Shown: positions 1-64,000 of the stretch, one piece after another
How the letters are laid out: each line of letters begins with the position of its first letter
Numbering within the stretch: the first letter of the stretch is position 1
Assembly (NCBI GenBank): GCA_002104945.1
Contig: MCFH01000050.1
Location: 345,027-409,026, forward strand
DNA: 64,000 bases
Direction: 5' to 3'
Origin: Piromyces finnis finn
Taxonomy: Eukaryota; Fungi; Neocallimastigomycota
Position numbers and translations under genes: made by a program
Notes under the pieces: model-generated
Databases searched by the model: none
What the model saw: only the letters and a program-made list of their open reading frames with translations
Told to the model about the DNA's origin: nothing

Positions 1-2709
1 ATTGATATATACCTTAAATATATTTAATTGTAGGTATTTACTAAAGTGATGCAAGATGCACCTTTAATTTATTGTATAAAATGTTAAAAAGAGTTTTATA
101 ATTATTAATTAAAATTCGTGTAACAATAATAATCTAAAATATTTTTTAACATACTTGACAGAAATTCATAAATAAGCAAGAATTTTTTTTTTAGTACAAA
201 TATGTGAAAAAGAGGTTATTTTTCGACTTCTTGAATTTCACAAATTTCCTTGTCCTATAATACTAAATACTTACTTGATTATCATCCTAATAGATAATAT
301 ATATATATATATCTATTTTTTTAAATTAAGTAGTGGAATTGATAAAGTAAAAATAGAAAAACCATCATAAAAAATATTAAAACTAATAAAAATTAAAGTA
401 TCCCCTTATTAATACTATGATAGTTGAATTAAATTCATTTTAAATACATATTTTCCATTTATTAGAACTAAAAATATTCATGTTGTTCTACTTTTCACTT
501 TTCATATTACTTTTTTTTTTTTTTAATAAATAAAATTTCCCACACTTTTACTTTATCGGAGGATTTTAATTCTTATTTTCCACTTTTCCACCCTTTATAC
601 TGTATTAATGAATTAATATATAACTAAAAATGTTAAAAAAAAAAAAGAAAAATTGTAGATATTTATTACATATAAAACTTATGATCAAATCATATGATCA
701 CATAAATTTATCTATTAAATGAATATGTAGTAATTAATAGTATAATTGATTTTATTAACTAATCTTTAATAACACTTATTTATTTAAAGCAAAAATAATA
801 AAATATAATATAATGAAATAAAATAAAATAGTAATTATATAATAAATGACACTCTTTAACCCAAAAATATTATTATTCAACAAATATAAAATTCTTTTTA
901 ATTTTCAAAATAAATAAATGAATAAGTAAATAAATTTTTTCAATTATTATTAAAATTAGCAAATGAGATAAAAACACACCTTATTAAAATTAATATATTA
1001 TTTAATATAATGTAATATATTATAATATTAAAAATAATTTAAATTTATATTTTAAAAATGCTACTAAAAAATACAAAAAAGTTAAGCTGTTCTTGTTATT
1101 CAAATGTTCCATTATTAATGAATAAAAAAAAAGGTTTCTTTTTATATAAAACAAAAAACTTAAAAAAAAAAGGATCGTTTTTTTTTGTACATTTTCTTAT
1201 ATTCTTATTAATAAAGTAAATGAATATCCATAAAGATTGATTATTACATGGAATAATTTAATTAAAATATTAATCTTTTTTTTTTTTAATTATTAATAGA
1301 AATGCTATAATAAATTTTAATAATTATAAAAATTTTTAACTTTTTTTTTTTTCTTCCTATGGTTCAATACCATATTGTATATTCTATATTTACATATTCT
1401 TTTCTTTCAAAAAAAAAATTAGGATGTTAATATTATTGTGATGGATTTTTTCATCTTTTTCTTATTCCACTACTACTACTACTATTAATCATGGAATATT
1501 ATTGTTTATTATTAATATTTAATGTTTAAAAAAGATCCAATAAATTTTTTTGAAATGGAAAATTACTCCTTTTATTCAATGTTAATCGACTAAAAAAAAT
1601 CATGCTACACTGCACCATTATTTTTGTAAAAGATATTATGGATATTATTTAGAAAAAATAATAAAATATTTTGTTTCTCTTTTATTACTTTATATATTTA
1701 AAAGTTGACTTGTTCATCATCTTATTATCTATTTTTCTTTAACTAAAGAAAAGTAATACCATTCTTCTTTATCTATTTTCATTACTTTTTTTTTTTAAAT
1801 CTTTAAATTTTAAATATTTAAATATTATTGTTCTTATTTTATAATATAAAAAGTATTTACAATGTAATATAAAAATATATTAATTTATATATTAATACTA
1901 TACTATAATATATTATCTGAATCAACTAATGGTTTATAAATAATAATAAATTTTAATAAATACATAATTTAAAAGGAAAGAGAAACAAAAAATCAAAATA
2001 TCTTTTTTGAAAGTTTTTTCTATAAAATATAATCTTCACAATATCAAAATTTACCATTATATCTTATTTTTAAACTTGTAGTATAAAAAATATAATAATA
2101 TTGAAGAAAACAAACTAAAAACTAAAAAAAAAAAAAAAAAAAAATTACATATATATATATAAAAAAGAAATAAAAAAACTTTATTACACACCATTTAAAT
2201 ATACATGTAAATATCTTTTTATAGCAAGTATTTTTATATATAGTATTATTATTGTCCTTATTATATATCTTAATAGATATGCTTATTTAAAAGAAGAAAT
2301 AAAATAACTGATAGTTTGACAATTTGGAATTAATAAATTATTAAATTAGAAATAAAAAATGTAAATGAAAAAAGTTGGGTTTGTGACATTGAAATTTGAC
2401 ATTTTGTTTCTGTAAATATATTAAAAAAATAACCTAATAAAAGTAATTATAATAATAACAGATAATATTCAGAAACATGATATAGCGAATAAAAAAAAAG
2501 AGGCAAGATAAATTTCTCACACTTTAAACTATTATAACAAATTTTATAGAAAAAAAATATTTCTTTTTTTTTTATGCCACATTTTAATTTGAATTTAAAT
2601 TTTATATTTATATAGAAAAAATAAAATTATCTAAATATTTATATACTAAAACTCTAAAACCTTTATCAATTATATTAGATTAAATAAAAATTATAATTAA
2701 TTTAAGAAA

Positions 2710-5140
2710 ATGATGACTGCTGGTAGTGTTGGTAGTAGAAGTGCTGGTAAATAATCAAATTTATATATATATACCAATGAAATAATAGAATTTAAAGAGG
2801 AAAAGTATAAAAGCTAATGGGTATTTTTCTTTTAAAAAAAATAACTATAATTATAACCATACATAATAAACATTTATAGCAACCAAACGTTTAATGAAGG
2901 AATATGCTGAACTTCAAAGTTCTCCAAATTTTCAATACTCAGCTGCTCCACTTGAAGTACATATAAAAGAAAAAGAAAATATGTCTTGTTCAAATATTTT
3001 ATTTTAAAAATTGAATGTTAATAAAATTTATTATTTGGAAATTGTTATTAATAAATAGGATAACATTTTTGATTGGCATTTTACCATCAGAGGTCCACAA
3101 GATTCAGAATTTGAAAATGGAATGTATGTAATTCTAATCAAACGATATATATATATAAACAAAAAAAGTTAAATTTTACAACAACATCAATAATTAAATT
3201 GTAACATTAATATAAAATATATATTATATATAACATTTATATATTTTAAAGATATCATGGTCGTATTGTATTACCACCACAATATCCATATAAACCACCA
3301 AGTATTTATTTCTTAACTGTAAGCTTAGAAATAAGATAATCATTATTATAAAGAATATAGGGTAAAATAAAATTAATAAATTTAAATATATTATTATTAT
3401 TAAAATTATTTAAATAAAACCATAGCCAAATGGTCGTTTTGAACTCGGAAAAAAAATTTGCTTAAGTATTACTGGATATCATCCAGAAACTTGGTTACCA
3501 GCTTGGGGAAGTAAGTAATTTATGTATTTTAGATAATAATTAATTTTATATTTCAATTTATATTATATTTTAAAAAAATAATTATAAAAAGCATTCAAAA
3601 GATAGAAAAAATAAAAAGGATGTTTTAATTATTGTTTAAATAATTAAAGCATTTAATAGAATTATTAAATAAATTAAACAATTAAAATTTATAAAATAAT
3701 AATAATAGTATGTATAAAAAGGAAAAAAACAAAAATTTTTTTTTTCTTTTTATATTTATTATTATTATTTAATTTAAAATGGGTAATTTGAGTTGAAAAT
3801 AAATAAAAAAAGAAACTAGATAAAGGAAAATCTTAAAAAAAAAAAGATTTTTAAGAAAGAATTTTTATTTAAAAATTTGATAAAGTAAATGTGAAATAAT
3901 ATTAAAATACATGAAAGCTACATGAAAATTATACGTTGATTTTTTTAATTTTAGTTTGTGTATATTAATGATAGGAAATATATTAAATATAAGAATTATC
4001 AAAAAATCTTAATTATTATTTTACTGATAATAATTTATACTCTGATAAAATTAATTATATTTATTTCTATTTACTAAAAATTTTTTAAATTTATTTTTGT
4101 ATATTAAAATTTGCATTATTAAATTTTAAAATACTATAGTTAGAACAGCTTTAATTGCTTTAATTAGTTTTATGACAACTGAAGGAAAATCAGCTGTTGG
4201 TGCTTTGGATTATACACCAGAAGAAAGAAAAGTAATTATTATTTATAATCACTTCTAGTTTTCATAATAATATTATTTGTTTGTTTATCATAAACTAATA
4301 TTTAATAATCTAAATTTACCACCTTACCTCTCATTTTTTTAATTATTAATAATCAATAAATAAAATTAACAGATTCTTGCTAAAAAGTAAGTAATATTAA
4401 TATGTTAATAAAACAACAATTGATTATTAACAATTGTTTACTTTTATAATTAAATAAAAAGATCTCAAACATGGTATTGTGAAAGATGTGGATGCAAAAA
4501 TTGTGAACAAGTATTACCAATTCCACAGAATGAAACCGAAAATCATGAAGATCATGAAGATCATGATAAATTAGCTGATATGTTGGTTGTTTATGGTGAT
4601 AAAAAAGAAAATGTTGAATCAGAAAGTCAAAAAGATACCACAATTCAAACTGATGTAAATAATACTTTACCTATATCAAACAACTCAGAAAATGAAAATA
4701 ATAATAGTATAGAACCAACAGAATCGCCATTAAATAATATAACAATAACACCAACACCAACCACCACACAACCATCTACTAATATTAATACAAATAATGT
4801 AGAAATAAACTCTTCATCTGTACAGCAAAGAGTACCAACTTCATCTACTTCTGTAAATGTAGAGCCTGTAGAACAAACCGCAACACCAGCATCAGCATCA
4901 TCTTCATCTTCTTCTAATCAACCAACAACTATACCAACAACAAATAGTTCACCATCTACATCCACTACAAATAATATTAATAGAACTAATTCCCAAGTCA
5001 ATATGAATCAAAATAATATTAATGAAGAAAGGTTCAAATCTTTCATTGATACCTTGATTATTGTTGTTTTTGGTCTTCTTGCAGCATTAGTTTATTATAG
5101 AATTAATAAAGATGCAAAGTTTTGGAATAATTTAGAATAA
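2710..5140 (+). CDS. UBC6: Ubiquitin-conjugating enzyme E2, Ubc6/UBE2J1 type (ER tail-anchored), about 8 exons
   Basis: GT-AG exons join to MMTAGSVGSRSAATKRLMKEYAELQ..SAAPLE|DNIFDWHFTIRGPQDSEFENG..YHGRIVLPPQYPYKPPSIYFLT|PNGRFELGKKICLSITGYHPETWLPAWG|IRTALIALISFMTTEGKSAVGALDYTPEERK. The active-site Cys is in KICLS. A Ser/Thr/Asn linker and C-terminal TM helix (TLIIVVFGLLAALVYY) follow, with the stop at 5140. Confidence 0.93.
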
Positions 5141-5869
5141 TAAAAATGATAATTTTAATTAAAAGAAGCATCGTATAAAACACTTAAAAACACAAAATAA
5201 TAATTTAATAACAAAAAGAAAAAAAAAATCAAAGCAAAAAAAAAATCATTTGTATAATATTCTATATAGTATATATTAAAAAAAAAAAAAAAAAAACATT
5301 ATTAAATAATATCTATTTTTAAATCTATTTCATTTTCAATATTTTAAAGTAAATTTTCATCATTATTTTTAATAATATATCACAATATCAGCAATTCAAC
5401 AATGTAACAATATCAAATTCATTAATCCATTTAAACTATTGTTTTTACATATATAAGAAAAAAAAAAAAAAAAATTATAAAAATCGTAAAATCAAAATAC
5501 AAATCTAAAAAAAAAAAAAAGAAAGAAAGGAAAAATAGTAATAATAAAAAAAGTTTAAACGAAATCATTATAACGTATAAACTAAAATACTTTAAAGCAA
5601 CAACTACAAAAATAATAATAAAATAAATATATATATATAAATAATATCTTCTTAACTATTTTAAAAATCATTATTAAAAAATATGTGTATCTTTTTTTTC
5701 TTTAAATAAAAAAATAAATATTATGCCTATAAATATTAATTGTTAGATATGAATTAGGCATATTTTTTTTTTTTTTTATATTATAAAAGATTTAAAAAAT
5801 TATTATTATTAATTATCCATTGAAGTTAAAAATGATTATTTTATAAAGTCATTTGTTGATTTTCTTTGT

Positions 5870-6270
5870 ATAAGATTTCTGGGTTAAACATTATTTATAC
5901 CCATACTTAATGATAGAATTCTTTAATTGTATATCTATTGATTTGAAAAATATAGACATTCCTTCCTACATTTTAATTAAAATATATATTGAAACCAGGT
6001 AATGGTTTAATGGTTTCAATATAAATAGAACTAGTAGAGTTTAATCATTTATCAATACAGCTTATTGTATGGAGTAGCATTAGCTCTCACAATAAAAATC
6101 TTAATAACAATGATTTCTTATTGGAACGAATTCATTTATTAGTTTTTATGCTTTAACAAGAGATTTGAGGATACTTCCCCTTGCAAGTATTTGTGCTGCG
6201 AAACAAGTTAAAATGTTTTGTTCAATGGAGAAAATTAAATTATATTATTAATGATCAGGAACAAAATTTA
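5870..6270 (+). mobile_element. Degraded non-LTR retrotransposon relic (post-RT region)
   Basis: Frameshifted, stop-riddled translation GFNINRTSRV*SFINTAYC...NSFISFYALTRDLRILPLASICAAKQVK/CFVQWRK. It resembles, from memory, the region after the RT domain of fungal LINE ORF2. GC is locally elevated. Confidence 0.55.
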
Positions 6271-6559
6271 TGGAAAAACAACAACAAACCAATAATTTAA
6301 TATATTAATTTAATTTAATTATGCAAACAAATGTATAGATTAAGTTGGAATGCTTTTTTTTTTTTTTTTTTTTTTTTTCATAATAAATAATAAAATTAAT
6401 TATACTTTTTTTTTTTTTTTTGTGACCATTTTTTATTATTCTTTAATTATTAACTTTGTTTTTCCCTTTCTATCTATTTAATTAATTTTTAATATATATA
6501 AATATTTATTATAATTTTTCCATTCCATGATAATTTACAACTTTTGTGCTCTTATTGTT

Positions 6560-6960
6560 CTTATACATACTATATTGGTATTGCCGTTGACCCTCTCAAT
6601 ATCTTAATACTTAATATCTCAATACCCAAAATAATGGTGGCTTGAAAGTAGATGATGGTCTTCAACAATTCTTTATGAATATCTTTACCGTTCATATGGA
6701 TTTCATGTTCCATATATAGAGGTTTGCCGAGACTGATACGCATAAGATAATTTGAATTATGAGATCTGAGAGCTTTATTTCCATTGTTAAAGCTACTTTT
6801 TTTTTTCAATAATATTTTCTAATGACGTTAGTATTTTTAATATTAATTATAATAAGTTTTTTATGTTATGAACAAGATTTTTTGAACCAAGGGTGATGAG
6901 ACATATGAGGATTAAATTGGTCAAGATCTATTACTTTATTAAAAAAAAAAAATAAGCTCA
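6560..6960 (-). mobile_element. Possible decayed transposon coding relic (integrase zinc-finger-like fragments)
   Basis: GC-elevated island with broken minus-strand frames containing HMSHHP/GSKNL and YIWNMKSI*TVKIFIKNC. These are reminiscent of the gypsy-type H-H-C-C motif. There is no intact ORF. Confidence 0.25.
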
Positions 6961-7371
6961 TACCATGCAAAAGCAATGTAAATTAATAGATTAATGAGGA
7001 AAACAAATAAATAAAACTATATATATGTATATATGCAAATGAAAAACTGTAAAACAAGCTTCTTTTTTTTTTTTTTTTGTCATAAACTCTGTCACCCAAA
7101 ACTCATTCATATAAAACAAAAATTGGTATTTATATGAAGTATATTTAAACTTTGTACCTGATTAATATTTTTTTTAATATTGAATTCATTGAAAAGGGGA
7201 AAATAAATATAAAATATTTTATGAAAAAAAGTAAATTATTGAAAAAAAAAAAAGTTCACTTTATAATATAATAGATAATATTCCTTAGTTTTATTACTAT
7301 TTTTATTATATTGTTGATATTTTTCATTTACAAATAAGGAGTTTATATATTAACCATTATGGTTTAAATCA

Positions 7372-7448
<77 letters not shown>

Positions 7449-7495
7449 GTTTATTATTATGTTTATTGTTATGTTTATTATGTTTATTATTATTA
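7372..7495. repeat. (ATT)n microsatellite grading into a (TTATTATGT)-like repeat
   Basis: Directly visible. Confidence 0.95.
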
Positions 7496-10400
7496 ATTAT
7501 TATTCAAAAAAAAAGGTTACATTCCAAAATTTTTACAAAGATATAAATATTTTTAAAGTTTATACATTGAATTTTTGTACAAATTTTATTTTCAAATTTT
7601 TCATAAATGATTTTAATCTTCTTTTTTATCCACAACCAAAAAAATTATATATTATAAATATTATCTAATATATTTTATTTAATTTACATTACCATCAATT
7701 TCTTAATTTAAAAAAAAAATAAAATAAAATAAAAAAAAAACCTTTCCTTTTATTATAACCAATTATAAACCGTTCAATAACAAAATTAATGCTTTATATT
7801 TTATAATAAATCATCATAAAATTATGAAGAAATAAAAAGTCTTCATTTTTCCTATATTAATTCTATCCTCATCCTCACCATCATACCATATCACCATATC
7901 ATTAATTTGGGTGACATCGTTTATTTTCATTCATTCATATCCAAAAATTAAATTAAACAGAATTATCGAAAGAAAAGAAAATTTTTTTGTTTTTTTATAT
8001 ATATAATTTATATATATTCAAATCAATTATTCAATAAATTTTGATGTAACACAATTTAGTTTTATATTAATTTATTTTAAAATAATATATTAGTTTTTTA
8101 TAATATTTCCATGAAACATTTTACTTTTTAAAAAGTATACTTTTTTAAAAAAAATTGATATTTAAATTATATTTGAATATATTAAGGATTATATATTATA
8201 ATATAAATTTATATAGAATTATTAATTATGAGTAATACCAAAATGAAAAAAAAAAAAAAAAAAATAAGAAAATCGCAATGTATTAAATAATATAATAATG
8301 AAAGTAATATTAATGAAGATAATAATAAAAGAAATAATAATAATAGGAAAAGAATATTATTAAAGCAATGATGATTAATAATTATAATAATTGTTCATTA
8401 TTTAGTATTTTAATAGTATTTATAACAACAATGAAAACAAAAATGAAGAAAGAGAAAGATTTTTGGATATCCTAAAAGAGCTGGTCTATTTTTATTAAAT
8501 TATTTCAATTTTCACTAGTATTTTTTATTCCTTTTTTTTTTTTTTTTGGCAATAAGAATTATTATTTAGCAGTGAGTTACATTCCTTCCTATATAAAAAT
8601 TTCAATTCACAACAATATCTGACCAAAAAAAAAAAAAGACCATAAAATAAATTTTATGTCTATACTTTTTTTATATAAAGTACTTTTTTTTCATTATGTA
8701 AAAGTTTTTTTTTTCCTTTCTTTCTTTCTTTTCCTTTATATATATATATGTATATATATAAATGGGTATCCTTAAATAAAGAAAGGGCTATTTTCAAGGT
8801 AAAATATGAATTTTTTTTATAATATTTAATAAAATAAAATATATTATATATTATAATATATTATAAAAGCAACAACGACAGTAACAAGATAAGTATTTCT
8901 CATTTATATATATTTAAAGTAATAATAATGATAATGATAAATTATATATAAACCTGAAAGGTATGAAAAAAAATTTTTTTATTTTTTGTTTGTCTATCAT
9001 TTAATGACCTATTTATGATAGACATGACATACATGAAATATGAAAATAGATAACTAATAACATCAAAACTATAAAAATAAATAAGAAAAAAAGAGCAATC
9101 TACCTCTTTTTATAGCTAACTTTTTTTTAAAAAATAAATAATAAAAATAAAAAAGAGAATTTTACAATTTACATTCATCAAGTAATTTATTTGTTTATTA
9201 ATTATTCATTCACTTATTAAAGAAAATGATACAATAATATATACAATATATAATTCAATATATTAGATTTTAAACAATGATATATTTTTATATATTATTA
9301 CTAAATTTTAATAATTATATTAAATCTTTTTACAGAAAATAAAAATGATAATTTAATAACGAAGAAAAAATTAAGTAAAACAAAAAAAGAAAGATTACAG
9401 TTTTTAAATTATATATAAAATTATATATAATTTTATATATAATTTTATATATTATCCACATTTATTATGAATCATATTAAAATACATTAGAAAAATTAAT
9501 AATGAATTAATCCACTATTTCTTTTTTTTTATTATAATTTTTCTCATCAAATATTAATTAATAAAAAAAAAAAAAGATCATGGCTATTATCTATATAATC
9601 TATATAGGTAAGTTTATTTCATTATCTAAATATATAAATAATAATAAATAAAATAACTTTTGAAAATTCATTATATATTTAAATATCAAATGAAAAAAAA
9701 AACATAATATTACTATTTTATTAATAATTAAAAATAATATGTTAAAAAAAACAAAAAGTAAAATATAAAAACGAAAGAAATAACTGTATTAAAATTTAAA
9801 AAAAAAAAAAAAAAGTTAACTATTAAATTTTTGCACTCTGTAGTGAATTAGTATACAACATTACACAAAAGTATTATACTGTTTCCTATTTGTTAATATA
9901 AAATTAAACCTATTTAAAATATATGGTTATACATAGAAACTTCTTTTTATAAGACCAACAAAGTAACTAATGAATAAAAATGTTACATTATATTACATAA
10001 TAGGAAAAATAAATATAAAAATAAGAATGTTATTTTAAAATAGATCTAAATCTAATTTATTTATTTTTTTTTTGTTTATATATAGTAAAAAAATTAATAT
10101 AATTTTAAAGTTGTTTTAATTAGCTAAATTTGTATAAATTAAATTAAATAATAATAATAAAGTAAATATTCATACATATATTTTTTAAATAATATAACCA
10201 TGTTTTAACTTTAATGAGTATAAAATTTTCTTGTTTATTTGTACATTTATAAATTAAAAAGGCGTGTTTGTGCTTAATCTAAATTTTCAATTTAATGATA
10301 TATATTAGAATAACTTAGAATAATTTAATATAAAATAGAATAAATACAAGTTAAGCCACATATTTGATATAAAGTATGTAACGCCATAAATTAAGATATA

Positions 10401-11209
10401 AAAATAATAATGTAAAATTTATTAAGCCTTGTAATTACCTTTAATAAAATTTTATTTAATAAATAAAGTTATATTAAACCTAAACTTATTAATATATAAA
10501 CACAAATTGATTAAATAGAAATATTTAATTAAAGTTTAGAAATTTAGCCTACATTACATTATAAACAATTTAAAATATGAAAAAAAAAATTTTTTTTTTT
10601 TTAACATTGAATTTCTAATAAAATAATCACTAAAAAGTTTCATTTAACTATCGTTACTGAAAAAATGGTATACCAAGTCAATAGAGTTATTGTATTTATT
10701 AAACTATAATAATACTATTTTTTAATAGTATAGAAGGATAGAGTATGGAGTACTTATAGAATATAATGTATGTATAGGGTACAGTAAAAAGCATAAAATA
10801 TAGTAAAGTAGAATATTATACTATTATCAGTATATAATATGTATATAATCTATATAATCTATGTATGATTTATTATATTGTTAAATAATGATGATGATAA
10901 AAGTTGTCATTATACTATTTATTCTATAGGTATTAATTACAGTAATTTCTTTTCTTTTTTTTTTTTTTTTTTTTATTATTATTATTTTATGGATATGGAT
11001 TTTATTATAACGAACAATAATTTCTTTATATATATTATTACAATAATCATTTTATATAGATATATTAATTTTTACTTTAAATTGTTTGAAAATAATAATA
11101 AATAAAGAGGGAACTAATATTAAAAGTATGATATAGAAAATAAAAACAATGAAGAGAAAGGGAGAAAGCACACTTTTTTTTTTTTTTTTTTTTAACTATT
11201 ACTTTTAAT

Positions 11210-11210
11210 G

Positions 11211-11249
<39 letters not shown>

Positions 11250-11272
11250 GTTGTTGTTGTTGTTGTTGTTGT
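11210..11272. repeat. Compound (TTA)n(TTG)n microsatellite
   Basis: Directly visible; source of the spurious poly-Q/N ORF 11077-11313. Confidence 0.9.
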
Positions 11273-11481
11273 TTTATTTCAGTTTTAGACTTTATTATAA
11301 AAAAATTAATCATGTTGTATTAAATGAATAAAAAAAATTTAGTTTTTTTTTTTTTTTTATTTTATTCTCTAAATGAATAAATATTTATCCTAAATTTTTT
11401 TTTGAAAAATTTAGCCAGAGCTCCTGGCCTGAATAAATATTAATTCATTCATAAACAAAAAAAAAAAAAAAAGAAAGCTAT

Positions 11482-13641
11482 TTATTTCTTTTTAGTAGTT
11501 TTATTCTTTTCGCTTTTACTTCTACGATAAGTTTTAATAGTAACTAATTCAGAAATAAATAATACTTTATCACCATTTGATATAACAAAAAAGTAATAAG
11601 TATTATTTCTTCCAAGTTTTGAATTATACAATAATGTAGTATTATCACCAATAATATAAGGCGAAGAATGAATAAAATTTGCCTTTGACCCAGCTTCAAA
11701 TACACGCTTAATACGATCTTCAGAATTAAAGGTTTCACTTTCATTACTGCTATTTGTGTCATCATCGATTTCATCATTATCTCTTGTTTTTCCCATACCT
11801 TTTTTGATAATAGAATAGTAGGAAAGAAGGAGACCATTTGAACTAAAATATTCTCTATGTTTATCAATTTCATTAATACAATTAATTTCTAAAAACAAAT
11901 TTTTACTACTTTGCTCATCTAATATTAGTTCTTGTACTTTTTTCTTTTCGGTGTTCCGGCTAGATGAAATGGTACATTCATTAATAGTAATGGAGGATAT
12001 ATTAATTTTTGGGATGGTTTTCTTTTCTTCAGTGACACTTTTTGGTGATTGTACATACGGCGGATATATATTATTATTTGATTGATATTGACAATTATAA
12101 TTATTATATAAATTGATGGTAGCATGGGTTGAGCGATCTATAGTAGAATAAATGGCAGATTCAGGAAAACAAATTGGTGAAAGATTGTTTTGTAATTGTT
12201 GAGAATATGTATTTACAATAGGGTTTGAATCCAAAAGACCACCACTTATCGTAGGATTAAATTTATACACTTGATCTGAAAATGTATTATTTTGCGGTGA
12301 AGGTAATGAAGTAAGCAGCATGGAAATATTTGTATTCATAGTATTTATACGTGTATCTAATGATGTTGTAGTATCTAAGGTAGGGGAAGGGAGAAACTGA
12401 TTTTGTAATATTGATGGCATATTAGAATGATTTTTGATTGGTATGAGTACACCTGAATTATTTACAACAGTAGAAGCTTGAGACATTACTATAGGAGTAT
12501 TATTTTTATATTCACCATAATTTAACATCATAGTGTTTGCTGCTGCTGCATTATTAGTATTGGAAGGTGAAAAATCATTAGAAATAAAATTTACTTGATT
12601 ATTATTAATAGGAACGTCAGATTTTGTATATGGTAAGGATTCTAGGTTCTGCAGGGAAGAATTAATGTTCAAGTCCGAAACTACTGGGGATTGTACAATG
12701 GTATTTTGATCACAGTGGAATAAATTTTCTATAGTAATTTCTTTAGGAGAGGATGGAAGTAAAGCTTTTTTAATATTATTTGTAGTTAATAGTGGAGATG
12801 ATGTTTGACTTTTTAATTCATTCTTGTCTGATGAATCATTATAATAGTAATCTTGAACAATAAAAGAATTTAAAAATTCTGGATATTTTTTATTGTATAA
12901 TCCTTGATATGTTTGTGATCCCTTGTACAAAACAAGTTCTATGATAGCAGAAGAATAAGTATCTTCATGTTTGGTACCTTGAAATTCCACAAAGATGTAA
13001 AAGTATTTCTTTTTTCTATTGGAATTACTTTTCATTTGGACATCTTGATAATAATTTAAAAAATCGCTATTATCATTAACTAAATTTGAATTAATTGACC
13101 TGTAATACATAGTAGTAGAATTTAATGGCATTACTTGACTTAAAGGTAGAAATTTAAAGCTTAATTTAACATTTTCAAAATTATTATTTTTTTTCCCATC
13201 AGCGTAACGGACATTGTTTACTTTATCTATACTTTCGATTTTTACACAATGTAATTTTTTAAATTCTTTTCTAATGATATCGTTGACTTCACGTTCTTTG
13301 ATTCTATCATCTGTTCTTATACAATAATAAATTCTATAATCCTCTTCATTCAGTGAAAATGTAAATTTTTCTCTTTTGTTTTCATTATTTATTAAAATTT
13401 CAATTTCTTGATTGTAAAAAACATAATCTTTCACAGGCTCTATTGATTTTTCAGTTGCTAACAATCTAAAAAAGGAAGATAAAGTTTTCAAATAAAAAGA
13501 AAAGTATTTCTTTTTACTCTCGCTATTATTTATTTTCCTTTTTTTAGTTATTTGTTTCTTCCCTGTTGATGTTGACTTAGCACATTGGTTTTTTAATTTT
13601 CTTTTTTTTTCATTATTTATAGTATTTTCTTGTGTACTCAT
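11482..13641 (-). CDS. Intronless 719-aa protein, probably nuclear (putative transcription factor) with two globular domains flanking an N/S/P-rich linker
   Basis: Long open ORF with basic NLS-like clusters (KKRKLK, KKRK), beta-rich hydrophobic blocks at about aa 45-250 and 580-715, and a low-complexity middle. The function is inferred. Confidence 0.85.
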   Translation of the reverse strand: MSTQENTINNEKKRKLKNQCAKSTSTGKKQITKKRKINNSESKKKYFSFYLKTLSSFFRLLATEKSIEPVKDYVFYNQEIEILINNENKREKFTFSLNEEDYRIYYCIRTDDRIKEREVNDIIRKEFKKLHCVKIESIDKVNNVRYADGKKNNNFENVKLSFKFLPLSQVMPLNSTTMYYRSINSNLVNDNSDFLNYYQDVQMKSNSNRKKKYFYIFVEFQGTKHEDTYSSAIIELVLYKGSQTYQGLYNKKYPEFLNSFIVQDYYYNDSSDKNELKSQTSSPLLTTNNIKKALLPSSPKEITIENLFHCDQNTIVQSPVVSDLNINSSLQNLESLPYTKSDVPINNNQVNFISNDFSPSNTNNAAAANTMMLNYGEYKNNTPIVMSQASTVVNNSGVLIPIKNHSNMPSILQNQFLPSPTLDTTTSLDTRINTMNTNISMLLTSLPSPQNNTFSDQVYKFNPTISGGLLDSNPIVNTYSQQLQNNLSPICFPESAIYSTIDRSTHATINLYNNYNCQYQSNNNIYPPYVQSPKSVTEEKKTIPKINISSITINECTISSSRNTEKKKVQELILDEQSSKNLFLEINCINEIDKHREYFSSNGLLLSYYSIIKKGMGKTRDNDEIDDDTNSSNESETFNSEDRIKRVFEAGSKANFIHSSPYIIGDNTTLLYNSKLGRNNTYYFFVISNGDKVLFISELVTIKTYRRSKSEKNKTTKKK

Positions 13642-16340
13642 TTTTTTTTTTTCTAAATTAAAAAACTTGTTTTCAATATAAATTCAGTGTTTTAACTAAA
13701 AAAAATCTTGATATATTCATTACTTTTACTAAAAGTCTAATTTTCAATATATATATATATCTAGTAGGATATTATAGTTGAATTACAATACTAATGAATG
13801 AATGAAATAACAATTTATTTATATACTATTTTAATAATTTTAATAAATAAATAAAATATATGTTTTAAAGATAAATATATATTTAATATGAATTAATACT
13901 ATTCCAGAATAAATTAACTTTAATAATTTGAATGTTATCTTTGAGTTTTCTATTTTAAATTATAAACGTTTTAATTTCAATGCCAACTGTTTTCTCTTTA
14001 AAAAAATTTTTTTATTTAATGACTACTACTTTGAATAATATTGACGTATTTCTAATAAAACATTTTTATTTTTTTTCTCGTATTGTAGTTTAAAAGAGTA
14101 ATAATTAGTAGGATAAATTTTAATTTGACATGTATTATTTTATGAAACTAATAATTTTTTTGTAAGCATTATATATTGACCATAACATAAATATTATAAC
14201 ATTTGTCTATTTAATTAATGATTAGTAAATAAAGTTTATAAAAAAAATTTATAAAAAAAAAAAAGCAATAAATTTATATGAATATATTATACTATTTTTA
14301 TAATATATTTGACTATTCTCTTTTTGTCATTAAATAAAAATAAGCTGATTTTAAATAATTAATAATAAAGTATTATAAATTTTATAATTTATTAGAATAA
14401 TCTAAGATATTTCAATCGTATTGTACTTTTTTTTTTTTCTATAACATTTATAAATGCTTTGACAAAAAAAAAAAAGTTTAAAAAAAAAAAACTTACCTCC
14501 TCCTATTTATATAATGTGTATTTTACATACTTTAATATATTGATATTTGATAGATTAATTAAAATCTTATTGGATAATAAATTATTTTCTAAAGCTATAA
14601 ATCCTAAAAAATTACAACATAATTAAATAATTAAACCATTGAGTAACCAAAAAAAAAAAAAATCTTTAATTAAAAAAAAATGATATTACAATTCTATTTT
14701 ATAATATATTAAAGTATAGGTTTATAATATTTTTTGAATTCCAATTGTATGGAAATCAAAAAAACTTTATTTATTATGAAAAATAATATGATGAAACATG
14801 AAAAAAGATTATTGGAAAAGTAAATTGAAAAAAAGATTAATTCTTAAAAATCAATAATAATCATACTCTTTTTTTTTATCATATATATAGAAAAGTAGAA
14901 TTTACTTATTTTTCGATGAAAAAAAAAACTTTGGTTGATTTATAACTATTTTATAAATGCATGTAGGTAATAGATATATAAATATTTTAAAAAGCACACT
15001 GTACATGAATTACTTTATATCATTATTTATTAGTAAAGCTAATGATTAAATATATTGAATATATTGGTTTTATTATCCACTTTTTTAAAAATGTTTTTAT
15101 GTAATTCTTATAATTTAATTAAAATATATTAAAGTATAATGATAATATATAAAGGTTTAATTAAATTTAAATGTTTTTGATAGAAAAAATCATAAAATTC
15201 TGGCTCGTTCACCTAAAAACTGCTACATTAAAAAAGTTTGATATATTTATATTTATTTATATATTATTCATATATTATTTATTTATTTTCTACATATAAT
15301 ATTTATGTATTATTTATTTATTATTTATATTTTTATGTTATTTAATATATATTTGTTTATATATCTTTTATATACGCTATTTGTTTTTTTTTATGTAACA
15401 TATATAAAAATTGACTTTATATATATCAACAATTATAAATATATATGTAATTCTTTATACTGTAATATATCCTTTTAAATATATATATCTATCAATACAA
15501 AAAAAATAAGATAAATATTAAAAGAATATTAAAAACTTTATTAATAATATAAATGGATTTAATATAATTTATCATAATATATTATTTCATAACTTAATTT
15601 ATTATATATATTTATATTATATATTTTATATATTATTTATTTATAAATATTTATTACATATTTTATTATATATTAAATATTTTATATTTTATTGTAATAT
15701 AATTAATTATATAATTTATTATATAGGTTATATATTATATACTTTTAAACATTCTATTGCAGTATAAGGTTACTATATATTTCTATATTATTTTATTATA
15801 TATAAATTATATATCAGTATTATATTAGGTTTTCTAAATAATTTATGAATGAATCGAGGAAATGCTAAAAAAAAAATGTAAAAAATAGTAAAAAAGTAAA
15901 AGGTTCAAAATCCCTTTTAGAAAGGCCCATTAAAATATAAACAAAAAAGCAGGTCCAATTTTATTATTTTAAGTAACATTTAAACTATTTTTTTAACTTT
16001 TTATTAGTTAAAATATTAGAAATTTTATGGAATGACCAGATTTATGGTAAAACAATGACCGAGCTAAAAAAAAAAAAATCATTTAAAAAGGTAAAAAAAA
16101 AAGGTTTACATTTTATTTCTCTTTTTTTAATTTTCCAAAGAAATTGGAATATTACCCTTAAGGTAGGTATTTCTTTTTTTTTTTAAAGTATTTTTAAACC
16201 ACCCTTCTATATAGTTTCCAAAAAGGTTAGTTTATTCTTTTTATTAAGAATTTTAAATATTTATGTAGTATATATATGTTTCATAACAAAAAGAAAAAAG
16301 GACAAAAGTAAAAAAAAAAATGTTAAGAAATTCTAAAATC

Positions 16341-16372
<32 letters not shown>

Positions 16373-16635
16373 CATTTCTCAAAATGAAATTTGAATTTTC
16401 ATTTAATAAATTTAGAACCATTTCAAGTTAATTAAAAAAAAATTGGGAATAATTAAACTTGGAAATTAAAAAACTCAATTTTATAATTAAAAAAAAATAA
16501 ATTAATATATTGCCAAAGTATAAACAAAAATAATTTTAATTTCTCATTTCTCTGATAATAAATTTATTTAAAAAATAATGAATCTATTCATTTATTTAAT
16601 GACTAAATTATTTTTTAGTAAAATTCCTAATAAAA

Positions 16636-16638
16636 TAT

Positions 16639-16693
<55 letters not shown>

Positions 16694-16694
16694 T
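16636..16694. repeat. (ATTT)n microsatellite
   Basis: Directly visible. Confidence 0.95.
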
Positions 16695-18477
16695 CTTCTT
16701 CTATTCTTCTATGGCAATATTTTTACAAAAGAAAAAAATTAAATTTAAATAAAACTATTTAATAGAATATACTACAATATATCAATAAATATATTAAATA
16801 AAATTTTTTAATTTCATTCACCAAAAAAAAAATAAAAATAAAATTGACAACGCAATATTGATTAAAAAAATGTGGATACATTTTAAGACAATTTCATTAT
16901 CCTTTTTTTATAATTAACATTAATTATTATTGAATTAATCCACATTTTCCATAAATTATTATAAATTATTATAAATTTGAAATTACAATCCTATTTAAAT
17001 TATAAAATATTTATTTATATATTATCTCAATTTAATAAATGTAATATATTATTTTCCATTTAATATTTATTAAAAAAGAAATGTCAAATTACAATTTATC
17101 TTTGGTTCTGTTGATTTAAAAAAAAAAAAAAGGGGGAAACCTTTTAATTTCAAAAAAGGAAATGGTGTCATTAGATAAACTATTCCAATGAAAAATAAAT
17201 GAAAAAAATATATATTTATTATTTTCATATCTTTATATATATATAATAAAAAAAATTTGATATATATATGATTCATATATAATTTTACATTAAATTTACA
17301 TGAAGTCAATGAAAACAAAAAACAAAAAAAAAAAGTAAATTAAATAATAAATTATTAATATATTATTTATAAAGCAGAAAATTTTTTTCAATATCTAATA
17401 TATTATATTAATATAATTGTAACCATTTTAATTATCTTTAAAATTAATTTATTTTGAATTATTATGATAAATATATATGAAAATAAAAGCATTAATAAAA
17501 AAGGTATAAATAGGTAAGTAGTATAATAAAAATTTTAAAAATATAAAATGTATATAAAAAAAAAGGTTTACTTTATATAATAATAATAGTAATAATTAAA
17601 AATATATTTATATATATTATATGATATAAAAATTTCATTATTAAAGAAAGAAATTTTACTTGGTTTTTTATTTAGCTCTAATACAACTCAATGTTTAACA
17701 ATAATTATAAAAATATAAATATAAATATATTATTAATTATATTATATTTATTTTTTATAGGAACAATAAATAAATTTAAAAAGATATATACTGAAAAAAT
17801 AAATTATTAAAAATATAAAGGTTAAAATTTCAAAAAAATTATTAAAAATATAGATTAAAATTTCAAAAAACTTTTTGAAATAGAATAATTTTTAATACGT
17901 ATTTATCATTTTTTATAAATATAATGTAAAATATATATATATATCAAATGATGTTAAATTTAGAATTATTATAAAAGTTTTTAAAAAAAAAATATTAATA
18001 ATTTACTTGAATTCTTTTTTTTTTTTATCCTTATGTATAGTTATAATGAAAATAAAGTATTAGAAAAAGAAATATTAAATATTAAAATTCATTCTAACTC
18101 TACAAATAAAAATGGTTAGTTTACTATAATAATTATTTGTTCAACGAAAAATAATATTAGTTTACTAAATATATATATTCAAATTCTTTCTTATTTAAAA
18201 AAAAAAGGCGGCACTAATAATATCTATAAAAAAAAAAAAAATTGTGAAATTACTATTTGGGTAATTCTTTCTATTCTTTTAAACAAGCTTTTTTAAAAAA
18301 AAGAATATAAGGTTTGCTTAAATAACATTACCAATAACCCATAAACTAAAACATTCCATTACCAGAATATATTAATTTTGTCTCCTGATATATCAAAAAA
18401 AAAATCTATAATATACTCTCCAAAATTAAAATATAATGGGGATATCTTTTTTTTTATCCATTATAATAACCTGTTTA

Positions 18478-18491
18478 TATTATTTATTTAT

Positions 18492-18522
<31 letters not shown>

Positions 18523-18720
18523 TTTAATTATTTATTTAATTAATTAATTATTTATTTATTTATTTATTTATTTATATATATATATATATTTATTTATTAT
18601 TTATTTATTTATTTATATATTTATTTATTTATTATTTATTTATTTATTTATTTATTATTTATTTATTTAGTTAGTTAGTTAGTTATTTATTTATTTATTT
18701 ATATATATATATATTTATTT

Positions 18721-18800
<80 letters not shown>
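18478..18800. repeat. Compound (TTAG)n/(ATTT)n/(AT)n microsatellite with higher-order duplication
   Basis: The (TTAG)n block occurs three times and the (ATTT)n-(AT)n block twice. Confidence 0.9.
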
Positions 18801-19579
18801 TTTGCTATTTATATTTTTTCCTTATATTTCTTTACAAAGTTTTTTTGATTGATTTAAAAATAAAAAACCAAAAAAAAAAAAAAAAAAAAAGACTTTGAAT
18901 GACAATAATGTACATTTTGTTTTTCTTTTTTTTAATTAAATTTATAATTCATTAAAAATATTATTATGAAAGAATATTCTTTCCATCAACATCAATATAT
19001 AATATAATAATTTAAATATATAAAAAAATAAAAATTATTTAAAGCTTTTTAAATGTAAATATTAAATACTAAAGAAATTATTTAATATATTTTATCTAAT
19101 GATTACCTTATTTAAAAAAGTGCATATAATGTACTACATTCTTTAATAATATAATTTTAATAGGAAAATATATATAATAATAATAATAATAAATAAGTAT
19201 AAATAAGGTTTAATTCTTTTTTTTTTCATAATAATAATAACACTAATAATGAACAGCAATAATTTTTTTTTCACCCTTTAACGAAAATTAAAAAGTTTTT
19301 AAAAAAAAAGCATAGACCTTATATAATCCTATTCCATAAATAATTATACTATTTTAGTTTAATATAAAAGCAAATAAATGAATAAATTAAGCAAATTTAT
19401 TTGTAATTCATTTATTTGTGCTATTGTATTATACTCTATATAAAAAAGTATCTTATTATATAGAATATCAACACTCTTCATGAATTATTTATAAAATATA
19501 AATATATATTTATTCATAAATTATAAATCATTAAAAAAAAAAAAGGATAATTAAAATTATTATAATAAAATAGAGTAAT

Positions 19580-19985
19580 ATGAATGACCAGAATAGTATT
19601 TTAGATAGGATTAAAGAATTTATACAATTTTATGACAAAGCTGTTTTAAGGAAAACCAAATAGACTCCAGGAATATTAAAAATTTTAATGATATCTTAAT
19701 ATTTCTATAAAAGCAAAGGTTTCGCTAGATACTATTCAATTTTTACTTAATCAACGACACGATAAAAATTTAAATTTTATTAATAATAAAAATGAAACCT
19801 CATTGGAATAGATGGTAAAAAGAAAAAAAAAAAAAAAAAAATACTTGATCTAGATTTATTTCAATATCATAACTAGTTGATTTTGACATAAATCAATATT
19901 CATGGGAAAATTCATATTATTCCTACATTAAGGCTATATCAAATAATAATATTGAAATTATTGAACTATTAACAAATTATATATA
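19580..19985 (+). pseudogene. Ankyrin-repeat protein pseudogene
   Basis: ATG at 19580. Across frameshifts and stops it reads MNDQNSILDRIKEFIQFYDK../KENQIDSRNIKNFNDILIFL/IKAKVSLDTIQFLLNQRHDKNLNFINNKNETSLE*.../DINQYSWENSYYSYIKAISNNNIEIIELLTNY, which ends in an ankyrin helix-turn-helix motif. Confidence 0.6.
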
Positions 19986-20324
19986 TTATATATATATATA
20001 AAATCATTATTAAAACTTTAAAAAAAATAAAATAAAATGGTTTATGATATATGACCTTTAATGATATATTTTTTTAAATTTTATAATTTTTTTAAATTAA
20101 ATATTTAATATCTATATATATTATTTAATTTAATTAAATTGGTGAATAAAGGTTTATTATCTATTTTTTATTTTTTAATTTCTGTATTTTTTTAAAAAAA
20201 AAATACAGAATTTATAAATTACATAAATTATTTTAAAAACCCACAGTTTTTAATAGTATTTATTAATACTTTAGATTTTATTCTAAAAAATTTTATAATA
20301 TATAAATTAAATATTTAGGCTATA

Positions 20325-23277
20325 TCAAGAGCAATCAATCATAATGTTGGAATAGTCAATATCCATCATATCATCTAAAACCTTACCATTAACAAAAAGA
20401 TGCATTCTTTTTATAGTAGTAATACTATTCATGTCGGAGGAATACGATTTGCTCTTTTGATCAACAAAGACTTTATTTTGTTTTAACCATTCTTTCTCAA
20501 TAAAATGTTGTAATGAACGCTGACTAAATAAATCAATTCGTATTGTTTTATAGTCAATATTACCCTTTAAAATTTTATAAAATATAATATATATTTATCA
20601 ATAAGAGTATTAATATTATTTGACAATAGAATTATTATATGTATATATATATATATATATTATTTTTAAAAAATACATGTTCAAAGGATGCTTTTATATT
20701 AAATAGTTCTGGCTCATAGACAAGTATTTCTTGACCAATTAACTCAAAATTGTTGTTTAAATTATATATACTTAAAGCAATATAATGATTTGTTTCATCC
20801 ACTGCGATAAAAGATCTTTTCATATAAAAATAATTAAAAAAAATAAATATAAATTATATAGTATAAACTATTAATGTCTTTTAAATATATATATATATAC
20901 CTATTGTAACCAAAAATCGAAGTAACCTCACTAATAATTCTTAATCTGATACATTTGTTGTTATTTTTTCCATTTTTTAATGACGAAATCATTAAAGATT
21001 CAAACTCCACTTCATCTTTTCTATCATCCTGCTTAGTTATTTCATTATCATTATTAAAATCTGGATTACTTTTGTCAATGCATTGCTTAAATGGATTATC
21101 TCTTCCCCATTCAATTTTCAAAAAATATTTATCTTTTATGTTACACTAAAATATGAAGTATGAAAAAACAAAAATGGAAAAAGCCAATATAAAGTATTAG
21201 TTATGAATAAAATTGTTGTATAATTTATAAAAGTTCAATTATTATTTTATATTGTACGGTTATATTACTTTATTTTTTATTAATAATGACATTTTTTCTA
21301 AATACTGTTCTATTTTCTTTATTTTCTTTATATTTTTTTGAAACAGTTCTTCTAACGACGTAGAAAGAAATTGATCCTGTTTATACACTTTTTCTTGTAT
21401 ATATTTATTAATAAGTTTAAGATCATTTATACCATTTTGATAATTTTCCATATATAAATTAGTCTTTAAAATAAATTGTATTAGAATTTAAAGAAAATTA
21501 TAAAGATATATATAAAGTATCGAAAAAATATCAAATATATCCATGAATTATATATAATACCGTCAATTTATTTAATAGAATGTCTAAACTTTCTTCTTTA
21601 GAACAATGAGAAAACTAAATAATAATGTTATATATAAAATATGAAAAATATATATAATAATTCTTCTTTTATATAATAAATTATAAACCTACTTACTGCT
21701 ATTGTATATGCCTTCAATGAATTTCTTAAATCATTAATATCTCTAGTAATATTGAAAAAATTTTCTAAATAAGTTATACCTAAAGAAGCTATTTATTTTA
21801 TATTATTATATATCAATATATAAATATCAAAATGGAAATAAAATAAAAAAAAAGCATTTATAACTTAGATAATTTAAAATACTTACCCCATGAAGAACTA
21901 TTTTTAATATTATATTGTATAGATTTTTTTGATAATTCTATACTTTTTTCAATATTCCCTTTATATTCTAGATAATCTTTAAAAAAAATTTAAAAATATT
22001 AAAATGAATATAAATAAAAAAATAATAAAAAATAAAAAAGAATAACAAAATAACAAAATAATTATGATCAATGTATATTATATGTACTAGTTTTTATTTT
22101 TCGAAGTGTTAATGCCATATTATTCAATGTTTTTTCTGTTGGTTTCTTTTAAATATTGTCATTATCATATATATATAACATATATATTTTATTTATAAAT
22201 ATATTAAAAAAAATTAAGCATTAATATATTATCATTATTAATAAATATTTAAAATACAAGTTTAATATTCAATGAATATATTAAACTTACTATTTTCATA
22301 GCTCTATCAAGACAATGTTTAGCCAAAGTTAATTCAAGATTTGATGAAAATGTATTTGTTTTTGCTTAATAATTATTTTTTTAAAAAATATATATATATA
22401 TATATATATAAATATATATATTATTATTCATTTTTATATTTATCAATAAGATGATGTTGTTGTTGTTGTTTTATCAGAATAATAATTATTATATACTATT
22501 ATTACTTTTATTAAATGATTGATGATCCTCCGTTGAATTAAGTTTTTTTTTTAAAAGATGTTTTTTTAAATAACATTCTGCTAATTCTGACCAAGCTTCT
22601 GAAAGTAGTGGATTTAATTTAACAGCCATGGATAAATTCTTTTCTGATAAATGATGAAAATGATCAAATATATTGTAAAGATAACCTCTTAAATAATAAT
22701 AATAAGCTTTTTGTTCATTAGAAAGGGTTGGATCAAACGTATGATAGGATAAATGTATATCAAAAGGTTTTATATTTAATTTTTCTTTTTCAACGATCCA
22801 ATCTTTATCATTTTCAATGTCGAAATCATTTAAATACTTTTGAATTGTTTTTATTATATAATCACTATTTAAATTATCTTTTTTCTTATTCTCCGTTTGA
22901 CCTATTTTCTCTTCTCAATAAATGAATTTTAGCATAGAAATAATATCAATAATAATGATAATGATAATAATAAAATATGTTGATTTAATTCCTTAAAAAC
23001 TAACTATATATATATAGTATATAGTAAGGTATTCATAAATTTAAATAAATTTAAAAAGTTTTTCAATAATACTTTGGATTTTTTCGGGAATAAAAGGATG
23101 AATCCATCGTTTTGTTGGGAATTTAGTTAAAAAATCAAAAATATAAAGAATAATGTTCACATTAACTATCTTTCCTTTTGATGATAATTTAGGATATTCT
23201 AAATAAAGTTCTTGTATCATATGGTGTATAGCATCCGCATGTGTAGAAAAATCTAATGTTGGTGTTGTAAAATACAT
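20325..23277 (-). CDS. TTC5: Tetratricopeptide repeat protein 5 (TPR array plus C-terminal OB fold), multi-exon
   Basis: Exons encode KAYYYYLRGYLYNIFDHFHHLSEKNLSMAVKLNPLLSEAWSELAECYLKK, EKTLNNMALTLRK, KSIELSKKSIQYNIKNSSSW, YNLGITYL, and the OB-like ISSLKNGKN..RSFIAVDETNHYIALSIYNL..IGQEILVYEP..YKTIRID..LFVNGK. These are collinear with animal TTC5 as I recall it. The start codon is tentative; the stop TGA is at 20325-20327. Confidence 0.85.
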
Positions 23278-23796
23278 CTTAATTTTCAATAAAAAAAAAA
23301 ATCAAATTAGGTCTTAATCAATAGATCAATTTTTATTTTTCTTTTTTTTTTTTTTTTTTTTTTTTTTTTCTCCTTCCTGGTACTTCTTTATTATTATATT
23401 AAAAAAATGAAAAAAAAAAAAAAAAAAAAAAAAATTTCTTTTTTAAAATTTTTACATTTAAAGTTTAAAAAGAATAAAAAAAACTACTCCGAACTATATT
23501 TCGAAAAATAATAATAAATATATATTATCTCTATAGTTATTAACAAAAAAAAAAAAAAGGTGTGACAATGAGAAAAAAATAATAATAATAATACTTTATT
23601 ATTATTAAGATTTTGTTATAACATCTTGAATTTTTTTATTTTGTTTTATTTTTTTTTCTTTTTTTCTTTTATTTGTTTATTTATTCAATTCTATATGTAT
23701 TATAGTTTTATTTGTATTTAATTTATAAAAAGAAAATATATAAAAATAAAATAGAATAATAAAAAAGAATATATATATATATATAAAAAAAAAAGC

Positions 23797-23863
<67 letters not shown>
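23797..23863. repeat. (ATT)n microsatellite
   Basis: Directly visible. Confidence 0.95.
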
Positions 23864-23994
23864 TATATACTATTTTGTTTTTGTTGTTTTGTTTTTTTGC
23901 TTTTTTTACTAGTTTTGTTTTATTTTGCGTTGTTTGTTTGTTTACCTGCTTGCTTGATTTTGTTTTATTTTGTTTTTTTATCCTAATTGCTCGA

Positions 23995-24159
23995 TATTTT
24001 ATTTATTTATTATTTATTTATTTATTATTTATTTATTTATTTATTATTTATTTATTTATTTATTTATTATTTATTTATTTATTATTTATTTATTTATTTA
24101 TTTATTATTTATTTATTTATTTATTATTTATTATTTATTTATTTATTTATTATTTATTT

Positions 24160-24191
<32 letters not shown>

Positions 24192-24196
24192 TTTTT

Positions 24197-24257
<61 letters not shown>

Positions 24258-24258
24258 T
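23995..24258. repeat. Long degenerate (ATTT/ATT)n microsatellite
   Basis: Directly visible; generates three spurious F/I/Y/L ORFs. Confidence 0.95.
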
Positions 24259-24688
24259 TTGATTATTTTCATTTGCTAGTAAATAAAAACATTTAAAGAA
24301 AAAAAAAATTGTAATATGTAATATATATCTTAAGGCAGTAAATAAATATTAATTAAAAATATGGGTTGAAATATATATATATATATGTTATATGTTATGA
24401 TATTGTAACTTATTAAAGTTTTTCTTTTTTTTTTTTTTTATTAAAAAAAAAATATAAACTTTAAATTCTATAAATGAACAAACTTTATCAAAAAAGATTT
24501 ATAGCCTTGTTCATCTTACATACCCTCATCACACACATATATAAATAATAAAAAATAAAATAAAAGGTAATACTTTATAATAAAGAAATAAAATATTTTA
24601 AAATGTGTGTAGTTGACAAATATTTATTAAAAACTGGGTTTAATTTATGTTGTTGTAATATATGGAATGTTATTAATAATGATAAGAA

Positions 24689-27600
24689 TTAAAGTTTGGC
24701 TAAAAGATCACCAGATCTAATTAAAATTCTTTGAAGTGCTAACTTCATCTTAAGATTATAGTCTTGTTCATCAGATATACCATCACTATCGGTAGTAAAG
24801 TCTCTAATATCAGATTTTACATAATTTATATTTGGATATATAACAAATGCAACGGTATTAATAATATCTGGATACATATTCTTAATATGCTTTTCAAACT
24901 GAAAAATATGATGAAAAAAAAAAAATTAGTTTTATTTTAATTATAGCATAAACTTTATATCTTATAAATTGCTCTCTTTAATTGATATTAAAAAAAAAAA
25001 AAAGGAATAATAATAATAGTTACTTTATCATCTGGGAATTCACTGATAGTATTTAAAATCTTTACTACAATTGGTTTCCATGAACGAATATTTCTCTTCT
25101 TAGTTTTATAATCTAAAGAGTTGTAAGTTCTTAAAATACTCATACATAATCTATTTAAATAACATAAAAAAAAAAAGATGATAATTAATTTTTAATTATG
25201 TCATTCAACAATAAAAAAAAAAAAAAAGAAAGAAAAAATAACAAAGCATCAACTTACGGAACTAATTTTTCTTCAATGTATTCCTTGTTAATATCATGAT
25301 CTGGGTTTTGATCAAGATACATTCTTAAAAGAAGAGATATAGTAGCTGAAACAGAGGTAGTTTCTTGATTTAATAAATTTGGTATTTGAGTCATAAAACC
25401 TTTAAAATAAAAATAAAATATATAAATATGTATTAGATTGGTTATTTTTTTTTTTTTTTTCATATTACTTATTTCATTCCTTTTAAAAATAAATATATTT
25501 ATATAAAACTCAAATAGTCATACCTCCATAATACAAAGCTAAACGTAATTCTGCATTATTATTAAAGTCTCTGGAACGAACATAACTATCTGTTAAGCAA
25601 TTTAACATAGCATAAATATGTTCAGAACTGAACTTATCATAAAGTTCGATCTTACCATTAATAATACTATTCAAAGTACGAACAAGCATTAATTGTAAGA
25701 TACATTTAATAATAATTTGATGGAATGCACGTTCATTAAGTCTCTTTTGATCCTCAGTGACTGGGGTTGGAAGATAACGATTAGAACTTGAAGAATCAAT
25801 AGAATTAATACTAGCACTTGAAGAATTGCCATGACTGCGTCCTAATAAATCTAATGGCTTTCTCTTCATATACATTTCCTTTAAAATGTTATTATATTCG
25901 GTGTCTGTGTCATCTCCACTATCAGAATTTTCTTCTTCTTCTTCTTCTTCTTCATTATCATCTTGTTCTATGATAGATTCATTTTCTTCTTCTTCTGATG
26001 GTAACTTTTTTATTGGAGTTTCCATAATTTCACTTTCTTCTTTTGCAGTTTCTTTATCTTCTTCCTTTTCTTCTTCTTTAACTTCTTCAGAAGTTTCGGC
26101 TTCTTCAAGAGTTTTAGATGGAGTTTCAGTTGTTGGAGTCTTATCATTATTTTCTTCATTGGTAACTGTAGCTTCTTTATTTTCTTCCTCTGGTTCACCA
26201 TTAATATCAGTTTCTTTCTTTGGTTCCTTTTCAGTAACTTTATCCTTCTTATTGGATTTCTCTCCCTTTCTTGCTTTCTTTCCCTTTCTCTTTCCTTTTC
26301 TTGCCTTCTTACCAAAACAGGCTTCAAACTCTTTTTCAAAACTTGTAATATCTGGAACAGAAGCCATTTGAGAATTGGATGGTTGAGGACCAGTAATTAA
26401 AGTACCATCAAATAAACTATATGGTGTAGTGGCATCAAATAAAATAAGAATGGATCTACAAACCTTTTCACATACTTTATCACTTAATTTATCAGTATTC
26501 ATTTCTAAAAATTCTTGTAAACATGTACTACCAATCTTTGATAGAATTTCATTCTCTTGAGTAATGAAAACACCTAATAATTCAAGGAGTTCATCTATTA
26601 AGAACTCGAATTTATCATAATAGTAGGAGAATAAATCAATGAAATTACGTAAAGCCTTGATTAAAGTTGTTGAAAGCCAAATATTCATTTCTTCACTATT
26701 AGCAAATTTTGTCTTTCTGGAACGAGTAAGCTTCAAATCATCAAAGATTGGGAAAAGAACACCACGAGTGATGACATTCCAGAAATCTTTAGAGAAGTTA
26801 TTACCATATTCTTTCAAGGTATCAAAAATGTAGTTTAAGGCTCTGGTTCTAACTTCAAGGTTACCCGTCATAATGATTTCATAGAAACCAAAAAGAATTG
26901 GGAACCAGAAACGGTAGGAAGGATCATCATTGACTAAAGTCAATGGACTAATTGGTTGATCATTCAAATGTTCTTCAACATTATAAATACCAATACCTGG
27001 ATGTTGCTCTTCTTCCTTAGTTTGAGAAGATGGAATATGAATGTCTGGACGAGTGTAACATAATTCTCTAACTGCTGGAGTACCAGAAAGTTCAATAATT
27101 AATGGAATGGTTTCCTTAATCATATTGACTGCTTGTAAACCAATTTGTTCAGATTTACGATTTTTGGCAAATGCAACGCAACAAGTGATGAAATCAGAGA
27201 AAGCATTGTTTTCAACAATAGTACTAAATTGTTCCTTATACACAGACTTGAGAATATCAAAAGACATCTTAATAATATTAAAGTTTTCTTGACTAGAGGA
27301 ATTTGAATCGGTGAAATTTTCTCTGGCAGCTTCAGTTAAAACACCAAGAATGGCCTTGTAACCAGAACGAATAGTGGTTAATTTGGCTTGAATCATTTGA
27401 AGAAGACAGGTTAAAACCATATCTTTAATAATAATGTTTTTAGTGTGAGCCATTGTATATTCAAATGGCTTTAAGAAATCTTTTTGGAACTTATAATTTG
27501 GTAATTCTTCCATTTCCAAGAATTTCATGGAAAGTTGACGTAACTTATCTAATGCAAACATACTTACAGTAATATTTTCATGGGAAGCAACTTGATTAAA

Positions 27601-30600
27601 ATGTTCACCAAGAATATTCCAAATATGTGTCCATTCAACACGAATACGACTCATATTGTAGTAACTAATTTCAACTAACTTTTGAAGACTGAACATACGT
27701 GGATGCTTACTGTTAGCAGTAGACTGAATTTCATTCATAGAAACTTCGCAAAGTGCTTTAACAAATTGAACAATTGATGAAGCAGATAACTTGACAGAAT
27801 TAGTGAAAATCTTATCTACCATGACAACCATAGTTTGAGAACCTGTTTCTTCAGCAAATTCTTCTGCTAAAGCCTTATGATCAACCTTTTGTGGGAATTG
27901 TGGTTTATTAAAGTTCAAGGTAGTACCAACAACCATTTGAAGGGTAGCTGGTAATATATTATTAATATTATTAATTGGTTTCTTTGTTTCAATAATATCA
28001 AGGGCCTTAGAAGAATCTGGATTATCCATACCAAGACTACCACCAAGAAGTTGTAATTTATCTAACTGGCTAATGCATACACAAACCTCCTTCCAACAAT
28101 CATCAAGATAATTACTTTCAACACATGCTATTTCTAATAAATATTTCATAGCTTCAATATTCTTTGGCTTCAATTCGGACATATTATTAAGTTGAGTAAA
28201 ACGAGAAACAGTAGAAATAAAAGCCTTTCTTTCTAATTCCATATCAAATTGGCACACAAGATAAAGAGAATATTTGAACCCATCAAGTGACATATTAACA
28301 ATTTCTGGATCATCACTTTCTTGGATTGGAGCACTAAGACCAGTTAAAATAGCCATCCAACTAACTTCAATCATAGATTTAATATGTTCATGGTGAGTAG
28401 CGGTATACCAAGTCTTATCATCATCATCAGAACCTTGGAAAATAGAACCGGTCTTATTCTTAATACGATAGAATTCAGCTTCTGTTTTAATAGCTAAATC
28501 TTCACTAGCAAAGGCCAAATCCTTCTTATTACGACGAATGTAATATTTTGATCCATCTTGAACGGTCTGATCCATACTGCCTTTATTACCTTCATCTTCT
28601 TCATCGAGTGGCTCATTATTACCAGTCATTTTTGCTGCTTGAGCCTTTTTATCATTCATAACAATTTCATTATTATGAATATCATCATAAATAGCTTCTA
28701 AAAAGTCCTTTGGTAAATCCTTACCTTCATCAATACCTCTATTATTCTTAACGAATTCAGCCTTGGTCATTCTATTCTTAACTTGATCATTATGTAAATC
28801 GGTATTAAGCATAACAACAGAATAAGCTAAAACATAAGCAGTATCAGCACTACTGAAAGTTTGTGGATTACCCTTTAAATATCTTTCAGCAAACTTTAAC
28901 ATAAATCTATCAATTTTTTGGGCTTCACCAGGAAGTCTGAAACTTTGTAAAAATACACGAAGAGCAGTTACAAATGTCATGTTACTGAAACTCATTAAAT
29001 CAACAAAAGCGTGCATTACTTGAATATTATATTCATCACCTTCACCAAGATATTCACCAATTTGTGTTTTATTTAATCCTTCGGTATTGAGAAGGAAAAC
29101 AGCAACTTCTTTTGGATCATCAGAAGTAAGGTGGCCAGTTTCAATTAAATATTTTAAACCACGCTTTGGTTTCCAATTGAATTTTTCAATACCTTCTTGT
29201 AAAGTTTGCTTTTTATGTTTAATTTCTTCAAATTGAGTTGGATCATCATAACTTTGTTCCATTAATGAATCTGAATCAAAAGATAATTTTTTATTTTGTT
29301 CTTGTTGTTCTTGTTTTTCTTGTTGTTCTTTTTCTTTAAGTTTTTGTTCTTTTTTCAATTCTAAAGCGGTTACTTTTTCTTTACAGAAATCTACTAATTT
29401 CTTTAAAATACCATTAGTTAATAAATCTAAACCTCTTTTCTTTAACTCAGTATAATCTCCTTCACTAGAATACATATCTCTAACTTGTTCTTTTGTAAAG
29501 GAAGATAATGTTTCAGTAGTAATTGCTGGTGGTAAATTACCATTAGATAAATTAGAAACACTTGTATTAGTAGATTGATTATTTGGAGTCAATGGTTGTA
29601 TAGTATCTTGTTGTCTAGAATTTAATAATTTACTTAAAGCGTTAATTAAGCGTTCCCATACATTGCTACGTGCGCTTTCTTGGTTACTACAATCAAAATT
29701 TAAATAAATTTCAATCAAAAGTTTAGCAGTATCTTCTTCTGAAAACATAGTAAGTAACGATTTTAAAAGAGAGAAACGTTGATGATAAGTTATTGAACTA
29801 CGTGCTTCCAAAATTGGCAAGATTAATTCAGTAAATAATACCAATAACTCTTTCTGTTTGATAATAAGCAATTAATCCATTTTTTTTAACATTAAAATTT
29901 AATTTTTTAAAGAATGAATCATATAATAGTGAAATGTTTTAATCAGTCATTTTTATATCAAATAATCATATAATTCAAATAAATATTTGAAAAATTTTAT
30001 TTTTGTCAATATATTAGTAAATAATATAATTTATATATATGTATATTATATTTTTAAGTATTATTAAAAATAAAACAATTTATAAATAATATTTAATATA
30101 AAGTTATTAATAATGCTATCATTATTTTACCTTCATTAATTTTCTAGTATGAAGAACAAGTTCAACAAAAATTTTTAATGTGATATCAAAAACTTGTGGT
30201 ACTGGACTAGCAACGTTTCTAGTTAAACTAAGACATATGTATTGCTTGATAGCTTGAATAAATAAAATTTGATTATATGGTAATGGAAGAAGATCTGGAT
30301 GGAATAAAATTGGAGCTGGAACAAATAATACATTTTTGTGTGATGAAATGATAGTATAGATTAAATGAATAGATAATAATTTTGATCTCATTGCATGAGA
30401 TTTTAAATCAGTAGCTCTATTGAAAATGTATTTAATTGATTGTTCAAAATTTTTTTTTTTAGTTGTTTTATTTTGTTTTTTATTTATATATTTTTTTGTT
30501 AGAAAGTATATCAAATAATTATAAATATTGGTATAATTGATATATAAATAAATGTTATATTATAAACATTGAATAAAAATTAAATTTATTATATATATAT

Positions 30601-32221
30601 ATATTTATTTTATTATGATATTTTTAATTAATTAACATACCCTTCTGGAGCTGGTAAAGTTTTCATACTTAATTTGCATAAGGATCTAAATACTAAGAAA
30701 GCATCCTTGATATAAACATCATGTAATGATTCACCTTCCTCATTTACTGCAGGTTGAGAAATATCCCTAAAAATTTGAAGTTAGCATTATAATAATTAAA
30801 ATAATAATAATAATAATAAGCATTAATATGTTGTTTATATACAATATATATATATATATATAAGGAATAAAAAAAACTTACTCTGAACTTAATTTCATTT
30901 CTAAACTTGAATCTTCATTTTCAAGAACTTTGGCCTTTTCTTGTTCTTCTTGTTCCTTTAATTTTTCTTGTTTTTCTTTATCATCATCCATTTCAGAACC
31001 ATCCTCTAATTGTTCTTTAATTGCATTTTTAATATTTGAAATAGGTGTTTCTGGGATTCTACCAAAAACTTCTTGAACAATTTGAGTCAATGATGCTTGT
31101 GCAATCATTTGAGTTGTTGTACTTTTACTTAATAAAAATATATTATAAGTAGTTCTAACAGCCTTAAGTAACGTTGTGGTATGAATTGCGCATGGTTCTT
31201 TTGATGAGGATGCAGCAGCTAATAAAGCCTATCATTTTCCAAAAAAAAAAAAAAAAAAAGTATATCAATATAATATAATTCAAAATTGTCGAGATTGTAT
31301 ATAATTCTCATTTAATAATGAAAATAAATATTAAATATTAATTGAAACAATTATTTATTATTTTTAAATTAAAATTAAAAAAAAACTTCTTATTGAATTC
31401 ACTATAACTAACAAAAAAGCTTTCTATCAAAGTTACTTATATAACATATTTTATAAAATATATGTACATACTTTTGTTATTTGAGTTTGTATTTCTTCAT
31501 TGGTATCACCTCCTGAAAAACAATTACAAATTAAATCTATTGAAAAATCAATCCAGTTGACCTTATCATCACTACTTTTATCAAAATCAATATTATGTTT
31601 TTGTAATCTTTTCTTATGGTCTTCATTATATTGATATAATTTTTCCCAATAATCATATGTAAATAATTTTCCTAAGCAATCAATAGCAATAGATTGTAAT
31701 GAAGAAGACTTTGTTTGGCAAGCTAATTCAAAAGGATGAAGAATTTCACAAACAAGTGAACCTCTTAAATCTAAACTAACAGTATCTAATGATATTTGTT
31801 CCAATAATTCTAATAATTTAATATATAAATAAATAAATAGGCAATTAATAAATTACTTTATATTCTTAAATTGATGTTAAAATATAATTTATCGGTATAT
31901 ATGATAATGAAATAATAAAATATAATTTCTTCTAATTATTATAATAATAATAAGGTTTAATTAAATAAATAATTCCATTAATTCCATCACTTTTTTTATA
32001 ATAAAAATAAAAATTCGAAAAGTAAACAATCCCAAATTAATTTTTAATTTAATTACTGAAAACTTACTTAATGTAGATTTACATGATTCTTTTAATTCGC
32101 GATACTTTCTTGTTTCTCTATGTGTAGATATTTGTTCTAATGCAACTTTAACAAATAAATCTGAGGCTGCAATTGAATATGAATCTATTGAGCTACTAAT
32201 TGAGGGCCTCGGCAAACTCAT
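24689..32221 (-). CDS. SEC7: Large Arf guanine-nucleotide exchange factor, Sec7/BIG family, multi-exon
   Basis: DCB (PFELACQTK..AIDCLGKL) and HUS (LIEIYLNFDC) regions, a Sec7 domain with FRLPGEAQKIDR and AYVLAYSVVMLNTDLHN, and HDS1-3 (RMFSLQKLVEISYYNMSRIR, FWFPILFGF, LEVRTRALNYIF). Confidence 0.97.
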
Positions 32222-33998
32222 ATTTTTAACTGTATAGTATATGAAAATTCTAATTAAATTATATGTTTATTGTGTTTGTTTCTTTTTCTGTTTTTTTTTT
32301 TTTATTACTATTATTTATTATTTATTTATTTATTTATTTGTCTGTTTGTTTGTTTGTTGTTATTATTTATTATTTATTATTATTTCTTGATACCTACTGA
32401 TATTACGTTTCTAAAACGAATTTATGTTTATATAATGTAATTAAATTTTTTATAGATTTATTTTTATTAAAATTAATATATATAAATTTGATGATTAATT
32501 GTTTATTTTTATTTTCTTTTTTTTTTTTTTCTTTTCTTTTATTAAATATATTAATTATTTTAATTTAATTTTATTATCAAAAGTATTTTAAGGGATTTTA
32601 ACAAAAAGCTTGATATCTAATGTTGATTGTAATAATTTGTTTATAAATTACATTTTGGAATTAGAAAATAAATGAATAATAATAAAAGAAAAATAAAGTT
32701 AGTATTATATTAGAAAAAAATTTTTTTTCGCAATGTGATATGTAATAATTAAATACTAAGAGATATATTAAGTAAATAATAAAATATTGTTAAACAAAGA
32801 AAAGAAAATGAAGAAGAAGAAAAAAAGAAAAGAAAAGAAAATGATTTCCGTTTTAAAGAAAATCATTTCCCATTTTTTAATTTGCCAAAATAAAATCTAA
32901 ATCATTTTCTATATTAAAAAAAAAAAAAAAGGTCTTTACTTTTTGCTTTTAGTAATATTATCGAAAAATAATATATCTAATAAAAGATATAATATTTAAC
33001 TTTCTTTTTCTTTTAAATTATTCTTAATTTGAATATTTGATTTTTTTAAAAAATCCCTTGATTTTATTCTCACTTTATTTTTTTTTTTTTTATATTTTTA
33101 ATAAAAGAAAAAAAATTAATATAAAATAAATATATTTATTATTTTATTAAATTTAAATATACATCAATAATAAATAAATTTTAATTATTAATATTAATTA
33201 TTTTTTTTAATTATACATTTTTAATTTTTGATATTTATAATTTTTTGCATTAATCAAAAAGATCTTACAAACAAATTATAATAATAAATAATAATATTAT
33301 TTTCAAAATCTTATTAAAATACTTATATGTAAAGATAGAAATAATAGTAAATGAGCAATAACTATTAAAATAAAAGATTATAGTCATTTAGTATTACTAC
33401 ACAATCTACTTAATGTTTCAAAATTATATATAAATTTAATTTGATGATTTTATATTATTATTTATTTATATATCTATTCGTTCATTTATTTATTTATTTA
33501 TTTTTAATATGCTGTTAAAAATGTTTATATTAAAAAAAACAGGTTAAGTGGGAAAAAATTAAATTTTTTTTTTTTTTTTGAATTTTTATTCAATATGTTA
33601 CATTATTAATATATTAATAAGTAACATATTAAAAAAAAATAGGAGAGAAAAATAAAGGGGAACAAACACTACCTAAAACAATTTAAAACAAAAAATGTCG
33701 ATATATAAACATATTTTAATTCATAAAAAACATTTTTGTATTACTTTAAATATTAATGAAAAATTGTTAATATTTGATTATTAATAATATATAAATGTTA
33801 ATTATTTTTAATTTTGTTTTTGATACGTTGTAATGGCAACAACAAGTAACTTACTATTAAATTAATAATTTTACATTATTTAGAAAAAAAATCTTATAAT
33901 ATTTCAATAAATTACAAATAAAATAACAATTTTCATCATATAACTAATTTTAATAGAAATAAACAAAACATAGATGTTTTGTTTATTCGTCCGTTCTT

Positions 33999-34037
<39 letters not shown>

Positions 34038-34665
34038 TTCATTCATTTATTCATTTATTCATTTATAATTTTATTAAAATTAAAAAATGGAATATAATAA
34101 AATTTGAAAATTTGAGGATATTACAACATTTAAAAATATAGTAAATAAAAATTTATTACTATTTAATTTTTATAGGGCAATTTTTAATAATTTAAAATAC
34201 AGAAAATACTATTAAAAATTCATTAAAAAAGTAAACTTTAATATTATTTAAAAAATATCGTATTTGCATAAAAAACGTTACTTGAAAAGAAATTTATATA
34301 TATATAATTTTTATCTATTTTTTTAATATTTATTTATTTACATATATACTTTTTTTTCTTTTTGTAATTTATTTATATAAGATAAAATATTATTTTATAT
34401 TATATTATTTTATTTTATTTTATTTTATTTATTATTTACTAAATTATTTTATATTTTAATATTTGCTTTTTAATATTGCTTTTTAATAGGTTTTAAAAAA
34501 AAATGCGGATAATAAAAAATTATTTTAAATAAAAGTTGATTTTATATTTTTTATACAATAGAATAATCTTACGGATTATGATTAATCTTATTAAATATTT
34601 ATAATAATAAATTAAATTATTTTTTCTATTTTTTTTTTTTTTTTTTATTTTTGGATAAATTAATC

Positions 34666-36015
34666 TTAATGAGCAGGAATGATTCTTTTATTTACATCAA
34701 TACTTAAATTATTTGTTAATAAAGAATCAATAGATGAAACGATTTCATCTGTTAATTTTATAATACAACGAGAAATATTTTTTCTAAAGTGTTCAGAGGT
34801 TCTATCATTAACCCAAACACTTGTATTCCATCCATGTGTATTTTCGATAAATTGTTTTGCAAACTCGATACCACCTTCTTTCATACATCCCATAAGAATA
34901 CAATCAACATAAATTTGAGAAATTGGAATATCAGTTGTTGGAATAAAAACATCAACAATTTCATAAACCCAAATAATAGCATCAGGAGCTAAAAGATCTT
35001 CATCATTAATATCTTTATTATTATCATCATGAATAATAGAGATATTTTTTCTTGAAAGTTGAACTCTACGATAGTGAAGCTCTCTTTCATCTAATTTTGG
35101 GAGGTCATTTATTGGATCATCAATTGGAATAATAACACCATTGCAGGCAATGGATAAATCATCAACTTTAGCAACACCAACAGCAGTGTATACATCTCTA
35201 CAATTGTAATTCCAGGATCTTTCAAGACCCTTGGCTAATACTTTGATAACTCTAGCTGATTTTGTGGAATCAACAGTACAACCACGTGAATCAGGATTTA
35301 TCAAAGAACCATAACCAAATACATAATTTGGATGTAAAGCATAATCATCATCAATTTGTTTTTCTTTTTCAACTTCATCGACCTTTTCATATTCTGTTTC
35401 TATTTTTTGCTTCTTAATAGACGGTACTAAATGAAGGCTGTTATGACTATTTGATTTTGTTTTTAAATTTTTGCAATCCACTAAAATATTACTTTCAAAA
35501 GATTTTTCCAAATTATTTTCAATAATTTCTTCATTTTTAATATTATTAAGAGAAATTAAATCTTTGATTGTCTCCTTATTATCATTATTATATTTTTGCT
35601 CATAAGTAAATTCAGAATCTTTACTTAATAAACCATAAAGATGAGAAAGAATATTAACACCATTAATGTCCTTATTCCATAAATCTAAATGGTTTTGATA
35701 GTTGTTCCATTGGACTATTGAATTAGAAAGGCTAGAAATGTTTAAATTATTAATAGATGCTAATGAATGGATATCACTAGTCCAATTATTATTAATTTCC
35801 TTATTAAGGAAGTTTACGCTTCTTGTTAATTGGTTGTAATAGGCAGTATTTTTAACATTAAAGTTCTTACTATAAATATTATCGTAATAATAATTAACGA
35901 AATATTTAGTAGAATTTAATGTCCCATAATTTAATAAATTTCTAGTATCATCCTTTTCAACAAAAGGATGATATTGGGTTTTAAGTGTCAAATTATAAGC
36001 GTATTGACTTGCCAT
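34666..36015 (-). CDS. Gamma-glutamylcyclotransferase-like (GGCT/AIG2/ChaC fold) protein with an unassigned N-terminal extension; intronless
   Basis: YVFGYGSLIN motif, GLERSWN, CNGVII, LPKLDERELHY (catalytic Glu position) and PISQIYVDCILMGC..FIENTHGW..WVNDR. The first ATG is at 36015 (MASQY). Confidence 0.8.
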   Translation of the reverse strand: MASQYAYNLTLKTQYHPFVEKDDTRNLLNYGTLNSTKYFVNYYYDNIYSKNFNVKNTAYYNQLTRSVNFLNKEINNNWTSDIHSLASINNLNISSLSNSIVQWNNYQNHLDLWNKDINGVNILSHLYGLLSKDSEFTYEQKYNNDNKETIKDLISLNNIKNEEIIENNLEKSFESNILVDCKNLKTKSNSHNSLHLVPSIKKQKIETEYEKVDEVEKEKQIDDDYALHPNYVFGYGSLINPDSRGCTVDSTKSARVIKVLAKGLERSWNYNCRDVYTAVGVAKVDDLSIACNGVIIPIDDPINDLPKLDERELHYRRVQLSRKNISIIHDDNNKDINDEDLLAPDAIIWVYEIVDVFIPTTDIPISQIYVDCILMGCMKEGGIEFAKQFIENTHGWNTSVWVNDRTSEHFRKNISRCIIKLTDEIVSSIDSLLTNNLSIDVNKRIIPAH

Positions 36016-37537
36016 GATAATATGAAAATCTTCTTTTTTTTTTTCCTTTGACTTAAATTTAATATACAAAAATAATTGGCTTTTTTCTCTTTATTTCAAT
36101 TATTTACCTTGTTTATAAATATTATTAAAATTTTCTTCTCTTTACCTTTTGATAAATTTTCTCACAAAGCTTTAACAAAACTTTACTTTTGTTATTAATT
36201 CTTTTTTAATAAAATATATTTATATTATTTAAATACTTTAAATTTTTAGCGATGTTATAACGATGCAGGTTCTTTATAATAAAAAATTGGTTATTAATAC
36301 TATTATTTAATTTGAATTGTTTAAACATATTATTTTGATGGTAAAAAAAAAAAATAGCACTTATTTGTAAAAATTAAAAATATATTTTTATAGAAAAATT
36401 GTACTTATTTATACTTAATTATTAAAAGAGCAATAGAAAAATATTTAATTGTAATAATTTTTAAATATATATTAAAGTTTAGTTGTTTTATTTAACTAAA
36501 ATATACTATATTAATAATTTAAATGATCTTTTTTAAGATTTATATATAATTAAAAAAAAAAAAAAATTGATATTAGAATAATCTATCAATTAATGTATTT
36601 AATATTATTTGTATTTTGTATTTTGTATTTAATTTCTATATTTAAATTATTAGCAATTATTAACCTAATTATCTTTAATTTTTGGTGAATTCTATCTTTT
36701 ATAATTAGAATATATTAAAAATTTCTCATATCAAATGAAATATTTAATTATTATTTCTTATCTTAAAGAGATAAAAACTAGATAATTATAGAATTATACT
36801 AAAATATTTTTGGTATTTATTTCTAATATTGCCAAGTAAAATAATATTTCTTTTTTAATTCTATTTAAAAAATATAATAAAATTTGATGTTTATTTACTA
36901 TTATACTACTTTTAATAGTAATGTTTTTCGTGGTTTGTTGATTTATTGTTTAAAAAATAACTATTGTTATTACTGACTTTTTTTTTAAGAAAAAAAAAAC
37001 ACTATTTATATAAAAATATAGCAATTAAAAAAAAAATAAAATAATTAAAATTCCTCCTAAATTAAAGATTATCAAAAAATCAACTAATTTTATGATATTA
37101 AAAAAAGATAAAAATTTAATACATATTATAATATATATTATAATATATTGTTGAAATAATTAATATTACACTTTTATTTAAACTAATAAGTTTTATAGAA
37201 TAAAGCCAAGTAATTTAAAAAAAGTAACTTTAGAAAAATAAAAAAATGAAAAAAAAATTACATAAAAAAAGGCTTACAAAAAAAAAGTATCATATTAAAT
37301 AAAGGTATATTTATTTAATCTAATATTAAATTATTATTATTATTATATCAATTTTTATTTATAAATTCTTATTAAAGATTTCTATACCAAAGATACTATA
37401 TTATAATAATACCAAAAATATATCTTTAAAATAAAAGGTACATTTCTATATTCGTATTTAATATCTATTTAAATTTATAAATTGCAATGAAATATTGTCT
37501 TTTTTATTATTATTACTATATATTATTATATTATAAA

Positions 37538-37690
37538 TCACCCTTAATTTAGTAAACCGCCGATCGAAATTGAAATATTCTAGAATATATTAAATGTTAT
37601 TTTATTTCCAATTTCAAATTAAAATTAGCCAACATAAATCTTTTAAAGTCTAATTAAAAAAGGAAAGAAAATAATAAAATAATAATTTTT
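37538..37690. mobile_element. Probable decayed interspersed repeat / DNA-transposon end
   Basis: A CpG-containing island (CACCCTTAATTTAGTAAACCGCCGATCGAAATTGAAATATTCTAGAA...) in otherwise nearly pure AT DNA. No partner TIR was found. Confidence 0.3.
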
Positions 37691-39700
37691 TTATTTTCAT
37701 CTAGGTATTCTATATAATTTTTTTTAATATTTTATTAATTCTCTCTAAATAATATTCAATTAATAAAAAGTTAACTATTAAAAATATTAATAATAAACCA
37801 GTTATTTCTGAAATATAATTGGTTAAAGATTAATTAATAAAAAGTTGATATTTGTAACATCATAAAATAAAAATTGTTATTATCTGTTAACATTTGTTAA
37901 TTTTTGACCAATTATTATAGTTTGATATATTTAAATTTTTTGTAATATTATGTAATATGCAATAATCATTTCCATTAATATTCTATCCTATAAAATTAAA
38001 ATTAAATGAATAAATAAAAAATAATAAATGTCAAAATTTTAAAATATTAAAATTGGGAAATGGTTAAGTAAAAAACAGAATTAAAAAAAAAATTAAAAAG
38101 TTAAAAAAATCTTAGTAGATTTTATAATTTAAAAAAAAAAAATGTATAATTCAGTGATACCTATATGACAACAACGTTTGACTATTAAAAATACATATAT
38201 TTAATAAAAAAAATATTAATTATATATTATTATTTATACTATTATAAAAAATTTTATTAAAACAGAACAGATATATTATAAATTTAAAAAAAGAAAAAAG
38301 TGTATTAATAAAAGCGCATAAATTGGTTTTCATATTTAACCTTTTTTTTTTATTTATTTATTTTTTGCTTGTTTTTTAATTTAACATAATATTATTTAAT
38401 GCTTTTAAATAATAGTAATTAACTAGAAATTTAAAAATAAATAATTAAATATATTATCTTATTAGAATAAAAAACGATATTATTAAATAAAATATTTAAA
38501 TAAACAAATTTAAAACCTTATTTTCTGTAAAAGTACGATGTTGTTACGATATAAATAATATAAGCACTTTTAATATGTAAAGGGATTATAGTATATATAA
38601 TATATAACATTTAATGTAATATAATGAAATATAATGAAATACTTTTTTTTAAAAAAATAATAATAATAATATTTCATTATTGTATATTCAAATTTTAACT
38701 AATATTATTTTTATTTTTTATTCTATATATTTTATGATTAAAATAATAATATCTATATAGTTAATATGTAAGATATAAAAAAAATACAAAATGAAAAAAA
38801 GCATTAAATAATATGATGTATTCATTCCATATAACTTTTTTTAGTATATTATATATTGTCTTCTTGTAAAAAATATAGTCTATTTTTAACTATCTATTAT
38901 TTATTATAATAACTCTAATAGTATAAAATAATTTGACTTACACCAGTTTTTTAAAATTTTCTTGATTTATTTACATTCTTCATGACATGTCATTGTACAT
39001 TATTTAATGCTGTGATATGAAACTAACTACATATTAGCCATATTTAAAATATTCAATTTCATATTTAAAAATTTATATAAAAATATTTTATAATTTTATA
39101 ATAATAATAATAATAATACTTTAATAATTATAATGAATTATTTGCATATTAATTATAGAATTCATGTACATATTTTGTTATATATAATATTTATTCATTT
39201 ATATATTTATTATTAAATATATTGAATTATAATATTAATTTGTATTACATTACTTATACATTTATAGAAATATTTCATTTAAATATATTATTGAATAATG
39301 TATTAAATCCTATTGAATTATTATTCATATTATATATATTATGAATTATGAATACATTATATAATTTATATTCAATTATATTCAATAGGAATTTTATAAT
39401 ATAAAATACTCATGTAAAATAATAATAAAAGAGGTTTAATAATTAATAAGAAAATATAATAATTAATTAAAGAAGTGAAATTACTTGTAAGAGAAGTTAA
39501 TTCTGATAATAAATATTTTCACTTACATAATAAATTATAAATAAACTAATATTAAATTCCTATAACATAAAAGTAATATTTATCAGCTGTATTGTTATAT
39601 TATGTGTTTGATTCAATCATGTGATAATAAATATGATGCAGGTTAATTTTATGTAAAAAGAATTAAATTTTAAGTATTAATAACTTTATTTATTACGTTC

Positions 39701-40407
39701 CAATATTTCTATTCTGTCTAAATACTAAAACGTTCTGTCGTTGTCAAATATTAAAAATTCTCACTAAAACAAGAAACCCTTTTTAAACAAGATTTATTCT
39801 AGTCTATTTATACTAATGAGGCTTACTTAATAATTAATTGTCCAATTATAAGGCTGGAATTGTATGGATCATTCATTTGCATTATTCTTTCAGATTAAAT
39901 GATATTACATTTTTCATACATTTACATTACATTATTGTATATTGTAGAAACAATTAATATTATAATAAAACTATATAAATTTAATATTAGGAAAAATTAC
40001 TAATATAATAATATGTTCAAGTCACATATTATTTTTATATCAAATATGATAATAATTATTTTTATATAGAAAAAATAAAAATATTAAATAATATGAATTC
40101 TATATAAATTATTATTATATTTCAATATTTCTCTAAATACTAAAACGTTTATTCTGTTATTCTCAGCTACATAAATTTACTTTAAGCAATAAATCTTCAT
40201 AATAATAATTATTCTCTAGTTTATATATATTAATAAGGCTTATTTAAGTATTAATTGTTCAATTATAATATAATATTAAATAATATAATACTAGAACTAT
40301 ATAGATCATAAATTTATATTATTCTTTTACTACATGTTTCATACATCTTATATTATTTTATATTAGGAAAAATTACTAATATAATAATATTTTTCAAGTA
40401 TTATTTT
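39701..40407. repeat. Diverged direct duplication (about 39701-40036 and 40123-40407)
   Basis: Shared ordered anchors: CTAAATACTAAAACGTT, AGGCTTA(C/T)TTAA, ATTAATTGT(C/T)CAATTATAA, TTTCATACAT, TATTAGGAAAA(A)TTACTAATATAATAA. Confidence 0.75.
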
Positions 40408-40863
40408 ATATTAACTTTTTTATGTTAAATATAATATATCTATTCCTTGGAAAGTTAACTATACATTTAACCCCTCTCATAATCATGATATGAGATATTA
40501 AGAAAGTAAATAAGAAATATGACTTACTAAATATTATAATCTAATCCATATTAAAAATCTGATTTCTAAAAAAATAAAACCAAATAACAAATAACTAAAT
40601 AATATCAAATATTAATAATAGAAATAATGGTAAATTTTAAAGAAAAAAAAATGAAGAAATATGATATAATATTTATAATATTATAAAAAAAAAAAAAAGT
40701 TAAAATTATATTTCCTTATTAAATAATTCAAAAATATTATTAAATATATTATTTAGCTTTCATATAAATTAATTTTTTTACAAAAATAAAATCTGTTAAA
40801 GCTTTTGTATAAATATTCATTTATATAATATAATAAATAATAAAATTACATAAATAATATAAC

Positions 40864-41520
40864 ATGCCTCCAAAAAAGCATAATAACAAAATAATAAAAA
40901 AAGAAAAAGATATAGAAAAAGATGTTGAAAAAGAAACAATTGACATAGACGGTAAAACAAGATGCGAATTTGCTTCTATTATTTATAAAAAAAAAAAATC
41001 CGAAATAATGTTACGATATCATGACAAAAGGTGGTGCAAACCTATCCATGAAGAGAATGAACTTTATGCAATGTTAGTGTTGGAAACTATGCAAGCCGGT
41101 CTCAGTTGGTTAACTATTTTAGAAAAAGAAGAAAATTATAGAAAAGCCTTTGACAAATTAAATCCTGTGATTGTTGCAAAATATAATGCTAAAAAAATTG
41201 AAAAATTAATGCAAAACCCAGGAATTATTCGAAATAAAAGAAAAATAGTATCAATAATTAATAATGCTAAAGCATTTTTAAAAGTTCAAAATGAATTTGG
41301 AACCTTTGATAAATATATTTGGAGCTTTACTGATAGAAAAACAATTGACCATCACCGTTCAAAAAAAGATGAAATGCCTGCAAAATCAGAATTATCAGAA
41401 AAAATAAGCAAAGATTTAAAAAAACGAGGATTTCAATTTGTTGGACCTATATCTATTTATTCCTATTTGCAAGGAATAGGTATTATTAATGATCATAATG
41501 AATTTTGTGATTTTAGATGA
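40864..41520 (+). CDS. tag: DNA-3-methyladenine glycosylase I (bacterial TAG family), intronless
   Basis: RC..YHD..W, LETMQAGLSW, NPGIIRNKRKI, SKDLKKRGFQFVGP and NDHNEFC are present, including the Cys/His/His/Cys zinc ligands. There is a basic N-terminal extension. Confidence 0.95.
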   Translation: MPPKKHNNKIIKKEKDIEKDVEKETIDIDGKTRCEFASIIYKKKKSEIMLRYHDKRWCKPIHEENELYAMLVLETMQAGLSWLTILEKEENYRKAFDKLNPVIVAKYNAKKIEKLMQNPGIIRNKRKIVSIINNAKAFLKVQNEFGTFDKYIWSFTDRKTIDHHRSKKDEMPAKSELSEKISKDLKKRGFQFVGPISIYSYLQGIGIINDHNEFCDFR

Positions 41521-41899
41521 TGTTATTATCTCACCGAATGAAAATGAAATAAAAAAAAATAAAATAAAAAATAAAATAAATTTTAAAAATAATAATAATA
41601 CATTAATAATATATTAAAAAATGAAGTTTGTTTTTATGTATTTATATATGTATTTATATATGTATGTTATATATGTATGTATGTATGTATATATGAATTT
41701 TTTAAAAAAAAACTTAATTCTAAAAAGAAAATATCGGAGGTGTAGAAGTGTAAAATATTTAATAAAATTATTTTACTTCAAGTATTTAAAAACATATTAG
41801 AAAAAATTAATATCTTTAAAAAAACAATCATTTAATTAGATATATATTATATTTTTATTTAGTATTTCACTAAATAATTACAATAAAATTTATATTATC

Positions 41900-41951
<52 letters not shown>

Positions 41952-44900
41952 TGTAAAAGTGAATTATTATAAAAAATATTAATAATTAAATAATCAGTTT
42001 TGTATAAAATAAGAAATCTTAATAAAGCACATTTATATAGCTACTTTATTATTTCATAGTACTTATAATAAAATAAGGATTAGATTAGATTATTAATTTT
42101 AATTATGTATTGTTATGGATTAGATTATCAAATTAAAAGGTTAAAATTTTCAATATTAAAAATAAAAAACAAAAATATTTTATTTATTTATTTATTTATT
42201 TATTAATAAATAAAATATCAACTTTAGCTTTTACAAAATATATTGCCTACTAGATTTTATTTATTATATATAATTCATTTATTGAATTTACATTATTAAT
42301 TTTTGTTAAAATTAAAAAAAAGTATTATTAAAAAACAACTTATTTTATTTATTAAAAAAAAATGGTTTTAATACATGTCATATATATACATTTTATGTAT
42401 ATTTTTAACTTTTTTATATTGTTCAATAATTATATTATAATAAGATTTTGAATAATTAATTATTTACAATCTTTATTTTGTTTTGAATGGATACAATTAG
42501 TTATTAAATATGATTATATATGAATAATAATGAATTAAGAAAAAACATGATAAATGTAAAATTTATAATGTCTAAAAAACATGATTTTATTAATTATTAA
42601 GAATAACGACAAAAATAGTATAAAAATAGTATGATTAATTATCCTTAATTTATATTTACTTAAATATATTTACATACAAATAATAATATTTATTACTTGT
42701 AAAAAGAATGATGATAGTCATCAAATTATTTAAAAGACTGTTAAACTATAATTTTTTTTTGCTATAGAAAATAGTTTATTTTTTTATCTTAAATTCTTTT
42801 TATTCTTATTATTTAAAGGGTAATTATACTTTGATGATTAAAAAAAAAGATGTATAATATATCTAAACTTTATTATTATTATTGTTGATAATAATCTTTA
42901 TAATTTTTTTTGAAAGTACTAATTCTTAAATGATAAATAATTATTAATCATTATGATAAACAATGATGATTTTCATTTCTTAATTAATAAGTTTTATTTT
43001 GTTTTATTAAATTAATTTATTGTCAATTTTTTTTTTTTTAAAAAGTATGTTATATGTCATTATTTTTAAATAACATCATTTAATATATAATTAATTTTAT
43101 TATTTTTTAAATTTATTATTATTAAAAAATTATAATTTATTATAATGACCGGCCGGTCTTTTTTTTTTTTTTTTTTAATTATAAAAAGTATAATAACTAA
43201 ATATAAAAGTGAATTTAAACTATTATTTTTTTTTTTTATATAGTGTAGAGTTTTTTTTGTAACCATTATTTCATATTAATTAAATTTTTTTCACTAATAA
43301 TTAAAGTTTAATAGAGCTTTTAAATTAATGTTATCTATAATAATAGGTATCATCTTATGTTGACAAGTAGATTAAATGACCCATTACGAAACAATAAATT
43401 GAATTATTTTTTCTAGTAATAAAGAAATATAATAAAGGTTTTATTGTTAATAAATGAAATAATAAATAAAATTTTTAACTTATTCATTAGCATTAAAATA
43501 TAATAACGAATTATAGATATAGGGTATAAATATTAATTTCTATATCTAAACAATAATGAATAATTTTGTAAAAGCGCTAATTATATTTTAGTAATGGATA
43601 GAATATTTTACAAGTATTTACTTTATTATTAATTCAAACTATAAAAAGTTAAATTATCATTTATTCTTAGTTTTAAACTTTGGCTAGGTTTTTTAATTTT
43701 CTTTGTGTAATTGCTTTTTTACAACCAATAAAATAAATTTAATATTTTATTCAGTAACTTTTTTTAATTTATTAAATTCTCATCTACTATCAACTGAGTT
43801 TTTTCCCTATATATAAAACAATAGGATGTAATATATTGAACTAATATGAAATTTATTATGAAGTAGAACCACATATTATTAAAGGATATATTTAATGGTT
43901 AATTAACATTAATATAAATATAAATATTTATTATTTATTAATAAAAATAGAAAGTGATGATTCATCCTTTTATTAATATTAATAATAATATCATTATTTA
44001 ATGATTTAATTATTTATAAAAATAAAAGGTTTCATTCCATAATCTTTTTTTATATTATTTTTATTTTTTCTTTTTTTTTAAAAAAAAAATTCCCTATAAG
44101 AATCCATAAATGGAAATTGTGTGAACCTTTTAATATAAAAATTTATTTCCACTATTGAAATCTTACTATTTTTTCAAATGTTAATTTCATTTTCATAATG
44201 CTACCTATTATTAAATCATTTATTTAAAATAAAATAAATATATATATAAGAAATTGATTTTATTAACTTTCAAAACTTCATTGTAATTTTTTTTAAATTT
44301 TTGCTGATATTTTGTACTTTAACCTTTTTTTTTTTTAATAATCATTCCACTTTTATTTCTTCTTTATTAAATTAATAAAAATTATTATATATAAAAGTAA
44401 TATTGTGTGCATATAAACCTTATATTTAAAATAGTCTTAATACATTTATTGTCTTAATTTAATTAAATAAAAATATACTTTTTAAAATTAATTTATATAA
44501 ATTGAAATATAAAAAATATAATAATAACAAAAAATGATATAATAATATATGATGCAATATAATATGTAATATAATAATATATAATGTAACAGTAAATTTT
44601 ATTATTTATTATTATTGTTTAAAATTTATATATATATTTTAGAATAACTATTATCCTATTAATTTACTTTTTATTACTTTAATAATAAATAAATTAGATA
44701 CAATATTAAAAAATGATGATGTCACAAAGTAATTAATTTAAAACAATAATAAATAAACTTTCTTAAACTTTTTTTATTATTTTTTTCTTTCATTCTATTT
44801 ATTAGAATAATAATTATAGTTATTAATAAAAAGAAAAAAGAAATTCCATTTAATTTCAGCAAAAAAAAAAAAAAAAAACGATATTTCATCCTATTACATG

Positions 44901-46212
44901 TACTACAATTAATTTAACCAATACCAAGTTTTGATAATAAACTATTATATCATTTTTTATTTTTATTTTTTTTAAACTAAGTTTTATCATAAAAAAAAAT
45001 ATATTAAAGTTTAAAAGTTAAAGTATTAACTATTATTATATATTATATATTATATATTATTTTAAATATTTTTATTTTTTTCTTAAAAAATTTTAAATTA
45101 AGAAAAGGAATAAAGAAAAAGATTGAGAAAGAAAGAATAGTTTATAATTAGAATTTTATATTTTAGGCTATTTGAATATATATTAATAAGTAATTTATTA
45201 TTTATATATATAAAGAATAACTTACAAATCTTTCTCAAGAAAAAAGTTGTTTGATTTTTTTTCATACTTTTTCTTTTCTAATTTTTACAAAGTTTTATAT
45301 TATATTTAAAGTGGTATTCTTATATATATACCAATTATATTACCATTTGTTCATTACTTATATATATTCCTTTTTTTTTATAGAATTTGTTCATTGTTCA
45401 TATTAAATTGATAAAGCGTTTAATACTATTTAATTTTTTTCTTTATTTTTTTAAAAAGAAAAATATATATATGAGTAGACACGAATATTTCTTAAAAAAT
45501 TGTAGTATTCATTTTAGAAATAAATAATTGAAAAGTATATGTAAGTTAATTATATTTTAATTATAATTAATTATCAAAACATATTGCTAAATAACTATAA
45601 CTAAAATATTATATATTTTTTTAATAAAAATTTCTTTTTTTTTTTTATTTTAATTTTTTTTTATAGTGTATAAAATTAAGTATATTTTTGATTAAATATA
45701 TATTAATTTTAAGAGTATATACTATCAAGAAACACTTTTAATATCAAATATAAAACAATTAAATAAAGTAAAATAAGTATATAAATATTCATATTAATTA
45801 CTTTATTTCATATTAAAGAAACTTTAATTTAGAAATAAAAAAGCTAGTCTTTTTCTTTCTCAAAATTCTCTTAAAAAAAATAATAATAATCTTCAAAATT
45901 TAGTCATAAAAACTTTCAAATAATATATTCATATATATATATTCATTTAAAATTTGAAAATAATAAATAAAAAGCAAAATTAACAATAAAAAAGTTATGA
46001 TGAAGAAAAATATTTAAGTCTACTTTATCGATAGGATTTTTGAAATTTTTTTATGACGAAAAAAAAAAGAGATTAATAACATTAACTTTTTTTCTTGAAA
46101 ATTTTTTTAGATAATATTTAAAAACAAACAAACAAACAAATCAATAATAATAATAATAATAATAATAAAAACAAATAAATTTTCAAAATTATATTGTAAT
46201 AAATAAAAATCA

Positions 46213-46239
<27 letters not shown>

Positions 46240-46244
<5 letters not shown>

Positions 46245-49200
46245 ATCACGAATATTCATGACAGTAGTATTGATAATACTTGCATTTAATGTATTTGTTT
46301 CGTCTCAAAATGTTTTAATTGACAGTAGTTCTATAAATACTGATATTAATAAAAGTAATGATGAAAAAATTTATATAAGTAATTCGAAAAATTTAACTAA
46401 ACACCTTACTCAAACAACTACAATTAATAAAATTAATAGTATTAGTAGAAGTGTAGTTACTAATAATTCTGCTCCCTCTGTAAATCATGACAATAAAAAT
46501 AATGTTAGTAACGCAACTGCTTCTGTTGTAAGTAGTAATGAAAGCAATGCTAATACTAATTCTTCTAATGATTCAAACTCATATATAATTGATAAAAATT
46601 TTAATTCAAATCAAGAAATCAATGAATTACAACAATTTTTGAATCAAATACATTTTAAAATATTGAAGCCAAAAGACAATTCAAAGATATACTCAAATAC
46701 TACTATTGATTTTGAATGGGAATGCGATATTCTATCAGAAATGGAACCATATAAAATTAGTGTCTATCTTCAAAATTTAGTAAATATACATTCTTTATTA
46801 AATATATTTATAAATATAATTTTATTTTTTTTTTTTACTAATTTATATAAACTAAATTTTATTTATTTTATAATGATTCTAGGAAAATGGTAAAGGTATA
46901 TTTATAAAAAGTTTTTTAAATCTTAATGATAAAAAAGGAAGCTATGCTATTGGTGAACTTGACCCGCATTCCTTAAATTATGCTTTATGGGTATATAGTA
47001 ACATTAAGGATAAACACTTATTTTATCAGGGACCAATTCTTGTTAATGGTAATTCCACTGATAGTAGTGCAAATACAAATAAATCAAATGATGCTGGAAA
47101 TCCAGGAATAGCTTTAAATTATGTTATTTGGGTTATCATTTTTGTAATTATTGTTTTGATTTTAATCATTTATATTTTATTATTAGTTGTAAAGGCTCGT
47201 AGAAGAAAAAACACTAATAACTATAATGAATATAAGAAAAATATTATGTATAATAATAATAAGGAATATAAAGAAGATTATAAAGGTTCACCGACAATTC
47301 ATAATTTATTAGGTATTAATGAAAATATGGATAAGCAAAAGGAGTATTATGTTCAAAAACAGTCATTAAATAGTAGTGGAAATTCAACGTTTACTATTAA
47401 TTCAATCGCAGAACAACTTTATAAAGCCGAGCAAGTTTATAATAATAAAGTTTTCAAAAATCCCGATAAACAAATTGAGCATTGTGCTCCATTAGTAGAT
47501 ATGTCTAGTATTTATCAATCAACAAAGGAAATACTAAATAAGAATACTCACTCAAACAATAAATCAATGAATGGATCATACTACAATAGAAAACTCATGG
47601 AAAGTAAAATAAATGGAATAAGTAAGGGTGAAGAAGAATCATTCATTGTTTTTGATGAAGTTAAAAATAATAAAAGAGTTAGCTTTGGATATCCTGAAGC
47701 AAATAGTAATAAAGTGTTATCTCAATCTGTAAGCTATTCAATGGCTGCTGAATCTGATCATGATATCCAAATAGATAATATTGAAAAGGATAAACATTCA
47801 AATGAAATGAATTATTCATCAGACGAAGAAAGGAATACGGATGAAGATTACATAATTAAAAATTCATTTTGTCTTAATTCTAAAGATTCTATTGATGCTT
47901 TTGAAGATATTTATTTGAATAAGCAAAGTGATTATGACAATGATAATGACATTGTAAAAATTGATTTTCCTTTAGCTGCCACAGTGACTACTGTTGAAGA
48001 ATTCTTAGCAGCCCATCGTGAATCATTTAATAAACGTTTATCTCGTTCTTCATCATTAATGAATAGCTCAACAACTTCATCAATACGGGAGTCAATTATT
48101 GGCAATCCACCTATAAATGTAATATCTAATTTAGGTAAACCAAATTCTGTTGTATCAGCAGATGAAAATTCAACATTGAATGGTAGTCCATTACTTACAG
48201 TAATGAATCAGCCTCGTAATCTAGCAAAAAAATCTAATAGTGTAGTTAGAATAAGTGGAAGTGATTGTAATAGTAGCAATGCTAATATAGATATAATGAA
48301 TGACTCTTTAATTGATGAATTAAATTCTCTTGAGAAGCAAATTCAACAACAAAAGCAACAAATGTATAATAATCAACAACTTAATCCTTTATTATCACCT
48401 AACCATCAACAAGATATTGATCCAGATCAATTGAATTTACAAATGGCTAATTTACATCAACAAGGTATTGATACCAACCAATATTTGCCATCTTTCCCTA
48501 ATAAGTATCTACCACTTTCTACATCAACCTTTCAACCTAACCCACCAGGCTATGCATCTCCTCCAATTCAACCAAAAACACTAGGTATGTCAGCATCCTC
48601 ACATCCATCTTCTACTCAAACAAAAGCAGCTTTACCAATACAAATGAAAACTCCATCACCTATTATTAAGAATAGACTTTCTCCACAATCTAAATCTCCA
48701 GTTAAAATACAAAGAATTTATAAGAATGGTGAGGTCATTGCTGAGAATAATGTTCAAATATCTCAGGAATCAGAAACTACTCTTCAAGCCCAGCAAACTA
48801 CTCAAGATACAGCATATGAAGAAAATGATGATGAGGTTGAAACTATTGTTGCTACACATGTATGTAATGCCTGGTATTCACCAAACATGCCAGATGAACT
48901 CCGTATGTGTCCAGGAGATGAACTTGTTATTTTGGAAAGATTTAATGATGGTTGGGGATTTGGTCAAAATACTAAGGGAGGTGTTGGTGTTTTCCCATTA
49001 GATTGCGTTACTCATATTGATTATGGTGATAAAAATGTCAATTCAGATGTTGAAATGGTATCATTATTTATGAAGCAACAACAATCTATTGCTGAAAACA
49101 ACCATTCTATTGGTATAAATAAGGAATATAATAGTTCTATTGCAAAGAATAATAATTCTATTACTAATGTAGATTATGACAATATTAAACCAAGTCATGC

Positions 49201-49438
49201 TGTTGTTTTTGATACCAGTGATATATTCTCTGATTATGATGATAATAGTCTTGAAATAGTATATGATAATAGTGTCTATGATAACTATTTGAAAAATAAT
49301 ACTAATGTTACTGAATACCACCCTCAATATCAGGATAGTTATAATCAAAAGTTGTATGTACCTCCAAAGAATAAAATGAGGAATACTACTAATAATAATA
49401 TTTATTCTAGTAATAATAATATACCTCTTCATTATTAG
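46240..49438 (+). CDS. Type-I membrane protein: signal peptide, S/T/N-rich and beta-sandwich-like ectodomain, TM helix, long cytoplasmic tail with an SH3 domain; 2 exons (46240-46779, 46883-49438)
   Basis: Hydrophobic N-terminus; an in-frame GT-AG intron at 46780-46882; TM YVIWVIIFVIIVLILIIYILLLVV followed by KARRRK; SH3 motif AWYSPNMPDELRMCPGDELVILERFNDGWGFG..GVFPLDCV. Confidence 0.85.
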
Positions 49439-49805
49439 ATAAAAATGAAATTTAAAAGTTTTAATTGATCAGAAGAATTAGTGAAAAAAAAAGAAAAGAA
49501 TAAACATTAACATGAAGGGAAGAAAATTTGTATTCAATAATAAATAATTTAATTAAATAATTATGATTTATACCTTAATTAAATTATTGTAGTTTTGTTT
49601 GTATATATTTACAGTTATAGTCTATCTATCTTATAGTGGTAATGAATATTAATAATTGATAATAAATTATATATGTTTATATATAATTTTTTTTAACAAC
49701 ATAAACACAACAATAATAACAACAACATCAACAAAAGAGTGCATAAAAAAAGAGATCAATTAATGAGAATGAAATAAATGTATTAGACAAATAATCAAAA
49801 AAAAA

Positions 49806-49838
<33 letters not shown>

Positions 49839-51141
49839 TATAAAGTTAAATTTAAAAATATTAATTATAATATGTTTTCTTTATTGGTTTTTTTCTATAT
49901 AAAATCTATTTAAATGTAAAGAAAATAATATAGATTAATAATTATTTTTTTTCTTTTAAATATATATTTTTATATCAATAGTTATTTTTGAATCATGTCC
50001 TAATTATTAGATTATTAATTTTTGATATATAAAATTTTAAAAATATTAGCATTATAAAAAAGGCAATTATATATATAAAAGGATATTTATGTATACAATG
50101 ACTGTCTCAATAGTGACTAATATTTTTCGTTAATCTAATTTTTTTTTTTTTATTTTAATATGTAAACAATAATTAATAAAAGAATACAAATTATTTTATA
50201 AATGTAAATAAGATATATGAAATAATGAAATAATTATTTTAATGTATTTGTCCTAAATCTCTTGCAATTTTAGCCAGACTTTATACCAGAAAATTTTCAA
50301 AAAATGGCCAAAATTTACATTATATTTTATTATTTTGTATTTTTTATTTGCATATATAATTTTAAATTAGAATTTTTAAAATATATATTTAACCAATCAT
50401 TTTATATTTTATTTCGCCCATTAATTCATTGATTGGTTATTAACGATTATTGAAAAATAAAAAAAGTATAAAAAAGAATGTTTATCATCTTTAATTTATA
50501 TAATTAAAATCTGTATGGTTGGAATTAAAAATAATAAATCATCGATAATAAACATATTACTATTATTGATAATTTATTAGAAAATTTAATTCAAATAAAG
50601 ATTAAAGAATAATTATTAATAACCATGATGAAAAAGCATAGATGTAATTTGTGTCTTCCTAATTCTTATGAGGAGAAAAATATGTCTGCCTTCCTACTGA
50701 AAGTTATAGTAATTATTTCTTTATTTAGTATTTATTAAATTTTTTTGACTAAATAATAAATTATTATTTGTAAGAAAATTTAATAAGTAAAAGTTACGTT
50801 AATAGTGATGAAAACCTTTTAATATACCTTAGTCATATTTTAAATATGTACCTGTTACTTTTAAAGTATATAGGAGAACCCACATGTTTGATATGAACGA
50901 ATGGTAGTAAAAAGTTTTTTAGATAAAACAGTCTGAATTAATGTAACAATTAAATAAATTAATGATGAATGTAAAAAAAATGTAGTTTTTCTAAAAGATA
51001 TATTTATTTATATGTTTTAATGTTAAATTTATTAATTTTGACAAAAAGAATAAATTTTATGTGATAATGTATTTAGGATAATATATGTTATAGTTTCGTT
51101 TTTTATTATTGTTATTTTTTTTTAAAAAATAATTATCTAAA

Positions 51142-52523
51142 TTATTCGTTATTATCGAGTTTATTTATTAAATCACTGTCGTTATTTAGGGTTATTGATC
51201 TTTGAAAAGTTACTTCTGAAAAATTAGCTGTGTTTCCTATTTCACTATTTTCTCTTGATAAAGTTTCATATTCATTATTATCCACGTTTTCATTATTTTT
51301 TGTTATTGTTTCTGATGATTCGTTATTGTCTTTAGTTTTAGAGTTTGACAATTGATGATTTTGGTCTTTATAAATATTAATGATGTCAAAAAATAGATTA
51401 TCAAAAAGTTTATTTACAGAATCTATATCTTTTGATGATATTTCAATGTACCTATTCATATTTAATTATTATTAAAAGTGGTAATATTAGATTATTATTA
51501 TTTAATTCATTAATATTTATAAAAATAAAAGTTTAGTTTTACTTAAAACCATTTTTTATTGCAAATTTTGATGCTTCTTCATATGAAATTACTCTTGTTT
51601 CTCTATCTAACTATTGTTATTATTTTAAAATTAATTTTCATTACTTTTTTGTTTTATTTTTATTTATATACTTTAATAGTATTCTTACTTTATTTCCTAT
51701 TAAATGAATGATTATTTCACTTTTATTCATGAATCTATTTATTTCTGTTAACCATTGAATTAAATTTTCAAAAGTTTTTCTAGTTGATAAATCAAAAACT
51801 AATAATACCTAGAAAAAAAAAATAGAGAAACAAATGTATAACATATAAAGGAATAATTAACCTCAATAATACTCTAAATATTTATTCATTACTGTAAAAA
51901 ATATAGTTATTATAATAATAATAAAACATAAAATTTATATATTTTTTTTGGAATCAATTGATTACCCCATGAGTATCTTTATAAAATTCATTTCTCACTT
52001 CAAAGTACAATGGATCTCCAGCTACATCCCAAAAATTTATTTTCACTTTTATTATGATGTATATTTCAATTAAATATAAAAAAAGTGTTACATAATTAAA
52101 AATATGAATAACACGGAAAGTATAAATAAAAATCAATGAATTAATAAATAATAAAAAAAAATTTATTTTTAATCTACCTTCAACATTTTCTATTGTTGTT
52201 GTTCTTACACCAAAATCAATACCAATTGTTGGTATATAATCCGTTATAAACTATATAATATCATAATATTATATATACATTTAATAAAAATATATTTTTA
52301 TACATAAATTATTTGAAATGAAAAAATATGTCATCCTTTTTTTTTTTTTTCTTTAAAGTTTTCATTTATAACATACTTTTCCTTCACAGTATGCTTTTAT
52401 TAAGGTTGATTTTCCGACAAAAGAATCACCTAATGTTAAAATTTTTATTCTTCCGCTTTCTGATGCCATTTTAACAGGTTTTGGTAAATGACCAGGTTCT
52501 CTTGTTATTAATGTAACTGTCAT
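51142..52523 (-). CDS. RJL: RJL-family (RBJ/DNAJC27-like, no J domain) small GTPase, multi-exon
   Basis: Exons join to IKILTLGDSFVGKSTLIKAYCEGK|FITDYIPTIGIDFG..|VKINFWDVAGDPLYFEVRNEFYKDTHG|VLLVFDL..IGNK|LD..|YIEISSK. FEVRNEFYKD is an RJL/RBJ hallmark. The switch-II Gln is replaced by Asp. Confidence 0.8.
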
Positions 52524-52733
52524 GACTATTACTATAGTACTTCAAGCTTTCTTTTTTTCCTTACAATTATATAGTCTTTTGTATTTTGTGTAATTTTTTT
52601 ATTCCCTACAATTATATAGTCTTTTGTATTTTGTGTAATTTTTTTTAAAGTTTTGTTTTTTTTTTTATATTTTATATTAATTAAATTTTATTAAAATTTT
52701 AAAAAAATATATACACTTTCTAGTTTTATTAAA

Positions 52734-52741
52734 TCACGTGA
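52734..52741. promoter_or_regulatory. Palindromic E-box TCACGTGA in the divergent RJL/ArfGAP intergenic region
   Basis: Matches the bHLH-ZIP (Cbf1-type RTCACGTG) site and lies about 210 bp upstream of the RJL ATG. Confidence 0.3.
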
Positions 52742-53457
52742 ATCATGTTTATTTAATTTCTTATTAATTTATACTAATATTGTTAACATCAAAAAACAAA
52801 AAAACCAACCAGTTGGTAATAATTATTTACTAAAAAAAAAAGAGAAAGAGGTAATAATAAAAAAATATAATTTTTAATATATATAATCTTTTTTTTCTCT
52901 CTCTTTTAGGTAAGAATTAATTATATACAAATATAAAATATTAAATATTAGTATATTTAAAAAAAGAAATGTAAAATTAAAGTATATTATAAATATATAT
53001 TAGTGCTTAATTTTATCATTATTATTTTTTGTTTATATTTATCATTTCATATTGTCTATTTATTGTTAATTTTTTTTTTATTGCTTCTAAACTTATTAAA
53101 AGTATAATGTGTAAATACGCAATTTCCTGTTTATTTACACATTATTTAATACTATTTTTATATAAATAATTTAAAAGATGGTGAAAAAATATATTATAAT
53201 ATACTCATTTACTGGAAAATTATAAATATAGTAATTTGAAATTTTTAAAAATAAGCTAAATCTATTCTATTTATTTATTTTTTAATATTACTTTTAAAAT
53301 GTTTTCCCAATAAACCATAATTTAAATATTTCAACCAAATAAATAATGAAATAAAATAAACTAGTTCTGTAGGATATATATCCAAAACACACATTTTTTT
53401 TTTTTCCTTTTTTATTTTTTTAAAAATTAATAAAGTTATATAATACGAATAATAAAA

Positions 53458-53672
53458 ATGAGTACAAGAACTGCCAGACAATCTTCCAAACAACAAAATG
53501 AAAGACATACAGCTATTCTTCGAGAATTAGTAAAACAACCAAGTAACAGGAGATGTGCTGATTGTAAAAGAAACGACCCACGTTGGGCTTCTTGGAATTT
53601 AGGTATTTTCATTTGTATTCGTTGTTCTGGTGTTCATCGTTCTATGGGTACCCATATTAGTAAAGGTATTGA

Positions 53673-53716
<44 letters not shown>

Positions 53717-55335
53717 TTTAAATGAATATAATTATAATCATTATTATTGCAATTGAGAATCTTTTATTTTTATCTTTAATATTACTAATATAATTTTTTA
53801 AAAAATTATCCTTTATTATAATAAATAGTCAAGTCTATTGATTTAGATACTTGGACCCCAGAACAAATTGAAGTAAATTTTAATATTAATTTTGAAATTT
53901 TATATATAAAAATAGTGATAGAATGCATATAGAAAATGAGAATAAAAATAAATTCAGAAGGAACTAAATAAATATTAATAATACTATTATTTTTTGTGTA
54001 TAAAGAATATGAAAAAATGGGGTAATTATAAAGCTAATTTATATTGGGAAGCTACTTTAACTGAAAGAGACAAGTTCCAAGAAAAGTAATTTTTCAATAA
54101 AATATTATTTTTGTAATGTAAAGGTTATAGTGATTAATATATTTATTTTAAAAAATTTAAAATAGTAATTTCGAAAGATGGATTCGTTCAAAGTATGAAT
54201 TTAAACGTTTTGTTAAGAGTAATGACATTCCAGATCCAGACACTTTACCAAATGAAGTAAATCTGAGATATATTATATATTTATTATTTTTTTATATTTA
54301 GATATTTATCAACTAATTAATAATATTTGTTTAATTACTATCTATATTTGTTGAATTCATTATGGAATAAATAATTACATATTATATATATATTTAAAAA
54401 ATATTAATTCAACAATTAAATCTAATATAATTTTTATTTTAAATAATAATGCGTTTCTGATTTTTCGATAACGATAACAACTATTGCAATAGAATGGTGA
54501 AAGTAATATTAGTTCTAGTACTACAAAACAATCTGCAAAACCATTAGTTAGTACAGAAGAAGTTCAAGGTGTATTTTCAACTACTAATAATACAAAGAAG
54601 TCATCTAATAATGTAGCTTCTAATTCTAGTAATCAAGATATTTTCTTATTCCAAGATTTTACCAATACAAACTCATCAAATAATAATTCTTCATCAACTA
54701 TCGATGCATTTAATAATACTTCATCTTCCACTACTACTAAACCATCAACAAATTCAAACCAACAAAACAAAGTCGATTTTAAATCAAGTATTTTATCATT
54801 ATATAATACCTCCAGTACTTCATCTTCTACAACAAACACCAATAATTTTGGTCAATTTAGTAATACATCAAACACAACAGGTATGCCATTAGCTTTCCAA
54901 GCTTCCCCAATGCAACCACAATCTTCAGGCTTTGGTTCTTCTATGCAACCAAGTACTATGGGTTTCAATAATATGATGCAACCTCAATCTTCTGGATTTG
55001 GTACTACTATGCAACCATCTAATAGTTTTGGTAATTTGCAAGGGGCATCTACTATGCAACCATCTAATAGTTTTGGTAATTTACAAGGTGCATCTACCAT
55101 GCAATCATCTAATAGTTTTAGTAATTTACAAGGTCAATCATTTATGCAACCAAGTAAACCAGCAGCTCCAAAACATGATCCATTTGATTTTATATCTTTA
55201 TCTTCTTTCTCAAACAATGCTAATACAACAAAAACAACCAATAGTTCAACTAATGCTACTAACAACAACAATAATGATGATTTTGCTGATTTCCAAACTG
55301 CTTCAACTGGAAATTCTAATTGGGCTAATTTCTAA
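53458..55335 (+). CDS. AGE2: ArfGAP, SMAP/Age2 type, 5 exons
   Basis: CADC..DPRWASWNLGIFICIRCSGVHRSMGTHISK|VKSIDLDTW, WGNYKANLYWEA, FERWIRSKYE, FKSSILSLY, and a low-complexity tail ending DDFADF..WANF. Confidence 0.93.
55005..55150 (+). repeat. Coding 45-bp tandem repeat (STMQPSNSFGNLQGA, about 3 copies) in the ArfGAP tail
   Basis: Directly visible in DNA and protein. Confidence 0.9.
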
Positions 55336-56116
55336 GCTTTTCATTATTAATAATAATAATCTAATAATATTAATTAATAAAGGATTGAAATATTACCCAT
55401 TATATATAAAAATAAATAGTTTAATATTCTATTAAAAAAATCATTTATTTATTTTAATGTTAAATTAATAATAAAGGTAATTTTTACCAATTTTTTTATA
55501 AAAAAAAAAATCACATTTACAAATCTTTTCACTGGATACTATATAATAAAATTGTTGAAAATATTTATAGAAAAAGTTTAATAGTAATTTTAAAAAAGAA
55601 GATAATAACAACATTCACAACAACAAAACAAAAACAGAAAAATAACCATAAATATTTTATAAAAATGTAATACAAATTAAAATAATAATAAAATAAAAAT
55701 AAAATAAAATAAAATAAAAACAATACTAATAAAAAAAAAAAGATATAAAAATATTATTACTTCATTATATAAAATGAAATGATAATTATCATTCAAATAT
55801 ATTAAAAATATTTTATTTATAAAAAAAGACAAAAATAAATATTTATATATTTGAATATTATTATTTTTCACCTTAATAATTTATTTATTTATTATTATTA
55901 TTCTTCATAATTTTTATCATGAATATATATATTTATATGAGGTATCTGAGAATTTAATTTTTAAATTTTTTTTTTTATTACTAAATTTAATAAAATTTAA
56001 AAAAGGTAATTTTATTTTATTTATTTTTTATTATTTTTATTATTTTTTACTATTTTTTTTTTAAATTACTTTTACTTGTTATTAATATCAATATTGACAT
56101 ATTGATATATAAAAAT

Positions 56117-57166
56117 TTAATGGAATAATGTATTTCTTAAAGAAGATTCATGAACTTGCATTTCATGTTTCTTATATTCATTCAATTCTTCTCTAATTTG
56201 CATCTTTAATTGTGGTGTAAGGTGTTTGAATGTTGAATTAATATCTGGTCTTCTTGAATATTCTGATTTTCTAAATGTTGGTAAAACTTCAACAGACTCA
56301 TTAAAGTGAATGACTTTTTGAACAGATTCATCATTTATTGTTGGTCTATCTCTCATTAAACTTTCCATTGCATTTAATAATTGTGCTCTTTTAAGATTTT
56401 GTTGAGTTGCTACAATTGAAGGATCCATCGATCTACCTGTTTTTTTTTTAAATTATTTATATTAATTTGTCCATTTTAAATTTATAATTGGGAATGTTTT
56501 TTTTTTTTTATTATTATTTTAACATAAGTTTATTATTATTCATTTATTTGTTATATATATATATATAAATATATTTCAATTTATTATTTTTAAAAAAATT
56601 ATAATGTTTTGTGACAGTATAATATTATTAATTTTTTTATTTTTGTATATATTAAAAAAAATGAGGAAAAATTTAATTAATTATTATATTATTTTAATCA
56701 ATTTATGCATATGAATAATGTAAATATATAGATAGATAGACATATTTTAATATTTTATTAAATGAATATATCTTTCTTACCAATTAAAATATTCATATCT
56801 TCTAATACTGATCTTTCAGGTCTTTTCTTTAAAATAGATTTTAATTGTTTAGATGTTTTTTCAAAATTAATGTTTTGCGAAACTACTCCAGAATCTGTAG
56901 TATTTTCATTATTTTCATTTTTTCCTTCTTTTGATTCATTATTATCAACTATTTAATCCAATTGTGTATATATATATATATATTTTATCAAGTAATAAAT
57001 TATTTAATGAATATCATTTTTTTTATTTAATTTTATTTCATTTATTAATATTGAAAAAACATTGAAAGAAAAGTTTGTATTTTGTATGAAAGTATAATTA
57101 TAATAGTATAGATAAATATTTAGTTCATCATCAATAATAATATCAATACAATATTAATAAATTCTC

Positions 57167-57200
<34 letters not shown>

Positions 57201-57518
57201 TATAATCTGATTATAAAAATTGAAAGTTTTCTTTTTCATACTTCTTAAAATATTTCTTAATTTTAAATCTTCTTTGCTAGGTCTAAGAGATAACTTTCTT
57301 TCTAAAACCGATTTTGGAAATTCAACTATTTTTATATAAAAGTTTTAATTAAAAGATAAGTAAAAAAAAAAGAAATAATTGTCTTTTCATTTTTTTAATA
57401 TTATTATAATATTTTATGTTGATTATTTATTACAGCTTTCTTCAGAACTTTTTCTAGATATTGATGAAGAAATACTACTAAGACTGTTAGAGCTCAAATC
57501 TTTATTATTATCTTCCAT
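56117..57518 (-). CDS. Phactr/Bni4-like PP1 regulatory protein with RPEL motifs, 4 exons
   Basis: Spliced product: MEDNNK..EES|FEFPKSVLERKLSLRPSKEDLKLRNILR|..LKSILKKRPERSVLEDMNILI|GRSMDPSIVATQQNLKRAQLLNAMESLMRDRP..KVIHFNESVEV..EYSRRPD..LTPQLKMQIREELNEYKKHEMQVHESS..TLFH. Splice phases are consistent. Confidence 0.85.
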
Positions 57519-58431
57519 TTTTATTTAATTGCTTTTATTTTTTTTTCCAAAAAGTAAAAAAAAATATTAATATATAATGTATAATATTTCTTAAATTTTT
57601 TTTTAAAAAAAGGGAAAAATATCTTTTAAAGTAAAGTTAATTCTAGTCAATAAAAAAAATATGTTTTTTATTTTATTAATATAAACCAATTATTCTTTAA
57701 AGTAATACTATATAGTTTAAAATAGTAAATTGTATTTTCTATAAGCTATTTTTTTTTTTATCCATATTAATATTAAATAAATTTCATTTTATTTCATTTT
57801 ATTTCATTTTAAAATTTAATTTTATTTATAATTTTTTTGATGGTATATAATTAATTAATTATAATTAATAAAATTAAAGTTTTAAATATGATATTATTTA
57901 TAATATACCCAAAAATAAAAATTAGAGAATGTCATTTTTTAATTTCTAAAACTTTAATAAATTCTTTACTTGGTATAAACGTATATATTTAATGTATATA
58001 TATATATATAGATTTTTATGTTTCAATGCTATTAAGATGTAAGATGTAAGACATTTTCTAAATTTATCAAATTGATTTTATTTTCTTTTTATTAAAAAAT
58101 ATATTATTTAAAAAATAAGTAATTTCCAAAAGAAAAAAAAGAGTAATATTATTTTTTATATTTTTATATTTCTTTCTAATTGAATAATACACCTTAAAAA
58201 TTTGAATTGGGGAAAAACTGAAGTCAATTATAATTTTTGAAAATTAATATAATATAAAATATATTTTCAATTTAATTATCTATTTTAAAATTTATAATTA
58301 ATAATAGAGTGAAGTATTTTTATGTAGTACAATACATTTTTTATATCATTGTAAATAATTTATAATTTATTTATTACATAAACATTTATGTAACACTTGA
58401 TTATCATATGTTTGTGTGATAAAATAATATG

Positions 58432-58440
58432 AGGGTTAGG
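58432..58440. promoter_or_regulatory. Telobox/Tbf1/Homol-E-like motif AGGGTTAGG upstream of the ribosomal protein gene
   Basis: GC-rich motif about 160 bp upstream of the eL8 ATG. Confidence 0.3.
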
Positions 58441-58596
58441 AATGTCATTGACCTATTAAATTAAAGTTAATAAATTATATACCCAATCATGATTATAATC
58501 AATTCATTTTGATTATATAAAATATAATTAAGTTTAATCATTTAATCCCTCCTTTCAATTGTTTCAATTTCGATAGTAGAGTGAAACTGATTCAAA

Positions 58597-59613
58597 ATGG
58601 TATGTAGAATAAAGGATAATAATATGAAGTATTTCATATTGATTAAATGGATGAATAATATTTAATTTAAAATGAATACTACTTTAAATTTTATTATCCT
58701 AGAATGTTTTTTTCATTAAGAGCATTCAATGACCCATATATAAATTTTTAAGAATTTTTAATGCCTTATTCCATTATCTCATAGAATTTTGTAAATTTTT
58801 TTTATGCATAAAATGTTTAATTTAATTATATAGCCAAGAGCTCAAAAGTCTAAAAAGGTTGCCCCAGCCCCATTACCATTCAAGAAGGCTTCTACCAAGG
58901 CCCCAAAGAACCCACTTACTGAAAAGACTCCAAAGAACTTTGGTATTGGTCAAGATGTTCTTCCAAAGAGAGACCTTTCTCGTTTCGTCAAATGGCCAGA
59001 ATACATCCGTCTTCAACGCCAAAAGGTCGTTCTTCAACAACGTCTTAAGGTTCCACCAGCTATTAACCAATTCAACAATGTCTTAGACAAGAACACTGCT
59101 ACTCAAGTTTTCAAGCTTCTTAACAAGTACAGACCAGAAAACAAGAAGGAAAAGAAGGAACGTCTTGCTGCTATCGCCAGCTCTGCTGCTGAAGGTAACA
59201 AGGTTGACCAAGGTAAGAAGCCAGTCGTTGTCAAGTACGGTATCAACCACATCACCGCTTTAGTTGAAGCCAAGAAGGCTCAACTTGTTGTTATTGCTGA
59301 TGATGTCGACCCAATCGAAATCGTCCTCTGGCTCCCAGCCCTCTGCAAGAAGATGGGTGTTCCATACTGTATTGTTAAGGGTAAGGCTAGACTCGGTACC
59401 GTTGTCCACAAGAAGACTGCTACCGCTCTTGCCATCACTGAAGTTAGCGCTGAAGACAAGGCTCAACTTTCTTCCCTTGTTTCCACTATCAAGTCTGGTT
59501 TCATGGTTAAGGCCGAAGAAGAACACAAGCACTGGGGTGGTGGTATCATGGGTGCCAAGACTCTTAACATGTTAGCTAAGAGAGAAGCTGCCCGCGCTAA
59601 GGATTTAAAGTAA
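58597..59613 (+). CDS. RPL8: 60S ribosomal protein eL8 (L7a/L8); ATG-only exon 1, intron 58600-58833
   Basis: M|[94 protein letters not shown]. Codon bias is that of a highly expressed gene. Confidence 0.98.
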
Positions 59614-59994
59614 ATGTGATTAACACATTGTAAAAAGAATTTTTGTATCTGTTCAAAAATTTAATAAAATCATATAAAATATAAAATTTATTAAAACTCG
59701 CATTATCTTTTTAAGTAATTTAATAGTGTACATTTAGAATTATACCACATAGAAGACTTTTTTTATATTTTAGGAAATATATATCTTTTTCATATTTATA
59801 ATTATTATAACTATTTTTTTATTATAATTTATTATTAAATAAAATAAATTTAAAAATTAAATTAAATTGTGTTTAAAAATTGTTGTGTTTAGAAGTGAAT
59901 TATTTGTGAAGAAAGGATGCTAAATTTAATATCCTTTTTAATTTCTTTTAATAATAACAATAGTAGTAATAGAAATAATAATATTAGTAATGAT

Positions 59995-60399
59995 AAATCA
60001 TGCCTTTTGCTATCTAACCAAAATCATGCCTTTTGCTATTGGCCAGCAATGGTCAATGTTCAAAAGGTTTGAAGCAACATCCAAGAGCGTCAATGCTGAA
60101 GAAACAGTAAGACAGGCCAGGAGGGCCAGCGCAACCAATGGAGATCATAATTTTGTTCCATGACAAAATTTTGATCTTTGGCTCGGTGTCCCATTGGAAG
60201 TCAAATACAATTATTATACTTTAGTATGATAGTGGCTTTCTTACTTTAATTAAAATTACTAGAATACATTATACCCAATTTTTATTCATTTGTGTTTATT
60301 TAAACATATTTTTTTTATTTTTATTTTTATTTTTAATTTTTTATTACATGTATTATAATTTTAATTAAATTAATAATAAAGTTTAAAATATTTGATGCC

Positions 60400-60442
<43 letters not shown>
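59995..60442 (+). mobile_element. 5'-truncated LINE 3' end: last codons of ORF, 3' UTR and A40 tail
   Basis: YLTKIMPFAIGQQWSMFKRFEATSKSVNAEETVRQARRASATNGDHNFVP* (stop 60161-60163), then a UTR and poly(A) at 60403-60442. A 19-bp segment at 59995-60013 duplicates 60021-60039. Confidence 0.75.
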
Positions 60443-60443
<1 letters not shown>

Positions 60444-60444
<1 letters not shown>

Positions 60445-60678
60445 AAATTTTGATCTTTGGCTCGGTGTCCCATTGGAAGTCAAATACAATTATTATACTT
60501 TAGTATGATAGTGGCTTTCTTACTTTAATTAAAATTACTAGAATACATTATACCCAATTTTTATTCATTTGTGTTTATTTAAACATATTTTTTTTTATTT
60601 TTATTTTATTTTAATTTTTATATTACATGTATTATAATTTTAATTAAATTAATAATAAAGTTTAAAATATTTGATGCC

Positions 60679-60737
<59 letters not shown>
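60444..60737 (+). mobile_element. Second LINE 3'-UTR copy with A56 tail
   Basis: Near-identical to 60165-60442, with small differences in the T-rich tract. Confidence 0.85.
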
Positions 60738-60739
<2 letters not shown>

Positions 60740-60775
60740 CCTTTTGCTATTGGCCAGCAATGGTCAATGTTCAAA
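60737..60775 (+). repeat. 39-bp copy of the LINE ORF C-terminal segment
   Basis: Identical to 60026-60064. Confidence 0.9.
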
Positions 60776-61130
60776 CCCTCTTGGGAACGTGCCTTCATTT
60801 ATTTAATAAATGTAGTTTCTCAAGGGGGTCTACTCATGCTCATGGTACTGAGAGAGTAGAAAGACTCCCTCTTGGGAACGTGCCTTCATTTATTTAATAA
60901 ATGTAGTTTCTCAAGGGGGTCTACTATATGAAGAGTCATAATCCTAAGAAGGCCTGGAAATGGATCAAGAAAACTGCAAAAATTGGAAAAGATTCTTTCT
61001 TTATTGCCCTCTTGGGAACGTGCCTTCATTTATTTAATAAATGTAGTTTCTCAAGGGGGTCTACTCATGCTCATGGTACTGAGAGAGTAGAAAGAATTAA
61101 ATCCAAGTATTGCGCAATGGATGCTTGGTG
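60776..61130 (+). repeat. Three truncated copies of the LINE 5' end (60776-60864, 60867-60925, 61007-61129) with an ORF-derived insert (60925-61007)
   Basis: Each copy begins CCCTCTTGGGAACGTGCCTTC. The insert equals 63729-63811. Confidence 0.95.
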
Positions 61131-64000
61131 CCCTCTTAGGAATGTGCCTTCATTTATTTAATAAATGTAATTTCTCAAGGGGGTCTACTCATGCTCATGG
61201 TACTGAGAGAGTAGAAATAATTAAATCCAAGCATTGCGCAATGGATGCTTGGTTAGTCTTCAAGGGAAAATTATTAGGACTAAGCTCATGGTACTGAGCG
61301 ATTAAAAAACATTTTATTCATCAAATTTAAGTATTTGATGAATAAGTGAATGTTTGATTTTTCAGGTAAGTTTGTATAGTATTTAATTAGAAGAGTAATA
61401 CATTTTGTTGCTGTATTTTTTTCTTTTATTCATGTATTCATGTAGTACTACTCTTCTCTTGTAAGAATCCAATGTAGTCAACTTTAGCATTTGCATTGTA
61501 TTTTTATATTCATGTAGCTATTGTTGTATTGTTTCTTGTAAGAGACTGATTCACTCTACATCATGTAAAAATACTATTCACAAGCTTTCTGGTGTCGACA
61601 TTCTTGATTCAAATTTTTTACCAATTTAAATATTTAATGAAAAGTAAAGTCAAACAAGTTTAGTGTCAAAAAGCGAATCGAATTTACTAACAACAAACCA
61701 AAATTAGAATTTTTAAAGAAAATTTACAACTAGAATTCAAAAAAAAGAAACTTTAAACAAAGCATCGTAACAATTTTTGTACTATCCAGTACTTTTAAGA
61801 AGAGAGAGAGAGACAGATTTTTTTCCATATACGTTATATTTGTAATTTTTATTAGTATTTATTTTATATTCAATATTTTTTAATTAGAATTTATTATCAT
61901 GTCAGTCCTTTATATTAAAGATAAGAATTATATCAGACGTGGTACCCGGTCTTATGGTATCCCCTTAGATGATATTCGCTCCTTCTTTATCCGTGGTATT
62001 CGATCATGGTCAGTAAATATGCTATGGGAAAAACTCGAGGTTATTCTAGAAGATAAATTTAATTCAGTTATTAGTGTTAAATATTTTCAAACTTTCAATG
62101 ATCACTTTTTCTTAGTCAAGGTTCATGGTTCATCAAAAGATTGTATTAAAATCTTACACATGTTAAAGAAGAAACTTTCAGTTACCTCAATTTCCTTTTC
62201 AGCTCGTAGTAGAAGGAATCACAAATACACTTTTTCCACTCTCAAACGTAAAATTTTAGTTTCTAATAAACATCAACATTCTATTCAACATTCATTTCAA
62301 CAATCAGTTCAACAATCTCATCAACAATCCGATCTTCAACAAGATCTTCAACAAGATCTTCAACAAGTTTCCCATCATGAAAATATTCCAGATCTACAGC
62401 AAACACAATTTCAATCTCAACATTCAACAATTAATTCTAATAGTTCTATCAACTCTGATAACAGTTCAATAGTTGATAGTTCTTCAGTTTCACAGCCATC
62501 TAGTAATAGTTCTACTTATTCCTCTGATGCATCATCCATTAATAACGATGACTTTAATAATAATAATAATAATAGCAACGATTCTTCCTCATCCAACAAG
62601 CCTGATAACTTTTCTTTTTGTCTTAGTTGGAACACCAATGGGTGGAATCATGAAAAGAGAGATAGTATTAGCTATTTCACAGCTATTTTCAAACCATTAT
62701 TCTTATGTTTCCAAGAAACTGGTAATGGTTCTGGTTCGAATACAGATTATCCTTGTCGTGTTACTTTGCGAAACTATAGACACTTTTTCAAGAAAGCTGA
62801 CGAATCAGTTCCAGGAATGAGAGGTTTATATTTAGGTTTTCACAATTCGTGTCAAGCCTCACTTGAAAACTTCTCTGGAAAGTATATTATTTCTATTTAT
62901 ACTTTTAGTCTTTGGAATAGATTCAAATGCTCGATTGGAAATGTTTATATGCCTCATAGTCATCACAACATCTATGTTGATCATGCAAAGTTAGAAGTTC
63001 GCTTGTGGTTACAAACTCATTCATCCCATCCATCGATTCTTGTTGGTGATTTTAATATGTCTAAAGTAAAATTATCCAACTGGTTATCAACTAATGGATT
63101 AGGAGATTGGGAAATTCTTCCGCTTAGAGGGTCGACTATCTCTTGGACTCGAGGTGATCAATCTTCCGACATTGACCATGCTCTTATCAATTCGAAGATG
63201 AAAGATCTTATTCACTCAGGATCATTTATAAATAATTTTTATCCTGTATCAGACCATAAGCCACTTCTTATTAATGGTAAAATTATTCCTATGGAAGATT
63301 TTTCTAATGACTTTAATGTTCCTAAGAAAATTCTGAAATGGAATAGATTAAAATGTATTGAGGAAAAGGAATCTATTCTCAGTCATAATAAATTCCAAAT
63401 ACTTTCAGCAAAATTCAACGATCCTAATGTTTCTACAGATGAACTTTCCAAAGAGTTTACTTCAACTGCTTTTTCAATTGCAGACGAGCTCAGTATTACC
63501 TCAGCAAATAATGTTATAAAGTCTTCATTTCATATTTCACAACAAATTTTTAATCTCCAAAAAATCAAAATGAAGTTGTATAAGAGATTTAAAAAAGAAA
63601 GAATTTATGATATAGATGAATTTATTAAAAGAATTAAAATCTACCGTAAGCTCATTGATTACATCCACAAAAGATGTAATGAATTTAGGAAGCAAGAATA
63701 TCTTCATTGGATTAAAACAGGATGTGAGTATATGAAGAGTCATAATCCTAAGAAGGCCTGGAAATGGATCAAGAAAACTGCAAAAATTGGAAAAGATTCT
63801 TTCTTTATTGCTCAACCAATTAAAAACAAAAATGGAGAATTAGTTGTTGCTACGGAAGAACAACTAGATGTGTGGCATGATCATTTCGAAAAGCTTGCAT
63901 CAGATCCAAGTGGTGTAAGTCTTGATTTGGAGCATTGGTATGAAGAACCAACGAATAAACGTTTTTCACTCCCTATGCTTGATGAATGGGATATCAACCA
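61131..64000 (+). mobile_element. APE-type non-LTR retrotransposon (LINE), 5' portion, apparently intact; continues past the window
   Basis: Structured 5' UTR at 61131-61898 followed by an uninterrupted ORF carrying the endonuclease. Confidence 0.92.
61899..64000 (+). CDS. LINE polyprotein (partial): N-terminal alpha/beta domain, Q/S/N linker, AP endonuclease, pre-RT region
   Basis: No stop in 700 codons; it is missed by the ORF track because it runs off the window. All APE motifs are present: SWNTNG, LCFQET, NVYMP, ILVGDFN, SDIDHAL, VSDHKPL. They are followed by KKAWKWIK and WHDHFEKL, typical of the pre-RT linker. Confidence 0.92.
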   Translation, partial: MSVLYIKDKNYIRRGTRSYGIPLDDIRSFFIRGIRSWSVNMLWEKLEVILEDKFNSVISVKYFQTFNDHFFLVKVHGSSKDCIKILHMLKKKLSVTSISFSARSRRNHKYTFSTLKRKILVSNKHQHSIQHSFQQSVQQSHQQSDLQQDLQQDLQQVSHHENIPDLQQTQFQSQHSTINSNSSINSDNSSIVDSSSVSQPSSNSSTYSSDASSINNDDFNNNNNNSNDSSSSNKPDNFSFCLSWNTNGWNHEKRDSISYFTAIFKPLFLCFQETGNGSGSNTDYPCRVTLRNYRHFFKKADESVPGMRGLYLGFHNSCQASLENFSGKYIISIYTFSLWNRFKCSIGNVYMPHSHHNIYVDHAKLEVRLWLQTHSSHPSILVGDFNMSKVKLSNWLSTNGLGDWEILPLRGSTISWTRGDQSSDIDHALINSKMKDLIHSGSFINNFYPVSDHKPLLINGKIIPMEDFSNDFNVPKKILKWNRLKCIEEKESILSHNKFQILSAKFNDPNVSTDELSKEFTSTAFSIADELSITSANNVIKSSFHISQQIFNLQKIKMKLYKRFKKERIYDIDEFIKRIKIYRKLIDYIHKRCNEFRKQEYLHWIKTGCEYMKSHNPKKAWKWIKKTAKIGKDSFFIAQPIKNKNGELVVATEEQLDVWHDHFEKLASDPSGVSLDLEHWYEEPTNKRFSLPMLDEWDIN

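Follow-up and report, generated by a model that had tools for sequence, protein, structure and literature searches.

A stack of same-family LINE fragments at the 5′ end of a LINE in Piromyces finnis, probably made by serial template switching during reverse transcription

The locus lies at one end of contig MCFH01000050.1 (GCA_002104945.1) of Piromyces finnis, a fungus of the Neocallimastigomycota. The window, that is, the whole 64-kb stretch of DNA that was analysed, has a GC content of 13–32%, and the contig terminates at window position 64000, inside the ORF of a LINE. All positions below are those of the window, and all parts of the mosaic and of the element are on the plus strand. The gene ending at 59613 is rpl7a, encoding ribosomal protein L7a/eL8, and its 260-aa product (P0300) is 100% identical to the window translation. 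This unique gene is 380 bp from the start of a mosaic of LINE fragments (59995–61130), which is followed directly by the element proper, starting at 61131. The 15 bp before the mosaic (59980–59994) are an AT-rich genomic flank without homology to the LINE family, and they would be the upstream copy of the TSD if the whole stack is one insertion, the length of 15 bp being borrowed from the relative L057.

No tRNA gene was found anywhere in the 64-kb window, and a scan of the whole window with Rfam matched no family. A tRNA-targeted LINE of the dictyostelid TRE5/TRE3 kind, guessed from a GC content of 13–30%, was considered and rejected, as there is no tRNA gene and the protein matches are all to anaerobic fungi. 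Neither a fixed distance to a tRNA gene as in TRE elements nor a dictyostelid host is found here.

The element is full-length at its 5′ end. Its 5′ UTR has 768 nt (61131–61898), and the terminus is set by three mosaic pieces with the same start and by a homologous C-run/G-run terminus in relatives. Codons 1–700 of the ORF follow (61899–64000), encoding an N-terminal domain, an APE endonuclease and a linker, and ending at the contig end before the RT domain. The ORF has no stop and is free of frameshifts over these 700 codons (2.1 kb). The APE-type endonuclease domain (PF03372) is at aa 242–453, and the ORF is 51% identical to and colinear with aa 171–628 of P0324, a full-length relative of 1460 aa on metagenome contig L003. 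P0324 has PF03372 and then PF00078, with the RT at aa 704–957. Among solved RTs, human L1 ORF2p is the closest (E 2e-34, vs E 5e-19 for R2). Members of the family carry one ORF of about 1460 aa, in which APE precedes RT. These alignments place the element, whose ORF in the window stops before the RT, among the APE-type LINEs with poly(A) tails and a single ORF, here in anaerobic gut fungi.

The 3′ end of the family can be recognized in the mosaic itself. Window 59990–60160 aligns to the last 51 residues of P0324 (aa 1409–1459), ending at the stop codon (47% identity, E 4e-9). The closer relative L057, from a cluster with about 76% identity in the APE region, extends from APE via RT to an ORF end and a 3′ UTR, which align with 60023–60417. 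A family 3′-end profile recognizes both 3′ units of the window. An earlier note on this DNA had assumed that the 3′ pieces belong to the same family as the element, and the alignment to the C terminus of P0324, together with the colinear ORF end and 3′ UTR of L057, bears this out. Poly(A) is found as A40 and A56 in the two window units, as A58 in L025, as A34 in L029, and as about A60 with one interruption in L037. A 15-bp TSD lies flush to both ends of L057; TSDs were also searched for in L025, L034 and L037 and none was found, making L057 the only one with a clear TSD. The 3′ end of the window element and its TSD fall beyond the contig end at 64000.

Relatives of the ORF are rumen and faecal metagenome fragments, plus one protein of Anaeromyces robustus. 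An exact-match scan of JGI metagenomes with the 5′ motif of the subfamily gave 0 matches, and protein-cluster look-ups returned metagenome fragments only, with no further copy from a sequenced genome. The family is uncharacterised and apparently young in Neocallimastigomycota.

The mosaic consists of eight pieces of this one LINE family, 19–429 nt each. By sequence comparison within the window, every piece that the earlier note listed was found in its place, almost base for base, and all in the same orientation. With E-values of the pieces from 1e-14 to 1e-136, chance matches are excluded. No further family match was found in the other 60 kb of the window. The pieces make eight internal junctions and one with the genome, which corrects the about nine jumps counted previously.

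The two largest pieces are polyadenylated 3′ ends. Unit A (60014–60442) contains at least the last 150 nt of the ORF, with the stop codon ending at 60163, a 239-nt 3′ UTR and A40, and it matches the family 3′ profile in nhmmer with an E-value of 3e-66. An extra T (60443) separates A40 from unit B (60444–60737), in which the 3′ UTR, starting at about the third base, is followed by A56. Unit B is 98% identical to unit A over 284 nt (E 1e-136), the two differing solely by T-run indels. It is followed by an ORF-end piece (60738–60775), which is identical to 60027–60064 and is essentially a conserved ORF-end hairpin described below. This C-terminal piece is present as previously seen, with a length of 38 nt rather than 39 bp. 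Apart from T-run length, the sequence is the same in unit A, unit B and the 38-mer.

Leftmost in the stack is a 19-nt re-copy, or stutter, of ORF-end sequence. The 19-mer at 59995–60013 exactly repeats 60021–60039, 26 nt apart. The stutter has the length given in the earlier note, and the 7 nt between the two 19-mers (CTAACCA) are ORF codons conserved in relatives, not filler. The stutter overlaps unit A by up to about 4 nt (CTAT).

The remaining pieces lie next to the element. From left to right, they are element nt 1–89 (60776–60864) followed by a CT filler (60865–60866), element nt 1–59 (60867–60925), an 83-nt piece of ORF interior (60925–61007), and element nt 1–123 (61007–61129) followed by an extra G (61130). 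The 83-nt piece, which has 1 nt in common with its neighbour on each side, is 100% identical (E 9e-38) to 63729–63811, an ORF segment 2.8 kb away that is thus duplicated in the mosaic. Four units, including the full element, begin at the identical nt 1, and extra bases are present after two of the four run-offs at this nucleotide. Where they overlap, the three 5′ pieces do not differ from one another, but 5 of 123 positions differ between them and the adjacent element. The 5′ pieces thus came from another RNA, and were neither copied from the neighbouring element DNA nor made by a local DNA duplication.

Across the mosaic, junctions have either 1–2 extra bases (T, CT, G) or an overlap of 0–1 nt, which at the stutter may be as long as about 4 nt. 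The extra bases agree with the earlier description, and the microhomology of 0–2 nt given there is exceeded at the stutter. Pieces are therefore fused directly, in the same orientation and without long homology, as in template-switch chimeras. When the junctions are regarded as entries of an RT onto acceptors (n = 8), two are at poly(A), three are at 1–6 nt past predicted hairpins, and three are internal without an obvious landmark.

The hairpins in question are predicted in the first 122 nt of the element, at nt 1–53, 54–85 and 97–122 (z = −4.7). The same three-hairpin layout is predicted in L003, L025, L001 and L037, and the family 5′ terminus is always a C-run pairing with a downstream G-run. 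On the right, the 5′ pieces end at nt 59, 89 and 123, which is 6, 4 and 1 nt past the predicted hairpins, a correlation noticed post hoc. The right ends of the 83-, 38- and 19-nt pieces do not follow such a hairpin-boundary rule. Three of the changes in the 5′ pieces, G8A, C13U and G40A, shift the register of the first hairpin with pairing kept in the predicted folds, so the 5′ end of the pieces and that of the adjacent element look like distinct live forms rather than one decayed copy. The element 5′ UTR also holds an older partial duplication of the hairpin-2 region.

A second predicted hairpin is in the ORF end (60024–60072), where 5 of 12 consensus pairs covary on both sides in an alignment of 11 sequences. 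The left ends of unit A, the stutter and the 38-mer, and that of an independent fragment in L029, fall within about 26 nt of each other at the 5′ base of this ORF-end hairpin.

Junctions of relatives were compared for 12 distinct 5′ ends, including that of the window. Same-family, same-strand sequence is directly upstream in 4 of the 12, namely the window, L001, L003 and L046. The upstream fragment is a 121-nt ORF end plus 3′ UTR in L001 (A. robustus), at least 30 nt of 3′ UTR in L003, and an ORF fragment in L046; those of L001 and L003 have neither the 3′ terminus nor oligo(A). Clean joins to AT-rich genome are found in 5 of the 12 (L004, L008, L013, L018 and L033), and the 5′ ends of L025, L034 and L037 are probably clean too. 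Same-strand non-colinear junctions of any kind occur in L001, L003, L013, L027, L029, L030, L034 and L046, and an opposite-strand neighbour in L044 only. Among them, L013 has 5′ UTR nt 1–181 joined to ORF aa 305, L029 has an ORF-end fragment after the A34 of a full element, and L034 shows a similar same-strand adjacency without clear poly(A). Assembly-graph misjoins are unlikely in these relatives, because no k-mer is common to the two sides of a junction. Composites are frequent in the family, yet none comes near the eight junctions of the window. The idea that the junctions of L001, L003 and L030 fall at one hotspot of the 3′ UTR was considered and discarded, as their positions map at least 50 nt apart.

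We conceived that the mosaic was probably generated by RNA-templated serial template switching during target-primed reverse transcription. As a structure in the assembly it is real, and its best reading is a record of six to eight switches. Four units that start at the first base of the RNA and two that carry long pure poly(A) argue for RNA as the template and not for rearranged DNA. A start at nt 1 is meaningful for RNA and not for DNA, as the same base is the family 5′ terminus in relatives with clean junctions. Template switching accounts for the short pieces, their orientation, the run-offs at nt 1 with 0–2 extra bases, and the entries at poly(A).

In the proposed course, target-primed reverse transcription would take the RT to the 5′ end of a full-length RNA. 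Instead of finishing there, the RT would switch repeatedly to other RNAs of the same family. The acceptors would be 5′-terminal fragments of a second variant (nt 1–123, 1–59 and 1–89), two short ORF fragments and, if they belong to the same event, the two polyadenylated 3′ ends. Finally, 19 nt would be re-copied, and the cDNA would be joined to the genome.

Three parts of this reading can be distinguished. First, we infer that template switching made the six junctions without poly(A), and for these junctions the one insertion with many jumps, as the earlier note put it, is the best reading. Second, the acceptors appear to have been pieces of RNA whose free 3′ ends lay just past the leader hairpins. 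Third, the whole stack may have been made in one event, but units A and B could equally be earlier 5′-truncated insertions into each other's tails.

Two observations touch on these parts. The poly(A)-bearing units look exactly like ordinary 5′-truncated insertions into poly(A) tails, which speaks against a single event. As for end-to-end entry, intact RNAs as acceptors would have been entered internally, and RNA fragments with ends at nt 59, 89 and 123 are a hypothesis.

A narrower version, in which a jump-prone RT uses decay fragments of its own RNA, trimmed to the three 5′-leader hairpins and the ORF-end hairpin, is put forward with considerable doubt. If it is true, the mosaic is a fossil of the RNA fragments that the RNP contained. 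It would also capture the birth of repeated 5′ promoter modules (monomer arrays) and of new 5′ UTR sequence, and the older partial duplication in the 5′ UTR would stem from a previous round of this kind, passed on by inheritance.

The most serious competitor is a history of separate events, which we consider possible but clearly less probable than switching throughout. Here unit A with the stutter would have come first, unit B would have inserted into or next to the tail of A, and a chimeric full-length copy would have inserted into the tail of B, leaving template switching necessary only in the last event and for the stutter. Precedents for such adjacency exist in the L029 tandem, where A34 is followed by an ORF-end fragment, and in the similar arrangement of L034, and R1 tandems are known to form when a new copy inserts into the TSD of one already resident (PMC2718515). 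The identity of units A and B and the 38-mer, bar T-run indels, and the length and purity of both tails stand against it, because they mean that the separate events would have to be near-simultaneous and at the same few bases.

Purely serial nested insertion goes further, as each copy would have inserted into the first 19–123 nt of the previous one, with the older remainders now beyond the contig end. Locally it would look the same, small fillers and starts at nt 1 included. A large nest would also be expected to break the assembly within the element, where it does break, and L001 and L046 could themselves be nested insertions. On the other hand, nesting demands 4–5 successive insertions in the same orientation, each of which would have to hit an element of about 5.4 kb within 19–123 nt of the 5′ junction made before. 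Calculated from the lengths of the pieces, the probability is about 4e-9 if sites are uniform, and the insertion points have no target motif in common. L001, of which both flanks can be seen, was also examined for nesting. Its downstream flank aligned only marginally to the 3′ UTR, with a score of 134 against a mean of 107 and a maximum of 134 for shuffled sequences, the family 3′ profile did not match this flank, and no flush TSD fitting any hypothesis was found. We thus regard nesting, including the repeated insertion at the element's own 5′ end that the earlier note offered as an alternative, as improbable.

Two further explanations are still harder to hold, to about the same degree. One is DNA-level rearrangement after insertion, by microhomology-mediated replication template switching, unequal exchange or hairpin-induced slippage, which might be suspected from the 100% identity of the 83-nt piece to the adjacent ORF 2.8 kb away and from the abundance of predicted hairpins in the 5′ leader. 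Against it stand three breakpoints exactly at RNA nt 1, the long poly(A) on two units, the single orientation throughout, and the five sites mentioned, by which the 5′ pieces were not copied from the adjacent element.

The other is an artefact of assembly or consensus at the contig end. The mosaic is 2.9–4 kb from the contig end, the contig ends in a repeat, and units A and B differ in their T-runs as is typical where PacBio reads carry homopolymer errors. However, the host assembly was made from PacBio reads only, with fragments >10 kb, using Falcon, FinisherSC and Quiver (PMC5622200), and the mosaic is 1.1 kb long and begins 380 bp from a unique gene. The downstream ORF stays free of frameshifts for 2.1 kb, and sequencing chimeras do not give ordered, same-strand pieces of 19–123 nt starting at nt 1.

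In Drosophila telomeric arrays, the 5′ tags of HeT-A arise from transcription starting in the upstream neighbour. The mosaic resembles them in having 3′-derived sequence and oligo(A) upstream of the element 5′ end, L001 and L003 also have 3′-derived fragments directly upstream of their 5′ ends, and the canonical 5′ UTR contains the older hairpin-2-region duplication. Even so, a HeT-A-like or monomer-like scheme, in which stacked 3′ ends or 5′ modules serve as promoter or buffer in a regular life cycle, is the least credible explanation and the earlier suggestion of it is not supported, as the immediate neighbours of nt 1 here are 5′ fragments and not a 3′ end with oligo(A), at least five relatives (and probably three more) have clean 5′ ends without tags, the L001 and L003 fragments have no 3′ terminus or oligo(A), the pieces are irregular in length with ORF fragments in between, and the orientation is opposite to telomeric addition, with unique genes to the left of the mosaic and each poly(A) to the right of its unit, directed away from the unique DNA.

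Mouse L1 5′ monomers are regular, inherited units with promoter activity. They are like the mosaic in that a 5′-terminal module is repeated in tandem ahead of the ORF. Here, in contrast, the units are of 89, 59 and 123 nt with an ORF fragment between them and were seen at one locus only, instead of being regular units of one length shared by many copies.

Serial template switching, the reading favoured here, has its closest parallels in chimeric retrocopies of LINEs and in R2-type jumping. Bi- and tripartite LINE chimeras are known in a fungus, as WEIRD, Mg-SINE and MGL are combined in Magnaporthe (PMC2104539). These and mammalian chimeras such as U6-L1 are alike to the mosaic in same-strand fusion 5′ of a LINE with little or no junction homology, and 3′ poly(A) is expected in both. 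They have one or two junctions, whereas the mosaic has eight, and they use cellular RNAs, whereas the mosaic pieces are all from the element's own family and include 5′-terminal fragments. The Magnaporthe chimera has a flanking TSD, while that of the mosaic would fall beyond the contig end.

R2 and other non-LTR RTs jump serially end to end in vitro, and base addition that is non-templated has been described for such jumps (PMC8594491, PMC8857657). In cells, tandem 3′-to-5′ transgene junctions were obtained with R2 (PMC11371274). Run-off at a 5′ end and addition of a few bases are features that R2-type jumping has in common with the mosaic. Resumption at the 3′ end of another RNA, the next step of such jumps, fits the two mosaic acceptors that begin at poly(A), whereas the other six entries are not at a known RNA 3′ end. 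The enzymes differ as well, since the RT here would be of the APE type, with L1 ORF2p as its nearest solved relative. R1 tandem arrays (PMC2718515) are similar in having head-to-tail LINE copies at one site, but they consist of complete units with a 14-bp TSD between them, and no such spacer is present between the mosaic pieces.

The mechanism is thus already known and no new class of mechanism is proposed; what is unusual is so many switches at one place, in an undescribed family. Six to eight switches at one locus would show that serial jumping onto RNAs of the element itself also takes place in living cells. From the boundaries of the pieces comes a testable idea, that acceptor RNAs end just past stable hairpins. 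The locus also documents a LINE family with conserved predicted RNA hairpins at its 5′ end and its ORF end.

Composites are common in the LINE family and were observed at loci other than the stack at 59995-61130. In Anaeromyces robustus (MCFG01000096.1), the relative at L001:8306-10563 carries an internal deletion, whose junction connects ORF amino acids 1-267 to amino acids 1364-end via about 70 nt of unrelated sequence. The 5′ end of this element is directly abutted by a 121-nt fragment of ORF end and 3′ UTR from a different subfamily, and the internally deleted element is spanned by gene model P0018. Same-strand non-colinear junctions were also found at five other loci with relatives. At L013, 1771-1949 is joined to 1933 onward, fusing the 5′ UTR to mid-ORF, and at L046:274-726 an ORF fragment lies upstream of a 5′ end. 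The others are at L027:1766-2200, L029:4747-4888, and L030:4600-4842, and tandem 3′ fragments are among the junctions of these five loci.

In the window, the main exon of a ribosomal protein L7a/eL8 gene (58834-59613, + strand) has 259 codons, and 380 bp separate the end of the gene from the mosaic downstream; the LINE stack therefore lies in the 3′ flank of this presumably highly expressed gene. On the other side, the window's final base, 64000, is position 409026 of MCFH01000050.1 and also the final base of the source contig. Because the PacBio assembly thus breaks within the LINE ORF, further copies of the element, or a larger LINE cluster, are suggested at this locus.

Incidentally, the same decayed LINE copies, 5′-truncated or stop-ridden and set in the same flanks, were found again in many independent gut metagenome samples from JGI and ENA (L004-L012, L047-L056, and L057-L066). 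They look like fixed old insertions of widespread fungal strains. At L057, a perfect 15-bp target-site duplication, TTTAGAAATTCTATA, has its copies at 710-724 and 4302-4316. A similar motif, GAATTCTATA / TATAGAATTC, was noticed in the 3′ flank of the L037 relative (near 5563-5575) and the 5′ flank of the L025 relative (near 1104-1113); the sharing could reflect target preference, or chance in AT-rich DNA.

In the alignment with relatives, the ORF-end hairpin (60024-60072) maintains 5 of its 12 pairs despite changes on both sides. Downstream of the hairpin lies a block of nucleotides, GTCAATGCTGA...CAGTAAGACAGGCCAG... (60089-60135), with conservation far above that of the remaining ORF. The hairpin and block may be a cis-acting RNA element, such as a putative RT binding site. 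The 5′ base of the hairpin is also where 5′ truncations cluster, in four independent fragments.

At the other end of the element, a 5′ leader with three predicted hairpins (61131-61252) is conserved in the family (L003:31-170, L025:1127-1266, L001:8427-8560, and L037:345-484). In the predicted first hairpin, nt 1 is paired and a C-run pairs with a downstream G-run. Between the two 5′ variants in the window, the differences G8A, C13U, and G40A are predicted to shift the helix register with pairing kept. The hairpin-2 region is partly duplicated within the canonical 5′ UTR (61165-61235 versus 61250-61325), around a core of 15 exact nucleotides, GCTCATGGTACTGAG, with similar flanks. This older duplication may be an earlier re-copying event that has since been incorporated into the element.
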